Made by a program: the position numbers and the translations under genes. The notes under the pieces were generated by a model. The model was not told where the DNA came from. It saw only the letters and a program-made list of their open reading frames with translations, and searched no databases. Positions 1-64,000 of a DNA stretch of 64,000 nucleotides are shown piece after piece (within the stretch, counting starts at the first letter, position 1; every line of letters begins with the position of its first letter). This DNA comes from an uncultured Gemmatimonadales bacterium (GTDB lineage Bacteria; Gemmatimonadota; Gemmatimonadetes; Longimicrobiales; RSA9). The stretch covers positions 928,001 to 992,000 of the forward strand of contig CAWCRS010000007.1 in assembly GCA_963798085.1 (NCBI GenBank), given 5' to 3'.

Positions 1-92
1 TTTCCGCGCCCGCGCCAGCGGCAGTGGCCAGCGAGTCGGGGCCGCGCAAACGCCCACGCCGCGCAGGGCGAGGTGACGGCGCAAAGGTACCC

Positions 93-154
93 TTGTATCA
101 TCGCCCTTGACACAAAAAGGGCCTGTCTTTATTGTGTCAGTTGGCTCGATACAA
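93..154. promoter_or_regulatory. two YtrA/GntR-type operator palindromes
   Basis: TTGTATCA-N7-TGACACAA (93-115) covers the -35; TTGTGTCA-N7-CGATACAA (132-154) covers the -10/+1; the TGTA-N13-TACA geometry matches YtrA-subfamily sites. Confidence 0.7.
107..135 (+). promoter_or_regulatory. sigma70-type promoter of the ClpN-GntR gene
   Basis: TTGACA (107-112), 17-bp spacer, TATTGT (130-135); RBS AAGGAG at 153-158 before GTG 164. Confidence 0.8.
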
Positions 155-163
155 GGAGACAAC

Positions 164-1090
164 GTGAAGGCCTACAACTTCACCGATACCGTGCGGCGCG
201 CGCTCGCCCTCGCCCGCGAAGAGTCCAGCAAGCTGCAGCACGACTTTGTCGGCACGGAGCACGTGCTGCTCGGACTCCTGGACCTGGGCACTGACCCGGC
301 CATCCTGATCCTGGAACAGTGCGGCGGAAATCCGGCAGGAATCCGGGTCCAGGTGCTGGAATCGATCCGGAAAGGAAGGAGCACCATCGCATTGGCCGAG
401 CTGCCCTACACGTCTCGCGCAAAGCGAGCGCTGGAATTCACAATGGAAGCTGCGGCAGAGCTGCGCGACGCGTATGTGGGTACGGAGCATCTGCTGCTCG
501 GTCTGATCCGGGAAGAGAAGGGAGTCGCCGCGCAGGTGCTCGCGCATCAGGGCGTCACTGCGCAGGCCGTGCTCGACCGCATCAGGAAACGTCACCGGGC
601 GGAGGCGGCCGCGGCGAGTGAGGGCACGGCCGAAGTTGCGGTCCAGGGCACACCAGTAGCGCGTGCAGCCGCGGACAATGTGTGGTTCCTCGAGATCGAC
701 ACCACATCCGGCGGCGCCATCTACGAACAGATCATTGCGCGCATCGAGGAAGCCGTGGCCACGGGGCGGCTGCAGCCCGGTGAGCGTCTGCCGCCCGTGC
801 GCGATCTCGCCGCGGAGCTGGGTGTCGCGCCGGGCACCGTGGCGCGTGCCTATACCGCACTGGAGAAGCGCAGTGTGCTGGAGACCGACGGCGCGCGTGG
901 CACCCGTGTGGCGGAGCGCACGGCACCGGCCCAGGCGGGTGTGCATCAGAGCCGGCTGGCGGAACTAATGCGCCCCGTGGTGGTGGCCGGCTTTCACCTC
1001 GGCGCCGCCGCTACCCAGCTGCGTGCCGCGCTGGAGCAGGCCATGCGCGACATCTTCCGCCGGGAAGGCGACGACGCGGACAAACAGTGA
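164..1090 (+). CDS. Clp N-terminal (Clp repeat) domain fused to GntR/YtrA-family winged-HTH regulator
   Basis: Two Clp repeats (FTDTVRRAL..VGTEHVLLGL; YTSRAKRAL..VGTEHLLLGL), then a GntR HTH (IYEQII..LQPGERLPPVRDLAAELGVAPGTVARAY) and a short YtrA-like C-terminal helix; no AAA+ domain; GTG start after AAGGAG. Confidence 0.85.
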   Translation: MKAYNFTDTVRRALALAREESSKLQHDFVGTEHVLLGLLDLGTDPAILILEQCGGNPAGIRVQVLESIRKGRSTIALAELPYTSRAKRALEFTMEAAAELRDAYVGTEHLLLGLIREEKGVAAQVLAHQGVTAQAVLDRIRKRHRAEAAAASEGTAEVAVQGTPVARAAADNVWFLEIDTTSGGAIYEQIIARIEEAVATGRLQPGERLPPVRDLAAELGVAPGTVARAYTALEKRSVLETDGARGTRVAERTAPAQAGVHQSRLAELMRPVVVAGFHLGAAATQLRAALEQAMRDIFRREGDDADKQ

Positions 1091-1091
1091 G

Positions 1092-1964
1092 TTATCCACC
1101 GCCCAGGCGCTGCAGCGTCTGCTGCACCCGCCGGTTGTTGGGCTGTATCTCGAGCGTCTTCCTGTAGTAGTCCACCGCCTTCGCCGTATCGCCCCTGGCG
1201 AGGTATGTATCGCCCAGCGACATGGTCACGGTGCCTTCCTGCGGATAGAACTCGTAGTCCAGCTCCAGCATGCGGATCGCTTCAGCCTGTTTGCCGTCTA
1301 CGCTGAGCGAGCGGCCCAGGTCGATCAGTGGGAGCGGACTGAAGTCGAACACGTCGCGTCCATAGTACTGCTGCCGCAGTGTGCGATACTTCGCCACGGC
1401 CGAGTCCATGCCCTGTTCCGCGATGACGCCGCTCAGCACGGCCTGCACGGTCTGCGGCCGGTTCTGTCCGTGATGACAGGTCTGGCACGACACGCTGACA
1501 GGATGCTCCGGGCGCTCCGGCAGGTCGGGCAGGATGGTGCCGTTGATCTGCTGCACCATCTTCAGCATGAAGCGCGCGCGCTTCTTCTCCACCTTGTCGT
1601 CGGACTTGTAGTCCATGCGGTTGCCGCCGAAGCCGCCTCGTCCACGCCCGCCGCCGCCTGCGCGCCCGGCGGTGTCCGGCGGCGGTGGCGCAGCGTTGCC
1701 GGCGGCGCGCACGTGGCAGTACTCGCAGCGCACACCGAGCGCGCCGGTGAAGCCGCGCATCACGGTTTCCAGGCTGTCGCGCGAGATGTCCTTGGGCAGG
1801 ACCTGAAGGTTCTCGAACTTGTCGGGCACGCCACCCTGTGCCTGCAGTGTGCCGCGTGCCAGCAGTGAACAGGTCAGCGCCACGCCCGCGACCGTGCCGC
1901 CACGCAGGACGGCGCCGGACCACACTAACAGCCAGTTCGAGATTCCGCTGCCACTCTGCCGCAT
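1092..1964 (-). CDS. diheme c-type cytochrome (reaction-centre cytochrome c-like family) with C-terminal TPR
   Basis: Signal peptide; NLQVLPKD..M..F..ALGV; CEYCH and CQTCH heme motifs; ARFMLKMV; TPR (SLGDTYLARGDTAKAVDYYRKTLEIQPNN). Confidence 0.8.
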   Translation of the reverse strand: MRQSGSGISNWLLVWSGAVLRGGTVAGVALTCSLLARGTLQAQGGVPDKFENLQVLPKDISRDSLETVMRGFTGALGVRCEYCHVRAAGNAAPPPPDTAGRAGGGGRGRGGFGGNRMDYKSDDKVEKKRARFMLKMVQQINGTILPDLPERPEHPVSVSCQTCHHGQNRPQTVQAVLSGVIAEQGMDSAVAKYRTLRQQYYGRDVFDFSPLPLIDLGRSLSVDGKQAEAIRMLELDYEFYPQEGTVTMSLGDTYLARGDTAKAVDYYRKTLEIQPNNRRVQQTLQRLGGG

Positions 1965-2069
1965 GGAGAGCCTCCCGGGTATGGTTCAGGCGACAATGCA
2001 GCCTCGGCTCTTCGTCGCCTCGATCTGTGTCCGGCTCGAGCGCCGCAACTTCCGGCGCTGCATGACGCC

Positions 2070-2107
2070 TGCACGCCTCGCCCGGTTACGGGGGGGCGAG
2101 GCGTGCA
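2070..2107. terminator. GC-rich hairpin downstream of the metalloprotease gene
   Basis: TGCACGCCTCGCCC ... GGGCGAGGCGTGCA, 14-bp stem. Confidence 0.5.
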
Positions 2108-2155
2108 AGATACGGGAGTGCCGGCGTCACTGCACCATGGCCGCCGGCGGGTGCG

Positions 2156-4710
2156 TCACCACTGGAAAGGCCAGCCCAGCCAGAACATGGGTGGTTCGCC
2201 AATGGGCGCGCCGGGCGGTGCCACCTGTGTGGCAGCAGGGGCGTACGGTGTTCCGGGCCGCGCCAGGAAACGCTGGATGTCGCGGCTCACGAGCGCGAAG
2301 TGCGCCGCGTTCGGGTCGTCCGCGCGGGCCACCGCGTTGCCCAGGTCTGCCGCCTTGCGCTGCAGCCGCAGTGTAGCCACCGCCCGCACCTGTGGCATGT
2401 CGGCCGTGCTCGCGAGGCGCATCAGCTCATCGATCGCGACGCGCTGCACGGCACGCGCGATCTCGGCCTCGTACGGCGAGGCGGGTGTCGCGTTGAACGT
2501 GGCCGTGAACACCTGGTCGATTACTTCCTCGAGGCCTGGAATGGATGGGTCGAGCGCGTGCTGCTCGACAATGCGGGCCGCGCGGTCCGGCTGGAAAATG
2601 TCGGAGAGCACGAGCTGCGCGACCGTGACCGCAGGCGAGATGGCATCGAAGCCATCGCCGGTGTACCGCGGAAACATCTCGCGATGCGCGCCGTAGCCCG
2701 GCGGTCGTGGTGGAATCAGCCCCAGCACGCTGGTGGGCAGAGCCAGCGCCGAAGGCTGCAGCGTCGCCATGAGTGCGGTGAGCGCCGCCTGCTGCTCGCT
2801 GCCGGATGCAGGGCGCACGGGCTCGCGTCCGTCGCCGCGCATCGCGTAGATGTAGTGCAGCCCGCCCATCGTGGACGCGGCCGCGTCGATCTGGTAGCGG
2901 TGATACAGGTAGAGTGGCACCAGCGCTTCCTCGATCGTGGCCATGGGCGCGCCGCGCTTGATCGCGTTTTCGCCGAAGCGCGCCAGTGCATTGCGCCGGA
3001 TGTCCATCATGCGGTACAGCTCGGCCGCTGCATCCGTGCCGTTGGACCACTGGTCCACTCTGGGGTTGGCGGCCATATCCTGGTTGGTCAGGTAGCGGAT
3101 GTCGCGCTGCCATGCGTTGTCGAGTATGCGGTTCAGCGCGGCGGGCTCATTCGTGCCCTTCGGGAAGTCCTGATAACCCCAGGTTATGGAAACACTGTCC
3201 CACTCGCCGATGCCCGACTCGTAGACCTGGCTGTAGTCGAGCGTGCCATCGCTCTTCAGCGTCACCAGGGGCTGCGGGTAATCCATCACTGAGATGCGGC
3301 CCGCCTCGCTGTCGTAGTAGTTGTGGCCCAGCCCCAGCGTGTGCCCCACCTCGTGCGCGGCCAGCTGGCGGATGCGCGCCAGCGCCCACTGTGTCAGCTC
3401 CGGCGGTGTCTCGTCGCCATTCTTGTAAGGGGAGAGCAGGCTTTCCGCGATCAGGTAGTCCTGGCGCGCGCGCAGCGAGCCCAGCTCCACCACGCCTTTG
3501 ATGATCTCGCCTGTGCGCGGATCATCGACTGAGCCGCCGAAGCTCCAGCCGCGTGTCGAGCGATGCACCCAGTTGATCACGTTGTAGCGCGCATCCAGCG
3601 GGCTGATGCTGTCGGGTCGCAGCTCCACACGGAACGCGTTGCGGTAGCCGGCCGCTTCGAAAGCCTGGTTCCACCAGCGCGCGCCCTCCAGCAGCGCCGA
3701 GCGGATGGGCTCGGGCGCACCCGGATCGAGGTAGTAGATGATGGGCTTCACCGGATCGCTGACGCGTGCGCTCGGGTCCACCTTCTTCAGCCGGTGCCGG
3801 TTCGTGAAGCGCTTCGTCAGCGGTTCGCTGAGCGGCGAGGCGAAGTCGTCGTACGAATGTCGCCGAACCCCGAGCGCGGATCGAACGGGCGAGGCGTGTA
3901 GTTGCTGTCGGGCAGTTCAATGAAGGAGTGGTGCACCCGCAGGCTTGCCGCTTCCGGCGAGGCCGCGACATTGCCCACGCCCTCGAAGTACCCGCCGCCA
4001 CCGCCACCGCCGCCCCCCCCACCGCCACCGACATTGCCGGCCGCCGCGGGCTGGCGCACATAGGTGAGTTCCGCTTCTAACTCCGTGTTCCTGGGGAAGA
4101 CCTTCGTCATGGGCATGAAGATGCTGCTGCGGCTCGCCTCCAGGCGGTAGCTGCCGGGGCGCAGCCGCTGCGCCAGGTTGCCATCGTCGCGCAGCACGAA
4201 ATCGGTCATGTCCACGAGCACGCGGCCGCCACTCTCGGCTGCCACCGTGAAGCCCCACAGCACGGAGCGAGCGAAGGCGTCGCGCACCGCTCTGACTTCT
4301 GCGGGGTTCGTGCTGGTGGCGCGGAAGTCGTAGTTGGGCTGCACCATCAGCACCTTGGGCCCCACGCGCTGGAAGAACACAATGCGCGAACCCAGCAGTG
4401 CGCCGCGGTCCAGCCCGATGTCGTTGGAGCCCAGACCAGCCGCCAGTCCCGTGATGTAGAGCACCTCCGTGTCGAGGTGTGGGATCTCCATCCAGAGCTT
4501 GCCGGCGCTCTCCTCCCAGTAAAGCGGGAAGAAACCGGCGAGCTTCGTCATGCCCGCAGTTTTCGCCTCGATCGTAGGCGTGCGCTGGCGTGCCGCGAGC
4601 GGTTGCGCCCCCGGCCATGCGACAGCGGCGAGGACGAGTGCGGTGAGAAGGGGGCGGCGTCGTCGCCAGAAACCGGCGCCGTGGAGAGCACGAAGCGCAT
4701 GCGCGCGCAT
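2156..4710 (-). CDS. secreted zinc-dependent metalloprotease (DUF5117/DUF4953, EcxA-like); one frameshift near 3855
   Basis: HEVGHTLGLGHN metzincin motif, SVMDY Met-turn, DPRTGEIIKG; the ORFs 3817-4836 and 2156-3781 join across one indel; GGAGG RBS before ATG 4710. Confidence 0.85.
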
Positions 4711-4896
4711 GACACACCTCCGAGGATGTTCGGGTAGCGATCCGGCGCAGTGTACGCACGCCCGCCTGACCCGGCCAGCCGGACCGGGATCAGGCGCCGT
4801 TTCCGAACGTGACTCGCTCGGAACGAGGGCCGTCACGCACGTTGCGGATGCGTTTTCCGGCCGTTTCTGTGGCGGGTCGGCCGATTTTGTCCGGCG

Positions 4897-7374
4897 CTAT
4901 TTCGGATTGAGGACCTGCGGGGGGCTCTCAGCCGCGAGCTTCATGATCCGCTGGACCTCTCGCTCGTTGTCCCGCATTCGCGGCGGCGCCGCGGGCGAAG
5001 CCGGTGCAGCGGGACTGGCCGCCGCCACAACAACCGGAGAACGCGCGGCGGCACTGTCTTCCGCGGACAGCAATGGCAGCTCTTCAATGACAGGCATCAG
5101 GTAGGGTCTTGCTGGCGGTTTCCTCGGGCGGTCGGAATGCGCCGTCGGTGTGACGAGCTGCGCTGCCGTCGTGCGCCCCGCATTGATCGGTATGGCGGCG
5201 GCCGGCGCCAGCTCCGGGCGCAACGTCAGGGGCGCCGATTTCGCCACCGCCGCCGCTATCGCGGCAGCCGTTTCCTGCACATGGGGATGCAGGACGTCGC
5301 CGCGCGACTGGACTGGAGCTGCGAGGGCCGTCAATGCGTCTGCGAGCACCGTGTCGGATGTCTTGACCGCAGTCCGGCTCTCTGCCGAAGCGGGCGTGGG
5401 TGCCGTCGCAACGTGACGATCGGGTGCGCGGGCTGCACGCGCCGGCGCGATGGGATCGCGCTTCTGCCGGCCAGCGTGTATGGCGAGAGCGTCGTGTTTT
5501 CTGATCGAAACGCAGGCGTGATGCAGATGTCCCGCATCATCAGCGAATGCGACATGCGTCGCGTGTTCCGCACAACCCACGATGGGATCGCTCGCCAGTT
5601 CGAGTGTGCCGGACGAGCGGCGTTCCTGACTCACGTTCTCGCTGCTCCAGTCCCCGACCGGCGTCCAGCGGAAGAGAAGCAGGTTCTTCGACTGGCGCGC
5701 GAAGATGTGCAGGCTCCCGGCAGGGCCGGTTGCGATGACCGGAGCGCCCTCGATCCTGCCACCACTGCGAGCGGACATCTGCGCACGTATGACCGTTTCG
5801 CCGCCCGCCGCGCCATTCCGGCCGTACCAGAGGTGGATCAATCCACCCTCGGCCTCCCGGGCCGCGACGTGCACGGTGCCTTCGTCGTCGATGAGAGCGG
5901 ATAACCTGGAGACCGCAACAACGGGCTGGTCGTCCGTCGGAAAAGCGGCGCTGGTCAGGTCGATTCCCTTGCTGACCTGGTCCTCCGTCAGGCGAAACAG
6001 AAGCACCCTGCCGTCGTGCGACCGTATGACGGCGTTCAGCGCCCTGCCCGCCGCGTCGTACAGCGCGATGGGATCATCAGCCGCAGTAACGCGCTTTCCT
6101 CCAGCCAGGCGATCGCCGAGGTTCGATGCCATCCAGCCGTTCTTGTGATGCTCGCGCAGGTGCACGATGTCGCCGGCATCGGTACGACAGAACACATGGA
6201 GTTCGGCCCGCTCGACGAGTGCCGGTGTGCCCACGAAATTCGCCCTGCCGGCACTTCCTGCGTTTACGAGATCCGCTTTCCAGCGGCCCAGCGCGTTGCA
6301 TCGGTAGCGTACCAGCTGTCCGCGTCCGCAGCCCATCACGATGATCCCGGCGCGACCGGCGAGGACCGCCAGGTTGCTGTCGACGCGAAAGGCATCACCA
6401 ATGCGGCGCGATTGTGTGATGTTGCGCGCCCGCCAGCCGAGGACCGGAATACGGCGGACTTCCAGCACATCGCCGTTCGCTGAACGCGCCAGGATGCGTC
6501 GCGGCGCCACCAGGGTGACTCCACCTGCATCCGGCACCAGCGCTGTGCGTGCCGCCTTCTGCACGTCTTCCACCGACCACCGCTGCCGGCCGTCCCGTCG
6601 GACCTTCAACAGCCCGCCGCCTGTGTGCGCCGCGGCGAGCATGTCGACTGCACCGTCCGCCGCATCGGTTCCGAGCACGGACACGACAGCCCCGATCGGG
6701 AGCGTGTCGATGTCATCGGCCCTGTCCAGCGACAGCGCGGCCGGCTCGGCGCGATCGTATCGCACCATGAAGAAGGCACGGACCCGCTGTTCGCCCTCGA
6801 AACGCGCGTCCAGCGGACCGTAGCGGCCGGTTGAGAAGACCAGTCGCAGGTTGTCCTTCCCGGGCTGATCCGGATCGTAAACCAGAAGCGTTGCGCGCCG
6901 CGCACTGCGGTCGACGTCGTAACCCACCGCGAGGACCGCCTTGTTCGACGAAGGATTGGCGTGGCGTCCACTGGCGAGTACCAGGAAGAGCATCACTGGA
7001 GTGCCCGCGTCGAGGCTTCGTCGCGCCAGGCGCCAGTGTACGCGACTGCAGACTGTCAGGCTGGGACGACCTGGCAGTCCACGCTCGGGCAGGGATTGCC
7101 ATTCGACGAGTTGACTCCAGGGCGCCACGGCCAGCGCGTTCGCCTGCCGCATCACGAGTTCCTGATAGAGCGGATCCGCCGGCGCGGGTGGCTCGGCTGC
7201 GGTGGGTACTGGCCGGTCCGCCAGGTATCGATCGAGCGCGACCCAGGCCATCCCGGCGCCCAGCCCGAAGGAGGGCAGCATGGGTGCGCCCAGCCCGAAG
7301 GCAGTGCCGGGCACGCTGAACGCGTTCGGAAAACGGAAACCATTGACGGAGGGTCGGAATGCGTGTTTCGGCAT
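4897..7374 (-). CDS. hypothetical protein: papain-like peptidase-fold N-domain (degenerate), beta-propeller/lectin-like repeats, Ala/Pro-rich tail
   Basis: FRPSVNGFRFPN, GLGAGMA, NKAVLAVGYD, LLVYDPD pattern; repeated (L/V)HVF/AR..G.L.H..W...NL blades. Confidence 0.6.
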   Translation of the reverse strand: MPKHAFRPSVNGFRFPNAFSVPGTAFGLGAPMLPSFGLGAGMAWVALDRYLADRPVPTAAEPPAPADPLYQELVMRQANALAVAPWSQLVEWQSLPERGLPGRPSLTVCSRVHWRLARRSLDAGTPVMLFLVLASGRHANPSSNKAVLAVGYDVDRSARRATLLVYDPDQPGKDNLRLVFSTGRYGPLDARFEGEQRVRAFFMVRYDRAEPAALSLDRADDIDTLPIGAVVSVLGTDAADGAVDMLAAAHTGGGLLKVRRDGRQRWSVEDVQKAARTALVPDAGGVTLVAPRRILARSANGDVLEVRRIPVLGWRARNITQSRRIGDAFRVDSNLAVLAGRAGIIVMGCGRGQLVRYRCNALGRWKADLVNAGSAGRANFVGTPALVERAELHVFCRTDAGDIVHLREHHKNGWMASNLGDRLAGGKRVTAADDPIALYDAAGRALNAVIRSHDGRVLLFRLTEDQVSKGIDLTSAAFPTDDQPVVAVSRLSALIDDEGTVHVAAREAEGGLIHLWYGRNGAAGGETVIRAQMSARSGGRIEGAPVIATGPAGSLHIFARQSKNLLLFRWTPVGDWSSENVSQERRSSGTLELASDPIVGCAEHATHVAFADDAGHLHHACVSIRKHDALAIHAGRQKRDPIAPARAARAPDRHVATAPTPASAESRTAVKTSDTVLADALTALAAPVQSRGDVLHPHVQETAAAIAAAVAKSAPLTLRPELAPAAAIPINAGRTTAAQLVTPTAHSDRPRKPPARPYLMPVIEELPLLSAEDSAAARSPVVVAAASPAAPASPAAPPRMRDNEREVQRIMKLAAESPPQVLNPK

Positions 7375-7696
7375 ACACTCACTCCCAAATGCCTGTCAGC
7401 ACCTTGGGTCGGGGGGCCCGGTCACGGTTGGGGAGAGTACCGCGGGAGAGATCGCCGGGGGGCCGGCGAAGAGGGACGGGGTAGAAAAAGCTAATGAGCG
7501 CGCTGCTCGTCCGCAACCGGCCGAATGACTAACTCGTTGATACGACTGAAGAACGGCGTGGTCGCGCGTGCAGGGAGGAACGCGGCCCGCACGCGCGACC
7601 TCTCCAGCGATGGCAAAGAAATGCGCTGCGGCAGGAAAGAAATCGCAGGCGTCGCCGTCCCGGTCTGCCCGCGCGGAACTGTCCTTGCTTCTGCAA

Positions 7697-7725
7697 TTGA
7701 CCCATCTCGCACTCGCTCTTAAACT
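7697..7725 (+). promoter_or_regulatory. sigma70-type promoter for the tRNA
   Basis: TTGACC-N17-TAAACT, 14 bp upstream of the tRNA. Confidence 0.65.
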
Positions 7726-7739
7726 TGGGATCCCGATCC

Positions 7740-7811
7740 GGCTGGGTAGCTCAATGGTAGAGCAGCGGAGTCATAATCCGTAGGTTGGGGGTTCGAGTCC
7801 CTCCCCAGCTA
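7740..7811 (+). tRNA. tRNA-Met(CAT), probably elongator (Ile2 not excluded); CCA not encoded
   Basis: Cloverleaf: acceptor GGCTGGG/CCCAGCT, D arm GCTC..GAGC, anticodon stem GCGGA/TCCGT with CAT at 7772-7774, T arm GGGGG-TTCGAGT-CCCTC; lacks the initiator GGG/CCC pairs. Confidence 0.9.
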
Positions 7812-7935
7812 TTCCCTTGTTGGCTCAACGATTTGCCGCCCGGCCGCCGTGTCGGGCGTCAGGCAGGTCCGATGCTGTGCGTCGAGCAGAGCCCAGACCG
7901 CTTGCACGTCCTCACGTTCGCTGTCACCTGAATCC

Positions 7936-8736
7936 ATGCACACGGATCATGAAGTGAATCGCGAAAGCTGGAATGAGCTCGCGGGCCTGCACGGGCAGGA
8001 TGCCTACTATGATTCCGAGGCTCTCGTTGCCGGCGCGAGTTCGCTGATCGAGGAGGAGGAAGCCGCACTTGCGCATGCGATCGGTGCCGATCCCGCAGGA
8101 CTTCGCATTCTGCATCTGCAGTGTCACCTGGGCTTTGATGCGATCACGTTCGCGCGGCGGGGAGCTCGCGTGACAGGCGTGGACTTTTCTCCCGTTGCCC
8201 TGGCCAAAGCCCGGCTTCTGGCACATCGCTGTGGTGTCGCGGTCGAGTGGGTCTGCGCTGATGCCACCGCGTTGCCGGACTCCCTCGCCGGCGGATTCGA
8301 CCTCGCCTGGGCTACCATGGGCATCATCTGCTGGATCGCAGACGTACGTGCCTGGATGCGCGCAGTCACCGCGGCGCTCGCGTCTGGTGGCAGACTCATT
8401 CTGATCGATGGCCACCCGGATGGCGGGATTCGGAAGCCTGAGCCCGCGGGAATCGACGGACATGAGAGTGCGCCCGTACGCCGCTTCCTGGAGACAGGCT
8501 GTGACTATGCGACCACAGCCAGGACCGGCCCGCAAGTGCAGTTTCGACACTCGCTCCGCGCTGTCGTGTCCGCGGCCACGGATGCCGGCCTTCGTGTGAG
8601 CCAGCTGCTCGAGCACACGTCGGCATCGAATCACTTGTGCGTTCAGGGCCTCGAGCGCGAGGACGACGGCCGCTATCGCCACCGCGTTGGCGGCCAGCCA
8701 CGCACGATCTTCTTCACACTCATCGCGGACCGCTGA
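7936..8736 (+). CDS. class I SAM-dependent methyltransferase
   Basis: NRESWN N-terminus; ILHLQCHLGFD motif I variant; VTGVDFS; FDLAW. Confidence 0.85.
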   Translation: MHTDHEVNRESWNELAGLHGQDAYYDSEALVAGASSLIEEEEAALAHAIGADPAGLRILHLQCHLGFDAITFARRGARVTGVDFSPVALAKARLLAHRCGVAVEWVCADATALPDSLAGGFDLAWATMGIICWIADVRAWMRAVTAALASGGRLILIDGHPDGGIRKPEPAGIDGHESAPVRRFLETGCDYATTARTGPQVQFRHSLRAVVSAATDAGLRVSQLLEHTSASNHLCVQGLEREDDGRYRHRVGGQPRTIFFTLIADR

Positions 8737-8840
8737 ACATGCGACGGATAATCAGTCCCGCACCGCAGGAGCATACAAGCCGCCGCGTTCGTGCACAGCG
8801 GGTGGGTCATGTCCGTCCACTGTCCTGGCGCGCGCGGTGA

Positions 8841-10277
8841 CTATTTGCGCCGCTCGTACGCATACAGTTCCTCGCCGGCATGGCCAATGAAGCGCAGGCG
8901 GAAGACGTCGGGCTCGACTTCCACGACCGCGAAACCCGGCGCCGACATGGCGAACCTGCGTCCGGGCGCAGCCCGCAGGGTGTCGCCCAGCGCATAGTTA
9001 GGGGCGCCGCCTGATCCGGCCACGATGTAGTCGGTGCCATCTCTGAACCAGTGCTGCATCGAGTGGTGGTGGCCTGCGAAGTAGGCGTCGACGTGGTAAC
9101 GCTTCAGCAGCGGCAGCACCTTCGCCTGCTGCGGCTCGACCGTGTAATTCGTCTGCTCGTACACCGGGTAGTGACCGTACACGAATTTCCACTTCGCCGT
9201 GCTCTTCGCCAGCGCATCGCGCAGCCAGTCCAGCTGGCGCTCGGTCAGCTCGTTCGTGTTGATGGCGAAGAACTGCGCGGGTCCGGCCGTGAACGTGTAG
9301 TAGTACGCAGGCAGCCTGAAGCTCGTGCTCGTCCTCCCATAGACGTATTCCGCCAGCGGCCCGTCCGGTTGCCCCCAGTCGTGATTGCCCAGGCTGATGT
9401 AGAAGGGAAATTTCAACCCGTCGTACAGGTCCTCCCATGTGACTTTCCAGTCCGGATCCGATGGTGTGGCGAACGAAGTCGGATAGAAATTGTCACCCGT
9501 CGTGATGCCGAAGTCGATGCGGTGGAGTTTGTGGTATTCGCTTAACACATGTGCCATCAGGACCTGGTGCGTGTCCGTGCGCTCCAGGTGCGCTACACCG
9601 TAGTCCCCGAAAACCGAGAAGCGGATGGGAAGGTTGGCGGGCGCGACGCGGAAGGGCGAGGGTGGCGTGCGCACGAACGCCGGCGCAGCCACCGGTCGCG
9701 CCGCGTGCACCAGGCTTTCGTCCTCCTCGAGCAGCAGGCGCAGCAGTGCGGTGTCGCGCGCCGTCCTCGCCTGCCCGATCCGCTTGCTGACGGCGTCGGG
9801 CAGGCCGCTCGTGGCGAGGGCGAGTACCCGCACCGCACGGGCAGCCGCGGCGATGACCCGCGCGTCGGGATCACGCGCCACACGGTCGACGAGGGCGGGC
9901 ACGATCCCTTCCACACGCGCCCAGCGAGCCGCGTAGTACGGCATCGAGACGACCAGGCTCTCGCGGATGCTGGCGGACGGATCGCGCGCCAGGATCGCCA
10001 GCAGCAGCGGACCCGCCGCCGCGTCGAAGCGGAAACTGCGCAGCGCCACGCGTGCCACGGAATCGTTGCCGGCGGCGTAGCGTCGTGCGGCAACCGCGGC
10101 ATCGGGAGCGAGCCCGACCAGCAGCCGCTCCACCGAATCCGCGCGCAGCCCCAGCCGCTGCGCCACCGCCGGCTGGGCCGTTCCGCCAAGGCTGATGCCG
10201 CAAAGCAGGAGGATGGTAGCCCGACGACGCCGGCGCCGCTCGTCATCTTTCGCTGCCGACAACCGCATTCGATTCAC
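8841..10277 (-). CDS. metallophosphoesterase (purple acid phosphatase-like) with N-terminal HEAT-like helical region
   Basis: GDYG, GDNFY, GNHD, GHYP and GHHH calcineurin-like motifs; signal-peptide-like N-terminus; start uncertain. Confidence 0.85.
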   Translation of the reverse strand: MNRMRLSAAKDDERRRRRRATILLLCGISLGGTAQPAVAQRLGLRADSVERLLVGLAPDAAVAARRYAAGNDSVARVALRSFRFDAAAGPLLLAILARDPSASIRESLVVSMPYYAARWARVEGIVPALVDRVARDPDARVIAAAARAVRVLALATSGLPDAVSKRIGQARTARDTALLRLLLEEDESLVHAARPVAAPAFVRTPPSPFRVAPANLPIRFSVFGDYGVAHLERTDTHQVLMAHVLSEYHKLHRIDFGITTGDNFYPTSFATPSDPDWKVTWEDLYDGLKFPFYISLGNHDWGQPDGPLAEYVYGRTSTSFRLPAYYYTFTAGPAQFFAINTNELTERQLDWLRDALAKSTAKWKFVYGHYPVYEQTNYTVEPQQAKVLPLLKRYHVDAYFAGHHHSMQHWFRDGTDYIVAGSGGAPNYALGDTLRAAPGRRFAMSAPGFAVVEVEPDVFRLRFIGHAGEELYAYERRK

Positions 10278-10623
10278 CCTTCATGTTCGTCCGCACCGGC
10301 CCGTCGCCGGCACTCCGTGTCAGGATTCTGCGATGGTGTTCGCACCGCAAGCGAACCGATTCCATCCGTGGACCGACTCGCTGACTCGATCACGCGGCCT
10401 TGCGCTGGTTGCGTGTTGTCGGGGCCGTGCGAGCGCAGTCTACAGCCCGCATGCACTCGCGGGCCAGCCGACGCGGTTTTTTTCGCCGTGGGGCTGCAAG
10501 AGACCCGTCCCTCTTTCGGCCCGCCGAAAATCCGGCATAGTTCCAGCCTTGGAGCGCACCTGAATGCGCGCCGACAGGCCGGCGATACTTTCCATGCTAC
10601 CTACCGGTTACGAGGAGTGTGCC

Positions 10624-11922
10624 ATGAAGCGCCTGATCGATTCCGGACGAATGCTGGTGGCTTCCTGCGCGGCATTCTCCCTCGTTCTGGCGGTGCCCGT
10701 GTCTGCACAGCAATCCGACAGCGTGCAGGGCGCGCATCAGCTCGAAGCGCTGCTGAGTCTGATTGCCAAACACTATGTTCGTCCCGTCGGCACGGAGAGT
10801 CTCGTCGCTGCGGCGGCGAGAGGCATGATTGCCTCGCTGGATCCGTACTCCGCATGGCTCAATGCAGCCGACTACGCGAACTTCAAGGCGACCCTGGCGG
10901 GCGCGTTCAGCGGGATCGGCATACGCCTGGGATATGACAGCGCACAAGCGGCGTTCCGCGTCGTCGCGCCGTACAGGAATTCGCCGGCCCTCGCGGCAGG
11001 CCTGCGTGCCGACGACATCATTCTCGCCGTGGACGGCCAGCCCGTTACGGGGCGGGGCTTCTTCGACGTGCTTGATGCGATCTCGGGTGCGGCGGGATCG
11101 ACCGTCGCGCTGACGGTTCGCCGCGCTGGCGCCACCAGCCCGCTGAATTTCACGATCCGGCGAGCCGTTGTGGACGTGCCCACGATCCGCGGACTCCGCC
11201 GCGCATCCGCCGGCGGCTGGGACTACATGGCCGGCGCCGGGAGCGATGTGGGCTACATTCGCATCGAGCATTTTGCTGCGACCACGGCGGCCGAGATGGA
11301 CACAGCCCTGAGCGCGCTGCGGCGTGCCGGTGCCCGGGCCCTCATACTCGACTTGCGCGAAAACGCCGGCGGCCTGCTCAGAACCGCACTGGAAACGGCG
11401 GATTTCTTTCTCGACGGCGGTCGCATGCTGACCCTTCACACCGTGGATGGTGACACGGTATACGACGCCCGGCCGGGCGTGGCGACGGCTGTGCCGCTCG
11501 CGATACTCGTCAACCAGCGTACGGCTTCGGCCGCTGAGGTTCTGGCCTCCAGTCTGCAGGATAACCAACGCGCTGTTATCGTCGGCGAGCGCACCTATGG
11601 CAAGGGTTTCGGCCAGGTGCTGTTCAGCCTGGCCGATGGCCAGGGCGCTCTGCGTCTCACCACAATCCGCATGGAGCGCCCGTCCGGCCGGAATCTCGAC
11701 CGGCACATGGCGTCGCCGGACACTGCGCTCGGCGGTGTCTGGCCGGATTCGGGAATGACCCGGGCAATGTCGCCGTCAGAGTACCGCAGCTGGCTGGCTG
11801 TCATGTCGGCTCTCGACGAGGGCATCCCGTTCGCGGACGGACAGGGAGCGTTGCCGTCGCCCGCGGTCGATCCCGTGCTGGACCGCGCGCTGGCCGTGCT
11901 GCGCCGCCGCATCCGGAGCTGA
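10624..11922 (+). CDS. S41 family C-terminal processing peptidase with PDZ domain
   Basis: LDPYS, GIGI (PDZ), DLRENAGG, TASAAE catalytic Ser, GERTYGKG catalytic Lys; GAGGAG RBS. Confidence 0.9.
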   Translation: MKRLIDSGRMLVASCAAFSLVLAVPVSAQQSDSVQGAHQLEALLSLIAKHYVRPVGTESLVAAAARGMIASLDPYSAWLNAADYANFKATLAGAFSGIGIRLGYDSAQAAFRVVAPYRNSPALAAGLRADDIILAVDGQPVTGRGFFDVLDAISGAAGSTVALTVRRAGATSPLNFTIRRAVVDVPTIRGLRRASAGGWDYMAGAGSDVGYIRIEHFAATTAAEMDTALSALRRAGARALILDLRENAGGLLRTALETADFFLDGGRMLTLHTVDGDTVYDARPGVATAVPLAILVNQRTASAAEVLASSLQDNQRAVIVGERTYGKGFGQVLFSLADGQGALRLTTIRMERPSGRNLDRHMASPDTALGGVWPDSGMTRAMSPSEYRSWLAVMSALDEGIPFADGQGALPSPAVDPVLDRALAVLRRRIRS

Positions 11923-13190
11923 TGATCGGCAGCCGGCGTTGCGCACGCATCACACCCCCACGTTGCAGGACAGCGGACCAATGGAGGATCACGTGTACCG
12001 GAGCCGATCCCGTATCGCCATCCGTCGCATTGGCGGGCATTCCTGCGACATTCTGCCCCCGCCCCGCGGGCGCGCTGCTTCCCCCGCGCCGCGCCGCTCC
12101 TGTTCTAACACAGTGTTGCCCCTGCACACGCAATGCTCCCGCCTGACTGCGCCGCAACCTGTGAATGGCTCCACGCGGCGTTGCGTGGGGCGCACCACCC
12201 ACAGGGGCCCCTGCGATCAGGGGAGGCGACCATGGATACTGGAATGCGAGGGATCGCAATCGGCAGTTTCAGCGTACTCCCGGGCTGCTCCGAGCCGGTG
12301 AGGGAACCGTCCGCGTTCGGCAACCTTGGATCTCGGCACGCTGCTTCGCGGGTGCTCCGGAAACGCCCCGCGATCCGTGGGGACGCGTGGTGGTGCAGTA
12401 CTCCGATCTCGGAGGCAATGCACGGCCGGGCATGCTTGTGCGGGTACAACCGGGCGACCACGGCGACGGCCGGGTGCGCCATCGCACACTCGCTGTTAGC
12501 GCACCGCAGGGTTCGGGCCCGGCGCGGCTTTCCCGGGCCGTAGACCCTTCTTGTGAGACGCGTGCGCTCGACACGCCGCGCTCGCGCCGCACGCGCACGT
12601 TCGGGATCGGGCCGGCCCGGATACAACATCCCGCAGGCTAACGCCTGGGGCCGTCACTTTATGACGCTGCGCATGCCAGCGTCCGGTCGCCTGTCGCATG
12701 CGGGGCCGCATCCTGCGTGTGGGCTGGACCTGTACAGGGACGAAACGAAACTCCCGTACTTGCGCGCGCGCCGTCCGCCACGCAAAGTCCCACCGTGCGC
12801 AAGAAAGGGTGCGGAATGTGTGAAGCTGGCCCATCGCTGACAACGGTTCCGGGCCAGCAGTGATCTGTAGTCGTGGTTGCAGACGCATCACACCCCATTT
12901 TTCAAGACAACGGACAGATCCGGGAACATCCGTGAACGCGCGAGCGGGCTGAAGCGGGCCGCTCCGCGAATCACTCACGCGAACGGCGCGCCTGCTCCCC
13001 ACAGACGACGCAGGGATGTTCATGCCGGTGCGTTTTGCGGGCGAATCATCGCGACCGATGCAGGCAGCTCTGCAGTTCTGCCGCAGCAGCGCCGGTGCCT
13101 TTGCCCGTGGGTCGAGAGTCATCGATCCGCCTGAGCGCTCCGCAACTGCCGCGCGAGCCTCCGGTCCTCTTTCCTCCAAGGAGGTGCTGC

Positions 13191-16100
13191 ATGAGTCGAC
13201 GAGCACATCCCCCAGAGCCCGCCGGGCCTGTTCTCCAACACTCCGTTCGCAGGCGGGTTGCGCTCAGCATCGTGCTCGCGGCCGCGTTCGTTGCCTTCCA
13301 CGCGCAGACCGCGCTGGCGCAGGTGCGAACTGTCACGGGCCGCGTCGTTTCCTCATCCACCCGCGAGGCGCTGGTGGGTGCAGAAATATCGGTGGGCGGC
13401 AGCGCCGTCTCCGCCGCGGGTCGCACCTCCGTGACCCTCAGCGCCACTGATGGCACGTTCACCGTGCGCCAGGAAGGCGGCTTCGCGCTCACGATTCGCC
13501 TGCTCGGCTACAAGACCCGCTCGGTCGACATCGTGGCCGGTCAGGACACCCTGCTCGTTTCGCTGGATCCCGATCCACTGCGTCTCGACGAAGTGGTCGT
13601 GACTGGACAGGCCACCGGCGTGCAGCGTCGCAACCTTGCCAACGCGGTGTCCACGGTGGACGCGAGTCAGCTCAACATCGTGCCCACGGCCAGCATCGAG
13701 ACGCAGCTCATCGCCAAGGTGGCGGGCGCGAACATCCAGGCCAATTCCGGGGCGCCCGGTGGCGGTAACCAGGTGATGCTGCGCGGCGTCTCCACCATTT
13801 TCGGGGATGCGACGCCGCTCTTCGTCGTGGACGGCGTCATCATCTCGGACGTCGCGATTCCTTCCGGCGCCAATTCCATTACCGACGCCGGTGGCGGCAT
13901 TGCCAACGTGCAGGACAACGCGCCCAACCGCATTGCCGACCTCAACGTCGCCGACATCGAGAACATCGAGATCCTCAAGGGCGGCTCGGCGGCCGCGATC
14001 TACGGGTCACAGGCTAACAACGGCGTTATCCTGATCACGACCCGGCGAGGCCGCGCCGGCAAGACAGCCTTCTCCCTGACCCAGCGCTTCGGCGTTTCCC
14101 GCCTGGCCAACGAAGTCGGCGTGCGCACCTTCAAGACCGCGCAGGAAGCCATCGACGCGCGCGGCAGCACCGCCAGCGACTACCTCTCCCAGTTCAACGG
14201 CCAGCTGCCCGGTCCGTTCGATCTCGAGAAACAGCTCGCGCCAGGCAATGCGCCCGGACTGGAAACGTCGCTCAGCATGAGCGGCGGCAATGACCAGACG
14301 CGCTTCTACGCCTCGGGGCTGGCGCACAAGGAAGACGGCATCGTCACCGGGACGTACTACGACAAATACACGATGGCGCTGAATCTCGACCAGAACCTGA
14401 GCGACCGCATGGCGCTCGAGCTGCGCACCAATGCGCTGCACACCATGACCGGCCGCGGCTTCACAGGCAACGACAACACCAGCACGACGTACTACGTCAC
14501 GCTCACCAGTACGCCCAGCTTCGTTGACCTGCGCAAGAGCGCCAACGGCACGTTCCCGGTCAATTCCTTCGCCAACTCGAACCCGCTGCAGACCGCCGAT
14601 CTCGTGAAGAATGACGAATCGGTGAATCGCTTCATCGGCAGTCTGCGCGGCTCCTGGGATGTGTTGCGCACGGAGCGGCAGTCGCTGCGGCTGCTGGTGC
14701 AGGGCGGCGCGGACGTGTTCGACCTCGAGAACAAGGTCTATGCGCCGGAGGACGTGCAGTTCGAGTGTCTGACGGTGGGCTGCACGCCCACGGACCAGTT
14801 CCCCGGCACCTCCGTCAACGGCAACACGTCCAACCGCCAGTACAACATGAACACCAACGCGGTGCACAGCTTCTCGCCCGCCAGCGGCTTCTTCACCGCC
14901 ACCACATCCGCGGGGCTGCAGTACGAGTACACGGATCAGGACGTGGTGCGCGTGCAGGCCACGGATCTGTTCCCCGGCCAGGAGAACGTGAACCAGGCCG
15001 TGAATCGCCTGCCGCAGGAGGCCCGCAGTCGCAGCAAGAACTACGGCGTATATGGCCAGGAGGAGCTGCTCATCAATGAGCGCCTGCTGCTCACGGCCGG
15101 TCTGCGCGGCGATCGCTCCAGCAACAACGTGCAGATCGACAAGTGGTTCACCTATCCGAAATTCTCCGGCTCCTACCGCTTCGGCGTGAAGCGCGGACTG
15201 CTGGACGAGTTCAAGCTGCGCGCGGCCTGGGGCCAGTCCGGTCTGCAGCCGCAGTACGGCCAGAAATTCAACAACCTGAATCCCGGTTCCATCGGCGGGC
15301 TGCAGACACTGGCACTGGGTGGCACTACGGCCGCGGCAGACCTGCGGCCCGAGCGCCAGACGGAGATCGAGGGCGGCTTCGATGCCACGCTCTTCGGCGG
15401 CAAGGCCAGCTTCGAGTTCACCGCGTTCCACCAGCGCGTCGATGACCTGATCCTGACGCGCGCACTGGCGCCCTCCACCGGTTTCGCCAGTGCCGTGTTC
15501 AACAATGACGGCTTCATGAGCTCGCACGGCATCGAGGCCGCGCTGCGCGCGGTGCCCGTCCAGAGCGGCGGCTTCAGCTGGAACACCGGCATCACCTTCG
15601 CCATGGATCGCTCGAAGATGGACTCGCTGAGCGTGCCGCCCTTCAATGCGCCTAACGCGGGGTTTGGCACCTCGCTCGGCGCCGGCCGCATTGAGCAGGG
15701 CAGGTCGCTCACCCAGATCGTGGGCCGCGACACCATTTCCGTGGCCGATGACCCGCGCTGCCTGGAAGCGCTGGCCGCGACGGCGGGCGATGGCAAGTGC
15801 GTGCCCGGCACGCGCATTGTCACCAACCTGGGCGACGCCAGCCCCGACTTCCGCATGGGCTTCTCCAATGACTTCCGCTACCGCTCCCTCACGCTGACCA
15901 CGACGCTCGACTGGCAGCAGGGCGGCAAGGTCGTGAATCTGCTCGGCTACCTGCTCGACCTGAATCAGAACAGCAAGGACTACGCGGACCCGTGCACCAA
16001 TCCGGGCTGCAAGGCCGGGGAAACGCTGGGCGAGTACCGGCTGCGCGTCTACCCCGCGCGCACGTCCACCGTCTGGCTGGAAGACGCCACCTTCGTGAAG

Positions 16101-16340
16101 CTGCGTGAGCTGGCGCTGTCGTGGGACCTGCCCAGGGGATTCCTCCACAACTCGCCGCTGCGCGACATTAACAGCGCCCGCATCACCTTCAGCGGCCGCA
16201 ACCTGCTGCGCTTCACGAAATACACGGGCATGGATCCCGAAGTGAACAACTTCGGCAATACCGCGATCCGCACGAACATTGACGTCGGGCCGTACCCGCC
16301 GAGCCGTTCATTCTGGCTCTCCCTGGACCTCCGTTTCTGA
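13191..16340 (+). CDS. susC: SusC/RagA family TonB-linked outer membrane transporter
   Basis: CarboxypepD-like N-domain, LDEVVVTG, PLFVVDG, IEILKGGSAAAIYGSQANNGVILITT, C-terminal YP..R...LDLRF; AAGGAGG RBS. Confidence 0.93.
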   Translation: MSRRAHPPEPAGPVLQHSVRRRVALSIVLAAAFVAFHAQTALAQVRTVTGRVVSSSTREALVGAEISVGGSAVSAAGRTSVTLSATDGTFTVRQEGGFALTIRLLGYKTRSVDIVAGQDTLLVSLDPDPLRLDEVVVTGQATGVQRRNLANAVSTVDASQLNIVPTASIETQLIAKVAGANIQANSGAPGGGNQVMLRGVSTIFGDATPLFVVDGVIISDVAIPSGANSITDAGGGIANVQDNAPNRIADLNVADIENIEILKGGSAAAIYGSQANNGVILITTRRGRAGKTAFSLTQRFGVSRLANEVGVRTFKTAQEAIDARGSTASDYLSQFNGQLPGPFDLEKQLAPGNAPGLETSLSMSGGNDQTRFYASGLAHKEDGIVTGTYYDKYTMALNLDQNLSDRMALELRTNALHTMTGRGFTGNDNTSTTYYVTLTSTPSFVDLRKSANGTFPVNSFANSNPLQTADLVKNDESVNRFIGSLRGSWDVLRTERQSLRLLVQGGADVFDLENKVYAPEDVQFECLTVGCTPTDQFPGTSVNGNTSNRQYNMNTNAVHSFSPASGFFTATTSAGLQYEYTDQDVVRVQATDLFPGQENVNQAVNRLPQEARSRSKNYGVYGQEELLINERLLLTAGLRGDRSSNNVQIDKWFTYPKFSGSYRFGVKRGLLDEFKLRAAWGQSGLQPQYGQKFNNLNPGSIGGLQTLALGGTTAAADLRPERQTEIEGGFDATLFGGKASFEFTAFHQRVDDLILTRALAPSTGFASAVFNNDGFMSSHGIEAALRAVPVQSGGFSWNTGITFAMDRSKMDSLSVPPFNAPNAGFGTSLGAGRIEQGRSLTQIVGRDTISVADDPRCLEALAATAGDGKCVPGTRIVTNLGDASPDFRMGFSNDFRYRSLTLTTTLDWQQGGKVVNLLGYLLDLNQNSKDYADPCTNPGCKAGETLGEYRLRVYPARTSTVWLEDATFVKLRELALSWDLPRGFLHNSPLRDINSARITFSGRNLLRFTKYTGMDPEVNNFGNTAIRTNIDVGPYPPSRSFWLSLDLRF

Positions 16341-16369
16341 CCATGACCCGACCGGGAGAAATTGCGACC

Positions 16370-17704
16370 ATGAAAACATCAATGCTGCTTTTCGTCGCGG
16401 CGCTGTCGCTGGCGGCGTGTAATCCCGACCTGACAGTGCCCAACCTGAACAACCCCAGCGCCGGCGGATCCGCCACACGCAGCACGGTGGTCGCCAACGC
16501 ACAGGGGCTGATCGGCAACGTGCGCGGCATGGCCACCTCGAACGTGGTCAGCTCTTTCGGCGTGTGGGGACGCGAAGCCTATGCCCTCGCGCCTGAAGAG
16601 CCTCGCCCGTACACGGACAACCTCATCGGACCGAGAGACCCCAACTCCTTCGGCTCCGGCGCCTACTTCAACTACGGCACGCTGGTGCAGGTGAGCTCGC
16701 TGCTGCAGGCGGTCGATGCCGTGTCCAACATGACCGACGAGGAGAAGCAGGCCGTCCGCGGCTGGGCTAACACGGTGGCAGCGTTCGCGTATTTCCAGAC
16801 CGCGCTCGCCTACCAGCCCGATGGGGCACCGCTGGAGCCGCCCGAGAACCCCACGGGCGAACTCGCGCCCATCGCCACCGGCGCCGAGCTGTATCAGCGC
16901 TCGCTCGACCTGTTCGATGAGGCGTACACCGAGCTGCAGGCGGGCGGCAGCGCCTTCCCCTTCTCGCTGACGCCCGGTTACGCCGGCTTCGACACGCCGC
17001 AGCAGTTCGCCAAGGTCAATCGTGCGCTGAAGGCCCGCACGCTCAAGTACATGGGCAGGTGGGCCGATGTGCTGACCGCGCTGCAGCAGTCGTTCATCGA
17101 CCCCACCGGCGATCTCGACCTCGGCGCCTACAGCGACTACTTTGCCGCGGACAACACCTTCAATCCCTTCAACAACCCGCGCACGAATTTCGTGCATCCG
17201 CGCATCCTGCACAATGCGCAGCTCAAGGCGAATGGTCAGCCGGATGACCGCGCAACCAGTAAGACGGTGCCCACGGATCCGACCAACTATCAGGGTGTTG
17301 TCGCCACGGAGAAGCCCAACATGTATCCCAGTAACACTTCGCCCTTCCCCTGGATCACCAATGAAGAGCTGATCCTGCTCCGGGCGGAAGCGGAGCATGG
17401 GATGGGCAGTGATGCCAATGCCCTCGCCGATGTGAACATCATTCGCACAAGGGCAGGCGGCCTGCCCGCGGCCAGCGGCCTCACCGGTGATGCGCTGCTG
17501 ACCGAGATCCTGTACAACCGCCTCTACTCGCTGCTCTGGCGAGGCGGCTTCGCGTACTGGGACGCGCGCCAGTACAACCGGCTGAGCCAGCTGCCGCGCG
17601 CCCTGCCCAACCACGTGGTATTCGACCGCGTGAACTGGCCTGCCAACGAGTGCATTGCGCGCGTCATGACCACCGGCCCCTGCGGCCCGGTGGATGGTTC
17701 ATGA
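16370..17704 (+). CDS. susD: RagB/SusD family nutrient-binding lipoprotein
   Basis: Lipobox LSLAAC; EELILLRAEA; N.IRTRAGGL; directly follows susC. Confidence 0.9.
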   Translation: MKTSMLLFVAALSLAACNPDLTVPNLNNPSAGGSATRSTVVANAQGLIGNVRGMATSNVVSSFGVWGREAYALAPEEPRPYTDNLIGPRDPNSFGSGAYFNYGTLVQVSSLLQAVDAVSNMTDEEKQAVRGWANTVAAFAYFQTALAYQPDGAPLEPPENPTGELAPIATGAELYQRSLDLFDEAYTELQAGGSAFPFSLTPGYAGFDTPQQFAKVNRALKARTLKYMGRWADVLTALQQSFIDPTGDLDLGAYSDYFAADNTFNPFNNPRTNFVHPRILHNAQLKANGQPDDRATSKTVPTDPTNYQGVVATEKPNMYPSNTSPFPWITNEELILLRAEAEHGMGSDANALADVNIIRTRAGGLPAASGLTGDALLTEILYNRLYSLLWRGGFAYWDARQYNRLSQLPRALPNHVVFDRVNWPANECIARVMTTGPCGPVDGS

Positions 17705-17730
17705 CCACAGTTCGCCACTGAAGAAAACAA

Positions 17731-17763
17731 CCGCCCCCGCGGTCCATTGGTCCGCGGGGGCGG
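17731..17763. terminator. hairpin after susD
   Basis: CCGCCCCCGCGG ... CCGCGGGGGCGG, 12-bp stem. Confidence 0.6.
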
Positions 17764-17911
17764 CGTCGCTCCATCACCTCCGCATTCGCTGTTTACGCGT
17801 GGCCGGCACTGGCTGGTACGAGCCGGCGTGCGCGCTGCTCGAAACGAAGCCGTGCGCAATGTCGTATTTCCCGAAGCAACACTTCCCACACACTCCACGC
17901 GGATAGATCGC

Positions 17912-20388
17912 ATGGCATCGCTGATGCGGGACATTCGATATGCGCTGCGGCAGCTTGCGCGCGCCCCGGCTTTGCCGCGGTCGCCGATCCTTACGCTCGG
18001 TCTCGGGATCGGCGCGAACACGGCGATCTTCAGCGCCGTGAACGGGCTGCTGCTGCGGCCGCCCGGCGGCGTCGCGGATTTCGGTGCGCTCGTCTCCATC
18101 TACACGAGCGACTACAGCGGCCCGCCGTACGGCAATTCGCTCGCTGCCGGACGTCCGCGATTTCGGTGCAGGCACACCGGCGCTGTCGGGCGTCGGCAGC
18201 ATACACCGTTTCGCCTGTGGTCGCTCAGCGATGCTGAGCGGCAGCCGCGGCCGCCGAGATGGTGCTCGGACAGGTCGTGACGCCGAATTTCTTCACAGGT
18301 GCTCGGCGCCCGGCTCCGATTGCGGGTCGCTCATTCACGGGTGATGAAGGCTCGCCGGCCGGCCGCAACGATGTGGTCGTACTGGGCCACGAATTCTGGC
18401 AGACCATTTCCCGGGCGACCCGGCATCGTGGGCCGCGGCCGTGCGACTCGGCGGGCGTGCCCTTCACCGTGATCGGTGTCGCCGCCCCGCGAATTCCCGG
18501 GCTGTTGCCCGGACTTTCGCCCGCGTTCTTCGTGCCCGTCGGCGCGCCCGGCTGTCACGGAAGCCGGACATGCTTCGAGCAACGCGGCAGCCGCAGCTTC
18601 TTCACGTTCGGTCGGCTCGCCGGAGTGCGACACTCGAGCAGGCCGCGCCAGCTGCAGACGTGTCGCCGCCGCGCTGCACCAGCAGTACCCGCACGCATGG
18701 ACGGACATCCAGGACCAGCCGCGACGCGTCATCGGTGATTCCCGCGGCGCAGGCGACGGTTCCGCCGCAGCTGCGCGGTCCCGTGGCCGGCTTCGTCGCG
18801 CTGCTGATGGCCATCGTGGCCGGCGTTCTGCTGATCGGCTGCGTCAACATCGCGAACCTGCTTCTCGCGCGGGCGACGGGCCGGCGGCGCGAGATCGCGG
18901 TCCGCGTCGCCATCGGCGCCGGCCGCGGCCGGCTGATCCGCCAGCTGCTGACCGAGAGCATGGTGCTCGCCGCCCTCGGCGCGATCCTCGGCATGGTTCT
19001 GGCCGTGGCCGGGACACGTGCGCTGACTCTCGTCTCGCCAGCCTGCCCCTGCCCGTCACGGTGCGCCTCGACATTTCGCCCGACCTGCGCGTGCTCGGCT
19101 TCGCCGCCCTCGTCGCGCTCATCGCGGGCGCTGCTGTTCGGCCTGGCGCCCGCGCTGCTCTCGACTCGGCGCAGCCTCGCCGCCTCCATGCATCCGCGAG
19201 GATGAGGGCGGCCGAAGGCTCGGCCTGCGTGCCGTGCTGGCCGCGGGCCAGATCACCATCGCCATGGTTCTGCTCGTCGCTGGCGGACTGCTCGTCCGCA
19301 GCCTGCTGTCCGCGCAATCGATCGATCCCGGCTTCCGGCCCGACGGCCTGCTCTCCGTCAGCATCGCGATGGACGAAAACTCGAAGACGCCCGAGCAACG
19401 CGTCCTGTTCCAGCACGAGCTCGCCGAGCGGGTTCGCGGCCTGCCCGGGTGTCGCCGACGTCAGCTATGTCAGCTCATTACCGCTCAGCGCCGGCAACGG
19501 CCGCCGCTCCTTTGCGATCGAGGGGTACCGGCCGGCCGACAGCGAGGACATGGAGATCCACTGGAGCAATGCGGGCCCCAATTATTTCCGGACGATGGGA
19601 ACCGGTTGCTGCGAGCGGCCGCGAGTTCACGAGGCGGACGCACTGGACGCGCCGAGGACGGCGATCGTGAACGAGGCTTTCGCGCCACTACCTCGCCGGT
19701 CAGGATCCGGTCGGCAAACGGCTGGGCTCCGGTGGCGAATGCCCGCTCTCATCCGAGATCATGGTGTTGCAGAGACGGGCAAGTACGTGTCCCTCGGTGA
19801 GGAGCCGCTGCCGTTCGTCTGGCTGGCAGCCGACCAGCGACCACGCTGCTTCCTGACACTCGTCGTGCGCGGTCGGGCGGCGCCGGCGGCCCTGGCGCAG
19901 CCGATACGGCGACGTCATTGCGAACGTCGATCCCGATGCCGCCGTCACGACCGTCGCCCTCGCCGAACCAGCACTCGTCGTTCGCGCTGCTGCCGCAGAA
20001 GGTCGGTGCGCTGGATGCTCGGACTCTTCGGCCTGCTCGGCCTTGCCCTCGCCGCAATCGGCATCTATGGCGTCATGGCCTACGCCGTGAATCAGCGGAC
20101 GCGCGAGTTCGGCGTGCGGCTGGCGCTCGGTGCGAGCACTGCCAATGTCACATGGATGGTGGTGCGACAGGGAATGATCGTGGCCGCCATCGGCGGATTC
20201 ATCGGCCTTGCGCTCGCCGCCGCCGCAACTCGCCTGATGCGGTTCCTGCTGTTCGACATAAAGCCGCTCGATCCCCTGACGTTTGCCGCAGTGACGCGAT
20301 CGTTTTCGTCGTTGCACTGCTGTCGAACTGGCTGCCGGCGAGGCGGACGGCGCGCGTGGATCCGCTGCAGGCACTGCGATACGACTGA
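17912..20388 (+). pseudogene. ADOP/MacB-like duplicated ABC permease, broken by many frameshifts (pseudogene or assembly errors)
   Basis: Fragments in different frames: [108 protein letters not shown]. Confidence 0.8.
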
Positions 20389-20507
20389 GCCGGGCGGTAC
20401 CACTGTGTTGCACGGAGTGTGCGGGCGGCGCACCGCCGCCTCCGATGCGAATGCTGCCGGACGACGGCTGGCCGGTGGACAGCCTGCCGCTTCCCTGAAC
20501 AACGCGA

Positions 20508-20531
20508 AGGCGCTTCCGGGCGGAAGCGCCT
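20508..20531. terminator. hairpin between convergent genes
   Basis: AGGCGCTTCCG / CGGAAGCGCCT inverted repeat. Confidence 0.5.
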
Positions 20532-20547
20532 CCGCGCCGGGTACGAC

Positions 20548-21738
20548 TCAGTTGATCGAGATGTGCACCACGACGTTCTCCGAAAACTTGTTGCTCGGCA
20601 GTCCGGAGAGCTGACCGGCGTTGAGCGTGATGATGCCGTAGTGCTCATCGCTGATCCGGTTCGCCGAAATCACCGTGTGCGGGATCGGTATCACTGCGCT
20701 GAATACGCTGATCCCCGGCGGGTGCGTCATCGACGGGGTTGTCGTCGTCGATGCCGTTGCCCGACAGCACGTTGTTGGTGATGACGTTCTGGTCCACGTA
20801 CTGCGCAGGCGTGTGGCTGTGGATCATGATGCCTGCGAAGCCGTTGTTTATCGCCGTGTTGCCGGAGACTTCGTTGCCCCACGCTGCGGCGCCGGGAGGC
20901 CCGGCGAACACGCCGATGCCCGGCCGCACCGTTGCCGTTGGAGGTGTTGTGCTGAACCTGTGTTGCGGTAGACGCCGGCCACGTCGGGACCCGCCGCCGC
21001 CACCGGATTGAACCAGTGCGAAGCCAGCGTGATGCCGCAGTCCAGCGTGTTGTTCAGCACCGTGTTGTCGCTGATCATGTTCCCGGATGTCGGCCCGTTC
21101 TCATCGGTCAGCAGAATGCCGCCAATGTTGTCCCGCACCAGGTTGTTGCGCACGATCGAGTTGGTCACGGTCTGCAGGTGCACCGCCTCGCCGCAATCGT
21201 CCGGCTGATTCACGCACGCCGGATTGAAGGGTCCGTATGTGTCGTTGTTGATCACGATGTTGTTGTCGATCGTGATGCGCGTGGTCTGCAACACGAAGAC
21301 GCCCTCGAGTCCTGCGTTCGTGATCGTGAACCCTGTCAGTTGCGAGCCCGCCGCGCCGGCTCCCGAGATCACCACGCCGTTCGGCGGTGCCGATTGCCCG
21401 GCCGCATCGATCGTCGCGTTGTGCCCCACGAGTGTGAGCCGCTTGGTCACGTTCACGGACTCGTGGTACGTGCCTGGCCCGACGGAAATCACGTCGCCGG
21501 CGTCCGCCTGGCTGATGGCGTAATTGATTGTCAGGCAGGCGGACTCGCTGCACCTGTGCACATCCGCACCGGTGGGCGAGACGTAACGCGTCCGGCCGGA
21601 CGAATTCACCTTGTCGAACGCAATGGCATCCGGTGCCAGCACTGACGGCGCTTTTTCGCCGCACGCGGAAAGGAGAGGAATCAGGAAGAGCAGGGACAGA
21701 CCTGAAGCAAGACGCGTATGGAGCCGTGGAGCGATCAT
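20548..21738 (-). CDS. right-handed parallel beta-helix (pectin-lyase/NosD-like) lipoprotein; frameshifted near 20950 and 20715
   Basis: Lipobox LLSAC; YVSPTG.D..C....CLTINYAI..A..GDVISVGPGTYHE; Asn-ladder repeats (NN..N..GI.L); C-terminal pieces in the ORFs 20645-20929 and 20548-20730. Confidence 0.75.
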
Positions 21739-21919
21739 CGCTCCCTCCTTGGAAGGCTGTGGTCCGTCGAACGAAATGCGGGGATCGGAAGCTATCCGCC
21801 CGACGTACGCGCTACAAGGGCGCCGACCATCTGTGCGTAAAAGCGAATTGTCTTGATTGTGCGCAGCTGCCGGCGCTTCCGCGACCCGGAGGGCTGGCGC
21901 ACGTGGCCGCGCTCCTGCT

Positions 21920-22780
21920 TCAGGTGCCCAGACGTCGCAGCTCCGCTTCCGATGCAATGAACCCGAACGCCGGCCAGCCGCCTGAGGCCACCGCCGACTG
22001 AAACGCCGCACGGGCCTGCGTGGTGTCGCCGTGCAGCAGGTACCAGTTGCCCAGCCCGTACTTCAGCGTGGCCACCTGGATGTCCTGCGTGTCTGCCGGC
22101 GTAATGAGCTGTTCGGGTGTGATGCGGCCGCGGTACAGCTGGATGCGGCGCGTGTAGGCGTTGGTCTCCGGGATCGAATCGCTGTTGCGATCGAGCCAGG
22201 CTTTCGCGTCTGCGGTACGGCCCGCCCGTGAGAGTGACATCCAGCCCCAGTCGATGGAGCCGGCGTGCTCCTCCGGATTGGGCGCCAGGGGCAACGCGTG
22301 CGCGAACGCATCGGCCGCGCCCGCGAAGTCGGCGGTCACGTACTTCACCACGCCCAGGTGGTACCAGCAGCCGTACAGTGTGGAGTCGAGCCGCAGTCCA
22401 TGCTCGAGGTCGGCCCGCGCACTATCCAGCTGCCGCACCGACAGGTAGCGGTGTCCCCGCCACCGGTAGAGGATGCCGCTGTCCGGCGCAATCGCGATTG
22501 CGCGCGTGAACGTGGCGATGGCCTCGCGGTACGCACGAATCCCCGCCTGCGCGAGGCCCAGCTGCAACAGCTTCTGCGCATTGCGCGGGTCCGCCGTGAC
22601 CGCGGAGTCCGCGCGTGCCACGGCTCCCGTGTCCGCCTGCGCCAGGTATTCGACGCCCGCCGGCGAGCGGTACTCCACCACCGAAGCCGACTGGTCCGAT
22701 TGCGCCGGAGAGCAGCCGGTAGACAGCAGCTGCGTCGTCGCAAGCAATCCTGCACTCAGGAAGGCGTTCCTCACGCGCAT
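21920..22780 (-). CDS. tetratricopeptide repeat lipoprotein
   Basis: LLSTGC lipobox; several TPRs (YREAIATFTRAIAIAPD, YRWRGHRYL, WYHLGVVKY). Confidence 0.8.
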   Translation of the reverse strand: MRVRNAFLSAGLLATTQLLSTGCSPAQSDQSASVVEYRSPAGVEYLAQADTGAVARADSAVTADPRNAQKLLQLGLAQAGIRAYREAIATFTRAIAIAPDSGILYRWRGHRYLSVRQLDSARADLEHGLRLDSTLYGCWYHLGVVKYVTADFAGAADAFAHALPLAPNPEEHAGSIDWGWMSLSRAGRTADAKAWLDRNSDSIPETNAYTRRIQLYRGRITPEQLITPADTQDIQVATLKYGLGNWYLLHGDTTQARAAFQSAVASGGWPAFGFIASEAELRRLGT

Positions 22781-23160
22781 GGCTCCGGCTCCGCCTGATG
22801 GATGTGAAAGGTGTTGTTCCCGCTTCGTGAAGCGCGTCCAGCGCTTCCTGTCAGATAGCTCGCCGACGGGCACGCCGCAATGCGCGCCCAGGCCTTCCCG
22901 ACCGACGACGGCCGTTCCGCCGGAACCATAATCCTGCCCCACTTCTCTGTCCCCGTCGTTGCGCCCGCCTGAAGTAGCGGGGTTCCCCAGCCCCAGCCCC
23001 AGCCCGAAAACACACATGACGCACTTGTGATTCCCGAATGATGGCGCCACGGCATCGTGCGACACGGCGGCCGCGGTCCCGAAGCGCTTCGAGCCGCCGC
23101 CACCGCCGCTTTCCGGCGCTTGCACACGCGGAGAGCTTGTCCCTCGAGCGGGAGTGCGTC

Positions 23161-24429
23161 ATGCGCAGACATCGACCGGACGGATCCGCCGCCATCATCG
23201 CGACGCTCATCGCGGCCGCAGCGTGCAGTGGCGGCGGCCCGACTGTGCCACCGCCCACGCAGCGGATCGCGGCCATCCAGATCACACCAGACCCGCTCGA
23301 TCTGCTCGTGAGCGAAAGTGGCACGGTCACCGCCATTGCCCTCGACAGCATCGGCAACCGAATGCCGAGCGTCACCTTCACGTGGTCCATCGCCAACACC
23401 GGGATTGCGAGCGTGAACACCAGCGGCCTGGTCACCGGGGTCTCGCCCGGCACTACCAGTGTCACCGCAAAGTCGGGGAACACCACGGGGCAGGGGACCG
23501 TGAACGTGCGGCAGCTTTCGCCGTTGCGCATGGAGATCCAACCCGACATCGACTCCGTCATGGTGGGTGGCACGCTTCAATATTCCGTCGTCGTCCGTGA
23601 CGGCAGTGGTGCCATCATCGCCCCGCCGCCGCCGGTGACGTGGAGCTCCAGCGACACGCACGTCGCTACGATCGACGCCAACGGCAAGGCCACCGGTCTG
23701 GCAACGGGATACGCGCTGATCGATGCGCACGGCGCGACACTCAGCGCTGATTTCCCGGCCTTTCTCGGCGTCTACACAGGTCTCTGCGGCAACATCATGC
23801 AGGTCCCCGCATTCAGCTCGACGTTCCATATCAACTGGGCGCAGGGCACCACCGTGAACGGTCTGCTGATCCAGGCCGAGCACGCCATGGATATCCAGGT
23901 CGACCTGGTAATGACCACGCCGGGCATACCGCACTGGGAGGCGAATCCTGCGGGTACGGGCAAGATCAACGACAGCGAGACGGAGAAGAATCCCCCGGGG
24001 CGCAAGGCCACCATCGTCGGTGCCGGTAATCTCCCGCCCGCGAGCAATGGTCTGGGACCGGTGCTGGCGCTCGATGTCGACCTGACGAACTGCTGGTACC
24101 GGTTCAACGGCACGCCCTGGTTGAAGGACGTCGACTACACCGATTTCAGCGGTGCAACGCAGACGTATCCGTCGGCGATCGGCACCTTCAACTCAGGCTG
24201 GCTGGACATCCCGCTCCACTGGCGCACGTCCGGCGGACTCAGCGACAACACGAACCTGACCGGCTTCCCCGCGCATAGCGTGTTATGGCTGGTCTCCGAC
24301 ACCGCGAACGTCAACAGCGCCTCCTACATCCCGTCCGGCTACGGCGCCCTGATGTGGGGTGCCCAGGCTGGAAAGGGGGAGGCGGCGCTGGGCCTGGCTA
24401 GCACGAACTGGATCATCATTCCCAAATGA
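23161..24429 (+). CDS. Ig-like (Big_2) domain lipoprotein
   Basis: AAAC lipobox; two Big_2 repeats (TWSIANTGIASVNTSGLVTGVSPG; TWSSSDTHVATIDANGKATG); unknown beta-rich C-domain. Confidence 0.8.
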   Translation: MRRHRPDGSAAIIATLIAAAACSGGGPTVPPPTQRIAAIQITPDPLDLLVSESGTVTAIALDSIGNRMPSVTFTWSIANTGIASVNTSGLVTGVSPGTTSVTAKSGNTTGQGTVNVRQLSPLRMEIQPDIDSVMVGGTLQYSVVVRDGSGAIIAPPPPVTWSSSDTHVATIDANGKATGLATGYALIDAHGATLSADFPAFLGVYTGLCGNIMQVPAFSSTFHINWAQGTTVNGLLIQAEHAMDIQVDLVMTTPGIPHWEANPAGTGKINDSETEKNPPGRKATIVGAGNLPPASNGLGPVLALDVDLTNCWYRFNGTPWLKDVDYTDFSGATQTYPSAIGTFNSGWLDIPLHWRTSGGLSDNTNLTGFPAHSVLWLVSDTANVNSASYIPSGYGALMWGAQAGKGEAALGLASTNWIIIPK

Positions 24430-24455
24430 CCCGGCGGTCAGCGGGCTCGTGAGGA

Positions 24456-27131
24456 TCAATTGCCGGAGGAGCCGGCACGACGGCCGGCCGCGCTGTCGGC
24501 CAGCTCCGCGCGGAAGCGGGCCGCCTGCTCCGGCGCCTTCAGCGAGTCGTACAACATGACCAGGTCTGTGCGTGCCGACTTCAGCCAGCTGACCGAGGGA
24601 TTGGACTGCCGGCTCAGGATGTCGTAGCCGGCGCGCGACTCGACTTCGGCCTCGGCAAAGCGAGCTTCGTGCAGCAGCGTGCGTCCGAGTTTGATGCGCG
24701 CAATGGCCGTGTTCATGTTGTCCGCTGAGAGCGCCTGCGTCAGTAACGCGATGGCGTTGCGGAATAGTGCCTCGGCGCGTGTGTACTGCTTCTCGGCCAG
24801 CAGTACGCTCGCCAGATTCGATGTCGCCACACCCACCAGATAGTGGCGATCGCCGTACACGCTGCGCTCGATCGCAATCATGCGCGTGAACGCCGACTCC
24901 GCCGCCGCGAAATCGTCCCGCTGCAGCGCCGCGTTGCCCAGCTCGTTGAGCGCCGAAGCCACGCGCGGATGCGCATTGCCGTACACGCGCTGCTGAATCG
25001 CCAGCGAGCGGCGCAGCATGACGACGGCCTCGTCCTGCCGCCTCTCGAACAGCAGCGCCCTCGCCAGCAGGGTCAGCGCCGAAGCCGTTTCCGGATGGTC
25101 CTCCCCGTAATACGCCGTTATCATGTCCAGCGCCTGCCGGTCGTACTTCTCCGCCTCCGCGTAGTTGCCCCGCTGGAACTGGCTGGCGCCCAGGTTGATG
25201 AGGCCGTCCGCGATCAGCGGGTGCCGCTCGCCGTACCACCGCCGGTTCATGGCCAGCACCACGCGGTTGAGCGAATCCGAGACATCCAGATTGCCCGCGT
25301 AGAAGTTGACATTGGCCAGCTCGCTGAGACTGCTGGAGAGATCCGCGCTGCCCGGCTGCCCGGCGCTCTGCAGGCGCACCGCCTCCTGCAGCACGGCGGC
25401 GGCGCTGTCGTACACGCCGCGCTCCTCCAGCACGCGGCCCAGCGCGTTCAGCCCGCGCGCAATCGCCGGATGACCCGGATCCAGCCGACGACGCTCCACC
25501 GCGAGGCCGTCCCGGATCAGCTGCTCCGCTTCGTCCAGATTCGCCTGGTCCAGCCGCACCAGGCCCAGCGCTATCAGGCTGTTAGCCGTCTCCGGCGCAT
25601 CTCCGCCCAGCACCCGGCGCCGCTGCGCCAGCGCCACGCCGATCAGCGAGTCCGCGCGCTCCATGTGGCCCAGCTTCTGGTAGATGCCACCCAGTGTCTG
25701 GTACACTTCGGCCTGCCGCGCCGGATCGCCATCCAGTACGCTCGCCTGCTGCAGCCCGCGGTCCAGCAGCGTGATGACGCGCAGCGTGTCCGCCGGCCCC
25801 ACGGCCTCGTCGCCGCCCTGGAACAGGTTCAGCATGAACGCCTGGATGCGCTGCGTGCGTGCGGCTTCTGTCAGTGCGTTGTCCCGCGCGCGCGCCAGCC
25901 GCAGCGTGTAGAACGCAACCAGCCCGACGATTGCCACCAGCACGACCGCAGCCATGCTGACCGCGCGCCAGTTCCGGCGCAGGAACTTGCCCGCCCGATA
26001 GCTCGCGGAATCCGCCCTCGCCTCCAGCGGCTGCTGCTTCAGGTAGTGGTCCAGATCGCGCGCCAGCGCTTCCACCGTGCGATAGCGACGCAGCGGATCC
26101 TTGTGCATTGCCGTGAGGCAGAGCACATCCAGGTCGGTCCAGCCCGCACCCTGCAGCACAGGCGTGCGACCTGTTGCATTCGGGTCGCGCATCCGGTGGG
26201 CCGCGACCGATGGCCGCTCCGGATCCTGATCCAGGATCGCGGCTTCCACCTGGCCCGGCGTGCGATTCGAGAGATCGAAAGGCAGCCGGCCCGTCAGCAG
26301 CTCGTAGAGAATCACGCCCAGTGCGTAGACGTCCGTGTGCAGACCGACCGGCTCCCCACGCACCTGTTCCGGCGCCGCGTACGCGGGCGTCATCAGCCGG
26401 AACCCCGTCTGTGTCGGATCGACGGGCGAGTCCAGGCCCTCCAGCTGCTTCGATATGCCGAAGTCCAGCAGCTTCACGGCGCCATCGGCAGTGACCAGGA
26501 TGTTCGAGGGCTTGAGATCCCGGTGGATGATCGTCTGCCGGTGCGCGTGCTGCACGGCGTCGCAGATCTCGCGGAACAGACGAAGTCGCTCGGGAATCGT
26601 GGGCAGGTGCGCGCTGCAGTACTCCGTCAGCGGCACGCCCTCCACGTATTCCATGACGAAGTACGGCGTGCCGTCCGGCAGCACGTCGGCATCGTAGAGC
26701 CGCGCGATCGAAGGGTGATTCAGCTGGGCGAGGGTGCGCTGCTCGCTCGCGAAGCGTTCGCGCCGCGTCGGCGAGAGCCAGGCGTCGCGCAGGATCTTGA
26801 TGGCCACGCGATTGCCCAGATCCTCACGCTCCGCCAGGTACACGACACCCATGCCACCGTGGCCCAGCAGCGTGAGGATACGATACGGCCCGATCCGCGG
26901 CGGTACGGTGTTGGACGGGCCCAGCAGGTCCGACGCCACCTGCCCGAGAGGGCGGTCGAGCAGGGAACTGCCGCGCTCGTCTTCCGTGAGCAGCGCCTGT
27001 ACCTGCGCCCGCACATCCGGCTCGCTGGCGCACTCCGCCTCGAGGAACGCCGCACGCTCCGACGCCGGAAGCGCCAGGGCGGCGTGGAACAGCGACTGGA
27101 TGCGATTCCAGCGGACGGCGGGATCGTCCAT
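24456..27131 (-). CDS. membrane Ser/Thr protein kinase with C-terminal TPR array
   Basis: LGHGGMGVVY, VAIK, HRDLKPSN, DFG, TPAYAAPE; one TM helix; kinesin-light-chain-like TPRs. Confidence 0.95.
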   Translation of the reverse strand: MDDPAVRWNRIQSLFHAALALPASERAAFLEAECASEPDVRAQVQALLTEDERGSSLLDRPLGQVASDLLGPSNTVPPRIGPYRILTLLGHGGMGVVYLAEREDLGNRVAIKILRDAWLSPTRRERFASEQRTLAQLNHPSIARLYDADVLPDGTPYFVMEYVEGVPLTEYCSAHLPTIPERLRLFREICDAVQHAHRQTIIHRDLKPSNILVTADGAVKLLDFGISKQLEGLDSPVDPTQTGFRLMTPAYAAPEQVRGEPVGLHTDVYALGVILYELLTGRLPFDLSNRTPGQVEAAILDQDPERPSVAAHRMRDPNATGRTPVLQGAGWTDLDVLCLTAMHKDPLRRYRTVEALARDLDHYLKQQPLEARADSASYRAGKFLRRNWRAVSMAAVVLVAIVGLVAFYTLRLARARDNALTEAARTQRIQAFMLNLFQGGDEAVGPADTLRVITLLDRGLQQASVLDGDPARQAEVYQTLGGIYQKLGHMERADSLIGVALAQRRRVLGGDAPETANSLIALGLVRLDQANLDEAEQLIRDGLAVERRRLDPGHPAIARGLNALGRVLEERGVYDSAAAVLQEAVRLQSAGQPGSADLSSSLSELANVNFYAGNLDVSDSLNRVVLAMNRRWYGERHPLIADGLINLGASQFQRGNYAEAEKYDRQALDMITAYYGEDHPETASALTLLARALLFERRQDEAVVMLRRSLAIQQRVYGNAHPRVASALNELGNAALQRDDFAAAESAFTRMIAIERSVYGDRHYLVGVATSNLASVLLAEKQYTRAEALFRNAIALLTQALSADNMNTAIARIKLGRTLLHEARFAEAEVESRAGYDILSRQSNPSVSWLKSARTDLVMLYDSLKAPEQAARFRAELADSAAGRRAGSSGN

Positions 27132-27157
27132 GAAGTCCTGCGAACGGGGAGTGCGGC

Positions 27158-27679
27158 CTACTGCGTGCGACGCAGTTCCAGCGACAGCCAGGCCTTGGCC
27201 GCTCGCCAGTCACGCACAATGGTGGATTCTGACACTTCCAGCAACGCGGCGGTTTCATTGAGATCGAGCCCGCCGAAGAACCGGTACTCGACCATCATGG
27301 CCTGGCGAGGGTTCAGGCGCGCCAGCTCCTCGAGCGCCGCATCCAGAGCCAGCACGTCGGAGGATGAAGCATCGGCGGCGTTGAGGCCTTCGTCGAATGT
27401 GACGATGGCGTATGATCCGCCGCGCTTCTGCGCTTTGCGCCGTCGTGCCGCCTCGATCAGCACCTGGCGCATGGCGCGCGCCGCAATGCGCTTGAAATGC
27501 AGCTGCGATTCCGGTGTGAGGCGCAGCGAACCCGACAGCTTCACGTACGCTTCATTCACCAGCGCGGTCGGATTCAGCGTCTCGCTCGGATCGTCGCGCC
27601 GGACCCGTGACGCCAGCCGGCGCAACTCTTCGTACGTCGCGCTGAACAGCTGGTCGAGCGCCCCTTTTTCCTCTCGCAT
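27158..27679 (-). CDS. ECF sigma factor, TIGR02999 / kinase-associated (ECF43-like)
   Basis: YEELRRLA, TLNPTALVNEAY, ARAMRQVLIE.ARRR.AQKRGG, RFFGGL..ETA.LL.VS..T..RDW; adjacent to the kinase; start could be upstream. Confidence 0.9.
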   Translation of the reverse strand: MREEKGALDQLFSATYEELRRLASRVRRDDPSETLNPTALVNEAYVKLSGSLRLTPESQLHFKRIAARAMRQVLIEAARRRKAQKRGGSYAIVTFDEGLNAADASSSDVLALDAALEELARLNPRQAMMVEYRFFGGLDLNETAALLEVSESTIVRDWRAAKAWLSLELRRTQ

Positions 27680-27984
27680 CGCGGTTTTTCCCTGCCCGTC
27701 GCGCCGGTGTTGAGAGTCGCGCCCGGTTGAGCGGGTGGGGTCGCGCATTGTCCGAGGAACCTCGTGACAGGCCGACCTGGTCGAGCAACCCCCGTTCCCG
27801 TGGACATCTCCAGGGCATCCATTCGCCGAGTCGCAATTTCCGCGCAAACGGCAGTCCGTACAAGAGCGGGGTTTCCCCGACTCCTCCCGGCTTCATCACA
27901 ACCGCCTCGCCGACTGTTGGGACGCCGCGCCAGCACGCTACCTTCTGCCCGTACGCCGCCCATAGCCCGAGAGGACAGGGATCG

Positions 27985-29328
27985 ATGTCCGTTGCAGCCA
28001 GGCGACTGCCACCGGGACCGCCCGGCCGCCCGCTCGTGGGCAATCTCCCCGAATTCGCCGCCGATGTGCTCGGCTTCTTCACCCGATCCGCGCGCCAGTA
28101 CGGCAATGTCGTGCGCCTCCGTTTCGGCCCGCGCATCGGCTACCTGCTCAGTGATCCCGCCGACATCGACGAGGTCCTCATCGGCCAGCAGCGCAACTTC
28201 GTCAAACATTCCTGGTTCTGGCGACACGTCACCGCCGTGTTCGGGCAGGGACTTCTCACCGCCGAAGGTGAGCCGTGGCTGCGCCAGCGGCGGCTCATCC
28301 AGCCCGCGTTCCACCGCGACCGCATCGCGGGCTACGGCGAAGCCATGGTGGAGGCGACCGAACGCATGCTCGACGCGTGGCGCCCGGGCGACCTGCGTGA
28401 CATCCACGCTGAGATGATGGCGCTCACCATGCGCATCGTGGCCCGCGTCCTGTTCGCCGCCGATGTGGATGCCGATGTGGCGCGTGTCGAGTCCGCGTTC
28501 GACGAGGCGCTCTACGAGATCGCACTGCGCTTCCGCCGGCCGTTCCGCATCCCGGACTTCGTCCCCACGCCCGGCAACCTGCGCTACGCCCGCGCCGTGC
28601 GCCGCCTGGACGAACTCGTGTACCGCTTCATGCGCGAACACCAGGAGCATCCAGGCGATGGTAACGACCTGTTAGCAAGGCTGCTGGCCACGCGCGGCGA
28701 GGACGGCAGGCCCATGCCCGGAAAGCAGGTCCGCGACGAAGCCGTGACCCTGCTGCTCGCCGGTCACGAGACGACCGCGCTTACGTTGTCCTGGACGTTC
28801 GCCCTGCTCTCCCGCCACCCGCAGGCCGCGCGGCGCCTGCAGGCCGAGCTGGCCACAGTCATCGGCGAGCGCGCACCGACGCCCGCGGATGCGGCCAGGC
28901 TGCCTTTCACGGAAGCCGTGATCAACGAGTCGCTGCGCCTCTATCCGCCCGCGTACACGATCGGCCGCGAAGCGCTGCGACGTTGCACCATACACGGGTA
29001 CGAGGTGCCCGCTGGCACCACGCTCTTCATCAGCGCATGGGTGGTGCACCGCGATCCGCGGCGTTTCACGGATCCGGACGAGTTCCGGCCCGAGCGCTGG
29101 CTCGACGGGCTGGCCGAGCGCCTGCCACGCAGCGCCTGGCTGCCCTTCGGCGGCGGTCCTCGCCTCTGCATTGGCAGCCGCTTCGCCATGCTGGAAGCCA
29201 TGCTGCTGCTTGCGACCATCGCCCGCCGCTTCCAGCTGCACCTCGAGCCGGATCGCTTTCCCACGCCGTTCCCAACCGTCACCTTGCGACCCCGGAGCGG
29301 CGTTCCCATGCGGCTGTCCGCCGCGTGA
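27985..29328 (+). CDS. cytochrome P450
   Basis: AGHETT I-helix, ESLR, PERW, FGGGPRLCIG heme motif. Confidence 0.95.
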   Translation: MSVAARRLPPGPPGRPLVGNLPEFAADVLGFFTRSARQYGNVVRLRFGPRIGYLLSDPADIDEVLIGQQRNFVKHSWFWRHVTAVFGQGLLTAEGEPWLRQRRLIQPAFHRDRIAGYGEAMVEATERMLDAWRPGDLRDIHAEMMALTMRIVARVLFAADVDADVARVESAFDEALYEIALRFRRPFRIPDFVPTPGNLRYARAVRRLDELVYRFMREHQEHPGDGNDLLARLLATRGEDGRPMPGKQVRDEAVTLLLAGHETTALTLSWTFALLSRHPQAARRLQAELATVIGERAPTPADAARLPFTEAVINESLRLYPPAYTIGREALRRCTIHGYEVPAGTTLFISAWVVHRDPRRFTDPDEFRPERWLDGLAERLPRSAWLPFGGGPRLCIGSRFAMLEAMLLLATIARRFQLHLEPDRFPTPFPTVTLRPRSGVPMRLSAA

Positions 29329-29358
29329 TTTCACGGCTACCGCAGGCAAGAGAGAGCC

Positions 29359-29790
29359 ATGTCGTCGCATGATTCCCTGATCAGAGTCAGCACCGGCGAG
29401 GGACTGCGCACGGAGGTCACGGTGCGTGGCCACCAGCTGACTTCGGACGAGCCCTTGTCGGGCGGCGGCACGGACGCCGGACCCACGCCGTACGATCTGC
29501 TCGCGGCCGCACTGGGATCGTGCATCGGCATGACCCTGCGCCTGTACGCCGACCGCAAGGGCTGGCCGCTCCAGCGTGTGGACGTCACGTTGCGCCACAG
29601 CCGCCTGCACCGCGAGGATTGCGCGCAGTGTCCGGAAGAGGACATCGGCATGGATCGGCTGGAGCGCCGCATCGACCTGACCGGGCCACTCAGCGACGAG
29701 CAGCGTGCGCGCCTGCTCGAGATCGCGGAGCGCTGCCCCGTGCGCCGCACGCTGGGGCGCGGAGTACGCGTCGAGTCGCTGCAGCCCTGA
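29359..29790 (+). CDS. OsmC family protein
   Basis: DEP...GGTDAGPTPYDLL.AALGSC; IAERCPV. Confidence 0.9.
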   Translation: MSSHDSLIRVSTGEGLRTEVTVRGHQLTSDEPLSGGGTDAGPTPYDLLAAALGSCIGMTLRLYADRKGWPLQRVDVTLRHSRLHREDCAQCPEEDIGMDRLERRIDLTGPLSDEQRARLLEIAERCPVRRTLGRGVRVESLQP

Positions 29791-29845
29791 CACACTGTTA
29801 GCCAAACCCGCAGACCAGACCGGCCGCCTGCAGCAGGAAGGAGAC

Positions 29846-30259
29846 ATGGCCATCACCGCCGGCATGAAAGCCAGTCGCACAATGACGGTGACCGCGCAGC
29901 ACGTGCAGAGCTTCGCCGAGCTGACCGGTGACCGCAATCCACTGCATTTCGACGAAGCCTTCGCGGCGGCCACACGCTTCGGCCAGCTGGTCGCGCAGGG
30001 CGGCATCACCACCGGGCTGCTGCACGCGCTGGTGGCCATGGACCTGCCCGGTCCCGGGTCCGTCTTCCTCTCGCAGAACTGGAAATTCACCGCGCCCGTC
30101 TTCATCGGTGACACCATCACGGCGGAAGCCGAAGTGCTGAGCGTGCACCAGACCAAGCCGGTGACGCAGCTGCGCGTGCGCATCGCGCGCAGTGACGGCG
30201 AGACCGTGCTCGAAGGCGAAGCGTGGTGCTATACGATGAAGCCGGCACCCGGCCGATGA
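29846..30259 (+). CDS. MaoC family (R)-specific dehydratase
   Basis: FAELTGDRNPLH, LPGPG, F.APVFIGDTI; AAGGAG RBS. Confidence 0.9.
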   Translation: MAITAGMKASRTMTVTAQHVQSFAELTGDRNPLHFDEAFAAATRFGQLVAQGGITTGLLHALVAMDLPGPGSVFLSQNWKFTAPVFIGDTITAEAEVLSVHQTKPVTQLRVRIARSDGETVLEGEAWCYTMKPAPGR

Positions 30260-31437
30260 GTCGGATGCCGCTGCGTCTGGCGGCGAGGGGAACGTGGCTG
30301 TGCCTGGCACTGGGAGCAGCCTGTCAGCGCGCGCCCGCCATCGTACACAGCGGTGCGCCCGCCTGGGGCAGCGCCTCACCCTGGGTCGTGGGTGCCACCG
30401 CCAGGCACGTGGTGGGAGGCGCTACCGGCGACGAGGGTTTTGCCGTCTCCGGCGCCGCTCGCCTGGCCGATGGCCGCTTCGTCATCGGCATCGGGGGCCT
30501 GAACGAGGTGCGCATGTACGGACCCAATGGCGCGCTGCAGCACAGCTTCGGAGGCACCGGTATCCGGCCCGGTCAGTTCCGCGCCATTGGCCCGATCCGG
30601 GTGCGCGGGGACACCATTGTGGTGGTGTCTCTGCTGGATTCACGACTCGAGATGTTCGATGACCGCGGCGCGCTCCTGCGCAGCGTCGCGCTGCAGCCGC
30701 CGCTCGGACTCGTGGCGGTCGCACCCTTCGCGCAGCTGGATGACGGTTCCATCCTGGCCTGGGCATCCGAGCCCGGCCCGCCGCTGCCCGTCGCCGGCAC
30801 CACACTGCAGGACACGATCGACATTCTGCGCTACGCGCTGAGCGGCGAGTTGCGCGCCCGGCTGGCCCGCCTGCCGGGCCCCAAACAGCTTGTTACGGAT
30901 GCCGATGGCGGCGTGCGCCAGGTGGCCATGCCGTTCGCTCTGCGGCCCGCGGCCGCGGCAGTGCGTGGTGAAGTCCTCACGGGCAGCGGCGACCAGCCCG
31001 CAGTCGCGGTGCGCGATTCGACCGGTCGCGTGCGCCGCGTCTATGCGTGGACCGCCCCGCGCATGGCGGTGGACTCGGCGCTGCGCGCGCGGTTTCGCGG
31101 TCTCGCGGGCGAGGCGCCCGGCGTGCCCCTGCCTGACAACGTCGCGCGCATTCTCGACGCCATGCGCTTTCCCGACACGCTTCCCGTGTGGCAGGCGCTG
31201 CTCGTCGACGACGATGGCGCAATCTGGGTGGACACGTACCAGCCGCCCTGGCAGGACGATTCCCAATGGACGGTGCTGGACGGCGAGGGGCGATGGCTGG
31301 GCTCGGTCAGACTGCCGCCCGCATTCCAGCCGACGCAGATCGGACACGATTTCGTGCTGGGTCTGCTCAGTGATGACACCGGCAGACACGCCGTGTGGTT
31401 CACATTGACACGGGGTGTGTCCGTGAGCACGCACTGA
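30256..31437 (+). CDS. 6-bladed beta-propeller lipoprotein
   Basis: LGAAC lipobox; FGGTG.RPGQF; LLVDDDGAIWV; W.VLD.EGRWLG.V.LP; ATGA overlap with the MaoC gene. Confidence 0.75.
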   Translation: MSRMPLRLAARGTWLCLALGAACQRAPAIVHSGAPAWGSASPWVVGATARHVVGGATGDEGFAVSGAARLADGRFVIGIGGLNEVRMYGPNGALQHSFGGTGIRPGQFRAIGPIRVRGDTIVVVSLLDSRLEMFDDRGALLRSVALQPPLGLVAVAPFAQLDDGSILAWASEPGPPLPVAGTTLQDTIDILRYALSGELRARLARLPGPKQLVTDADGGVRQVAMPFALRPAAAAVRGEVLTGSGDQPAVAVRDSTGRVRRVYAWTAPRMAVDSALRARFRGLAGEAPGVPLPDNVARILDAMRFPDTLPVWQALLVDDDGAIWVDTYQPPWQDDSQWTVLDGEGRWLGSVRLPPAFQPTQIGHDFVLGLLSDDTGRHAVWFTLTRGVSVSTH

Positions 31438-31704
31438 CGCGGCAGCTCCGAGCAGTCCCGAGCGCCGCGCGGTTTGTCGCACGTGCGACGAAATTGTGTA
31501 CCGGAAAGTACACGTTCACGCCTCGCATCATTCGCACAACACACTGGAACATCTAGTACTTGCGCGTTTATATTAGCATGTGCCCGCGGCCCCCGGACGC
31601 GGCGGGCGCTGGACGCGCCAACGCAGAGAGGCAGTATGACTCGAAGCAACGAACACACCGGTGATGCAGCAACCCGGACCGTCAATCATTCGCCGGGCCT
31701 GCAA

Positions 31705-32442
31705 ATGAAGATCCGCCTGGTGGTCATTTCGTGCGCGCTGCTGGCGCTTCCTGCGTTCGCGGCCGCGCAGCAGGGCGACGGCTTTCTCTTTCACGCACCG
31801 CGCGCCACGCTGGGGATGCGCGCCAGCTTCCAGTTTGCGCGGGCCGGCAGCGGCATCTTCGATTTCGTCACGCAGCAGCTGACGCTGAATCGTCGTGACT
31901 TCGACACGTTCGGCGTGGCAGGTGATCTCGGCGTCAACCTGAGTGGTCCGCTCGATCTCGTGCTCAGCGGCGGGTATTCCGGCACCACGAAGCACTCCGA
32001 GTTCCGCGACTTCGTGGATCAGGACAACCTGCCGATTTCGCAACGCACATCATTCACCATGACGCCACTCACGGGCGCGCTGCGACTGTATCTGCTGCCG
32101 CGCGGCCACAGCGTGAGTCGTTTTGCCTGGATACCCGCGCGTTTCTCGCCGTACGTTGGCGCGGGCGGCGGCATGGTTCACTACACGTTCAAGCAGGTGG
32201 GTTCGTTCGTCGATTTCCAGGATCTCTCGGTTTTCGATGAGACGCTGCGTTCTTCCGGCTGGACACCACTCGGCATGATAATGGCCGGTATGGACTTCAG
32301 TGTGGGTCCGCGCGTCGTGCTGACGACGGACGCGCGCTACCAGTGGGCGTCGGCGAACCTGGATCAGCAATTCGTGAGCTTCGCGGATGGCATCGACCTG
32401 AGCGGGCTCCAGCTTTCAATGGGCGTGCACTTCCGTCTCTAG
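31705..32442 (+). CDS. outer membrane beta-barrel protein (OmpA/OmpW-like)
   Basis: Signal peptide ending AAA; PYVGAGGG; amphipathic strands; C-terminal GVHFRL. Confidence 0.75.
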   Translation: MKIRLVVISCALLALPAFAAAQQGDGFLFHAPRATLGMRASFQFARAGSGIFDFVTQQLTLNRRDFDTFGVAGDLGVNLSGPLDLVLSGGYSGTTKHSEFRDFVDQDNLPISQRTSFTMTPLTGALRLYLLPRGHSVSRFAWIPARFSPYVGAGGGMVHYTFKQVGSFVDFQDLSVFDETLRSSGWTPLGMIMAGMDFSVGPRVVLTTDARYQWASANLDQQFVSFADGIDLSGLQLSMGVHFRL

Positions 32443-32456
32443 CAGGAACGGGAAAC

Positions 32457-33728
32457 ATGGGCAAGGCACGAAGCCACATACTGGCATCCATGACCGTCGC
32501 GGTCGTGGCGCTGGTGCTGGCGCCCCGTCTGGCACAGGCGCAGAACACCGATTCGCGCTGGCTGCCATGGCTGGGCTGCTGGGAACCGACCAGCGGTGAG
32601 GTAGCCGACAACGTAATGGTTTGCGTGCGGCCCGCGGCCTCGACCAACGGCGTCGACATTGTGACGCTGTCCAATGGTGAGACCGCGTCGACGCGCACGC
32701 TCGTCGGCGATGGACAGCGGCACCAGCTGTCCGATGCGGGATGCACGGGCTGGCAGTCCGCTGATTTCTCCTCGGACGGTCGCCGCGCGTTCCTGCGCTC
32801 GGACCTCACGTGCGAGGGCGGGGCGAGGCGCACGGCGTCGGCCGTCATGTCGATCACCGATTCCGGCGAATGGCTGGACGCCCAGTCGCTGGGCTCGGGC
32901 AAGCAGCGCCTGCCGCGCGTGATGCACTACCGGCTGGCGCCGGAATCAGCGGCGCGCGAAGCGGGCTTCACTCTGCCGGCGGACCGCGCGGTTGCCGCGA
33001 GTGACGCACGCCTGATGGCAGGCGGTGATCTCACGCTGGCGGATGTGAAGGAAGCGGCCTCGCACGTCGATTCCGAGACGCTGCAGGCGTTCCTGATCGA
33101 GCGTAATCAGCCGTTTGATGTCAACGCGGCGCGTCTCGATGATCTGTCGCAGGCCGGCGTATCCTCCGACGTGATCAATGTGCTCGTGGCGCTGTCCTAT
33201 CCCGAGCACTTCCACATCGATCGCGATGCGATGCACAACGCCGTGCAGCCCGTCGAGCCGCAGCAGCGCGATCGGCGTGCCGATCGCTACGGCTACGACG
33301 CCTTCGGCTGGGGTTACGGTCGCAGTGGCTACGGCTGCTATGACGCGTGGTACTCGGGCTGGTCACCGTACTGCGGTTATGGCAATGGCTATGGCTACGG
33401 CTACGGTGGCGGCTTCGGTCTGGGCTACTACAATCCTTACTGGTACGGGTACGCGGGCAGTCCGATCATCATCGTCGGCAACAACGGCGACAACAGCGCG
33501 CCTTCGGGGCGCGCTGTGAACGGGCGGGGCTACACGCGCGGTGGCTCGGGCAGCAGCTCGGGTACCGCCCACGGCACGAGTTCGGGAGCGCGTCGGCCGG
33601 CATCGGCAGGCAGCAGCGGGTCCAGTGGCGGCGGAGGCAAGGCAGGCTCCGGTGGCTACACCCGCGGCTCGAGCGGGTCCGGCTCCTCCTCGGGTCGTAC
33701 GGCCAAGACCCGGGGTGGCGGTGGCTGA
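32457..33728 (+). CDS. secreted hypothetical protein with Cys-containing N-domain and Tyr/Gly- and Gly/Ser-rich tail
   Basis: Signal peptide; WLPWLGCW; helical repeat; low-complexity C-terminus; 14 bp downstream of the barrel gene. Confidence 0.7.
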   Translation: MGKARSHILASMTVAVVALVLAPRLAQAQNTDSRWLPWLGCWEPTSGEVADNVMVCVRPAASTNGVDIVTLSNGETASTRTLVGDGQRHQLSDAGCTGWQSADFSSDGRRAFLRSDLTCEGGARRTASAVMSITDSGEWLDAQSLGSGKQRLPRVMHYRLAPESAAREAGFTLPADRAVAASDARLMAGGDLTLADVKEAASHVDSETLQAFLIERNQPFDVNAARLDDLSQAGVSSDVINVLVALSYPEHFHIDRDAMHNAVQPVEPQQRDRRADRYGYDAFGWGYGRSGYGCYDAWYSGWSPYCGYGNGYGYGYGGGFGLGYYNPYWYGYAGSPIIIVGNNGDNSAPSGRAVNGRGYTRGGSGSSSGTAHGTSSGARRPASAGSSGSSGGGGKAGSGGYTRGSSGSGSSSGRTAKTRGGGG

Positions 33729-33752
33729 TCAGCCGTCGCCATTCGAACCTGC

Positions 33753-33786
33753 GAGCGGCGCGGGAGACACGTCTCCCGCGCCGCTC
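33753..33786. terminator. hairpin terminator
   Basis: GAGCGGCGCGGGAGAC / GTCTCCCGCGCCGCTC, 16-bp inverted repeat. Confidence 0.65.
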
Positions 33787-33889
33787 TGCATTTGGCAGCC
33801 GCGGCCATTGTGGTTGCGTTCGCACGTTCGACCGCCGATTGTCAGGCCGCGCTCGCGCCGCGAGCCTGCCTGCGCAACCCGGAAGCGAA

Positions 33890-35417
33890 ATGAACGCCAC
33901 CACCGTGAATGGCGATGTTCGCTGGGCAAAGGTCATCGATCACACGCGCTGCATTGGCTGCCACGCGTGCACGACGGCGTGCAAGTCGGAGAACGAAGTG
34001 CCGCTCACCGTGACGCGCACGTACGTCAAGTACGTGGACACCGGGGTGTTTCCCAACACCAGGCGCGCCTTCCAGGTCACGCGCTGCAACCAGTGTGACC
34101 AGGCGCCCTGCACGTTCGCCTGCCCCACATCGGCGATGTACCGGCGCGCCGACGGCATCGTCGACTTCGACAAGTCGATCTGCATTGGCTGCAAGGCGTG
34201 CATCGCGGCCTGCCCCTATGATGCCATCTTCATCAATCCGGACGATCACTCGGCGGAGAAGTGCAACTTCTGCGCGCATCGCCTGGACGTCGGGCTGGAA
34301 CCCGCGTGCGTAGTGGTGTGCCCGACGGAAGCGATTCTGATCGGCGATCTGAACAATGCATCGTCCAGGGTGGCGCAGATCGTGGGGCGGGATGTGGTGT
34401 CTGTGCGCCGGCCGGAAAAGGAGACGAAGCCCAAGCTCTTCTACAAGGGCGCGCACCAGGCCACGCTGGATCCGCTGGCCGCACGGCGTCCGCCTAACGG
34501 GTTGTTCATGTGGAGCGAGCAGGGGCGGCTGCCCGGCCAGGTGACGTCCGGGCATCCGGGCGCATGGAACAACTCGGCGGCCGCTGTACTGGCCTACGAT
34601 GTGCCTCGCCGCGCGCCCTGGGACTGGCGTGTGAGCCTGTATACATGGACCAAGGGCATTGCCACCGGCCTCTACATCGCGCCGCTGCTGCTGGCGCTGC
34701 TCGGCATCATTGCCTGGAGCGGTCCGCTCTGGCAGCTGGCTTCGCCTGTGGGTGGCGGCATCTTCCTCGCGCTGACCTGCGTCCTGCTGATCGCCGATCT
34801 CGAGCATCCCGGCCGTTTCCACTACCTCTTCCTGCGCCCGCAATGGCGCAGCTGGCTGGTGCGCGGCGGTCTGCTGATCGCGGGCTACGGGCTGGTGCTG
34901 CTCCTGCATTTCGTGGCAGCTGTCACGGGAAACGTGCGGCTGCCGCGCGCGCTCGCCTGGGTGGGGCTTCCTCTGGCCGTGCTGACAGCCGTGTACACAG
35001 CGTACCTGTTCGCGCAGGCGAAGGCGAGGGACCTGTGGCAGAATCCGCTGGCGCCGGTGCACCTGCTGGTGCAGTCGCTGCTGCTGGGCAGCGCGGCGCT
35101 GCTGCCGGTGGCCGGGCGCATCGAGCCCGCAGCGGGCGCATCACTCGCATGGCTGCTCGCGGGCAGCTGCACCGCGCATCTGCTCGATCGTCCTGACAGA
35201 GCATTCCCTGACACACACGACGGCGCACGCCCGCCTGGCGGCGTGGGAGATGACGCACGGTCGTTTCTCGCCTGTGTTCTGGACGGGCGTGGTGCTGGCC
35301 GCGGCGGGGTGTGCCGCGCCATGGCTGGGTTGGTGGCTGGCGCTGCCCGCCCTGGCGGGCGTGCTGCTGCACGAGCACGCGTACGTGCAGGCGGGTCAGG
35401 CCGTACCGCTCGCCTGA
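33890..35417 (+). CDS. nrfD: fused 4x[4Fe-4S] (NrfC/PsrB-like) + NrfD/PsrC membrane anchor; frameshift near 35187
   Basis: CIGCHACTTAC, CNQCDQAPC...CP, CIGCKACIAACP, KCNFC...PACVVVCP; then multi-TM region with DLEHPGRF..RPQWRSW, YTAYLF..A..RDLW; true end HEHAYVQAGQAVPLA* in the shifted frame. Confidence 0.88.
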
Positions 35418-35427
35418 CCCCGCTGCG

Positions 35428-36492
35428 TCAGCAGATGCGCGGCAACTGATCGCCGGGCAGCATGTCGACAATGCGCATCCCGCCAATGCCCGTGCGCAAT
35501 GCGACCATGCCCGGGTGCGCGGCAACCACGCGACCAATGGCGGCCGCGCTCTCGCCCAGCGGATGCGCGCGCAACGCTGCCAGTGCTTTTCCGGCTAGCG
35601 CCTTGTCCACGAACGCGACCAGCAATCCTTCGTTAGCCACGTAGAGCGGATCCAGCCCGAGCATCTCACAAGCGGCTGCCACCGGTCCGGGCACGGGCAT
35701 CTCACCATCGACCAGCTCCACGCCCACGTGCGCGGCCGCCGCGATTTCGTTCAACGCGCTCGCCATGCCGCCACGCGTCGGATCACGCAACGCGTGCACC
35801 CCATCGCCCACCGCATCACGCAGCGCGCAAACCAGCGGGTACAGACACGCCGTGTCGCTGGCGACGTCCACCTCGAAGCCCAGGCTGTCACGCGCCGACA
35901 TCACGGCAATGCCGTGCCGGCCAATGGGTCCGCTCACCAGCACGACATCCCCGACCCTCGCCAGTGTCGGAGCCGGCGCGAACGCGTCATCGACCATGCC
36001 AATGCCGGTGGTGTTGATGTAGAGGCCGTCGGCCTTGCCGCGCTCCACGACCTTGGTGTCGCCGGTCACGATGGACACGTTCGCCAGCGCCGCACTGTCT
36101 GCCATGGCGCGGATCACGCGATCGAGCAACGGCAGAGGCAGCCCTTCCTCCAGAATGAAGCCGGCGGAAAGATAGAGCGGCGTCGCCCCCATCATGGCCA
36201 GATCGTTGAGCGTCCCGTGCACGGCGAGGTGTCCGATATTGCCGCCCGGAAACTCCAGCGGACTGACGACGAAGCTGTCGGTGGACAGCGCAATGCGGCC
36301 GTTGTGAACGGGCAGTACGGCCGCGTCACCCAGTTGCGCAAGCATGGTGTTAGAAAAGGCCGGCAGGAAGCGCTCGCGCAGCAGTGCCGCGCTCATCTTG
36401 CCGCCGGAGCCGTGACCCAGCTGGACGCGCTCCGTATCCGTGAGTGGCGCCGGACAGACGGCACCGCTGACCGGCGCGGCAATCGTGCTCAT
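35428..36492 (-). CDS. hypE: hydrogenase carbamoyl dehydratase HypE
   Basis: [37 protein letters not shown]-terminal LPRIC. Confidence 0.95.
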
Positions 36493-37605
36493 GAAGCAGC
36501 TCCCTGCGGTTCGCCGCTGCGAAAGCGGGCGAAGTTGTAGTAGGCGGCGCAGGCGCCCTCGGACGAGACCATGGGAGCGCCCAGCGGGTGCTCCGGTGTG
36601 CAGGTTTTGCCGAAGGCGGCGCACTCGAACGGCTTGATGCGGCCGCGCAGCACGTCGCCGGCGCGGCACTCCGTGGGCTCCGTGGCGCGGATGTCGTACA
36701 GGTCGAACTTGCGCTCCGCATCGTAGGCCGCGAACTCCTCGCGCAGCGCCAGCCCGCTGCGCGGGATCATGCCAATGCCCCGCCACTGCCGGTCGACCAG
36801 CTCGAACACACGCTCGATCAGCACCTGTGCCGGGCGATTGCCATCGCGGCGCACCGAGCGCACGTACTGGTTCTCCACTTCGTGCCGGCCCGCCTGCAGC
36901 TGCGTAATCGCCATCAGCATGCCTTCGAGAATGTCGATGGGCTCGAAGCCGGTGACGATGATCGGGCACCTTGTAACGCGCTGCCAGGGGCTCGTATTCG
37001 GTCCACCCCATCACGGTGCAGACGTGTCCGGCGGCGAGGAATCCCTGCACACGGTTATCCGCGGACTCGAGGATGGCTACCATGGCGGGGGGCACAGTGA
37101 CGTGCGAAACCAGTACGCTGAAATTGTCGACGCCCAGCTCGCGCGCCCGCCACACGGCCATGGCGTTGGCGGGCGCCGTCGTCTCGAAGCCGACGGCGAA
37201 GAACACCACTTCCCGGTCCGGGTTCTTCTGTGCCAGCTCGAGCGCATCCAGTGGCGAGTACACGATGCGCACCTGGCCGCCGCGTGCCCGGATCTGGAAG
37301 AGATCGCATTCGCTGCCCGGCACGCGCAGCATGTCACCGAAGGATGTGAAGATGACGTCCGGTCGCGCGGCGAGGTTGAGGGCGCGATCGATCTGCTCGA
37401 GGGGTGTGACGCACACGGGACAGCCGGGACCATGGATCATCTCGACCGAGCTCTCGAGCAGCTCATTGAGACCCTGGCGCACGATGGTGTGCGTCTGACC
37501 GCCGCACACTTCCATGAGCGTCCAGCGACGCTGCGCGGTTTCGCGGATGCGGTCGATGAGCGCTCTGGCCACGCCCGGGTCACGATACTCGCTCAGGTAT
37601 TTCAT
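36489..37605 (-). CDS. hypD: hydrogenase maturation protein HypD; frameshift near 36965
   Basis: [24 protein letters not shown]-terminal [12 protein letters not shown] in the ORF 36489-36920. Confidence 0.93.
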
Positions 37606-37916
37606 GCGACGCCTCCGGGTCGGGAATTCGATCCGTTCATGCCGGCCATGCTCTGGTCGGCGACTTCGCGCATCCAGTCCAGCTCTTCCAGCTGGCTCAT
37701 TTCCCTGAGCACTTCGAACGTTCGTTTCGCCTCCGCCTCATCCACCTTCGCGATGGCGAAGCCCACGTGCACGATGGCGTAATCGCCTACCGCGACTTCA
37801 CTGGCGACGTACGCGAGGCAGACTTCGCGCTTGACCCCACCGAAATCGACAGTACCGACGGTGAGGCCCTGATCGTCGCGAATGTCGATGATGCGGCCGG
37901 GAATGCCGAGGCACAT
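37602..37916 (-). CDS. hypC: HypC/HupF hydrogenase chaperone
   Basis: MCLGIPG; VHVGFAI. Confidence 0.95.
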
Positions 37917-37925
37917 GGTTCACCC

Positions 37926-40285
37926 TCACTGTTCGGACTGCAGAATGGCGGCCGCAATGGCCGCCTGACCGTAACTGATGGCGCCGTCGTTGGGGCTCAG
38001 CTCGCGGGGCAGTAGTACGCGTACGCTGGCGCGCTGGAGGCGGTCACGCAAGCCTGTCAGCAGCCGGGCATTCTGGAAGACGCCACCGCCCAGCGCCACG
38101 ATGCGGACATTGTGCTGCTCGCAGAATGCGCAGCGCGAGACTCGCGGCGGAGGCCGCAAGGCTCTCATGGAAGCGTGCGGCGAGCTGACCCACGTCGTCG
38201 CCTGCCATGAGGCGCTCGCCCAGCGCGGCCAGCAGGGGAAGCGGATCGAGCACTTCCACATCGTTCTGCACGGCGCAGGGGAAGGGCAGTGGCTGCGCAG
38301 TGCGATTGCCGGCGAGCGCTTCCAGCTCCATGGCTGCCTGGCCCTCGTACGCGGCGGTGAGCCGCACGCCGAGCACGGCCGCGGCCGCGTCGAACAGCCG
38401 GCCCATCGACGACACCAGCGGTGCGTTCATGCCGCGGGCGATCTGCATTTCGGCTGCCGCACGCTCGTTGGCGGGCACGCCGGTAAAGGCACGCACGAAC
38501 ATTGGTGCGGCCGTCGGCTCGAGCGACAGGTACCCCAGCGCCGCGCGCCACGGCCGGCGTGCACCCAGGTCGCCGCCCGGCAGCGGGGCATAGCGCAGCT
38601 GTCCCACCCGCCGGAAGCCGGTCAGGTCGGCCAGCAGTGTCTCGGCGCCCCAGACGCGCCCATCATCGCCGTAGCCGGTGCCATCGAAGGCCAGCCCGAC
38701 CACGCGCTCTCTAACGCCGTGTTCGGCCGCCACGGCGGCCACGTGGGCGTGATGATGCTGCACTTCAATGGTGCGCTCCAGCTCCAGCTCTTCCGCGAGA
38801 CGCGTGGACAGATAGCCCGGATGCCGGTCGCGTACCGCCACGCGTGGCTGAATGCGGAACAAGGTGCGGAAGCGCGCCAGCGACGCCTGGAAATGCTGCA
38901 TCGTCTCGAGGTTTTCCAGGTCGCCAATGTGCTGGCTGACGAAGGCGTACTCGCCGTCTGCCAGCGTAAAGGTGTTCTTCAGGTGCGGCCCCACGGCCAG
39001 CAGTGGTGTGGGCGTGGGCAGTGGCAGCATCAAGGGCAGCGGCGCGAAGCCGCGTGCTCGGCGCAGAAAAACCGTCGTGCCATCGGCCACGCGCACGACC
39101 GAGTCGTCGTAGCGCGCCACAATGTCGCGATCGTGCAGCAGCAGTGCATGGGCAATGTCGCCCAGGCGCTGCTCGGCTTCCTCATTGCCGGTCGCGATCG
39201 GCTCATCGCTCATGTTGCCGCTGGTCATGACCAGCGGGCGTCGCGCGTGATCGAGCAGCAGCAGGTGCAGCGGCGTATAGGCCAGGAAAACACCCACGCG
39301 GTCCAGGCCTGGCGAAATCGCAGCCGACAGCCCGTTTCCAGACCTTGCCTGCAGCAGCACAATGGGTCGCTCAGGCGAGGTGAGCCGTGTGCGCTCCGCG
39401 AGGGCGGCATGGCCCAGCTGCAGTGCCTCATCGAGCGAGGCCACCATCACGGCCAATGGCTTCGCTTCCCTCGCCTTGCGCCGCCGCAACAGACGCACCG
39501 CTGCATCGTTGGTCGCGTCCACTGCCAGGTGGAATCCGCCGAGTCCGCGGATGGCCACGATCTGGCCGCTCAACAGAAGTCGCGCCGCAGCGGCGATCGC
39601 CGCCTCGCTGTCCCGCGCCCCATCCGTGTCCGCCGGCGGGGCGCCGGGAACGCGCAGCCACACGCGTGGCCCGCACTGCGCACAGCTGTTCGTCTCCGAA
39701 TGGTAGCGGCGGTCGGACGGCGAATGGTACTCACGCAGGCATTCCGGACACTGGGCGAACACACGCATGCTGGTGCGCTCGCGGTCGTACGGCATCGACT
39801 CGATGACGGTGAAGCGCGGACCGCAGTCCGTGCACGTAATGAAGGGATAGCGGTAGCGGCGGTTCGCGGGATCGAGCAGCTCCCGGCGACACGCGTCGCA
39901 CAGCGCCACGTCCGGTGAAACGGGCAGACGACCTGTCGCTTCAGTTTCGCTGGCGACAATGCGGAATCCGTGTGCGACGCCGGCCGCTGCGGGGAGCGCA
40001 TCAATGCTTTCGAATGCGTGCCAGTGAAGGGGCATCTGCGCGCAGCTCTACCAGGAACTGGTGAACGGCGTCGGGCTCGCCCTCAATGTGAATGCGCACC
40101 TCGCCCGCTTCGTTGCGCACCCAGCCTGAAAGCGCGAGACGGTCGGCGAGGCGGTGCACGAACGGGCGGAAGCCAACGCCCTGCACGACACCACGCACGT
40201 GCAGCAGGAGCGCTTCACGGCCGGCGACGTGACGGTCCAGCCGGGACGGTATCGGCGAGCCGGAGGCGTCATCGTCGTCCGCCAT
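37926..40285 (-). CDS. hypF: carbamoyltransferase HypF; frameshifts near 40012 and 38130
   Basis: GVVQGVGFRPFV acylphosphatase domain, two Zn fingers (CDAC/CTDC, CPEC/CAQC), QHHHAH, DGTGYG, SSMGRLFD, PNDGAISYGQ. Confidence 0.93.
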
Positions 40286-40301
40286 CAGCGCATGCGTCAC
40301 C

Positions 40302-41012
40302 TCACGGCACCGGCGCGGGCGAGCGCATGGCGGCGGCTGCACGCGCGCTCTGAGCGTCACGTACGTGCTCGCGCAGGAATGCGTACCACTCGTCCATGCC
40401 CTGTCCGGTGAGGGCCGAGACAAAAAAGAAGCGCAGCCACGGATTCACCTTGCGTGCGATCTGCACGGCGCGGTCCACATCGAACGGGACGTAGGGTAGC
40501 AGATCCTGCTTGCTGATCACGACGAATTCCGCGCGCTCGAACATGCGCGGATATTTTTCCGGTTTGTCTTCGCCTTCGGTCACCGAGAAGATCACGATCT
40601 TGCTGGCCTCGCCCAGGTCCCAGGCGGCCGGACACACGAGGTTGCCGACGTTCTCGATGAAGAGCAGGTCCGTGCTCGACAGATCGATCTGCTCGATCGC
40701 GTCGAGCACCTGGCGTGCGTCGAGGTGACAGGCGCCCCCCGTGACCACGGCCTGCACGAGCCGCTCCGTGTGGCGTGCCAGTCGATCGGCATCGTTCTGT
40801 GTCTGCACATCACCGGTCACGACGGCGATCGACAGGTCGGAGCACGCATCCAGCGTGCGCTCCAGCAGGAACGTCTTACCCGCGCCCGGCGAGGAGACGA
40901 GGTTGAATGCGGGAACCAGGTTGTGGCCGAGCCGGCTGCGGACTTCGGCGGCCAGCTCATCATTCTTGGCCATGACGCGCTCGCGCACGTCGATTCTACG
41001 GACTGCCATCAT
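40302..41012 (-). CDS. hypB: hydrogenase nickel incorporation GTPase HypB
   Basis: SSPGAGKT, CHLDA, ENVGNLVCPA, EGEDKPEKYP. Confidence 0.95.
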   Translation of the reverse strand: MMAVRRIDVRERVMAKNDELAAEVRSRLGHNLVPAFNLVSSPGAGKTFLLERTLDACSDLSIAVVTGDVQTQNDADRLARHTERLVQAVVTGGACHLDARQVLDAIEQIDLSSTDLLFIENVGNLVCPAAWDLGEASKIVIFSVTEGEDKPEKYPRMFERAEFVVISKQDLLPYVPFDVDRAVQIARKVNPWLRFFFVSALTGQGMDEWYAFLREHVRDAQSARAAAAMRSPAPVP

Positions 41013-41250
41013 CCACCTCGACCCAGGTGACGCGCAGGTCGTCACCCGGCAGCTGCTCAATGATCGGCCTGGCCTTGCCGAACGGGGGCGAGGCCAGCAG
41101 CGCCTCGAGACAGAATGCGAAGTTATCCAGCTCGATGCCGGAGCGCTCGCCCACTTCCAGGCCCACCGCGGTTACCTGTTCCAGACGATCCTGACCCACC
41201 GTCTCCTCGGCAATGCGACAGACGTCGAGGGCCAGGCTCATCTCATGCAC
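40996..41250 (-). CDS. hypA: HypA nickel metallochaperone, short form without zinc finger
   Basis: GTG start giving (M)HEMSLA; VGERSGIE; C-terminal GDDLRVTWVEVD; no CxxC pairs. Confidence 0.8.
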   Translation of the reverse strand: MHEMSLALDVCRIAEETVGQDRLEQVTAVGLEVGERSGIELDNFAFCLEALLASPPFGKARPIIEQLPGDDLRVTWVEVDDGSP

Positions 41251-41749
41251 GCAGTACCTCGGCAACAGGCGAAGCTTCGTGGCCCCACGCGCGCAGGCGC
41301 ACGAGTGCGCGCTGCACGAGCGATTCGATGGCGGACGCCACAGCCGGACTCAGCTCGGTGGACATGTCGAGCTTTCCCGGCTGCAGTCCGATCACCACGG
41401 TGTCATCCGGCAGCGTGCCGCGCAACTCGCAGAGGGCCAGCACCTCACGCAGATCGATCTGGTGCGGCGACAGCTTGAGGGAAAGGAAGCGGGGCAGTTC
41501 GGCGCGCTCCAGCTCGAGGAGTGTGCCCGGCTCGCGGCCGGCGTGCACGGCGTCGAGGATCAGCAGTCGATCGGTGTCATCGATGAGTGGCAGCAGATTC
41601 ATGCCCCAGGTGCCGCCATCCACCAGGTCGACGGCATCATCGAAGCGCCAGCCTTCCCGCAGCCGCTCGAGGGCGGCAATGCCAATGCCATCGTCGCCCA
41701 CGATCGGATTGCCCGCGCCGAGCACCAGTGTGCGCTGCACCTCAGGCAT
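41243..41749 (-). CDS. hydrogenase maturation protease (HyaD/HybD family)
   Basis: VLGAGNPIVGDDGIG, VDGGT, ILDAV, SPHQ. Confidence 0.93.
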   Translation of the reverse strand: MPEVQRTLVLGAGNPIVGDDGIGIAALERLREGWRFDDAVDLVDGGTWGMNLLPLIDDTDRLLILDAVHAGREPGTLLELERAELPRFLSLKLSPHQIDLREVLALCELRGTLPDDTVVIGLQPGKLDMSTELSPAVASAIESLVQRALVRLRAWGHEASPVAEVLRA

Positions 41750-42488
41750 CCTCGAAGTGCGCGTGCTCGGGAATGTAGCGGCCACCACTGAAGATGGCGC
41801 CGATATTGCCCTCGCGCTCGAGAATCGTCGAGCGCACCGCCAGGTAGACGTGTATGGGCACGAAGATGGCCCAGGTCCAGAGCAGCACGTGGTGCAGCAG
41901 GCGAACCAGCTGCCAGCCGCCCAGCAGCGGTCCCATCCAGCCGAGCGCGTGGAAGAAAACGCCGTTGGGGTTGCTCAGGCCATACAGCGCAAAGCCCGTC
42001 ACCGCCTGAATGAACGCCACCGTATACATGCCCGTGTAGCTGAACTGCTGCAGCGGATTGTGGCCCAGGTAGTGGGGTGCGCGTTCCGGCCTGATGGTCA
42101 CGTACGCCATGCCCTGCTTGAACAGATTCTTCCAGTCCTTCACCTGCACCGGGAACAGCGCCCTCCACGACTCGAACTTGTTCCCGAAGAACAGCCAGTA
42201 TACACGCCAGATGGAGACGGCCACGAGCAGCGCCGCCGCCAGGAAGTGAATGAACCGCATCCAGCCCATGAAGAAGGGCGAGATCTGCGGGTCTCCCATG
42301 GAAAAGAACGGTCGCCCAATGTAATACCCTGTCAGGCAGAGGACCACGATGCAGATCGCCGCCACCCAGTGACCAATGCGCAGCGGTACGCCCCACAGAT
42401 AGATCCAGCGGTAATTGCCCTCCTCCGGGTGTGGCTTGCGATCCAGCGCCCGGGGCGGCGCCGAGGCCGGCATGGGCGCGGTGCTCAT
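41742..42488 (-). CDS. cybH: Ni/Fe-hydrogenase b-type cytochrome subunit
   Basis: RIGHW, RFIHF, GHNPLQ, RLLHH, IHVY heme-ligand motifs; four TM helices. Confidence 0.93.
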   Translation of the reverse strand: MSTAPMPASAPPRALDRKPHPEEGNYRWIYLWGVPLRIGHWVAAICIVVLCLTGYYIGRPFFSMGDPQISPFFMGWMRFIHFLAAALLVAVSIWRVYWLFFGNKFESWRALFPVQVKDWKNLFKQGMAYVTIRPERAPHYLGHNPLQQFSYTGMYTVAFIQAVTGFALYGLSNPNGVFFHALGWMGPLLGGWQLVRLLHHVLLWTWAIFVPIHVYLAVRSTILEREGNIGAIFSGGRYIPEHAHFEDA

Positions 42489-44200
42489 TGGACCCTCACG
42501 CGTGTGACCTCTTTGCCCTCCGTGTCCAGGACGTGCACGCCGCACGCCATGCACGGATCGAATGAATGGATGGTGCGCAGGATCTCGATGGGCCGTTCCG
42601 GATCCACCAGCGGGTGGTTGTCGACCAGCGCCGCCTCGTATGGACCCATCACGCCCTTGCTGTCACGCGGCGAGCAGTTCCACGTGCTGGGCACCACGCA
42701 CTGGTAGCGCGAGATCTTGCCATCAGTGATCTCCACCCAGTGGCCCAGGCCGCCGCGTGGTGCATCGAGGTAGCCGTAGCCGCGTGCCGTCTTCGGCCAC
42801 GTCGACGGGTCCCACTTGTCCGGGTTGAAGGTCGCGACATCGCCGCTGCGGATGCGCGAGATCAGCTCGTTGTACCAGTTCTCCATGCGCCGGACAATGA
42901 GCACGGTCTCAATGCCACGCGCTGCCACGCGGCCCAGCGTGGAGAAGAGCGCAGCCGGCGGTGCGCCCAGCTTGCCGAGCGTTTCGTTCACCATGCCCTT
43001 CACGTCGGCATGTCCCAATGCATAGGCGACGAGCATGCGCGCCAGCGGTCCCACTTCCATGGGCGACTCGTCGTAGCGCGGCGCTTTCATCCACGTGTAC
43101 TTGTCGCTGTCCTGCAGGTATTGCCACGGTGTGGGCGGGCCCGCGTACTTCGGCTTCGTCTCGCCTTCCCACGGATGCAGCCCGGTGCTGTCACCGCCCG
43201 CGTATTCGTACCAGGAGTGCGTAATGTACTCCTTTACCTTCTGGTGATCGTACGGCAGCACCTCACCGAGGTTCTTGTTCATGATGATGCCACGCGGCAG
43301 GTACAGCTTGTCGATCTCGCGCACATCGCCTTCCGGCCACTCGCCGACAGCCAGGTAGTTGCCGGTGCCGCCACCGATGCCAGCCCAGTCCTTGTAGAAG
43401 CCGGCAATGGCGACCAGGTCCGGCCAGTACACCTGCTCCACGAACTCGCGTGCGCGCTTGATCATGGCGTGCACATCGATCAGACGTTCGGCGTTGATGG
43501 TGGCCGTGTCATCCACGTTGATGGCCGACGCCATGCCGCCCACCAGGAAATTCGGATGCGGGTTCTTGCCGCCGAAGATGGTGTGCACGCGGATCACATC
43601 GCGCTGCCAGTCGAGGGCTTCCAGATAGTGCGCCACACCCAGCAGATTCACGGCCGGCGGCAGCTTGTACGCGGGATGACCCCAGTAGCCGTTGGTGAAG
43701 ATGCCGAGTTGTCCGCTCTGCACGAAATTCTTCACCCGGTCCTGAACCGCGCGGAAGTAGGTGGCCGAGTTGTTGGGCCATGGCGAGATCGACTTCGCGA
43801 TGCGCGCGGTGTCTTCCGGATCCGCCTTCAGTGCGCTCACCACATCGACCCAGTCCAGCGCGTGCAGATGGTAGAAGTGGATCACGTGGTCCTGCACCAG
43901 CTGCATGCCGTGCACGATGTTGCGGATGATGTTCGCATTGGGTGGAATGCGAATGTCCAGCGCATCCTCGACGGCGCGCAGCGAAGCCACGGCGTGGACC
44001 ACGGTGCACACGCCGCAGATGCGCTGCGTGAAGGCCCACGCGTCGCGCGGGTCCCGGCCCTCCATGATGATCTCAATGCCGCGGAACTGTGTCGACGTGG
44101 CCCAGGCGTTGGCGATCCTGCCGTTGTCGGCCTGCACCTCAATGCGGAGGTGCCCTTCGATCCGGGTGATCGGATCGACAACGACTTTAGCTCTGGCCAT
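42485..44200 (-). CDS. group 1 [NiFe]-hydrogenase large subunit
   Basis: DPITRIEGH; L1 TQRICGVCTVVH; L2 SFDPCMACGVH followed by a cleavable tail. Confidence 0.97.
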   Translation of the reverse strand: MARAKVVVDPITRIEGHLRIEVQADNGRIANAWATSTQFRGIEIIMEGRDPRDAWAFTQRICGVCTVVHAVASLRAVEDALDIRIPPNANIIRNIVHGMQLVQDHVIHFYHLHALDWVDVVSALKADPEDTARIAKSISPWPNNSATYFRAVQDRVKNFVQSGQLGIFTNGYWGHPAYKLPPAVNLLGVAHYLEALDWQRDVIRVHTIFGGKNPHPNFLVGGMASAINVDDTATINAERLIDVHAMIKRAREFVEQVYWPDLVAIAGFYKDWAGIGGGTGNYLAVGEWPEGDVREIDKLYLPRGIIMNKNLGEVLPYDHQKVKEYITHSWYEYAGGDSTGLHPWEGETKPKYAGPPTPWQYLQDSDKYTWMKAPRYDESPMEVGPLARMLVAYALGHADVKGMVNETLGKLGAPPAALFSTLGRVAARGIETVLIVRRMENWYNELISRIRSGDVATFNPDKWDPSTWPKTARGYGYLDAPRGGLGHWVEITDGKISRYQCVVPSTWNCSPRDSKGVMGPYEAALVDNHPLVDPERPIEILRTIHSFDPCMACGVHVLDTEGKEVTRVRVQ

Positions 44201-45338
44201 GTCCGCCTTCCTTCCCGGTTGGAGGCTGCTGCACGATGGGCAGAGCCTTGCGCTGACGTGAACGTTGGACGCCGGTCGCGACCGCGTGCGCGGCAATGCC
44301 GGCGGTCACACCCAGCGCGAGCGCGCCGCCGATCCGGTCCACGCGGCCCTCGACACCGAAGCCCGCGACGTTGGGCAGCCGGCCGTAGAAGGGCGACATC
44401 GTATCCCAGAAGTGTCGCTCGGTGCAGCCAATGCAGGGGTGGCCCGCGCCAATGGGCCAGTTGGTGCCCGTGTTCCACATGAAGATGGGGCAGGGCGAGA
44501 AGGTCGCCGGGCCCTTGCAGCCCACGTGGTAGAGGCACCAGCCCTTGCGCGCCGCCTCGTCATCGAAGCGCTCCACGAACTGGCCGGCATCGAAGTTGGC
44601 GCGTCGCGGGCACTGGTCGTGAATGCGCGCGCCATACGCGAACAGCGGGCGGCCGTCATAGTCCAGCTCGGGCATGCGGCCGAACGTCAGGTAATGCACG
44701 ACCGTAGCCGTCACCACGTCGGCAATGGGCGGACAGCCCGCGATGTTAACAACGGGTTTGTTGCCGATCACCTGGGAGACGCCCACCGCTCCCGTGGGAT
44801 TGGGCCTCGCCGCCTGCACGCTGCCCCAGTGCGCGCACGCGCCCACCGCGATGATGGCGGCGGCGCCGGCGGCGGCTTCCTCGAGGATCTCCTTGACGGG
44901 CCGGCCGCCGATGGTCGTGTAGATGCCGCCGTCATTGAGCGGCACCGACCCGGTGACGACGAGCAGGTAGCTGCCCTTGTTGTCCGCCATCGACTTCTTG
45001 AGCGCGTTCTCGGCGGCGCTGCCCGCGGCGGCCATAAGCGTGTGCTGGTAATCGAGCGAGACCAGATCGAGCACGAGATCGCCGATGGACGGCTCACTGG
45101 TGCGGATCACGCTCTCCACGCAACCGGTGCATTCCTGCAGCTGCAGCCAGATCACTGTGGGTCGCTTCACCTGCTCGAGCGCGCGCACGAGTCTGGGCGT
45201 CATGGCAGTGCTCAGACCCAGCATCGCGGCGAACTTTCCGCACGACTCGACGAACTCCCGTCGTCCGATGCCCCTGCGCCTCGAATGCTCGCCCAGGGTG
45301 TCTCCGTCGATCCACGGTTGCGTGGAAGGAGAGAGCAT
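44187..45338 (-). CDS. group 1 [NiFe]-hydrogenase small subunit (Tat-exported, C-terminal TM anchor)
   Basis: GRREFVES Tat motif; ECTGC; GCPP; HDQCPRR; CLYHVGCKGP; WPIGAGHPCIGC; hydrophobic C-terminal anchor. Confidence 0.96.
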   Translation of the reverse strand: MLSPSTQPWIDGDTLGEHSRRRGIGRREFVESCGKFAAMLGLSTAMTPRLVRALEQVKRPTVIWLQLQECTGCVESVIRTSEPSIGDLVLDLVSLDYQHTLMAAAGSAAENALKKSMADNKGSYLLVVTGSVPLNDGGIYTTIGGRPVKEILEEAAAGAAAIIAVGACAHWGSVQAARPNPTGAVGVSQVIGNKPVVNIAGCPPIADVVTATVVHYLTFGRMPELDYDGRPLFAYGARIHDQCPRRANFDAGQFVERFDDEAARKGWCLYHVGCKGPATFSPCPIFMWNTGTNWPIGAGHPCIGCTERHFWDTMSPFYGRLPNVAGFGVEGRVDRIGGALALGVTAGIAAHAVATGVQRSRQRKALPIVQQPPTGKEGGHGQS

Positions 45339-45697
45339 GGCTCACCTCCGGTCACCGTAAGAGGATCCGGCGCCGGCTCCACCCGGACCGGCGTCCGGGG
45401 CGGGACACTGCCTCGGCCCCGCGCGCGCGCAGCTTCTGCTCGCCACAGAAGCCTCACGCGTCACATCGACCGCCGCGTGGTCGAGGGAGCGGCCACGGGG
45501 CCAGTCCTACGGCTGTGCAACGTGCCGCCACCTGCCCAGTTGTGCTGTCCGGCTACGGTGGATGCTCGTAAGCACGTTCCCACTTCGCGCGTGGGGGAAT
45601 TCCTTACCCCACCACCGCCGTGCGGGGCGCCACCCCTTCAGTTTCCGGGCGCCACGGGCCAGATTGCGCCGCGTCCACGAAACAGAGCGAGGGATCC

Positions 45698-48640
45698 TTG
45701 GAGCGAGCCACACCGGGACCGGTCACACCGCCGCCTGCCGACGAAGCGGCTGGCCGACAGGAGACTTTCTATCGCGGCCCCAGCGGGATTCACCTGGCTT
45801 CGTTTCCGCCCAGGGAGCGGTGGGAGGACTGGGCCGAGCTGGACTCCCGCGCGTGGCCCGAGCGTGTCGAGCGGCGCTACACGCTGGTGCCCACCACGTG
45901 TTTCAACTGCGAGTCCGCCTGCGGCCTGCTGGCCTATGTCGATCGCACGACGCTCGAGATCCGCAAGTTCGAGGGCAATCCGGAGCACCCGGGCTCGCGC
46001 GGCCGCAACTGCGCGAAGGGACCGGCCACGCTGAACCAGGTGCGCGATCCGGACCGGGTGCTGCACCCGCTGAAGCGGACGGGCAAACGCGGCGCGGGGC
46101 AATGGACGCGCGTGAGCTGGGATGAAGCGCTGGAGGACATCGCGGCGCGCGTCCGTCAGGCCATTGTGGATGGGCGACACAGCGAGATCATGTATCACGT
46201 GGGCCGTCCGGGCGAGGACGGGTACACGGAGCGCGTACTGGCAGCGTGGGGCGTGGACGGTCACAACTCCCACACCAACATCTGCTCCAGCGGTGCGCGC
46301 GCCGGCTACCACTTCTGGATGGGCCTGGACCGGCCCAGCCCGGACCATGCTAACGCCAGTGTTATCCTGCTCATCAGCAGCCACCTCGAGGCCGGCCACT
46401 ACTTCAACCCGCACGCGCAGCGCATCATCGAAGGCAAGAAGAACGGCGCCCGCCTGATCGTCTTCGACACCCGCCTCTCCAACACGGCCACACACGCCGA
46501 CTGGTGGGTGGCGCCCTGGCCCGGCTCCGAGGCCGCGATTCTGCTCAGCATCGCGCACTACCTCATCCGCAACCGCCTGTATAACCGCGAGTTTGTGGAG
46601 CGCTGGTGGAACTGGCGCGAGTATCTGGAGCAGGCGGGCGGGGACGTCGGCGGCCCGGCGGAAGGCGAGCCTTCCTTCGAGGACTTCCACCAGGCACTGG
46701 ACCGCCTGTACGCGGAGTACACGTTCGATTTCGCGGCGCGCGAGTCGGGCGTGGCTGCGCATACGCTCGAGGAAGTCGCGCAGGCGGTGGGCCAGGCGGG
46801 CACCCGCCTGGCCACGCACAACTGGCGCAGTGCCGGTTCGGGCAACCTGGGTGGCTGGCAGGTGGCGCGCACGCTGTTCCTGCTCAACGCGCTCATGGGA
46901 GCAGTCGCCACCGAGGGCGGCACCTTCCCCAACGCCTGGAACAAGTTCGTGCCCCGGCCCATTCACCTGCCGCCGCACCCGCCGCGCTGGAACGGGCTCA
47001 CCTGGCCCGCGGAATTTCCGCTGGCCATGTTCGAGATGTCGTTTCTGCTGCCCCACCTGCTGCGCGACGGTCGCGGCCGCCTCTCCGTCTACTTCAGCCG
47101 CGTCTACAATCCGGTGTGGACCAATCCCGACGGCTTCTCCTGGATCGAGGCGCTCACGGACGAGAAGCTGCTGGGCCTGCACGTGGCGCTCACGCCGACG
47201 TGGAGCGAGACGGCGTACTTTGCAGACTACGTGTTACCGATGGGCGTGGGCGCGGAACGACACGACGTGCATTCGTACGAGCAGTACGATGGGCAGTGGA
47301 TCGGCTTCCGGCAGCCGGTGCTGCGCGCCGCGCGCGAGCGCATGGGTGAATCCATCCAGGACACGCGCCAGGTGAATCCCGGCGAAGTGTGGGAAGAGAA
47401 CGAATTCTGGATCGAGCTGTCCTGGCGCATCGATCCCGACGGCTCGCTGGGCATTCGCCGCTGGTTCGAGTCGGTGCAGCGGCCCGGCGAGAAGCTGGGC
47501 CTGGACGAGTATTACGGCTGGATGTTCGAAAACTCCGTGCCCGGCCTGCCCGAGGCGGCGGCTGCGCAGCAGCTGAGCCCGCTCGCGTACATGCGGCGCT
47601 ACGGCGCGTTCGAGGTGGCGCAGCGTGTGGGCGCGGTGTACGAGCAGGAGGTGGCACGCGACGAGCTCGATGACCTGCAGGTCGATCGCTTCGGTCGCGC
47701 CTACACGCGATCGCCCAGGCCGGCCTCCCCTAACATCGTACCACAGCCGGTGCCCGAGCCCGATGCGGAGGGCCGGCGCGCGGCTGGCGTGCTGCTCGAT
47801 GGCAAGGTACGCCGTGGCTTCCCGACGCCCAGTGGCCGGCTCGAGTTCTGGTCGCGCACGCTCGCCGAATGGGGCTGGCCCGAATACGCGATTCCCACCT
47901 ACATCCGCAGCCAGATCCACCCGTCCAGTCTCGAGCCCGGGCAGATGCCGCTCATCTCGACGTTCCGCCTGCCCGTGCAGATCCACACGCGCAGCGCCAA
48001 CGCCAAGTGGCTGGACGAAATTGCGCACACGAATCCACTGTGGCTGCACACCAGCGACGCGGCTCGCCTGGACGTGGAGACCGGCGACCTCGTGCGGGTG
48101 GAGACCGCGATCGGTCACTTCGTCGTGAAGGCGTGGGTGACGGAGGGGATCAGACCGGGCGTCGTCGCCTGCAGTCATCACATGGGCCGCTGGCGCCTGC
48201 GCGATGGGCCCGGACAGCGGCAGATGATGGCGACCGCGGCGCTGGCGCATGACGGCAATGTCTGGCGCCTGTCACTCGAACACGGTGTCAGGCCGTTTGC
48301 CTCGAATGACGCCGACACCGCGCGGGTCTGGTGGACGGATGCCGGCGTACACCAGAACCTGACGTTCCCCGTGCAGCCGGACCCGATCTCGGGCATGCAC
48401 TGCTGGCATCAGGCCGTGCGTGTGCGCAAGGCCGGGCGCGGCAATGCCTACGGCAATGTTTCGGTGGACACGGCGAAGGCGCATGCCGCCTATCAGCAGT
48501 GGCTGGAGAGGACGCGCCCGGCCGATCGTCATTCACCGGATGGGACGCGCCGTCCCTACTGGCTCATGCGACCGCTCCGCCCCACGCGCGAGGCGTACCG
48601 CCTGGGTGTGCAGCCCGCCGCAGATCCACCGCACCGCTGA
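45698..48640 (+). CDS. molybdopterin oxidoreductase catalytic subunit (DMSO reductase superfamily, Psr/Phs/Arr-like), no Tat signal
   Basis: CFNCESAC...CAKG FeS motif; SWDEAL; HTNICS putative Cys Mo-ligand; ETAYFADYVLP; C-terminal molybdopterin dinucleotide domain (HTRSAN.KWL.EI); TTG start inferred from GAGGG RBS. Confidence 0.9.
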   Translation: MERATPGPVTPPPADEAAGRQETFYRGPSGIHLASFPPRERWEDWAELDSRAWPERVERRYTLVPTTCFNCESACGLLAYVDRTTLEIRKFEGNPEHPGSRGRNCAKGPATLNQVRDPDRVLHPLKRTGKRGAGQWTRVSWDEALEDIAARVRQAIVDGRHSEIMYHVGRPGEDGYTERVLAAWGVDGHNSHTNICSSGARAGYHFWMGLDRPSPDHANASVILLISSHLEAGHYFNPHAQRIIEGKKNGARLIVFDTRLSNTATHADWWVAPWPGSEAAILLSIAHYLIRNRLYNREFVERWWNWREYLEQAGGDVGGPAEGEPSFEDFHQALDRLYAEYTFDFAARESGVAAHTLEEVAQAVGQAGTRLATHNWRSAGSGNLGGWQVARTLFLLNALMGAVATEGGTFPNAWNKFVPRPIHLPPHPPRWNGLTWPAEFPLAMFEMSFLLPHLLRDGRGRLSVYFSRVYNPVWTNPDGFSWIEALTDEKLLGLHVALTPTWSETAYFADYVLPMGVGAERHDVHSYEQYDGQWIGFRQPVLRAARERMGESIQDTRQVNPGEVWEENEFWIELSWRIDPDGSLGIRRWFESVQRPGEKLGLDEYYGWMFENSVPGLPEAAAAQQLSPLAYMRRYGAFEVAQRVGAVYEQEVARDELDDLQVDRFGRAYTRSPRPASPNIVPQPVPEPDAEGRRAAGVLLDGKVRRGFPTPSGRLEFWSRTLAEWGWPEYAIPTYIRSQIHPSSLEPGQMPLISTFRLPVQIHTRSANAKWLDEIAHTNPLWLHTSDAARLDVETGDLVRVETAIGHFVVKAWVTEGIRPGVVACSHHMGRWRLRDGPGQRQMMATAALAHDGNVWRLSLEHGVRPFASNDADTARVWWTDAGVHQNLTFPVQPDPISGMHCWHQAVRVRKAGRGNAYGNVSVDTAKAHAAYQQWLERTRPADRHSPDGTRRPYWLMRPLRPTREAYRLGVQPAADPPHR

Positions 48641-48846
48641 GTCGCGCACGCGCGCGAGACTTGCCGAAATCCAGGCTGATGTGACCGGGCCGCAGACGGA
48701 CGCCGGATCGTATGCGACCCGGCGTTTGTCGTTTGCGGCGGTTGCCGCTCGAACCGGCCCACCCTATGGTCGGGGACGGGCAGGGATACGCTGCGCCCTC
48801 CCGGGATTCCGAACGGTGACACGAGCGCGGCGGGGGTGGTGTGTGC

Positions 48847-50388
48847 ATGGCGGTCGATCAGGGCGAGCCGGTTGGACCGGACCTGGCGCAGGGCATTACC
48901 GAGTCCGAACTGCCGGAGGGCAGCTGCCTGACAGGACATTTCGAAGGCGAGCCGGTAATGCTCGCACGCGTGCGCGGCGAGGTATTTGCCGTAGCGGCGC
49001 ACTGCACGCATTACGGCGGGCCGCTGGCAGAGGGGCTGATCAATGGCGAGATGGTGCACTGCCCGTGGCATCACGCGTGCTTCAGTTTGCGCACGGGTGA
49101 AGCCGTCAGCCCGCCCGCTCTCAATGACATTGCCACCTGGGGCGTGCGGCGGAGCGACGGACGTATTGTGCTGACGGGGCGAGTGGACGCGGCCCGTCCG
49201 CGTCGCACACCGGTCCGGAGTCCAGAGTCGATCGGGATCGTGGGCGCGGGCGCCGCCGGCAATGTCGCGGCGGAGACGCTGCGGCGCGAAGGCTACGCCG
49301 GACCCATTACCGTCTTCGATGCCGAATCCGCTTCACCGTACGACCGCCCGAATCTCTCCAAGGATTACCTGGCCGGAAACGCGCCCGAAGAGTGGATTCC
49401 GCTGCACCCGCCCGAGTTCTACGGCGAGCGCAACATCGAGTTTGTGCGGCAGGCCGTGCTGCAGCTGGATGCGGCGCAGCGCGCTGTGATGCTGGCGGAC
49501 CGAACGCAGCACCGCTTCGAAGCGCTCATCCTCGCGCCGGGTGCGGAAGCCATTCGTCTCCCCGTACCCGCGGATGCGGGTACGACGATGCTGACACTGC
49601 GTTCGCTCAATGACAGCCGCGCCATCATCGCCGCCGCCGCGGCCGGCGGGAGCGTTGCCGTCATTGGCGCGAGCTTCATCGGCCTGGAAGTCGCGGCGTC
49701 ACTGCGCCAGCGGGGTCTCGACGTGCACATCATCGCGCCCGAGCCTGTGCCGCTGGCGCGCATCATGGGTCCCGACCTGGGCCGCTTCATCCGCGAGCTG
49801 CACGAGGAACACGGTGTTCACTTTCACCTGGGGCGCACCGTGAGCCACGTGGGCAGCGATCAGGTCACGCTGGATGACGGAACGCGGATCGAGGCGGGCC
49901 TCGTGGTGCAGGGCGTGGGCGTGCGGCCGCGAACGACGCTCGCGCAGGAGGCGGGGCTCACGGTGAACAACGGCATCGTCGTGAACCAGTACCTCGAGAC
50001 GTCGGCACCGGGCATCTGGGCCGCCGGTGATGCGGCAGCGTGGCCGGACGCGCGCAGTCAGCAGCCCATCCGCGTGGAGCACTGGGTGGTCGCCGAACGC
50101 ATGGGCCGCACGGCCGCGCGCAACGTGCTGGGCCTGCGCACGCCGTTCACCGCGGCGCCGTTCTTCTGGAGCCAGCACTACGACGTGACCATTGCCTACG
50201 TGGGCCACGCCGTCGACTGGGATGAAGCCGAACTGGCTGGCGATCCCGCAGCGCGTGACTGCGCCGTGCGGCTGCGCCGGGACGGCCGCACACTGGCGCT
50301 GGCCACCATTTTCCGCGACCAGGCCAGCCTTGCGGAAGAGCTGCGCCAGGAGGCGGAGAACGCGCAGGCGGCATCGGCCGCTATCTGA
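48847..50388 (+). CDS. Rieske [2Fe-2S] domain fused to FAD/NAD(P) ferredoxin reductase (AIF-like)
   Basis: CTH..CPWH; GAGAAG; PYDRPNLSK; GASFIGLE; AAGD; RVEHW; PFFWS. Confidence 0.92.
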   Translation: MAVDQGEPVGPDLAQGITESELPEGSCLTGHFEGEPVMLARVRGEVFAVAAHCTHYGGPLAEGLINGEMVHCPWHHACFSLRTGEAVSPPALNDIATWGVRRSDGRIVLTGRVDAARPRRTPVRSPESIGIVGAGAAGNVAAETLRREGYAGPITVFDAESASPYDRPNLSKDYLAGNAPEEWIPLHPPEFYGERNIEFVRQAVLQLDAAQRAVMLADRTQHRFEALILAPGAEAIRLPVPADAGTTMLTLRSLNDSRAIIAAAAAGGSVAVIGASFIGLEVAASLRQRGLDVHIIAPEPVPLARIMGPDLGRFIRELHEEHGVHFHLGRTVSHVGSDQVTLDDGTRIEAGLVVQGVGVRPRTTLAQEAGLTVNNGIVVNQYLETSAPGIWAAGDAAAWPDARSQQPIRVEHWVVAERMGRTAARNVLGLRTPFTAAPFFWSQHYDVTIAYVGHAVDWDEAELAGDPAARDCAVRLRRDGRTLALATIFRDQASLAEELRQEAENAQAASAAI

Positions 50389-50475
50389 CAGCACGTTAGG
50401 ATGGCGCCCGTGGCCTGATGCGCCCGCACATCGGAATTGCGGTTGTCGGCCCATCCTGAGGCCAGCGCTGCGATA

Positions 50476-52584
50476 TCAGGGTGTACGCGAGGCCACATCC
50501 AGGCGGTAGGCGTTCTCGACGTACTCGCCCACCATGCGATCGGTATTGAAGTATGCGCAGACCTGCGAAATGGCGGCGCGCATGCGTTCCACCCAGCCGT
50601 GCGGGATGCCGCGCTCGTCGCGCGCGTAGAACAGGGGCACCACCTCGGTTTCCAGCAGTGTGTAGAGCGCATCCGCGTCGGCCTCATCGGTGGCGCCGTT
50701 GCCGGTACCTGGGTCAATTACCCAGCCGATGGGCGCGGTCAGGTTGTTGTGCGCTTCCCACGCCTCTGCCCACCAGCCATCCGCAATGCTCAGGTTCAAT
50801 CCCCCGTTCGCGGCGGCCTTCATGCCACTGGTGCCGCTGGCTTCGAGCGGCCGGCGAGGCACGTTGAGCCAGACATCGGAGCCCTGCACGAGGTGGCGCG
50901 CCAGCTCGACGTCGTAGTTCTCCACGAACAGAATGCGGCTCAGGAACTCCGGCCGGTGGCTTGCCGCGAACACATCGTGCAGGAACTGCTTGCCGCCGTC
51001 GTCGCGCGGGTGCGCCTTGCCCGCAAAGATGATCTGCACGGGCCGGCCCTCGCCGTTCAGGATGCGCGCCAGGCGAGGCAGATCGGATAACAGGAGTGTT
51101 GCGCGCTTGTAGGTCGCGAAGCGCCGCGCGAACGTGATGGTCAGCGCGGACGGATCCAGCAGCAACGCCTCCTCGCCCGCCAGGCCGCGCGCTCTCGACT
51201 GCGTCAGCAGCGCCGCGCGCAGGCGATCGATCAGGTAGCCGCGCTGATCCTGGCGCGCGGCCCAGAGCCGCTCCACCGGGATGGTGGCGGCGCGTGACCA
51301 GCTGACGGCGCCGCTGCGCACGCGCCAGTCCCTGGCGATGACATCGCTGTAGACACGCGCCAGGCGCGAGCCCACCCAGCTGGGCAGGTGCACGCCGTTG
51401 GTGACGTGGCCGATCGGTGTCTCCGCTACGGTCGGCGCCTGGAACAGCGTCTGCCACATGGTGCGGCTGATTTCGCCGTGCCGTTCGCTCACACCATTGC
51501 TGGCGCGCGCACCGCGCAGTGCCAGCGCCGTCATGCAGAACTGGCCCGAGCGGTACGGGTCGCGGGTCAGGCCCAGCGCATAGAAGTCGCGCCAGCTGAT
51601 GCCCGCGGCCTCTACATGGGCGCGGAAGTAGCGCTCCATCAGGTCTGCCGGAAAGTAATCGTGCCCCGCCTCGACGGGCGTGTGCGTGGTGAAGACGATC
51701 TGATCGGCGGCGGCCGCCAGTGCGCGGTCGAATTGACCGGCGCCGCGCATCGCCTGTCGCAGACGTTCGAAGACTGCGAACGCCGCGTGACCCTCGTTCA
51801 GATGCAGGGTTTCGATGGGATGACCCAGCGCTTCCAGCGCGCGCACGCCACCCACGCCCAGCACCAGCTCCTGCTTCAGCCGGTGCTCCAGATCGCCGCC
51901 GTACAACCGGTCCGTGATGTGCCGGTCTTCCGTGGTATTGCTGTCGACGTCCGTGTCCAGCAGATAGAGCGGCACCGCGCCCACGTCCGCGCGCCACACG
52001 CGCACACCCACCATGCGACCGGGGAACTCGACTGTCAGCAGAAGGGGTCCGCCGTCGGCGCCAGCCACGGGTCGCAGCGGCAGCATCGAGGGTTCGAGGT
52101 GTCGATACATCTCGTGCTGCCAGCCCTGCGCATCCACGCGCTGCGTGAAGTAGCCGTCACGATACATCAGACCGACGCCTGCCAGCGGCACGCCCAGATC
52201 GCTCGCCGATTTGAGATGATCGCCGGCCAGCACGCCGAGCCCGCCCGAGAACACGCGAATGCAATCCGTGATCGCGAACTCGGCCGAGAAGTAGCCGATG
52301 CGCCTCGGCTCCGCGCCCGGCCTGGCAGCCAGATAGCCTGCGAGTTCGCGGGCCGCCGCCTGCACTCGTTCCACGTAGCCGGCATCATTGGCGGCCTGGC
52401 GCAGCCGCTGCGGCGAGAGGTCGCTCAGCAGGCGCACCGGATTGTGATGCGAATGCGCCCAGGCATCATGATCCAGCCAGCGGAAGAGGGACCACGTCTC
52501 GCGCCACCACGTCCAGCGCAGATTGTAGGCGAGGATTTCGAGGGCTTCCAGCGGCTGTGGAAGCAGCAGCGATGTTGTGGGCAT
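50476..52584 (-). CDS. glgP: alpha-glucan (glycogen/maltodextrin) phosphorylase
   Basis: SGGLGVLAGDHLK, NEGH, TTHTP, FARRFATYKR, GKAHP, EASGTSGMK PLP-Lys motif. Confidence 0.95.
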   Translation of the reverse strand: MPTTSLLLPQPLEALEILAYNLRWTWWRETWSLFRWLDHDAWAHSHHNPVRLLSDLSPQRLRQAANDAGYVERVQAAARELAGYLAARPGAEPRRIGYFSAEFAITDCIRVFSGGLGVLAGDHLKSASDLGVPLAGVGLMYRDGYFTQRVDAQGWQHEMYRHLEPSMLPLRPVAGADGGPLLLTVEFPGRMVGVRVWRADVGAVPLYLLDTDVDSNTTEDRHITDRLYGGDLEHRLKQELVLGVGGVRALEALGHPIETLHLNEGHAAFAVFERLRQAMRGAGQFDRALAAAADQIVFTTHTPVEAGHDYFPADLMERYFRAHVEAAGISWRDFYALGLTRDPYRSGQFCMTALALRGARASNGVSERHGEISRTMWQTLFQAPTVAETPIGHVTNGVHLPSWVGSRLARVYSDVIARDWRVRSGAVSWSRAATIPVERLWAARQDQRGYLIDRLRAALLTQSRARGLAGEEALLLDPSALTITFARRFATYKRATLLLSDLPRLARILNGEGRPVQIIFAGKAHPRDDGGKQFLHDVFAASHRPEFLSRILFVENYDVELARHLVQGSDVWLNVPRRPLEASGTSGMKAAANGGLNLSIADGWWAEAWEAHNNLTAPIGWVIDPGTGNGATDEADADALYTLLETEVVPLFYARDERGIPHGWVERMRAAISQVCAYFNTDRMVGEYVENAYRLDVASRTP

Positions 52585-52666
52585 CCTGTCCCTGTCAGAG
52601 ATACGCGACGGTGGGTCAGTGGTCACGCGGTGTTCTTTCGAATCCCGTGCAAGCGGCCGGGCCCTG

Positions 52667-53362
52667 TCAGGCGCCGGACGTGCCTTCCAGTTCGCCGGCC
52701 GGCGGCGCGTCGTGCGCTTGCGCCGGCCGTGCAGCGCCGTGTGCCAAGTGACGGGCCGCACGCCAGCGGCGCAACCCTGCAACTGTAATCGGCATAAGCA
52801 ACACCGGGCTGAAGAGCAGCGCCTCGACGATGGCGACTCCGAGGGCGTGAAAGCTGAAGAGGGTGTGGAAGAAAACCGTGGCGGTGGGCCCGAACTGCAA
52901 ATCGACGAAATGAATGAGCCAGGCGGGGAGCGGCAGCGTGGTGGCGACGTAGACGTTGCTCACGGGCCACCAGAGGCGCATGCCCGAATTGCCGATCATG
53001 TCCGGCGACAGCAGATCCAGCACGATGTGCGAGAACCAGACGGCCAGCGTGAAGAGGTACCAGAACCCGAACGAGCGTTCGTCGCCTGCCATCCGTGGCT
53101 GGTCACGGGACCGCGCGCGAAACACCAGGGTGATCACGAGTGCCAGCGGCAACGAAAACAGGAGCGCGCCAGCCAGCGAATGCGTGGGACCGCGATGGTA
53201 ACGGCCGGCGTCACCCACGAAGATGCCGGGAATGAAGTCGAGGTCGGGCAGCCAGGAGATCGCGATGGCCAGCGCGGTCAGGCGCCAGCGCTCAGTCCTG
53301 CTCGACCGGATCGTGGCCGCCACGGCATACCCGGCAACGCCGTGAGCCAGAGGTGTTGGCAT
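52667..53362 (-). CDS. membrane-bound metal-dependent hydrolase (YdjM-like)
   Basis: MPTPLAH, LPDLD, HRGPTHSL, SHIVLD motifs. Confidence 0.85.
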   Translation of the reverse strand: MPTPLAHGVAGYAVAATIRSSRTERWRLTALAIAISWLPDLDFIPGIFVGDAGRYHRGPTHSLAGALLFSLPLALVITLVFRARSRDQPRMAGDERSFGFWYLFTLAVWFSHIVLDLLSPDMIGNSGMRLWWPVSNVYVATTLPLPAWLIHFVDLQFGPTATVFFHTLFSFHALGVAIVEALLFSPVLLMPITVAGLRRWRAARHLAHGAARPAQAHDAPPAGELEGTSGA

Positions 53363-53429
53363 TCTGTTCTGCTGCCTTTCAGGTGGTCCAGTATAACCCG
53401 ATGGCCGGTCTCCGATCCGCAGAAAGCAG

Positions 53430-53466
53430 GACACCCCGTGTCCGGGCAAGCCGGGCACGGGGTGTC
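53430..53466 (-). terminator. terminator after the RND operon
   Basis: GACACCCCGTG..CCGG/CCGG..CACGGGGTGTC stem, followed on the minus strand by CTGCTTTCT. Confidence 0.65.
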
Positions 53467-53489
53467 GCTGGCGACCGGAAGTCGCGCGC

Positions 53490-56400
53490 TCAGTAGGCTG
53501 GCGCAGCGCCCACCACCGACGGTGCTGCCGTGACGGGCTGCATGGCCGCCACGCGCTTACGCTCCGCGCGCCGCTCGAGCATCAGGTACAGCGCCGGCGT
53601 GACGGTGAGCACCAGCAGTCGTGGAGCTGGAGAGGCCGCCCACCAGTGCGTACGTCAGCGCGTTCCAGATGTTCTGGTTCACGTCCTTGCTGAACAGCAC
53701 CAGTGGCAGCAGACCGAGAATCGTCGTCATGGTCGTCATCAGAATCGGGCGCACGCGTTCGATGGTGCCGCGGATCAGACGTCCTGCAGCGAGAGATCCT
53801 TCACGGCGGCGCAGCTGGTTCACGTGATCGACGAGCAGAATCGAGTTGTTGACCACGATACCCGACATCATGATGACGCCAACGTACGCCTCGCGCGTGA
53901 AGTTGGCGCCCGTGTAGAAGAAGATCAGGAAGACGCCGATCAGCGCCATGGGCACGGTGAGCAGCACGCAGAACGGCTGCTTGATGGATTCGAACAGCGC
54001 AGCGGTCACCATGAAGATCAGCACGATGGCGATCGCAATGACGCCCCAGATCTGCGCCCGCTCCTCGGTGGACCAGGTCCACAGCTGCCGGTCCTTGATG
54101 GTGTAGCCGGGTGGCAGTGCCGTGGCTTTCACCACCGCGTCCTTGACGCGATCGCCGAGTTTGGTTGGCCCGCGGAACTCGTAGCTCACAATGCGCTGGT
54201 ACTGCTGGTTCTCACGGATCACCTGATTCAGCACCTGGCGCTCGTGGATGTCGCGACGTCGCTCAGGCGCACACCTTCGCGCGCGGTGCGCTGTCGGGCA
54301 GCAGCAGGTCCTTCAGCCTGATCCACATCGATGTTGCGACTGCCCGACAGCTTCACCGACAGCTGCATCTCCTCGCCGCCGACGCGAACCTGGCTGTTCT
54401 GATTGCGCCCGCGGATGGCGGCGGCGACGTAGGCTACGATGTCGCGCGATGTGAGATCGTGCAGCGCCAGCCGCTTGCGATCGATGTCGACGACGATCTC
54501 CGTCGACCTTGTCGCGCTGGAAGAAATGGCCCGCAGAGTTGGTGTCGACATCGCGTATGCGTGAGAAGCGCTTGAGGCGCTCGCCAATGTCCTCCGCAAT
54601 CTTGCGCACCTCCTCGTAGTTGTAGCCCAGCATCGTCATCGCATAGTTGGGCGACGATCCGCCGCCGCCGCCGTAGAAGGACGGACCATAGCCGGTCACG
54701 CGCACATCCGTGCCGCCGAACAGCAGACTGTACTGCACCATCTGCTCCTTGATGGCCGGTGGCATGGCGGAGTACTGCAGTGAGTCAGGGAAGTAGACGT
54801 TGATGAGACCGACGGCGGCCTGGATCTGGCTGAAACGAAGTGATCCACTTCCGGCATGGCGTTCAGCCGGTCCTCGAAGAAGCGCGCCAGCTGGTCGGTG
54901 TCGCTCCAGCTCTTCGCCGCGCGGCTGCGAGATGTAGATCGTGATCCTGTCCTTCTGGTCGCCGAAACCGCCGCCCCAGCGGATGCCGCGGCTCACGTAC
55001 TTGTTGAACAGGTAATAGGACCCACCCAGCGCCATGCAGGCCAGCAGCACCGCCACCCATGGCCGCCGCAGCGACGCGCGGATCAGGCCGGCATAGAGAC
55101 GCACCACGAACACGCGACGCAGTGCGGGCGGGATGGCGGTGAGATGTGCGGGCGCCGGCACCGCATGGTCGGCATCAGTCGCCGCCGCAATCGGCTTGAT
55201 GCCCCCCAGCAGCCGTGCGCCCAGCGAGGGAATGAAGGAGAACGAGACCGCCATGCTCGCCACCAGCGCAATGCCCACTACGAGCGCCAGCGGCACGTAG
55301 TAGACGCGCAGCTCGCCCTGCAGATAAACGAAGGGAATGAGCGCCACCACCGTCGTGCCCGTGGACGCCAGGATCGCGAGCCACACCTCCGATGCGCCAC
55401 GCGTGGCCGCTTCCATCGCGGAATCGCCCGCGCGTCGTCGGCGGTACGTGTTCTCGTACACGACGATGGCGTTGTCCACCACCAGTCCGAAGCCCATGGC
55501 CAGTCCCATGAGCGTGAGCAGGTTCAGCGTGAACCCCGCGAAGTACATCACGTTCACTGTGATGAGGACGGAGAACGCGACGGTCGCGAATACCACGACG
55601 GCCGAGCGCACGGAGCGCATGAACAGCAGCAGCACCACGAGCACGATGGCGGCGGAGACCAGCGAGCGTGTGCGCAGGTCGGTGAGCTGCTTGCGAATGT
55701 CCTTGCTCTGGTCCGCATCGAGGAGGACCTTCACGCCGGATGGGTGCGAATGCTCCAGCTCGGCCAGCCGCTGTTTCACCCGGTCCGCGGTGGCCACGGC
55801 ATTGGAGCGCGGTGCGCGGTAGATCTCGAAAGCGACCGCGGGGAAGCCGTTGATCCGGTAATAGAAGAGAGGGTCCTCATAGGTCTCGAACACCCGACCC
55901 ACATCCTCGACACGCACCACGCGCCCATGGTCGACCATCACCGGCAGATGGCGGATGTCGTCCGCGGTTTCCGCGCGCTGCCGCATGGCCACCGTGCGCA
56001 GCAGGCCGCCTTCCGCGTGCACCGCGCCGGCCTCCTCGACGATCTCCATGCTGCTTACCCGATCCGACACCACCTGCGGCAACAGGCCGAGCGAGCGGAT
56101 CTTGTCTTCGCTCAGCTCGATCTCCAGAACGCGGTCGCGGCCGCCCTGTGCCACCATGTCGCCCACGCCCTCGATCTGGCGCAGCTGCGGGTCCAGTTCG
56201 TCCTCCACGTACTGGCGCAGATACTCCTGTGTGTAAGGGCCTGTCAGTGTGTAGCGCAGCAGCGGCTGGCGGGATTCCTGGAACTGGTCCGGCACGTAGG
56301 GCGTCACGCTGGTGCTGACGCCCGCGGGCAGCTTGCTCTTGAGGTTGGCAATGCGCTCGGACAGCTCCAGCCGCGCGAACTGCATGTCGGTCTCGAGGGC

Positions 56401-56680
56401 GAACTCGACCGCCACACTGGTCGTGTTCTCCTTCGACGTCGACGTCACCTTCTCCACGCCCCGCACCTGCTGCACTTCTTCCTCGATGGGCGACGCGACG
56501 AATGCCTCCATCACCTCGGGCGAAGCACCGATCCAGTTCGCGGTGATGCTGAGCCGGGGCAGATCGGTGTCGGGCAGCAGCTCGATGGGGATGTTGCGCC
56601 ACGGATGCGACTCCCAGCGCGGCAATGACCAGGTACGCCATGGTCACCGCGACCGGACGGCCGATGGCTAGGCGGATCAT
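53490..56680 (-). CDS. RND efflux permease (second subunit); several frameshifts
   Basis: MIRLAIGRPVAV, IELLP, GLVVDNAIVV, ALFES..QPF, GIVVNNSILLVD, RVRPILMTT; fragments in several frames, ending ...GAAPAY*. Confidence 0.85.
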
Positions 56681-59600
56681 CAGTCCCCCGATGCAGGTTC
56701 AGGCATGCTCGCAGGTGCGCCGTGCTCGCGGCTGCGGGCCTCGGCCGCAACCGGGCGGCCGAGTCGCGCCGCGATCCAGACGCCGGCGTCATCGAACATC
56801 TCGTAGACCACCGGGATCACTACCAGTGTGAGCGCGGTGGAGGCGAAGAGGCCCCAGAAGATGGCCACCGCGAGAGGCGCCTGCAGGCCGGCTCCTGCGC
56901 CGATACCCAGCATCATGGGCGCGACACCGAGCATGGTGGTCACCGACGTCATCAGAATGGGTCGCAGACGCGCGTGGCCCGCAGCCATGATGGCCTGGCG
57001 CGTGTTCATGCCTTCGCGCCGCATCTGATTGATGAAGTCGATCTTGACGACGGCGTCGTTGTCCACGATCCCGGCCAGGATCACGATGCCGATCAGGCTG
57101 ACCGTGTTGAGGCCCGAGCCGTGCAGCCACAGCCCGAAGGTGGCGCCAATCAGCGAGAGCGGCACGCACAGCAGAATCGTGAACGGGTGCAGGAACGACT
57201 CGAATTCCGCGGCCAGGATCATGTAGCACAGCAGCACGGCAAGGCTCAAGGCGAAGGCGAGGTCGCGGAAGCTCTGCCGCATCTCCTCGTTCTCGCCGGC
57301 GATCTCAATGCGCAGGCCGCGGGGCGGCGTCACATCGGAAAGCGAGGCGCGCACGGCGCGCACTGCCTGGTCCACATCACCCGTGCTGACATCCGCGTAG
57401 ACAGGCACGACACGACTCTGATCGACGCGCTCGATCTCTACCGGGCCCACGGACTCGCGCACATTGATCAGCTCGCGCAAGGGCACCGTGCCCACACGCA
57501 GCGTGTTCAGTGTCTCCAGCGAGCGGCGCTCCTCTTCGGGCAGGCGCACCACCACGTCGATCTTGCGGTCGAAGTCGGTGAAGCGTGTGGCGATCTTGCC
57601 CAGCATGCTGTTCTCGATCACCGTCTTCACCTGGTCCGCCGTCAGACCGAAGGCAGCCGCGCGGTCGCGGTCCACTTCGATCAGGTATTCCGGCTGACCC
57701 AGCTCCGTGCCGATGCGCACGTTGTTGATCTCGGGCACGCGCGCGAGCCTGCCCTGGATGGACTCGGCGTAGGTGAGCGCCGCACCCATGTCATCGCCCC
57801 GCACGCGCACCGCCAGATCGGACTGTCCGGCGCCCAGCAGTTTGCCCACCGCGGTGGCCTGCCCGGTCTCGACCGACACGGTTGCGCCCGGTACCCTGAG
57901 GTGCGGGCGCAGCCTCGCCACGACAGGCCGCGCACTGGTGTGACTCTTCGTGCGCACGTCGAGCGTCGCCGTATTGAGTCCGGTCTCTTCCTCCTCCACA
58001 CCCGCGATCGCCGTCTGTTTGCCGGCGCGCATGAATACGGCGTCCACGCCGGGATCGGCGCGCAGCAGGCTGTCCAGTCGCGATGGCTCCCGCCACCGTC
58101 AGGTCCAGCGGCGCGCCGCGCGGCAACTCGAGACGCACGCGGAATTCGCCCTGATCCACCTCCGGCAGCACGGAGCGCGGCAGGCGCAGCGCCAGCGGTA
58201 TGGTGAGAACGAGCGCGAGCGCGGAAAGGCCGATCGTGATCACGCGATGGAGCAGCGCCCACTCGAGTGCGTGTTCGTACGCAGCGGTAAAGCGCCCGAA
58301 GATGCGCTCGAACCAGTCGAGCATGGGTGTGAACATGGCGCTCACGGCGCGGCCGAATGCGCCCGGCGGCTTGTGTTCCCCGGCTGCGGCCGCGGCCAGC
58401 ACGGGCAGCAGCGTCACCGCCACACCAAGGCTGGCCAGCAGCGAGAAAGCCACGGCGAAGGAGAGCGCCGCGAACAGCTGTCCCGCCACGCCGTGCACGT
58501 ACACGATCGGCCCGAACACGGCAATGGTCGTCAGTGTGGAAGCCGTGATCGCACGTTGCACCTCCTCCGATCCGATCACGGCGGCCGCCTTCGCGGCCAG
58601 TCCCTTCTCGCGGTGCCGGAATATGTTCTCCAGCACCACAATGGAGTTGTCCACGAGCATGCCGGTGCCCAGAGCCAGCCCGCCCAGGCTCATGATGTTG
58701 AGCGACACGTGCGCGGCATCCAGCAGCGCGAATGTGACCACCACCGAGATGGGGATCGCCATCGAAATGGCGATGGGATAACGCGCATCGCGGAGGAAGA
58801 AGAAGAGCACGAGGAAGGAGAGCAGCCCGCCCAGCCACAGTTCCTGAATGAGATTCGAAATGGACATGTTGATGAAGCCGGCCTGGCTCATCGCCACGTC
58901 CACCGTGACGTTCGGATACTCCGACTTCAGCTCCTTGATGATCTTGTCGACATCGCGCGCCACGTTCACGGTATTGGCGCCGGACTCCTTGAAGACGAGC
59001 AGCCCGATGGCGGGCTTGCCGTTGTAGCGTGCTTCCGACTCGCGGTCGCGGAAGGCGTCCTGCACGGTGGCCACGTCGCCGACCACCACGCGGCCCGTGC
59101 CTGAACTGTCACTCGGCGGGCGTTGCGCGACGACGATGTTCGAGATCTGATCGACGCTCTGCAACTCGCCCAGCGTGCGCAGCGAATACTGGAATTGACC
59201 CTTGCGCACGCGTCCGCTGCCGCCGGCCGTGTTGGCTGCCGAGAGCGCATTCGAGAGCTGGTCGATGTTCAGGCCATAACTCTGGAGTTTGCGCTCGTCC
59301 ACATCGACGTGGATCTCGCGCTCGAGTCCGCCCGACAGTGCCGCCTGCGCCACGCCGTCGATCTGCTCGAGGCGCCGGCGGAACACATCATCGGACAGCT
59401 GCTGCAGTGTCCACAGATCGAAATCCGCGGACACGCTGAGCGCCATGATGGGCTCGCTGCGCGGGTCCTGGCGCAGCACCACGGGCCGGTCGGCCAGCTG
59501 CGGCAGGTGGTCGCGGATGGCATTCCGTCTTCTCGCGGACATTGAGCGCCGCGAAGTCCATGTCCGTGCCCCACGCGAAGCGGATGAAGACCAGCGATGT

Positions 59601-59861
59601 GCCTTCGCGGGACACGCTCTCCACGCGCTCCACGCCGGGCACACGACTGACCTGCGCCTCGAGGGGCTCCGTGACGAAGTGCTCGACCTCTGCCGGGCCG
59701 ACATTGGGATAGTTCGTGTAGACCACGAGCCGCGGATAGGCAATGTCGGGCAGCAGGTCTACCGGCAGACGCAGGAACGACAGTACGCCCAGGAACACCA
59801 CCGCGATGCTGAGCATCCACGTGGCGACGGGCCGACTGATGGCAAGCTTCGGTATCGACAT
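56680..59861 (-). CDS. RND efflux permease (first subunit); frameshifts near 59525 and 58080
   Basis: AISRPVAT, LPVDLLP, GMLVDNSIVVLENI, AEFESFLHPF, RLRPILMTS. Confidence 0.9.
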
Positions 59862-59864
59862 GGC

Positions 59865-61238
59865 TCAGTGCGCCAGCGGCGCGCCCAGGCGCTCCTCGAG
59901 GTTTACCCGCTGCGTAAGGAAGTTGAACCGCGCGATCACGGCCTGCTGCTGCGCATTCGCGTTTTCGTCCACCACCTGCTGCAGCTGGATGAACCCCATG
60001 TCCTGCGCGCCATTCCTGTAGCGCTCCTCGGCCAGCTCCAGGCGCTGCCCGGTCAGGCGCGCGATTTCCTCGTTCGCCGTCAAACCGCGGTACGCATCGA
60101 TCAGGTCGAGCAGAGCGGAGCGGACATCCGTCTCCACCTGTATGCGTGCGCTGCGCAGATCCTGCGCGGCATCCTCCTCGGCTGCCGCTGCCTGTGCAAT
60201 GCTGGCCGAAGTCTGGAAGCGTGTGAACAGCGGAAAGCTCACGTTCATGTTGAAACCGAAGCTGTGGTTCTGCGGATTGAGTTCACCCCACGCACCGTAC
60301 CCGCGCTCGGACGCGCTGCGACCGTAACTGACGCCGCCGCTGATGGTCGGCAGGCGAGCGCCCCGGGCACCCGATGCCTGCGCCTTCGTGGCCGCGTAGG
60401 CGGCCTGGCGCTGCAGTATGGTCGGGCTGGAACTCAATGCCTGCGCCACCAGCGCATCCGCGTTGAGCGTCGCGGACGGGTCGAATGCTTCCGGCAGGTC
60501 TCCGGTCAGCTCGAAGTCAGGACTGCCTGCGATGCCCAGCTGCTGCGCCAGCGACAGCTTCTGCTTGCGAGCGTCCTTCTCGAAGCCCGCCAGCTGCCGT
60601 TCTTCCCGTATAACACTCTGCTGCGCCCCCAGAAGATCGACCTGCGTCGAACTCGCGAGGCGAAAGCTCTGCTGCAGGCGGTCCAGCCGGTCACGGGCCG
60701 CGGCCAGCGTGCGGCGTTCCACTTCCTCCGTCCTCTCGGCCTGCGCGGCGAGGAAATACTGCCGTGCCACGCGCGCATCCAGAGACACCAGCTGGGAATG
60801 GACCGTCGCATCCACGGATCTCGCCTGGGCGCGGGAGGCGGCCATATCCCGGAACATCCGACCGCCATCGAACAGCGTAAAGTTCATGTTAGCGCCCTGC
60901 GACGCACCGCTGCTCTTCGTGGTAACGGCAACCGGCTGGCTGAGTGGTTGACCGAAGGGATCCACCGCCGTGTACGTCGTGCTGGACACGCCGTTGAAAC
61001 CCAGAGAGGTGTTGACGTTCGGCAGCAAGGCCGCCCAGCTGCGCCGCACCTGCGCGGCCGCCACGTCGGGATCATTCTGCACCTTGATGTAGTCCGGGTT
61101 GTTCTCGCGCGCGATGCGCAGCGCGTCGTCCAGCGTGAGCGTGCCCGGCATCTGCGCCGTCGTCGTCATCTTCTGCGCCTGCGCGAACGAGGCGATGGAC
61201 AGCAGCAGCGCGGCGACCAGAGAAACGCGGGTCTTCAT
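59865..61238 (-). CDS. TolC family outer membrane protein
   Basis: Signal peptide; LTLDDALRIARENNP; AALLP; EERYRNG; lies between the MFP and RND genes. Confidence 0.9.
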   Translation of the reverse strand: MKTRVSLVAALLLSIASFAQAQKMTTTAQMPGTLTLDDALRIARENNPDYIKVQNDPDVAAAQVRRSWAALLPNVNTSLGFNGVSSTTYTAVDPFGQPLSQPVAVTTKSSGASQGANMNFTLFDGGRMFRDMAASRAQARSVDATVHSQLVSLDARVARQYFLAAQAERTEEVERRTLAAARDRLDRLQQSFRLASSTQVDLLGAQQSVIREERQLAGFEKDARKQKLSLAQQLGIAGSPDFELTGDLPEAFDPSATLNADALVAQALSSSPTILQRQAAYAATKAQASGARGARLPTISGGVSYGRSASERGYGAWGELNPQNHSFGFNMNVSFPLFTRFQTSASIAQAAAAEEDAAQDLRSARIQVETDVRSALLDLIDAYRGLTANEEIARLTGQRLELAEERYRNGAQDMGFIQLQQVVDENANAQQQAVIARFNFLTQRVNLEERLGAPLAH

Positions 61239-61255
61239 CGGGGGCCTCCTTCCGC

Positions 61256-62452
61256 TCAGCGGGGCCGGCCGCCCTGAGCGGCCGCGTTTTCCGTCAGACG
61301 AATGCGGGCGCCATGCGTGAGCGTGTAGTGCCCGCTCACCAGCACGACCTCACCCGGCTCCACCATCTTGGTCTCGGGATTGGGCACGATCTCGACGTAC
61401 TGCGAGTTGCGCTGGCCCGTGGTCACGTAGCGCCACTCCGCCGTGCCTTCCGTCCCCTCGCCGTTGAACACGAAGAGCATGGTGCGGCGATCGACGTCGC
61501 GCTCCAGCACCGCCGAGATGGGCACCAGGATGCGATCCGAAAGGTGGCGCGCGTCCAGCGTGACGTTGGCGTACATGCCCGGCAGTACGCGCCCATCCTT
61601 GTTGGGCACGACGACGGTGACTTTCGCCTGACGCGTCGTCTGGTCCACCAGGGGATTGATCGTCTCGATCCTGCCGCGGAAGGTCTCGCCCGGAAACGCC
61701 GCAAACGTCAGCGTCGCGCCGCCGCCCGTGCGCAGCGAACCGATCTCGCTCTCCAGCACCTGCACTTCCACCTTGATCGGGTCGAGATCGAGGACCGTCA
61801 GCAGCTCCTCGCCCACACTCACCATCTGCGCCGGCACCACCTTCACGCTGGCCACGCGACCTGCGAACGGCGCTGTTATCACCGTGCGATCCAGGTCCAG
61901 CTGCGCCCGCTTGACCGCGACCTCTGCGCCGTCAATGCCCGCCTTGATGCGTGCCGCGCGCTCGCGGTCCGCCTTCACCTGCGGGTCCGCAATCTTGTCA
62001 TCGCCCAGCGTGATCTCGCGGAATTGCGCCTGGGCCTGAGCCAGCCGCGCATTCGCGTCGTCCAGTGCCAGCTGCTTTTCCGTGGTGTCAATGCGCACCA
62101 GCAACGCGCCGCCGCCAATCGCCGCGTTCTCGCGCACCGCCACCTCGTCCACACGCCCTGCCGTCTGCGCGCGAATCACGTTGCCCTGCCAGGCCGCTGC
62201 CTGACCGGATGCGCGCACCTCCAGGATCAGGTCGCCCTTGATGACCTGGGCACCTTCCACGGGAATGGGCAGATCCGTCGAGAACGTGGAGTCTGCCGAG
62301 TTCGCCGGCGCGGCTCCCTTGCTCGGTGAACTGGCGGACGAGGTCGCGCCCGCCGCCTTGTTGCCTTTGACTCGGAGGTAGATGCCGGTCCCGGCCGCCG
62401 CCAGGATGACGATGACAATGCCGCCAGTCAGGAATTTCCGGGGTGAGCTCAT
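61256..62452 (-). CDS. RND periplasmic adaptor (membrane fusion protein)
   Basis: N-terminal anchor; ITAPFAGRV; INPLVDQTTR; LPGMYA; VP.SAV. Confidence 0.92.
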   Translation of the reverse strand: MSSPRKFLTGGIVIVILAAAGTGIYLRVKGNKAAGATSSASSPSKGAAPANSADSTFSTDLPIPVEGAQVIKGDLILEVRASGQAAAWQGNVIRAQTAGRVDEVAVRENAAIGGGALLVRIDTTEKQLALDDANARLAQAQAQFREITLGDDKIADPQVKADRERAARIKAGIDGAEVAVKRAQLDLDRTVITAPFAGRVASVKVVPAQMVSVGEELLTVLDLDPIKVEVQVLESEIGSLRTGGGATLTFAAFPGETFRGRIETINPLVDQTTRQAKVTVVVPNKDGRVLPGMYANVTLDARHLSDRILVPISAVLERDVDRRTMLFVFNGEGTEGTAEWRYVTTGQRNSQYVEIVPNPETKMVEPGEVVLVSGHYTLTHGARIRLTENAAAQGGRPR

Positions 62453-62841
62453 TCGGCAATCCGGGCTGAGGTTGAACGGGCCGGGCCACCCTCACCGGTC
62501 CGCTGGACCGGGCGGCCTCGCCTGTTGCCGGGGTCGGTCATACGATCCCATTGCAACAGGCAGGGTTGCTCATGGCGAGCACGCAGTTCCGTGCAGGATG
62601 TCATGGGTAGTCGAGCCTTCGCCACGATTCGACTAAGATGCTAATAGTCTGGCCTCGCGGAAAGTACGAAATGGGCCAGCCACCTGCTTCAACGGGCCGC
62701 GCCGGGCATTCATCAGAGAGTCTGTTGTCGCGCCGAGCGTGAGACAGTACTGGATTTCCAGTCGTTGCGTTCCCTCGCCGGTGCGAGCGGGATCGGAAGT
62801 GGGATCGTGCGAGATCATACCGCCGTGACCCGGCGGGCGAG

Positions 62842-62870
62842 GTGGAGCCCGGCCGGGCGCCGGGCTCCAC
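62842..62870 (-). terminator. hairpin after the propeller gene
   Basis: GTGGAGCCCGG / CCGGGCTCCAC, 11-bp stem 14 bp past the stop codon. Confidence 0.55.
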
Positions 62871-62883
62871 GACATGCGCTGCC

Positions 62884-64000
62884 TTACTTCCAGTTCGCCG
62901 GAAGCCGGCGCACCACCACCTGCTCCACATCCAGATCGGTCTTCTCGACCCACGCCGCCAGTCCCGTGCTGCTGACAGCCATCGGGATGGCGGTTCCGGT
63001 GACCGTGCCGATGTAGCGGCCATCGCTGGCAATGAGGTCAATGGGCGACGTGTCGCGCACGTGTCCGGGATTGCGCTCGACCCAGATGCGCCCGGTCGCA
63101 TCGACGGTGATGCGCCTGATGGCGGGAATCCGATCGGCGAACGTCATCTGCTTCACCTGCTCCTCGATCTCCGCCTCCGTCATCGTGCGCCCCGTGCTGC
63201 TGCCGCCGAAGGCGACGGTGCTGCCCCGGCCGCCCGAGACGACGGTCGTCGTGGGTCCGCCACTCGTACGCAGCTGCTCGCGCTGCTGGTCGCGCGCATC
63301 ATCCTGGTCGCGACGCGTGACATTGCGAGCCGCGAACGGGCGTGTCAGCAGCCGCTGCACGGACCCCGAGGCGTCGGTAATGCGGATGGACCAGTCATCA
63401 TCCTGGCGAACGGCGAGGCCGCCGTCGGGCAGGACGCCCCAGGTGGGATCCACGTCGAAGGTCGCCCGCGAAAAGCCGACCATGCTGAATGTGGCGCCGC
63501 CCCGTCCCGGCGCCGTTCGCACCGTGGGCGGCGGCATCATGAACTGGTAGAGCCTGGTCGCCGCGGGCGTCTCATCGAGCGTCAGGCTCACAATCGGTGA
63601 AGCGACGGAGTCGGTGGGTGCGCCCGCCTGCAGATTGAGGCGGGGCATGGTGCGAACCACCAGGCCGCCCTGCGGCGAGGCAAAGATCTCGTCGGGCCGC
63701 GGTGAGCCCACGTCAGCTGCGGGCGTGATCAGCTTGCGATACTGACCGTCGGGTCCAAACACGCTGTATCCCCGCCGGCCCGCATCGTAGATGACGATCG
63801 ACCCGTCGCGCGCAATCCGGATGGCGAGCGGGAACTGGAATTCGCCGGGGCCGCCGCCTTCCTTGCCGATCTGTCGCAGGAACCTGCCGTTTGCATCGAA
63901 CTCCAGCACACGCTTGTTGCCCAGCTCGAGCACGTAGAGGTTGTCGTGGCTGTCGAAGGCCATTGAATTCACGGTGGACAGCATCTCCCACGTGTCGCCC
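62884..64000 (-). CDS. 6-bladed beta-propeller protein (5' end beyond the window)
   Basis: FDANGRFLRQIGKEGGGPGEFQFP NHL-like blade; ITVDATGRIWVER; DGRYIG. Confidence 0.8.
   Translation of the reverse strand, partial: GDTWEMLSTVNSMAFDSHDNLYVLELGNKRVLEFDANGRFLRQIGKEGGGPGEFQFPLAIRIARDGSIVIYDAGRRGYSVFGPDGQYRKLITPAADVGSPRPDEIFASPQGGLVVRTMPRLNLQAGAPTDSVASPIVSLTLDETPAATRLYQFMMPPPTVRTAPGRGGATFSMVGFSRATFDVDPTWGVLPDGGLAVRQDDDWSIRITDASGSVQRLLTRPFAARNVTRRDQDDARDQQREQLRTSGGPTTTVVSGGRGSTVAFGGSSTGRTMTEAEIEEQVKQMTFADRIPAIRRITVDATGRIWVERNPGHVRDTSPIDLIASDGRYIGTVTGTAIPMAVSSTGLAAWVEKTDLDVEQVVVRRLPANWK

Follow-up and report, generated by a model that had tools for sequence, protein, structure and literature searches.

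What does a protein do that carries the N-terminal double repeat of ClpC (ClpN) on a transcriptional repressor and has no AAA+ module? Such a gene lies at the left end of the window, the 64,000-nucleotide stretch of DNA analysed here, and the first-pass annotation had read it as an autorepressed counterpart of ClpC2 that senses phospho-arginine (pArg) or other ligands of ClpC.

A ClpN double repeat joined to a YtrA-type GntR domain

The fusion gene encodes 308 amino acids between a GTG at 164 and position 1090 on the plus strand. A TTG at 107 (327 amino acids) was rejected as the start; it lies within the −35 element, and both the homologs and the Shine-Dalgarno sequence favor the GTG. The gene has the following features:

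154–158, plus strand: Shine-Dalgarno sequence AGGAG, preceding the GTG at 164 (sequence)
164–1090, plus strand: ClpN-YtrA(GntR) fusion gene (open reading frame, Pfam, homologs, AF2 model)
173–598, plus strand: ClpC-type N-terminal double repeat, residues 4–145 (identity to host ClpC, structure overlay)
182–190, plus strand: pArg1 half-site T7-D8-T9, with Arg replaced by Thr; the partners T107/E108 (482–487) are kept
254–259, plus strand: pArg2 half-site T31-E32; the partners T83 (410–412) and R85 (416–418) are intact
407–447, plus strand: helix-5 side of the putative ligand groove, Y82, K87, L90, E91, and M94 (conservation)
599–682, plus strand: variable Ala/Gly/Pro-rich linker (alignment, AF2 model)
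683–913, plus strand: GntR winged helix-turn-helix with the invariant APGTVARAY (Pfam, alignment)
935–1081, plus strand: YtrA-type two-helix dimerization domain (R270, H278), unusually conserved (model, family conservation)

Pfam recognizes two Clp_N repeats (E 2.4e-26) and a GntR domain (PF00392, E 2.1e-15) in the protein and no other domain. The AF2 model (mean pLDDT 89, pTM 0.56) places an eight-helix ClpN first, followed by a disordered linker (residues 159–173), a winged helix, and two C-terminal helices (258–278 and 283–306). In Foldseek searches, the ClpN part superposes on ClpC N-terminal domains (NTDs) at 1–2 Å, including the pArg-bound structure 5hbn, and the best solved structures for the GntR part are of the YtrA type (Lmo2241, 4ham; 3by6; 6sbs), with full-domain matches to 4ham and 2du9. 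The best NCBIfam match is the Rv1152 family, under its cut-off, and a complex prediction of ClpN on the GntR dimer scored 0.01, which speaks neither for nor against a contact. Hence, the architecture proposed from the sequence, a ClpN double repeat with a YtrA-type GntR domain and no AAA+ module, is borne out by Pfam, the model, and the structure matches. The motifs named there are likewise correct at their residues: FTDT in place of FTxR at 6–9, GTEH at 30–33 and again at 106–109, and YTSRAK at 82–87. The loss of FTxR is atypical for ClpC of this lineage, where the arginine is kept in 24 of 24 controls.

A patchy family, mostly of Gemmatimonadota

An assembly error, or two separate genes read as one, is ruled out by at least 115 homologs and at least 39 genome loci. 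Among the matches listed (120, query included), 116 have the ClpN+GntR architecture and the remaining 4 are poly-ClpN proteins; most of the listed homologs are 46–57% identical to the query. Both domains, with ClpN always first, are also present in 46 of 149 further representatives at the 50% level, and a genome scan returned at least 80 loci, of which at least 39 carry at least 40 fusion open reading frames. The fusion loci among the matches listed are labeled Gemmatimonadota (37), "bacterium" (1), and Myxococcota (1). Of 301 genomes sampled evenly across the host phylum, 7 have a full-length match, and a search with the GntR part adds an eighth, G249, whose ClpN is degenerate; both counts include G157, whose locus was left out elsewhere as a duplicate sequence and whose gene may enter other tallies once, via its duplicate. 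The taxonomic search that the first-pass annotation had called for thus confirms the family and shows a patchy range (8 of 301), mostly Gemmatimonadota among the matches listed. With ClpC present in nearly all of these genomes and the fusion in so few, the fusion gene is dispensable.

Full-length copies were absent from viral contigs, where the one match is a stand-alone Streptomyces-type GntR, and none of the matching records from plasmids (0 of 1623) or phages (0 of 34) reaches 80% query coverage. PADLOC profiles assign the protein to 0 families. Among sequencing runs, no RNA run is listed as containing this DNA, and a single DNA run is listed with a small share. The ESM Atlas holds a 196-member cluster for the Clp_N/GntR pairing under an automatic name, and NCBI and JGI labels are generic. 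Full-text searches of the openly accessible literature, judged on titles and the beginnings of abstracts, returned no paper on a Clp_N-GntR fusion; a 2023 paper in Cell reportedly deals with ClpC2/ClpC3. "Clp" is absent from the accessible main text of a GntR motif survey (PMC4494728) and of a domain-architecture survey (PMC5882156), as are ClpN and ClpC from the accessible text of PMC11237479. The ClpN-YtrA fusion thus apparently constitutes a real and undescribed family.

Several relatives depart from this layout. Longer members of this GntR clade were looked for and not found, which is weak evidence for the absence of AAA+ modules. P0122, P0124, P0130, and P0154 are ATPase-less poly-ClpN proteins of up to 1762 amino acids with no other Pfam domain; in P0180, P0248, and P0188, ClpN is joined to a bifunctional nuclease, a Roadblock/LC7, or a UVR domain. 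P0032 (371 amino acids) combines two ClpNs, one near-identical to the ClpC NTD, with the C-terminal hairpin of the family and lacks the winged helix; it could act as a DNA-blind partner or purely as a sponge. L142:1875 (minus strand) and L151, from a different class of the phylum, encode a GntR domain with what reads in translation as a periplasmic-binding-like domain, with a similar palindrome upstream.

Predicted tandem operators over the gene's own promoter

Which genes would such a repressor control? Upstream of the fusion gene, two predicted operators bracket a promoter:

93–115, unstranded: operator 1, palindrome TTGTATCA-N7-TGACACAA, including the −35 hexamer (matrix 30.8, top in the host genome)
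107–135, plus strand: sigma70-type promoter, TTGACA at 107–112, 17 nt, TATTGT at 130–135 (10/12 matches)
132–154, unstranded: operator 2, palindrome spanning the −10 element and start site (matrix 25.1, second in the genome)

The promoter compares with a mean of 0.2 in shuffles, and the two palindromes are the only strict matches in the 6.23-Mb host genome, which is 90% complete. With a matrix trained on 40 homolog promoters, leaving out the query's own locus, duplicates, and the truncated L033, the third-best site in that genome scores 15.5, far below the pair listed above. Site 1 is kept in 37 of the 40 homolog promoters and both sites in 36, the second lying 34–41 nt further on, with the same spacing in 18 and one base shorter in 18 (n = 36); TTGACA holds the same position in 34 of 40. 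The family consensus is TTGTATCA-N7-TGATACAA, in which TGT-N15-ACA is conserved. The three promoters without site 1 include that of the second gene of a tandem pair (L005) and that of L044, which has a strong site of different form. The G249 locus, which was outside the training set, carries both sites. A terminator-like hairpin at 103–122 was dismissed as being at chance level and overlapping the promoter.

Three Streptomyces loci (L054, L061, and L075, ~5080–6380) that carry membrane-protein and YtrA operons have tandem sites nearly identical to those of the fusion, with the same half-sites set closer by one base, in front of the membrane-protein gene and the YtrA regulator; one copy is in a viral contig (L115). 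Their presence there argues that the motif and this GntR clade are cognate, and suggests that the promoter module arrived with the GntR part.

No second target promoter was found by matrix or pattern across six carrier genomes, a search in which second sites one base shorter score poorly with the matrix and weak or differently spaced operators could escape. In the five carriers other than the host, the pattern returned the own promoter and two one-mismatch strays, as against 4–10 matches each for a reversed-pattern control. Since no other strong sites appear, the regulon looks like the fusion gene itself. We consider it highly probable, from domain type and operator pattern, that the protein binds its own operators as a dimer and represses its own gene.

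Nor does the protease operon appear to be a target. The host encodes mcsA-mcsB-clpC at G000:C7:1603521-1607630, separated by a 7-nt gap from the preceding lolE-lolD and without ctsR, and the same operon likewise follows lolE-lolD in all 3 further carriers that were checked. Host McsB has the NEEDH and CPTN motifs, and CtsR (PF05848) gave no match in the 90%-complete genome, with positive controls; the look for mcsB and ctsR advised by the first-pass annotation therefore yields McsA, McsB, and ClpC and no CtsR match. Upstream of mcsA, clpB, and prfB in the host no operator was found, matrix scores being negative, and none is present at 23 clpC loci of ~3.4 kb each (0/23), so that control of the clpC operon or of a wider regulon was discarded. 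The missing CtsR match and the mcs-clpC operon placed directly after lolE-lolD might invite the view that the fusion substitutes for CtsR and regulates distal heat-shock genes via weak sites. The negative scores and empty clpC loci, together with the 293 of 301 genomes that show no fusion, nearly all with ClpC, make this extremely unlikely.

A solitary gene

The downstream side of the gene is closed by its neighbor:

1092–1964, minus strand: cytochrome c/TPR gene, convergent, outside the system (neighbor in the window; not common to homolog loci)

A single nucleotide separates the stops of the two genes, and this convergence implies that the fusion gene is monocistronic. The upstream neighbor is divergent, starts ~610 nt from the fusion, and has the look of a SusC-type receptor in translation. 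Neighbors at 38 loci were scanned (119 genes, up to two per side, first 350 amino acids of each). The next gene is convergent at 19 loci, co-oriented within 150 nt at 8, co-oriented at a greater distance at 6, and uncalled at 5; no ABC ATPase was found among adjacent co-oriented genes of the 38 loci, nor any general partner gene family among their neighbors. The description of a gene standing alone, converging on a cytochrome gene, and lacking an ABC transporter thus holds for the window and across the family. At L005:5015-6897, two fusion genes stand in tandem behind one operator pair. At L026:2011-2493 and L031:5643-6140, a stand-alone ClpN gene follows 25–34 nt behind the fusion as the sole downstream co-oriented gene; both of its pArg pockets are gone, and the LPF..K..IE groove motif is retained.

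Further along the window, a DUF5118/DUF5117/Met-zincin gene (2156–4836, minus strand) is split into two frames near 3850, apparently through a frameshift of one base or an error in sequencing. The next protein (4897–7374, minus strand; 825 amino acids) has a weak DUF346 repeat match only and a long Ala/Pro-rich tail, and a tRNA-Met(CAT) at 7740–7811 (plus strand) adjoins a methyltransferase gene and is a possible integration site.

ClpN derived from the ClpC of the phylum

The Clp_N proteins of the host are ClpC, ClpB, and the fusion only. The fusion ClpN shares 57–60% identity with the NTD of host ClpC (60% over 129 amino acids) and 26% with that of ClpB, and in FastTree or quick IQ-TREE trees, fusion ClpNs fall among or beside the ClpC NTDs of Gemmatimonadota. 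As judged from identity and trees, the fusion ClpN is derived from Gemmatimonadota ClpC. This phylogeny answers the question of origin posed in the first-pass annotation, and comparative genomics supports its proposal of an assembly independent of ClpC2, with reversed domain order and a different DNA-binding family.

This part diverges quickly: mean pairwise identity is 41% for the fusion ClpN, as against 65% for the winged helix, 63% for the C-terminal helices, and 87% for ClpC NTDs. Identity to ClpC falls as low as 28% in some members, so that not all members would serve as a faithful ClpC decoy. One ClpC type draws four fusions into its group (SH-aLRT 93), and these bear 4–6 of its 11 diagnostic residues, whereas the query has 7 diagnostic residues of the other type and none of the first; a single fusion clade is nevertheless not rejected in a test with 14 selected fusions (p-AU 0.055). 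In one carrier (G182), the fusion and ClpC types are mismatched. Recent gene conversion from clpC found no support at synonymous sites, where the identity of a fusion to its own clpC is not above that to other clpCs.

Repeated capture would suit a decoy obliged to track its model, and both the two-type grouping and the near-copy of a ClpC NTD in P0032 hint at it. The fusion could then be an "integrated decoy" guard whose sensor was re-copied from host clpC more than once, tracking the attackers of its lineage's ClpC, and then diversified, a reading that we put forward as rather unlikely. Candidate attackers would be soil peptides or phage adaptor proteins. An 88-member ESM Atlas cluster, mostly of Cyanobacteriota (~297 amino acids, score 0.77), joins Clp_N to an ArsR-type HTH_20/HTH_5 domain and is possibly another independent ClpN-repressor fusion. 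If the guard reading were true, at least three independent sensor-repressors would have been built on the ClpC NTD: the present fusion, ClpC2, and the cyanobacteria-dominated Clp_N+ArsR proteins.

A constant groove beside variable pArg pockets

To compare candidate ligand surfaces, 203 fusions were reduced to 187 by dropping those more than 90% alike, and 178 of these could be scored at eight positions. T81/R83 presumably pair with T31/E32 in the pArg2 pocket. Pocket assignment follows the accessible text of PMC12583610 together with repeat symmetry: E32 belongs to pArg2, and E106, T7, and R9 belong to pArg1. As described there, R9 bridges to the M-domain in ClpC, K85 contacts AAA1, and every cyclic peptide touches K85 of ClpC.

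At least one pArg pocket is intact in 149 of 178 family members: both in 58, pArg2 only in 78 (the class of the query, with T31/E32/T83/R85), and pArg1 only in 13, leaving 29 with neither. Both pockets are kept in 24 of 24 ClpC controls, and neither in 21 of 46 members of a divergent set. On a tree built without the scored columns, R9 (kept in 79/180, lost in 101/180) has changed at least 26 times and R85 (kept in 155/187) at least 22 times; 177 of 186 fusions retain E32. The helix-1/helix-5 groove, to which helix 1 contributes R11, L14, and R18, is in contrast the best-kept ClpN surface across the family: K/R87 is kept in 184/187 (3 changes), an aromatic residue at 82 in 182/187 (5), and R/K11 in 173/180 (6), and groove residues are ~90% kept even among fusions lacking both pArg pockets. 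Part of this conservation (L14, L90, Y82) may be structural. K87 and R11, however, are not needed for the fold, since host ClpB has N at 87 and A at 11. Pocket turnover beside a constant groove suggests that pArg2 is favored but dispensable.

These data bear directly on whether the protein is a phospho-arginine sensor proper, in which McsB-marked proteins would bind pArg2 and lift repression with the groove secondary. The host McsB with its motifs, the intact pArg2 pocket of the query, the excess of pArg2-only over pArg1-only members, and the retention of E32 all fit this idea, and one pocket suffices in ClpC2 according to the accessible literature. Yet 29 of 178 members lack both pockets and still keep the groove and the DNA-binding domain, 21 of 46 members of the divergent set have neither pocket, and R85 has changed nearly as often as R9, as against three times for K87. 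We therefore consider it improbable. Of the earlier proposal of pArg sensing, the intact pArg2 pocket and the McsB of the host speak for a contribution; pArg as the main signal is disfavored, the pArg1 arginine being absent and both pockets being lost in part of the family.

Cyclomarin, a second ligand proposed at the outset, has lost ground. The accessible text of PMC10030653 gives F2, F80, and E89 as its contacts in ClpC2, and their equivalents in the fusion are A3, Y82, and E91; host-type ClpC also has Tyr at the F80-equivalent position (24/24). Because F80Y lowers cyclomarin binding ~10-fold, as reported in the accessible part of a preprint (10.64898/2026.06.30.735635), cyclomarin itself is an unlikely ligand; Tyr4 might partly compensate.

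Might ClpN instead be a passenger, captured by a self-silencing YtrA repressor that has lost its operon and now merely oligomerizing or decaying? The gene is patchy and its ClpN diverges fast, ClpNs at L041 and G249 are degenerate, one copy (L039) is frameshifted, and there are a few short relatives with GntR alone, mostly from short contigs. The fusion is nevertheless kept across two orders with reading frames intact, the surface charges R11, R18, K87, and E91 are held without structural need, and the promoter architecture is conserved over ~40–60% protein identity, which leaves this explanation with very little likelihood.

A proposed model of ligand-relieved autorepression

Own-promoter operators, the lack of another target in six genomes, and the presence of McsA, McsB, and ClpC in the host together sustain the ClpC2-like autorepressed sensor of the first-pass annotation as the best model, with its emphasis on pArg as the main signal removed. 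We thus moderately favor, by analogy with ClpC2, a sensor and decoy for ligands of the ClpC NTD, with the groove as primary and pArg2 as secondary site. In the ground state, the YtrA-type domain would dimerize via its C-terminal helices and bind both palindromes over the −35 and −10 elements, keeping the gene off. ClpN would bind ligands that otherwise dock on ClpC, chiefly in the helix-1/helix-5 groove, where unfolded polypeptide, adaptors, foreign peptides, or phage antagonists are candidates, with the pArg2 pocket assisting in most members.

Ligand may then lower occupancy of the tandem operators, either by breaking ClpN contacts between the two dimers or by multivalent sequestration; these are the simplest options because the flexible linker offers no fixed allosteric path. 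The output would be more of the fusion protein, an ATPase-less sponge titrating ligands off ClpCP, and repression would reset when ligands fall. That ligand binding to ClpN lifts repression and that the protein itself is the output sponge is, on the same analogy, a fair rather than a strong expectation. As background, the accessible text of the ClpC2 preprint (10.64898/2026.06.30.735635) reports that tandem operators are bound ~24-fold tighter than single ones and that ClpC2 leaves its operator on pArg-casein or peptides, which it also sequesters.

ClpN could alternatively serve as a docking handle, bound by McsA/McsB or ClpC so that the repressor is sequestered or degraded, with the induced protein tuning ClpC by occupying its NTD-binding partners. 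The YtrA-family protein MbrR is controlled by protein sequestration, an ABC ATPase being the sequestering partner, and not by a small molecule, as stated in the accessible part of 10.64898/2026.02.18.706565, and such switching also fits a YtrA domain with a protein-binding module as its input. In keeping with docking, ClpC makes protein contacts through K85 and through the pArg pockets (PMC12583610, accessible text), and the fusion lacks the membrane-protein partner found with its closest YtrA relatives. Host ClpC, however, as read from its translation, keeps only part of the acidic AAA1 site that pairs with K85, and the fusion stands beside mcsA-mcsB-clpC in 0 of 38 loci; we regard docking as quite unlikely.

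Under the preferred sensor and decoy model, the standard GntR domain and clear predicted operator would make the gene and its 60-bp promoter a ready-made reporter. It could show what occupies the ClpC NTD (pArg proteins, adaptors, peptides, or phage proteins) and whether arginine phosphorylation feeds into transcriptional control in bacteria other than Gram-positives.

Comparison with known systems

Plant ClpT1/2 act as protease assembly factors. They and other stand-alone ClpNs share the ATPase-less double Clp-N fold with the fusion (matches to 4y0b and 4y0c) but have no DNA-binding domain. A CtsR-type class III repressor controls mcsA-mcsB-clpC, whereas no fusion operator lies upstream of mcsA or clpB. 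The NTDs of B. subtilis, S. aureus, and host ClpC have the same fold as the fusion ClpN (TM ~0.9 on target), the GTEH motifs, and the groove residues. Unlike ClpC, the fusion has no AAA+ module or M-domain, and so no AAA1 for K87 to contact; 101 of 180 fusions have lost the pArg1 arginine, which in ClpC contacts the M-domain, and ClpN evolves much faster.

With the YtrA subfamily (B. subtilis YtrA, S. salivarius MbrR, Sulfolobus YtrA, and the membrane-protein-linked YtrA of Streptomyces), the fusion shares the winged helix, a short (~50-amino acid) two-helix C-terminal domain, and a long predicted palindrome with GT/AC far from its center. It differs in its extra N-terminal ClpN of 145 amino acids, where GntR proteins normally start with the DNA-binding domain, in having no ABC or membrane-protein operon (38 loci), and in its unusually conserved C-terminal helices. 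Double sites are the rule in the fusion family but rare in YtrA regulons according to the accessible text of PMC4494728. By domain and predicted operator, the protein is YtrA-type, minus the operon and plus an N-terminal addition.

The closest functional parallel is ClpC2, as described in the accessible parts of Taylor et al. 2023 (PMC10030653) and of a preprint (10.64898/2026.06.30.735635). Both proteins place an ATPase-less copy of the ClpC NTD inside a small repressor, with tandem palindromes over its own −35/−10 and itself as the only evident target, and in both one pArg pocket is often relaxed. ClpC2 has a four-helix module followed by ClpN, whereas the fusion has ClpN followed by GntR; the "HTH" label given to the ClpC2 module earlier is weakened, as PMC10030653, in its accessible text, describes a four-helix dimerization bundle and does not name it HTH. 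The fusion would contact DNA through its GntR winged helix, whereas in ClpC2 the ClpN part is proposed for this (PMC10030653), and the operators differ (TGTAYCA-N7-TGACACA versus CGTCAAC-n5-GTTGACG in the accessible ClpC2 literature).

ClpC2 structures match the ClpN part of the fusion only, at 26–28% identity, and the fusion's ClpN, unlike that of ClpC2, stems from Gemmatimonadota ClpC. The dimer contact of ClpC2 runs through an acidic helix-8 tip. The fusion family prefers pArg2, whereas T100/T197 of ClpC2, going by offset and the accessible text, would map to pArg1; in the fusion, A and Y stand in place of the cyclomarin residues F2 and F80; and its host, unlike those of ClpC2, is diderm and has a known arginine kinase. 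By domain order, DNA-binding module, predicted operator, and cyclomarin residues, the fusion is not a member of ClpC2. If the model is true, the ClpC2 circuit, in which a piece of the protease receptor represses its own gene, would be a convergent design rather than an actinobacterial oddity, extending to an outer-membrane phylum whose McsA-McsB-ClpC has no CtsR match.
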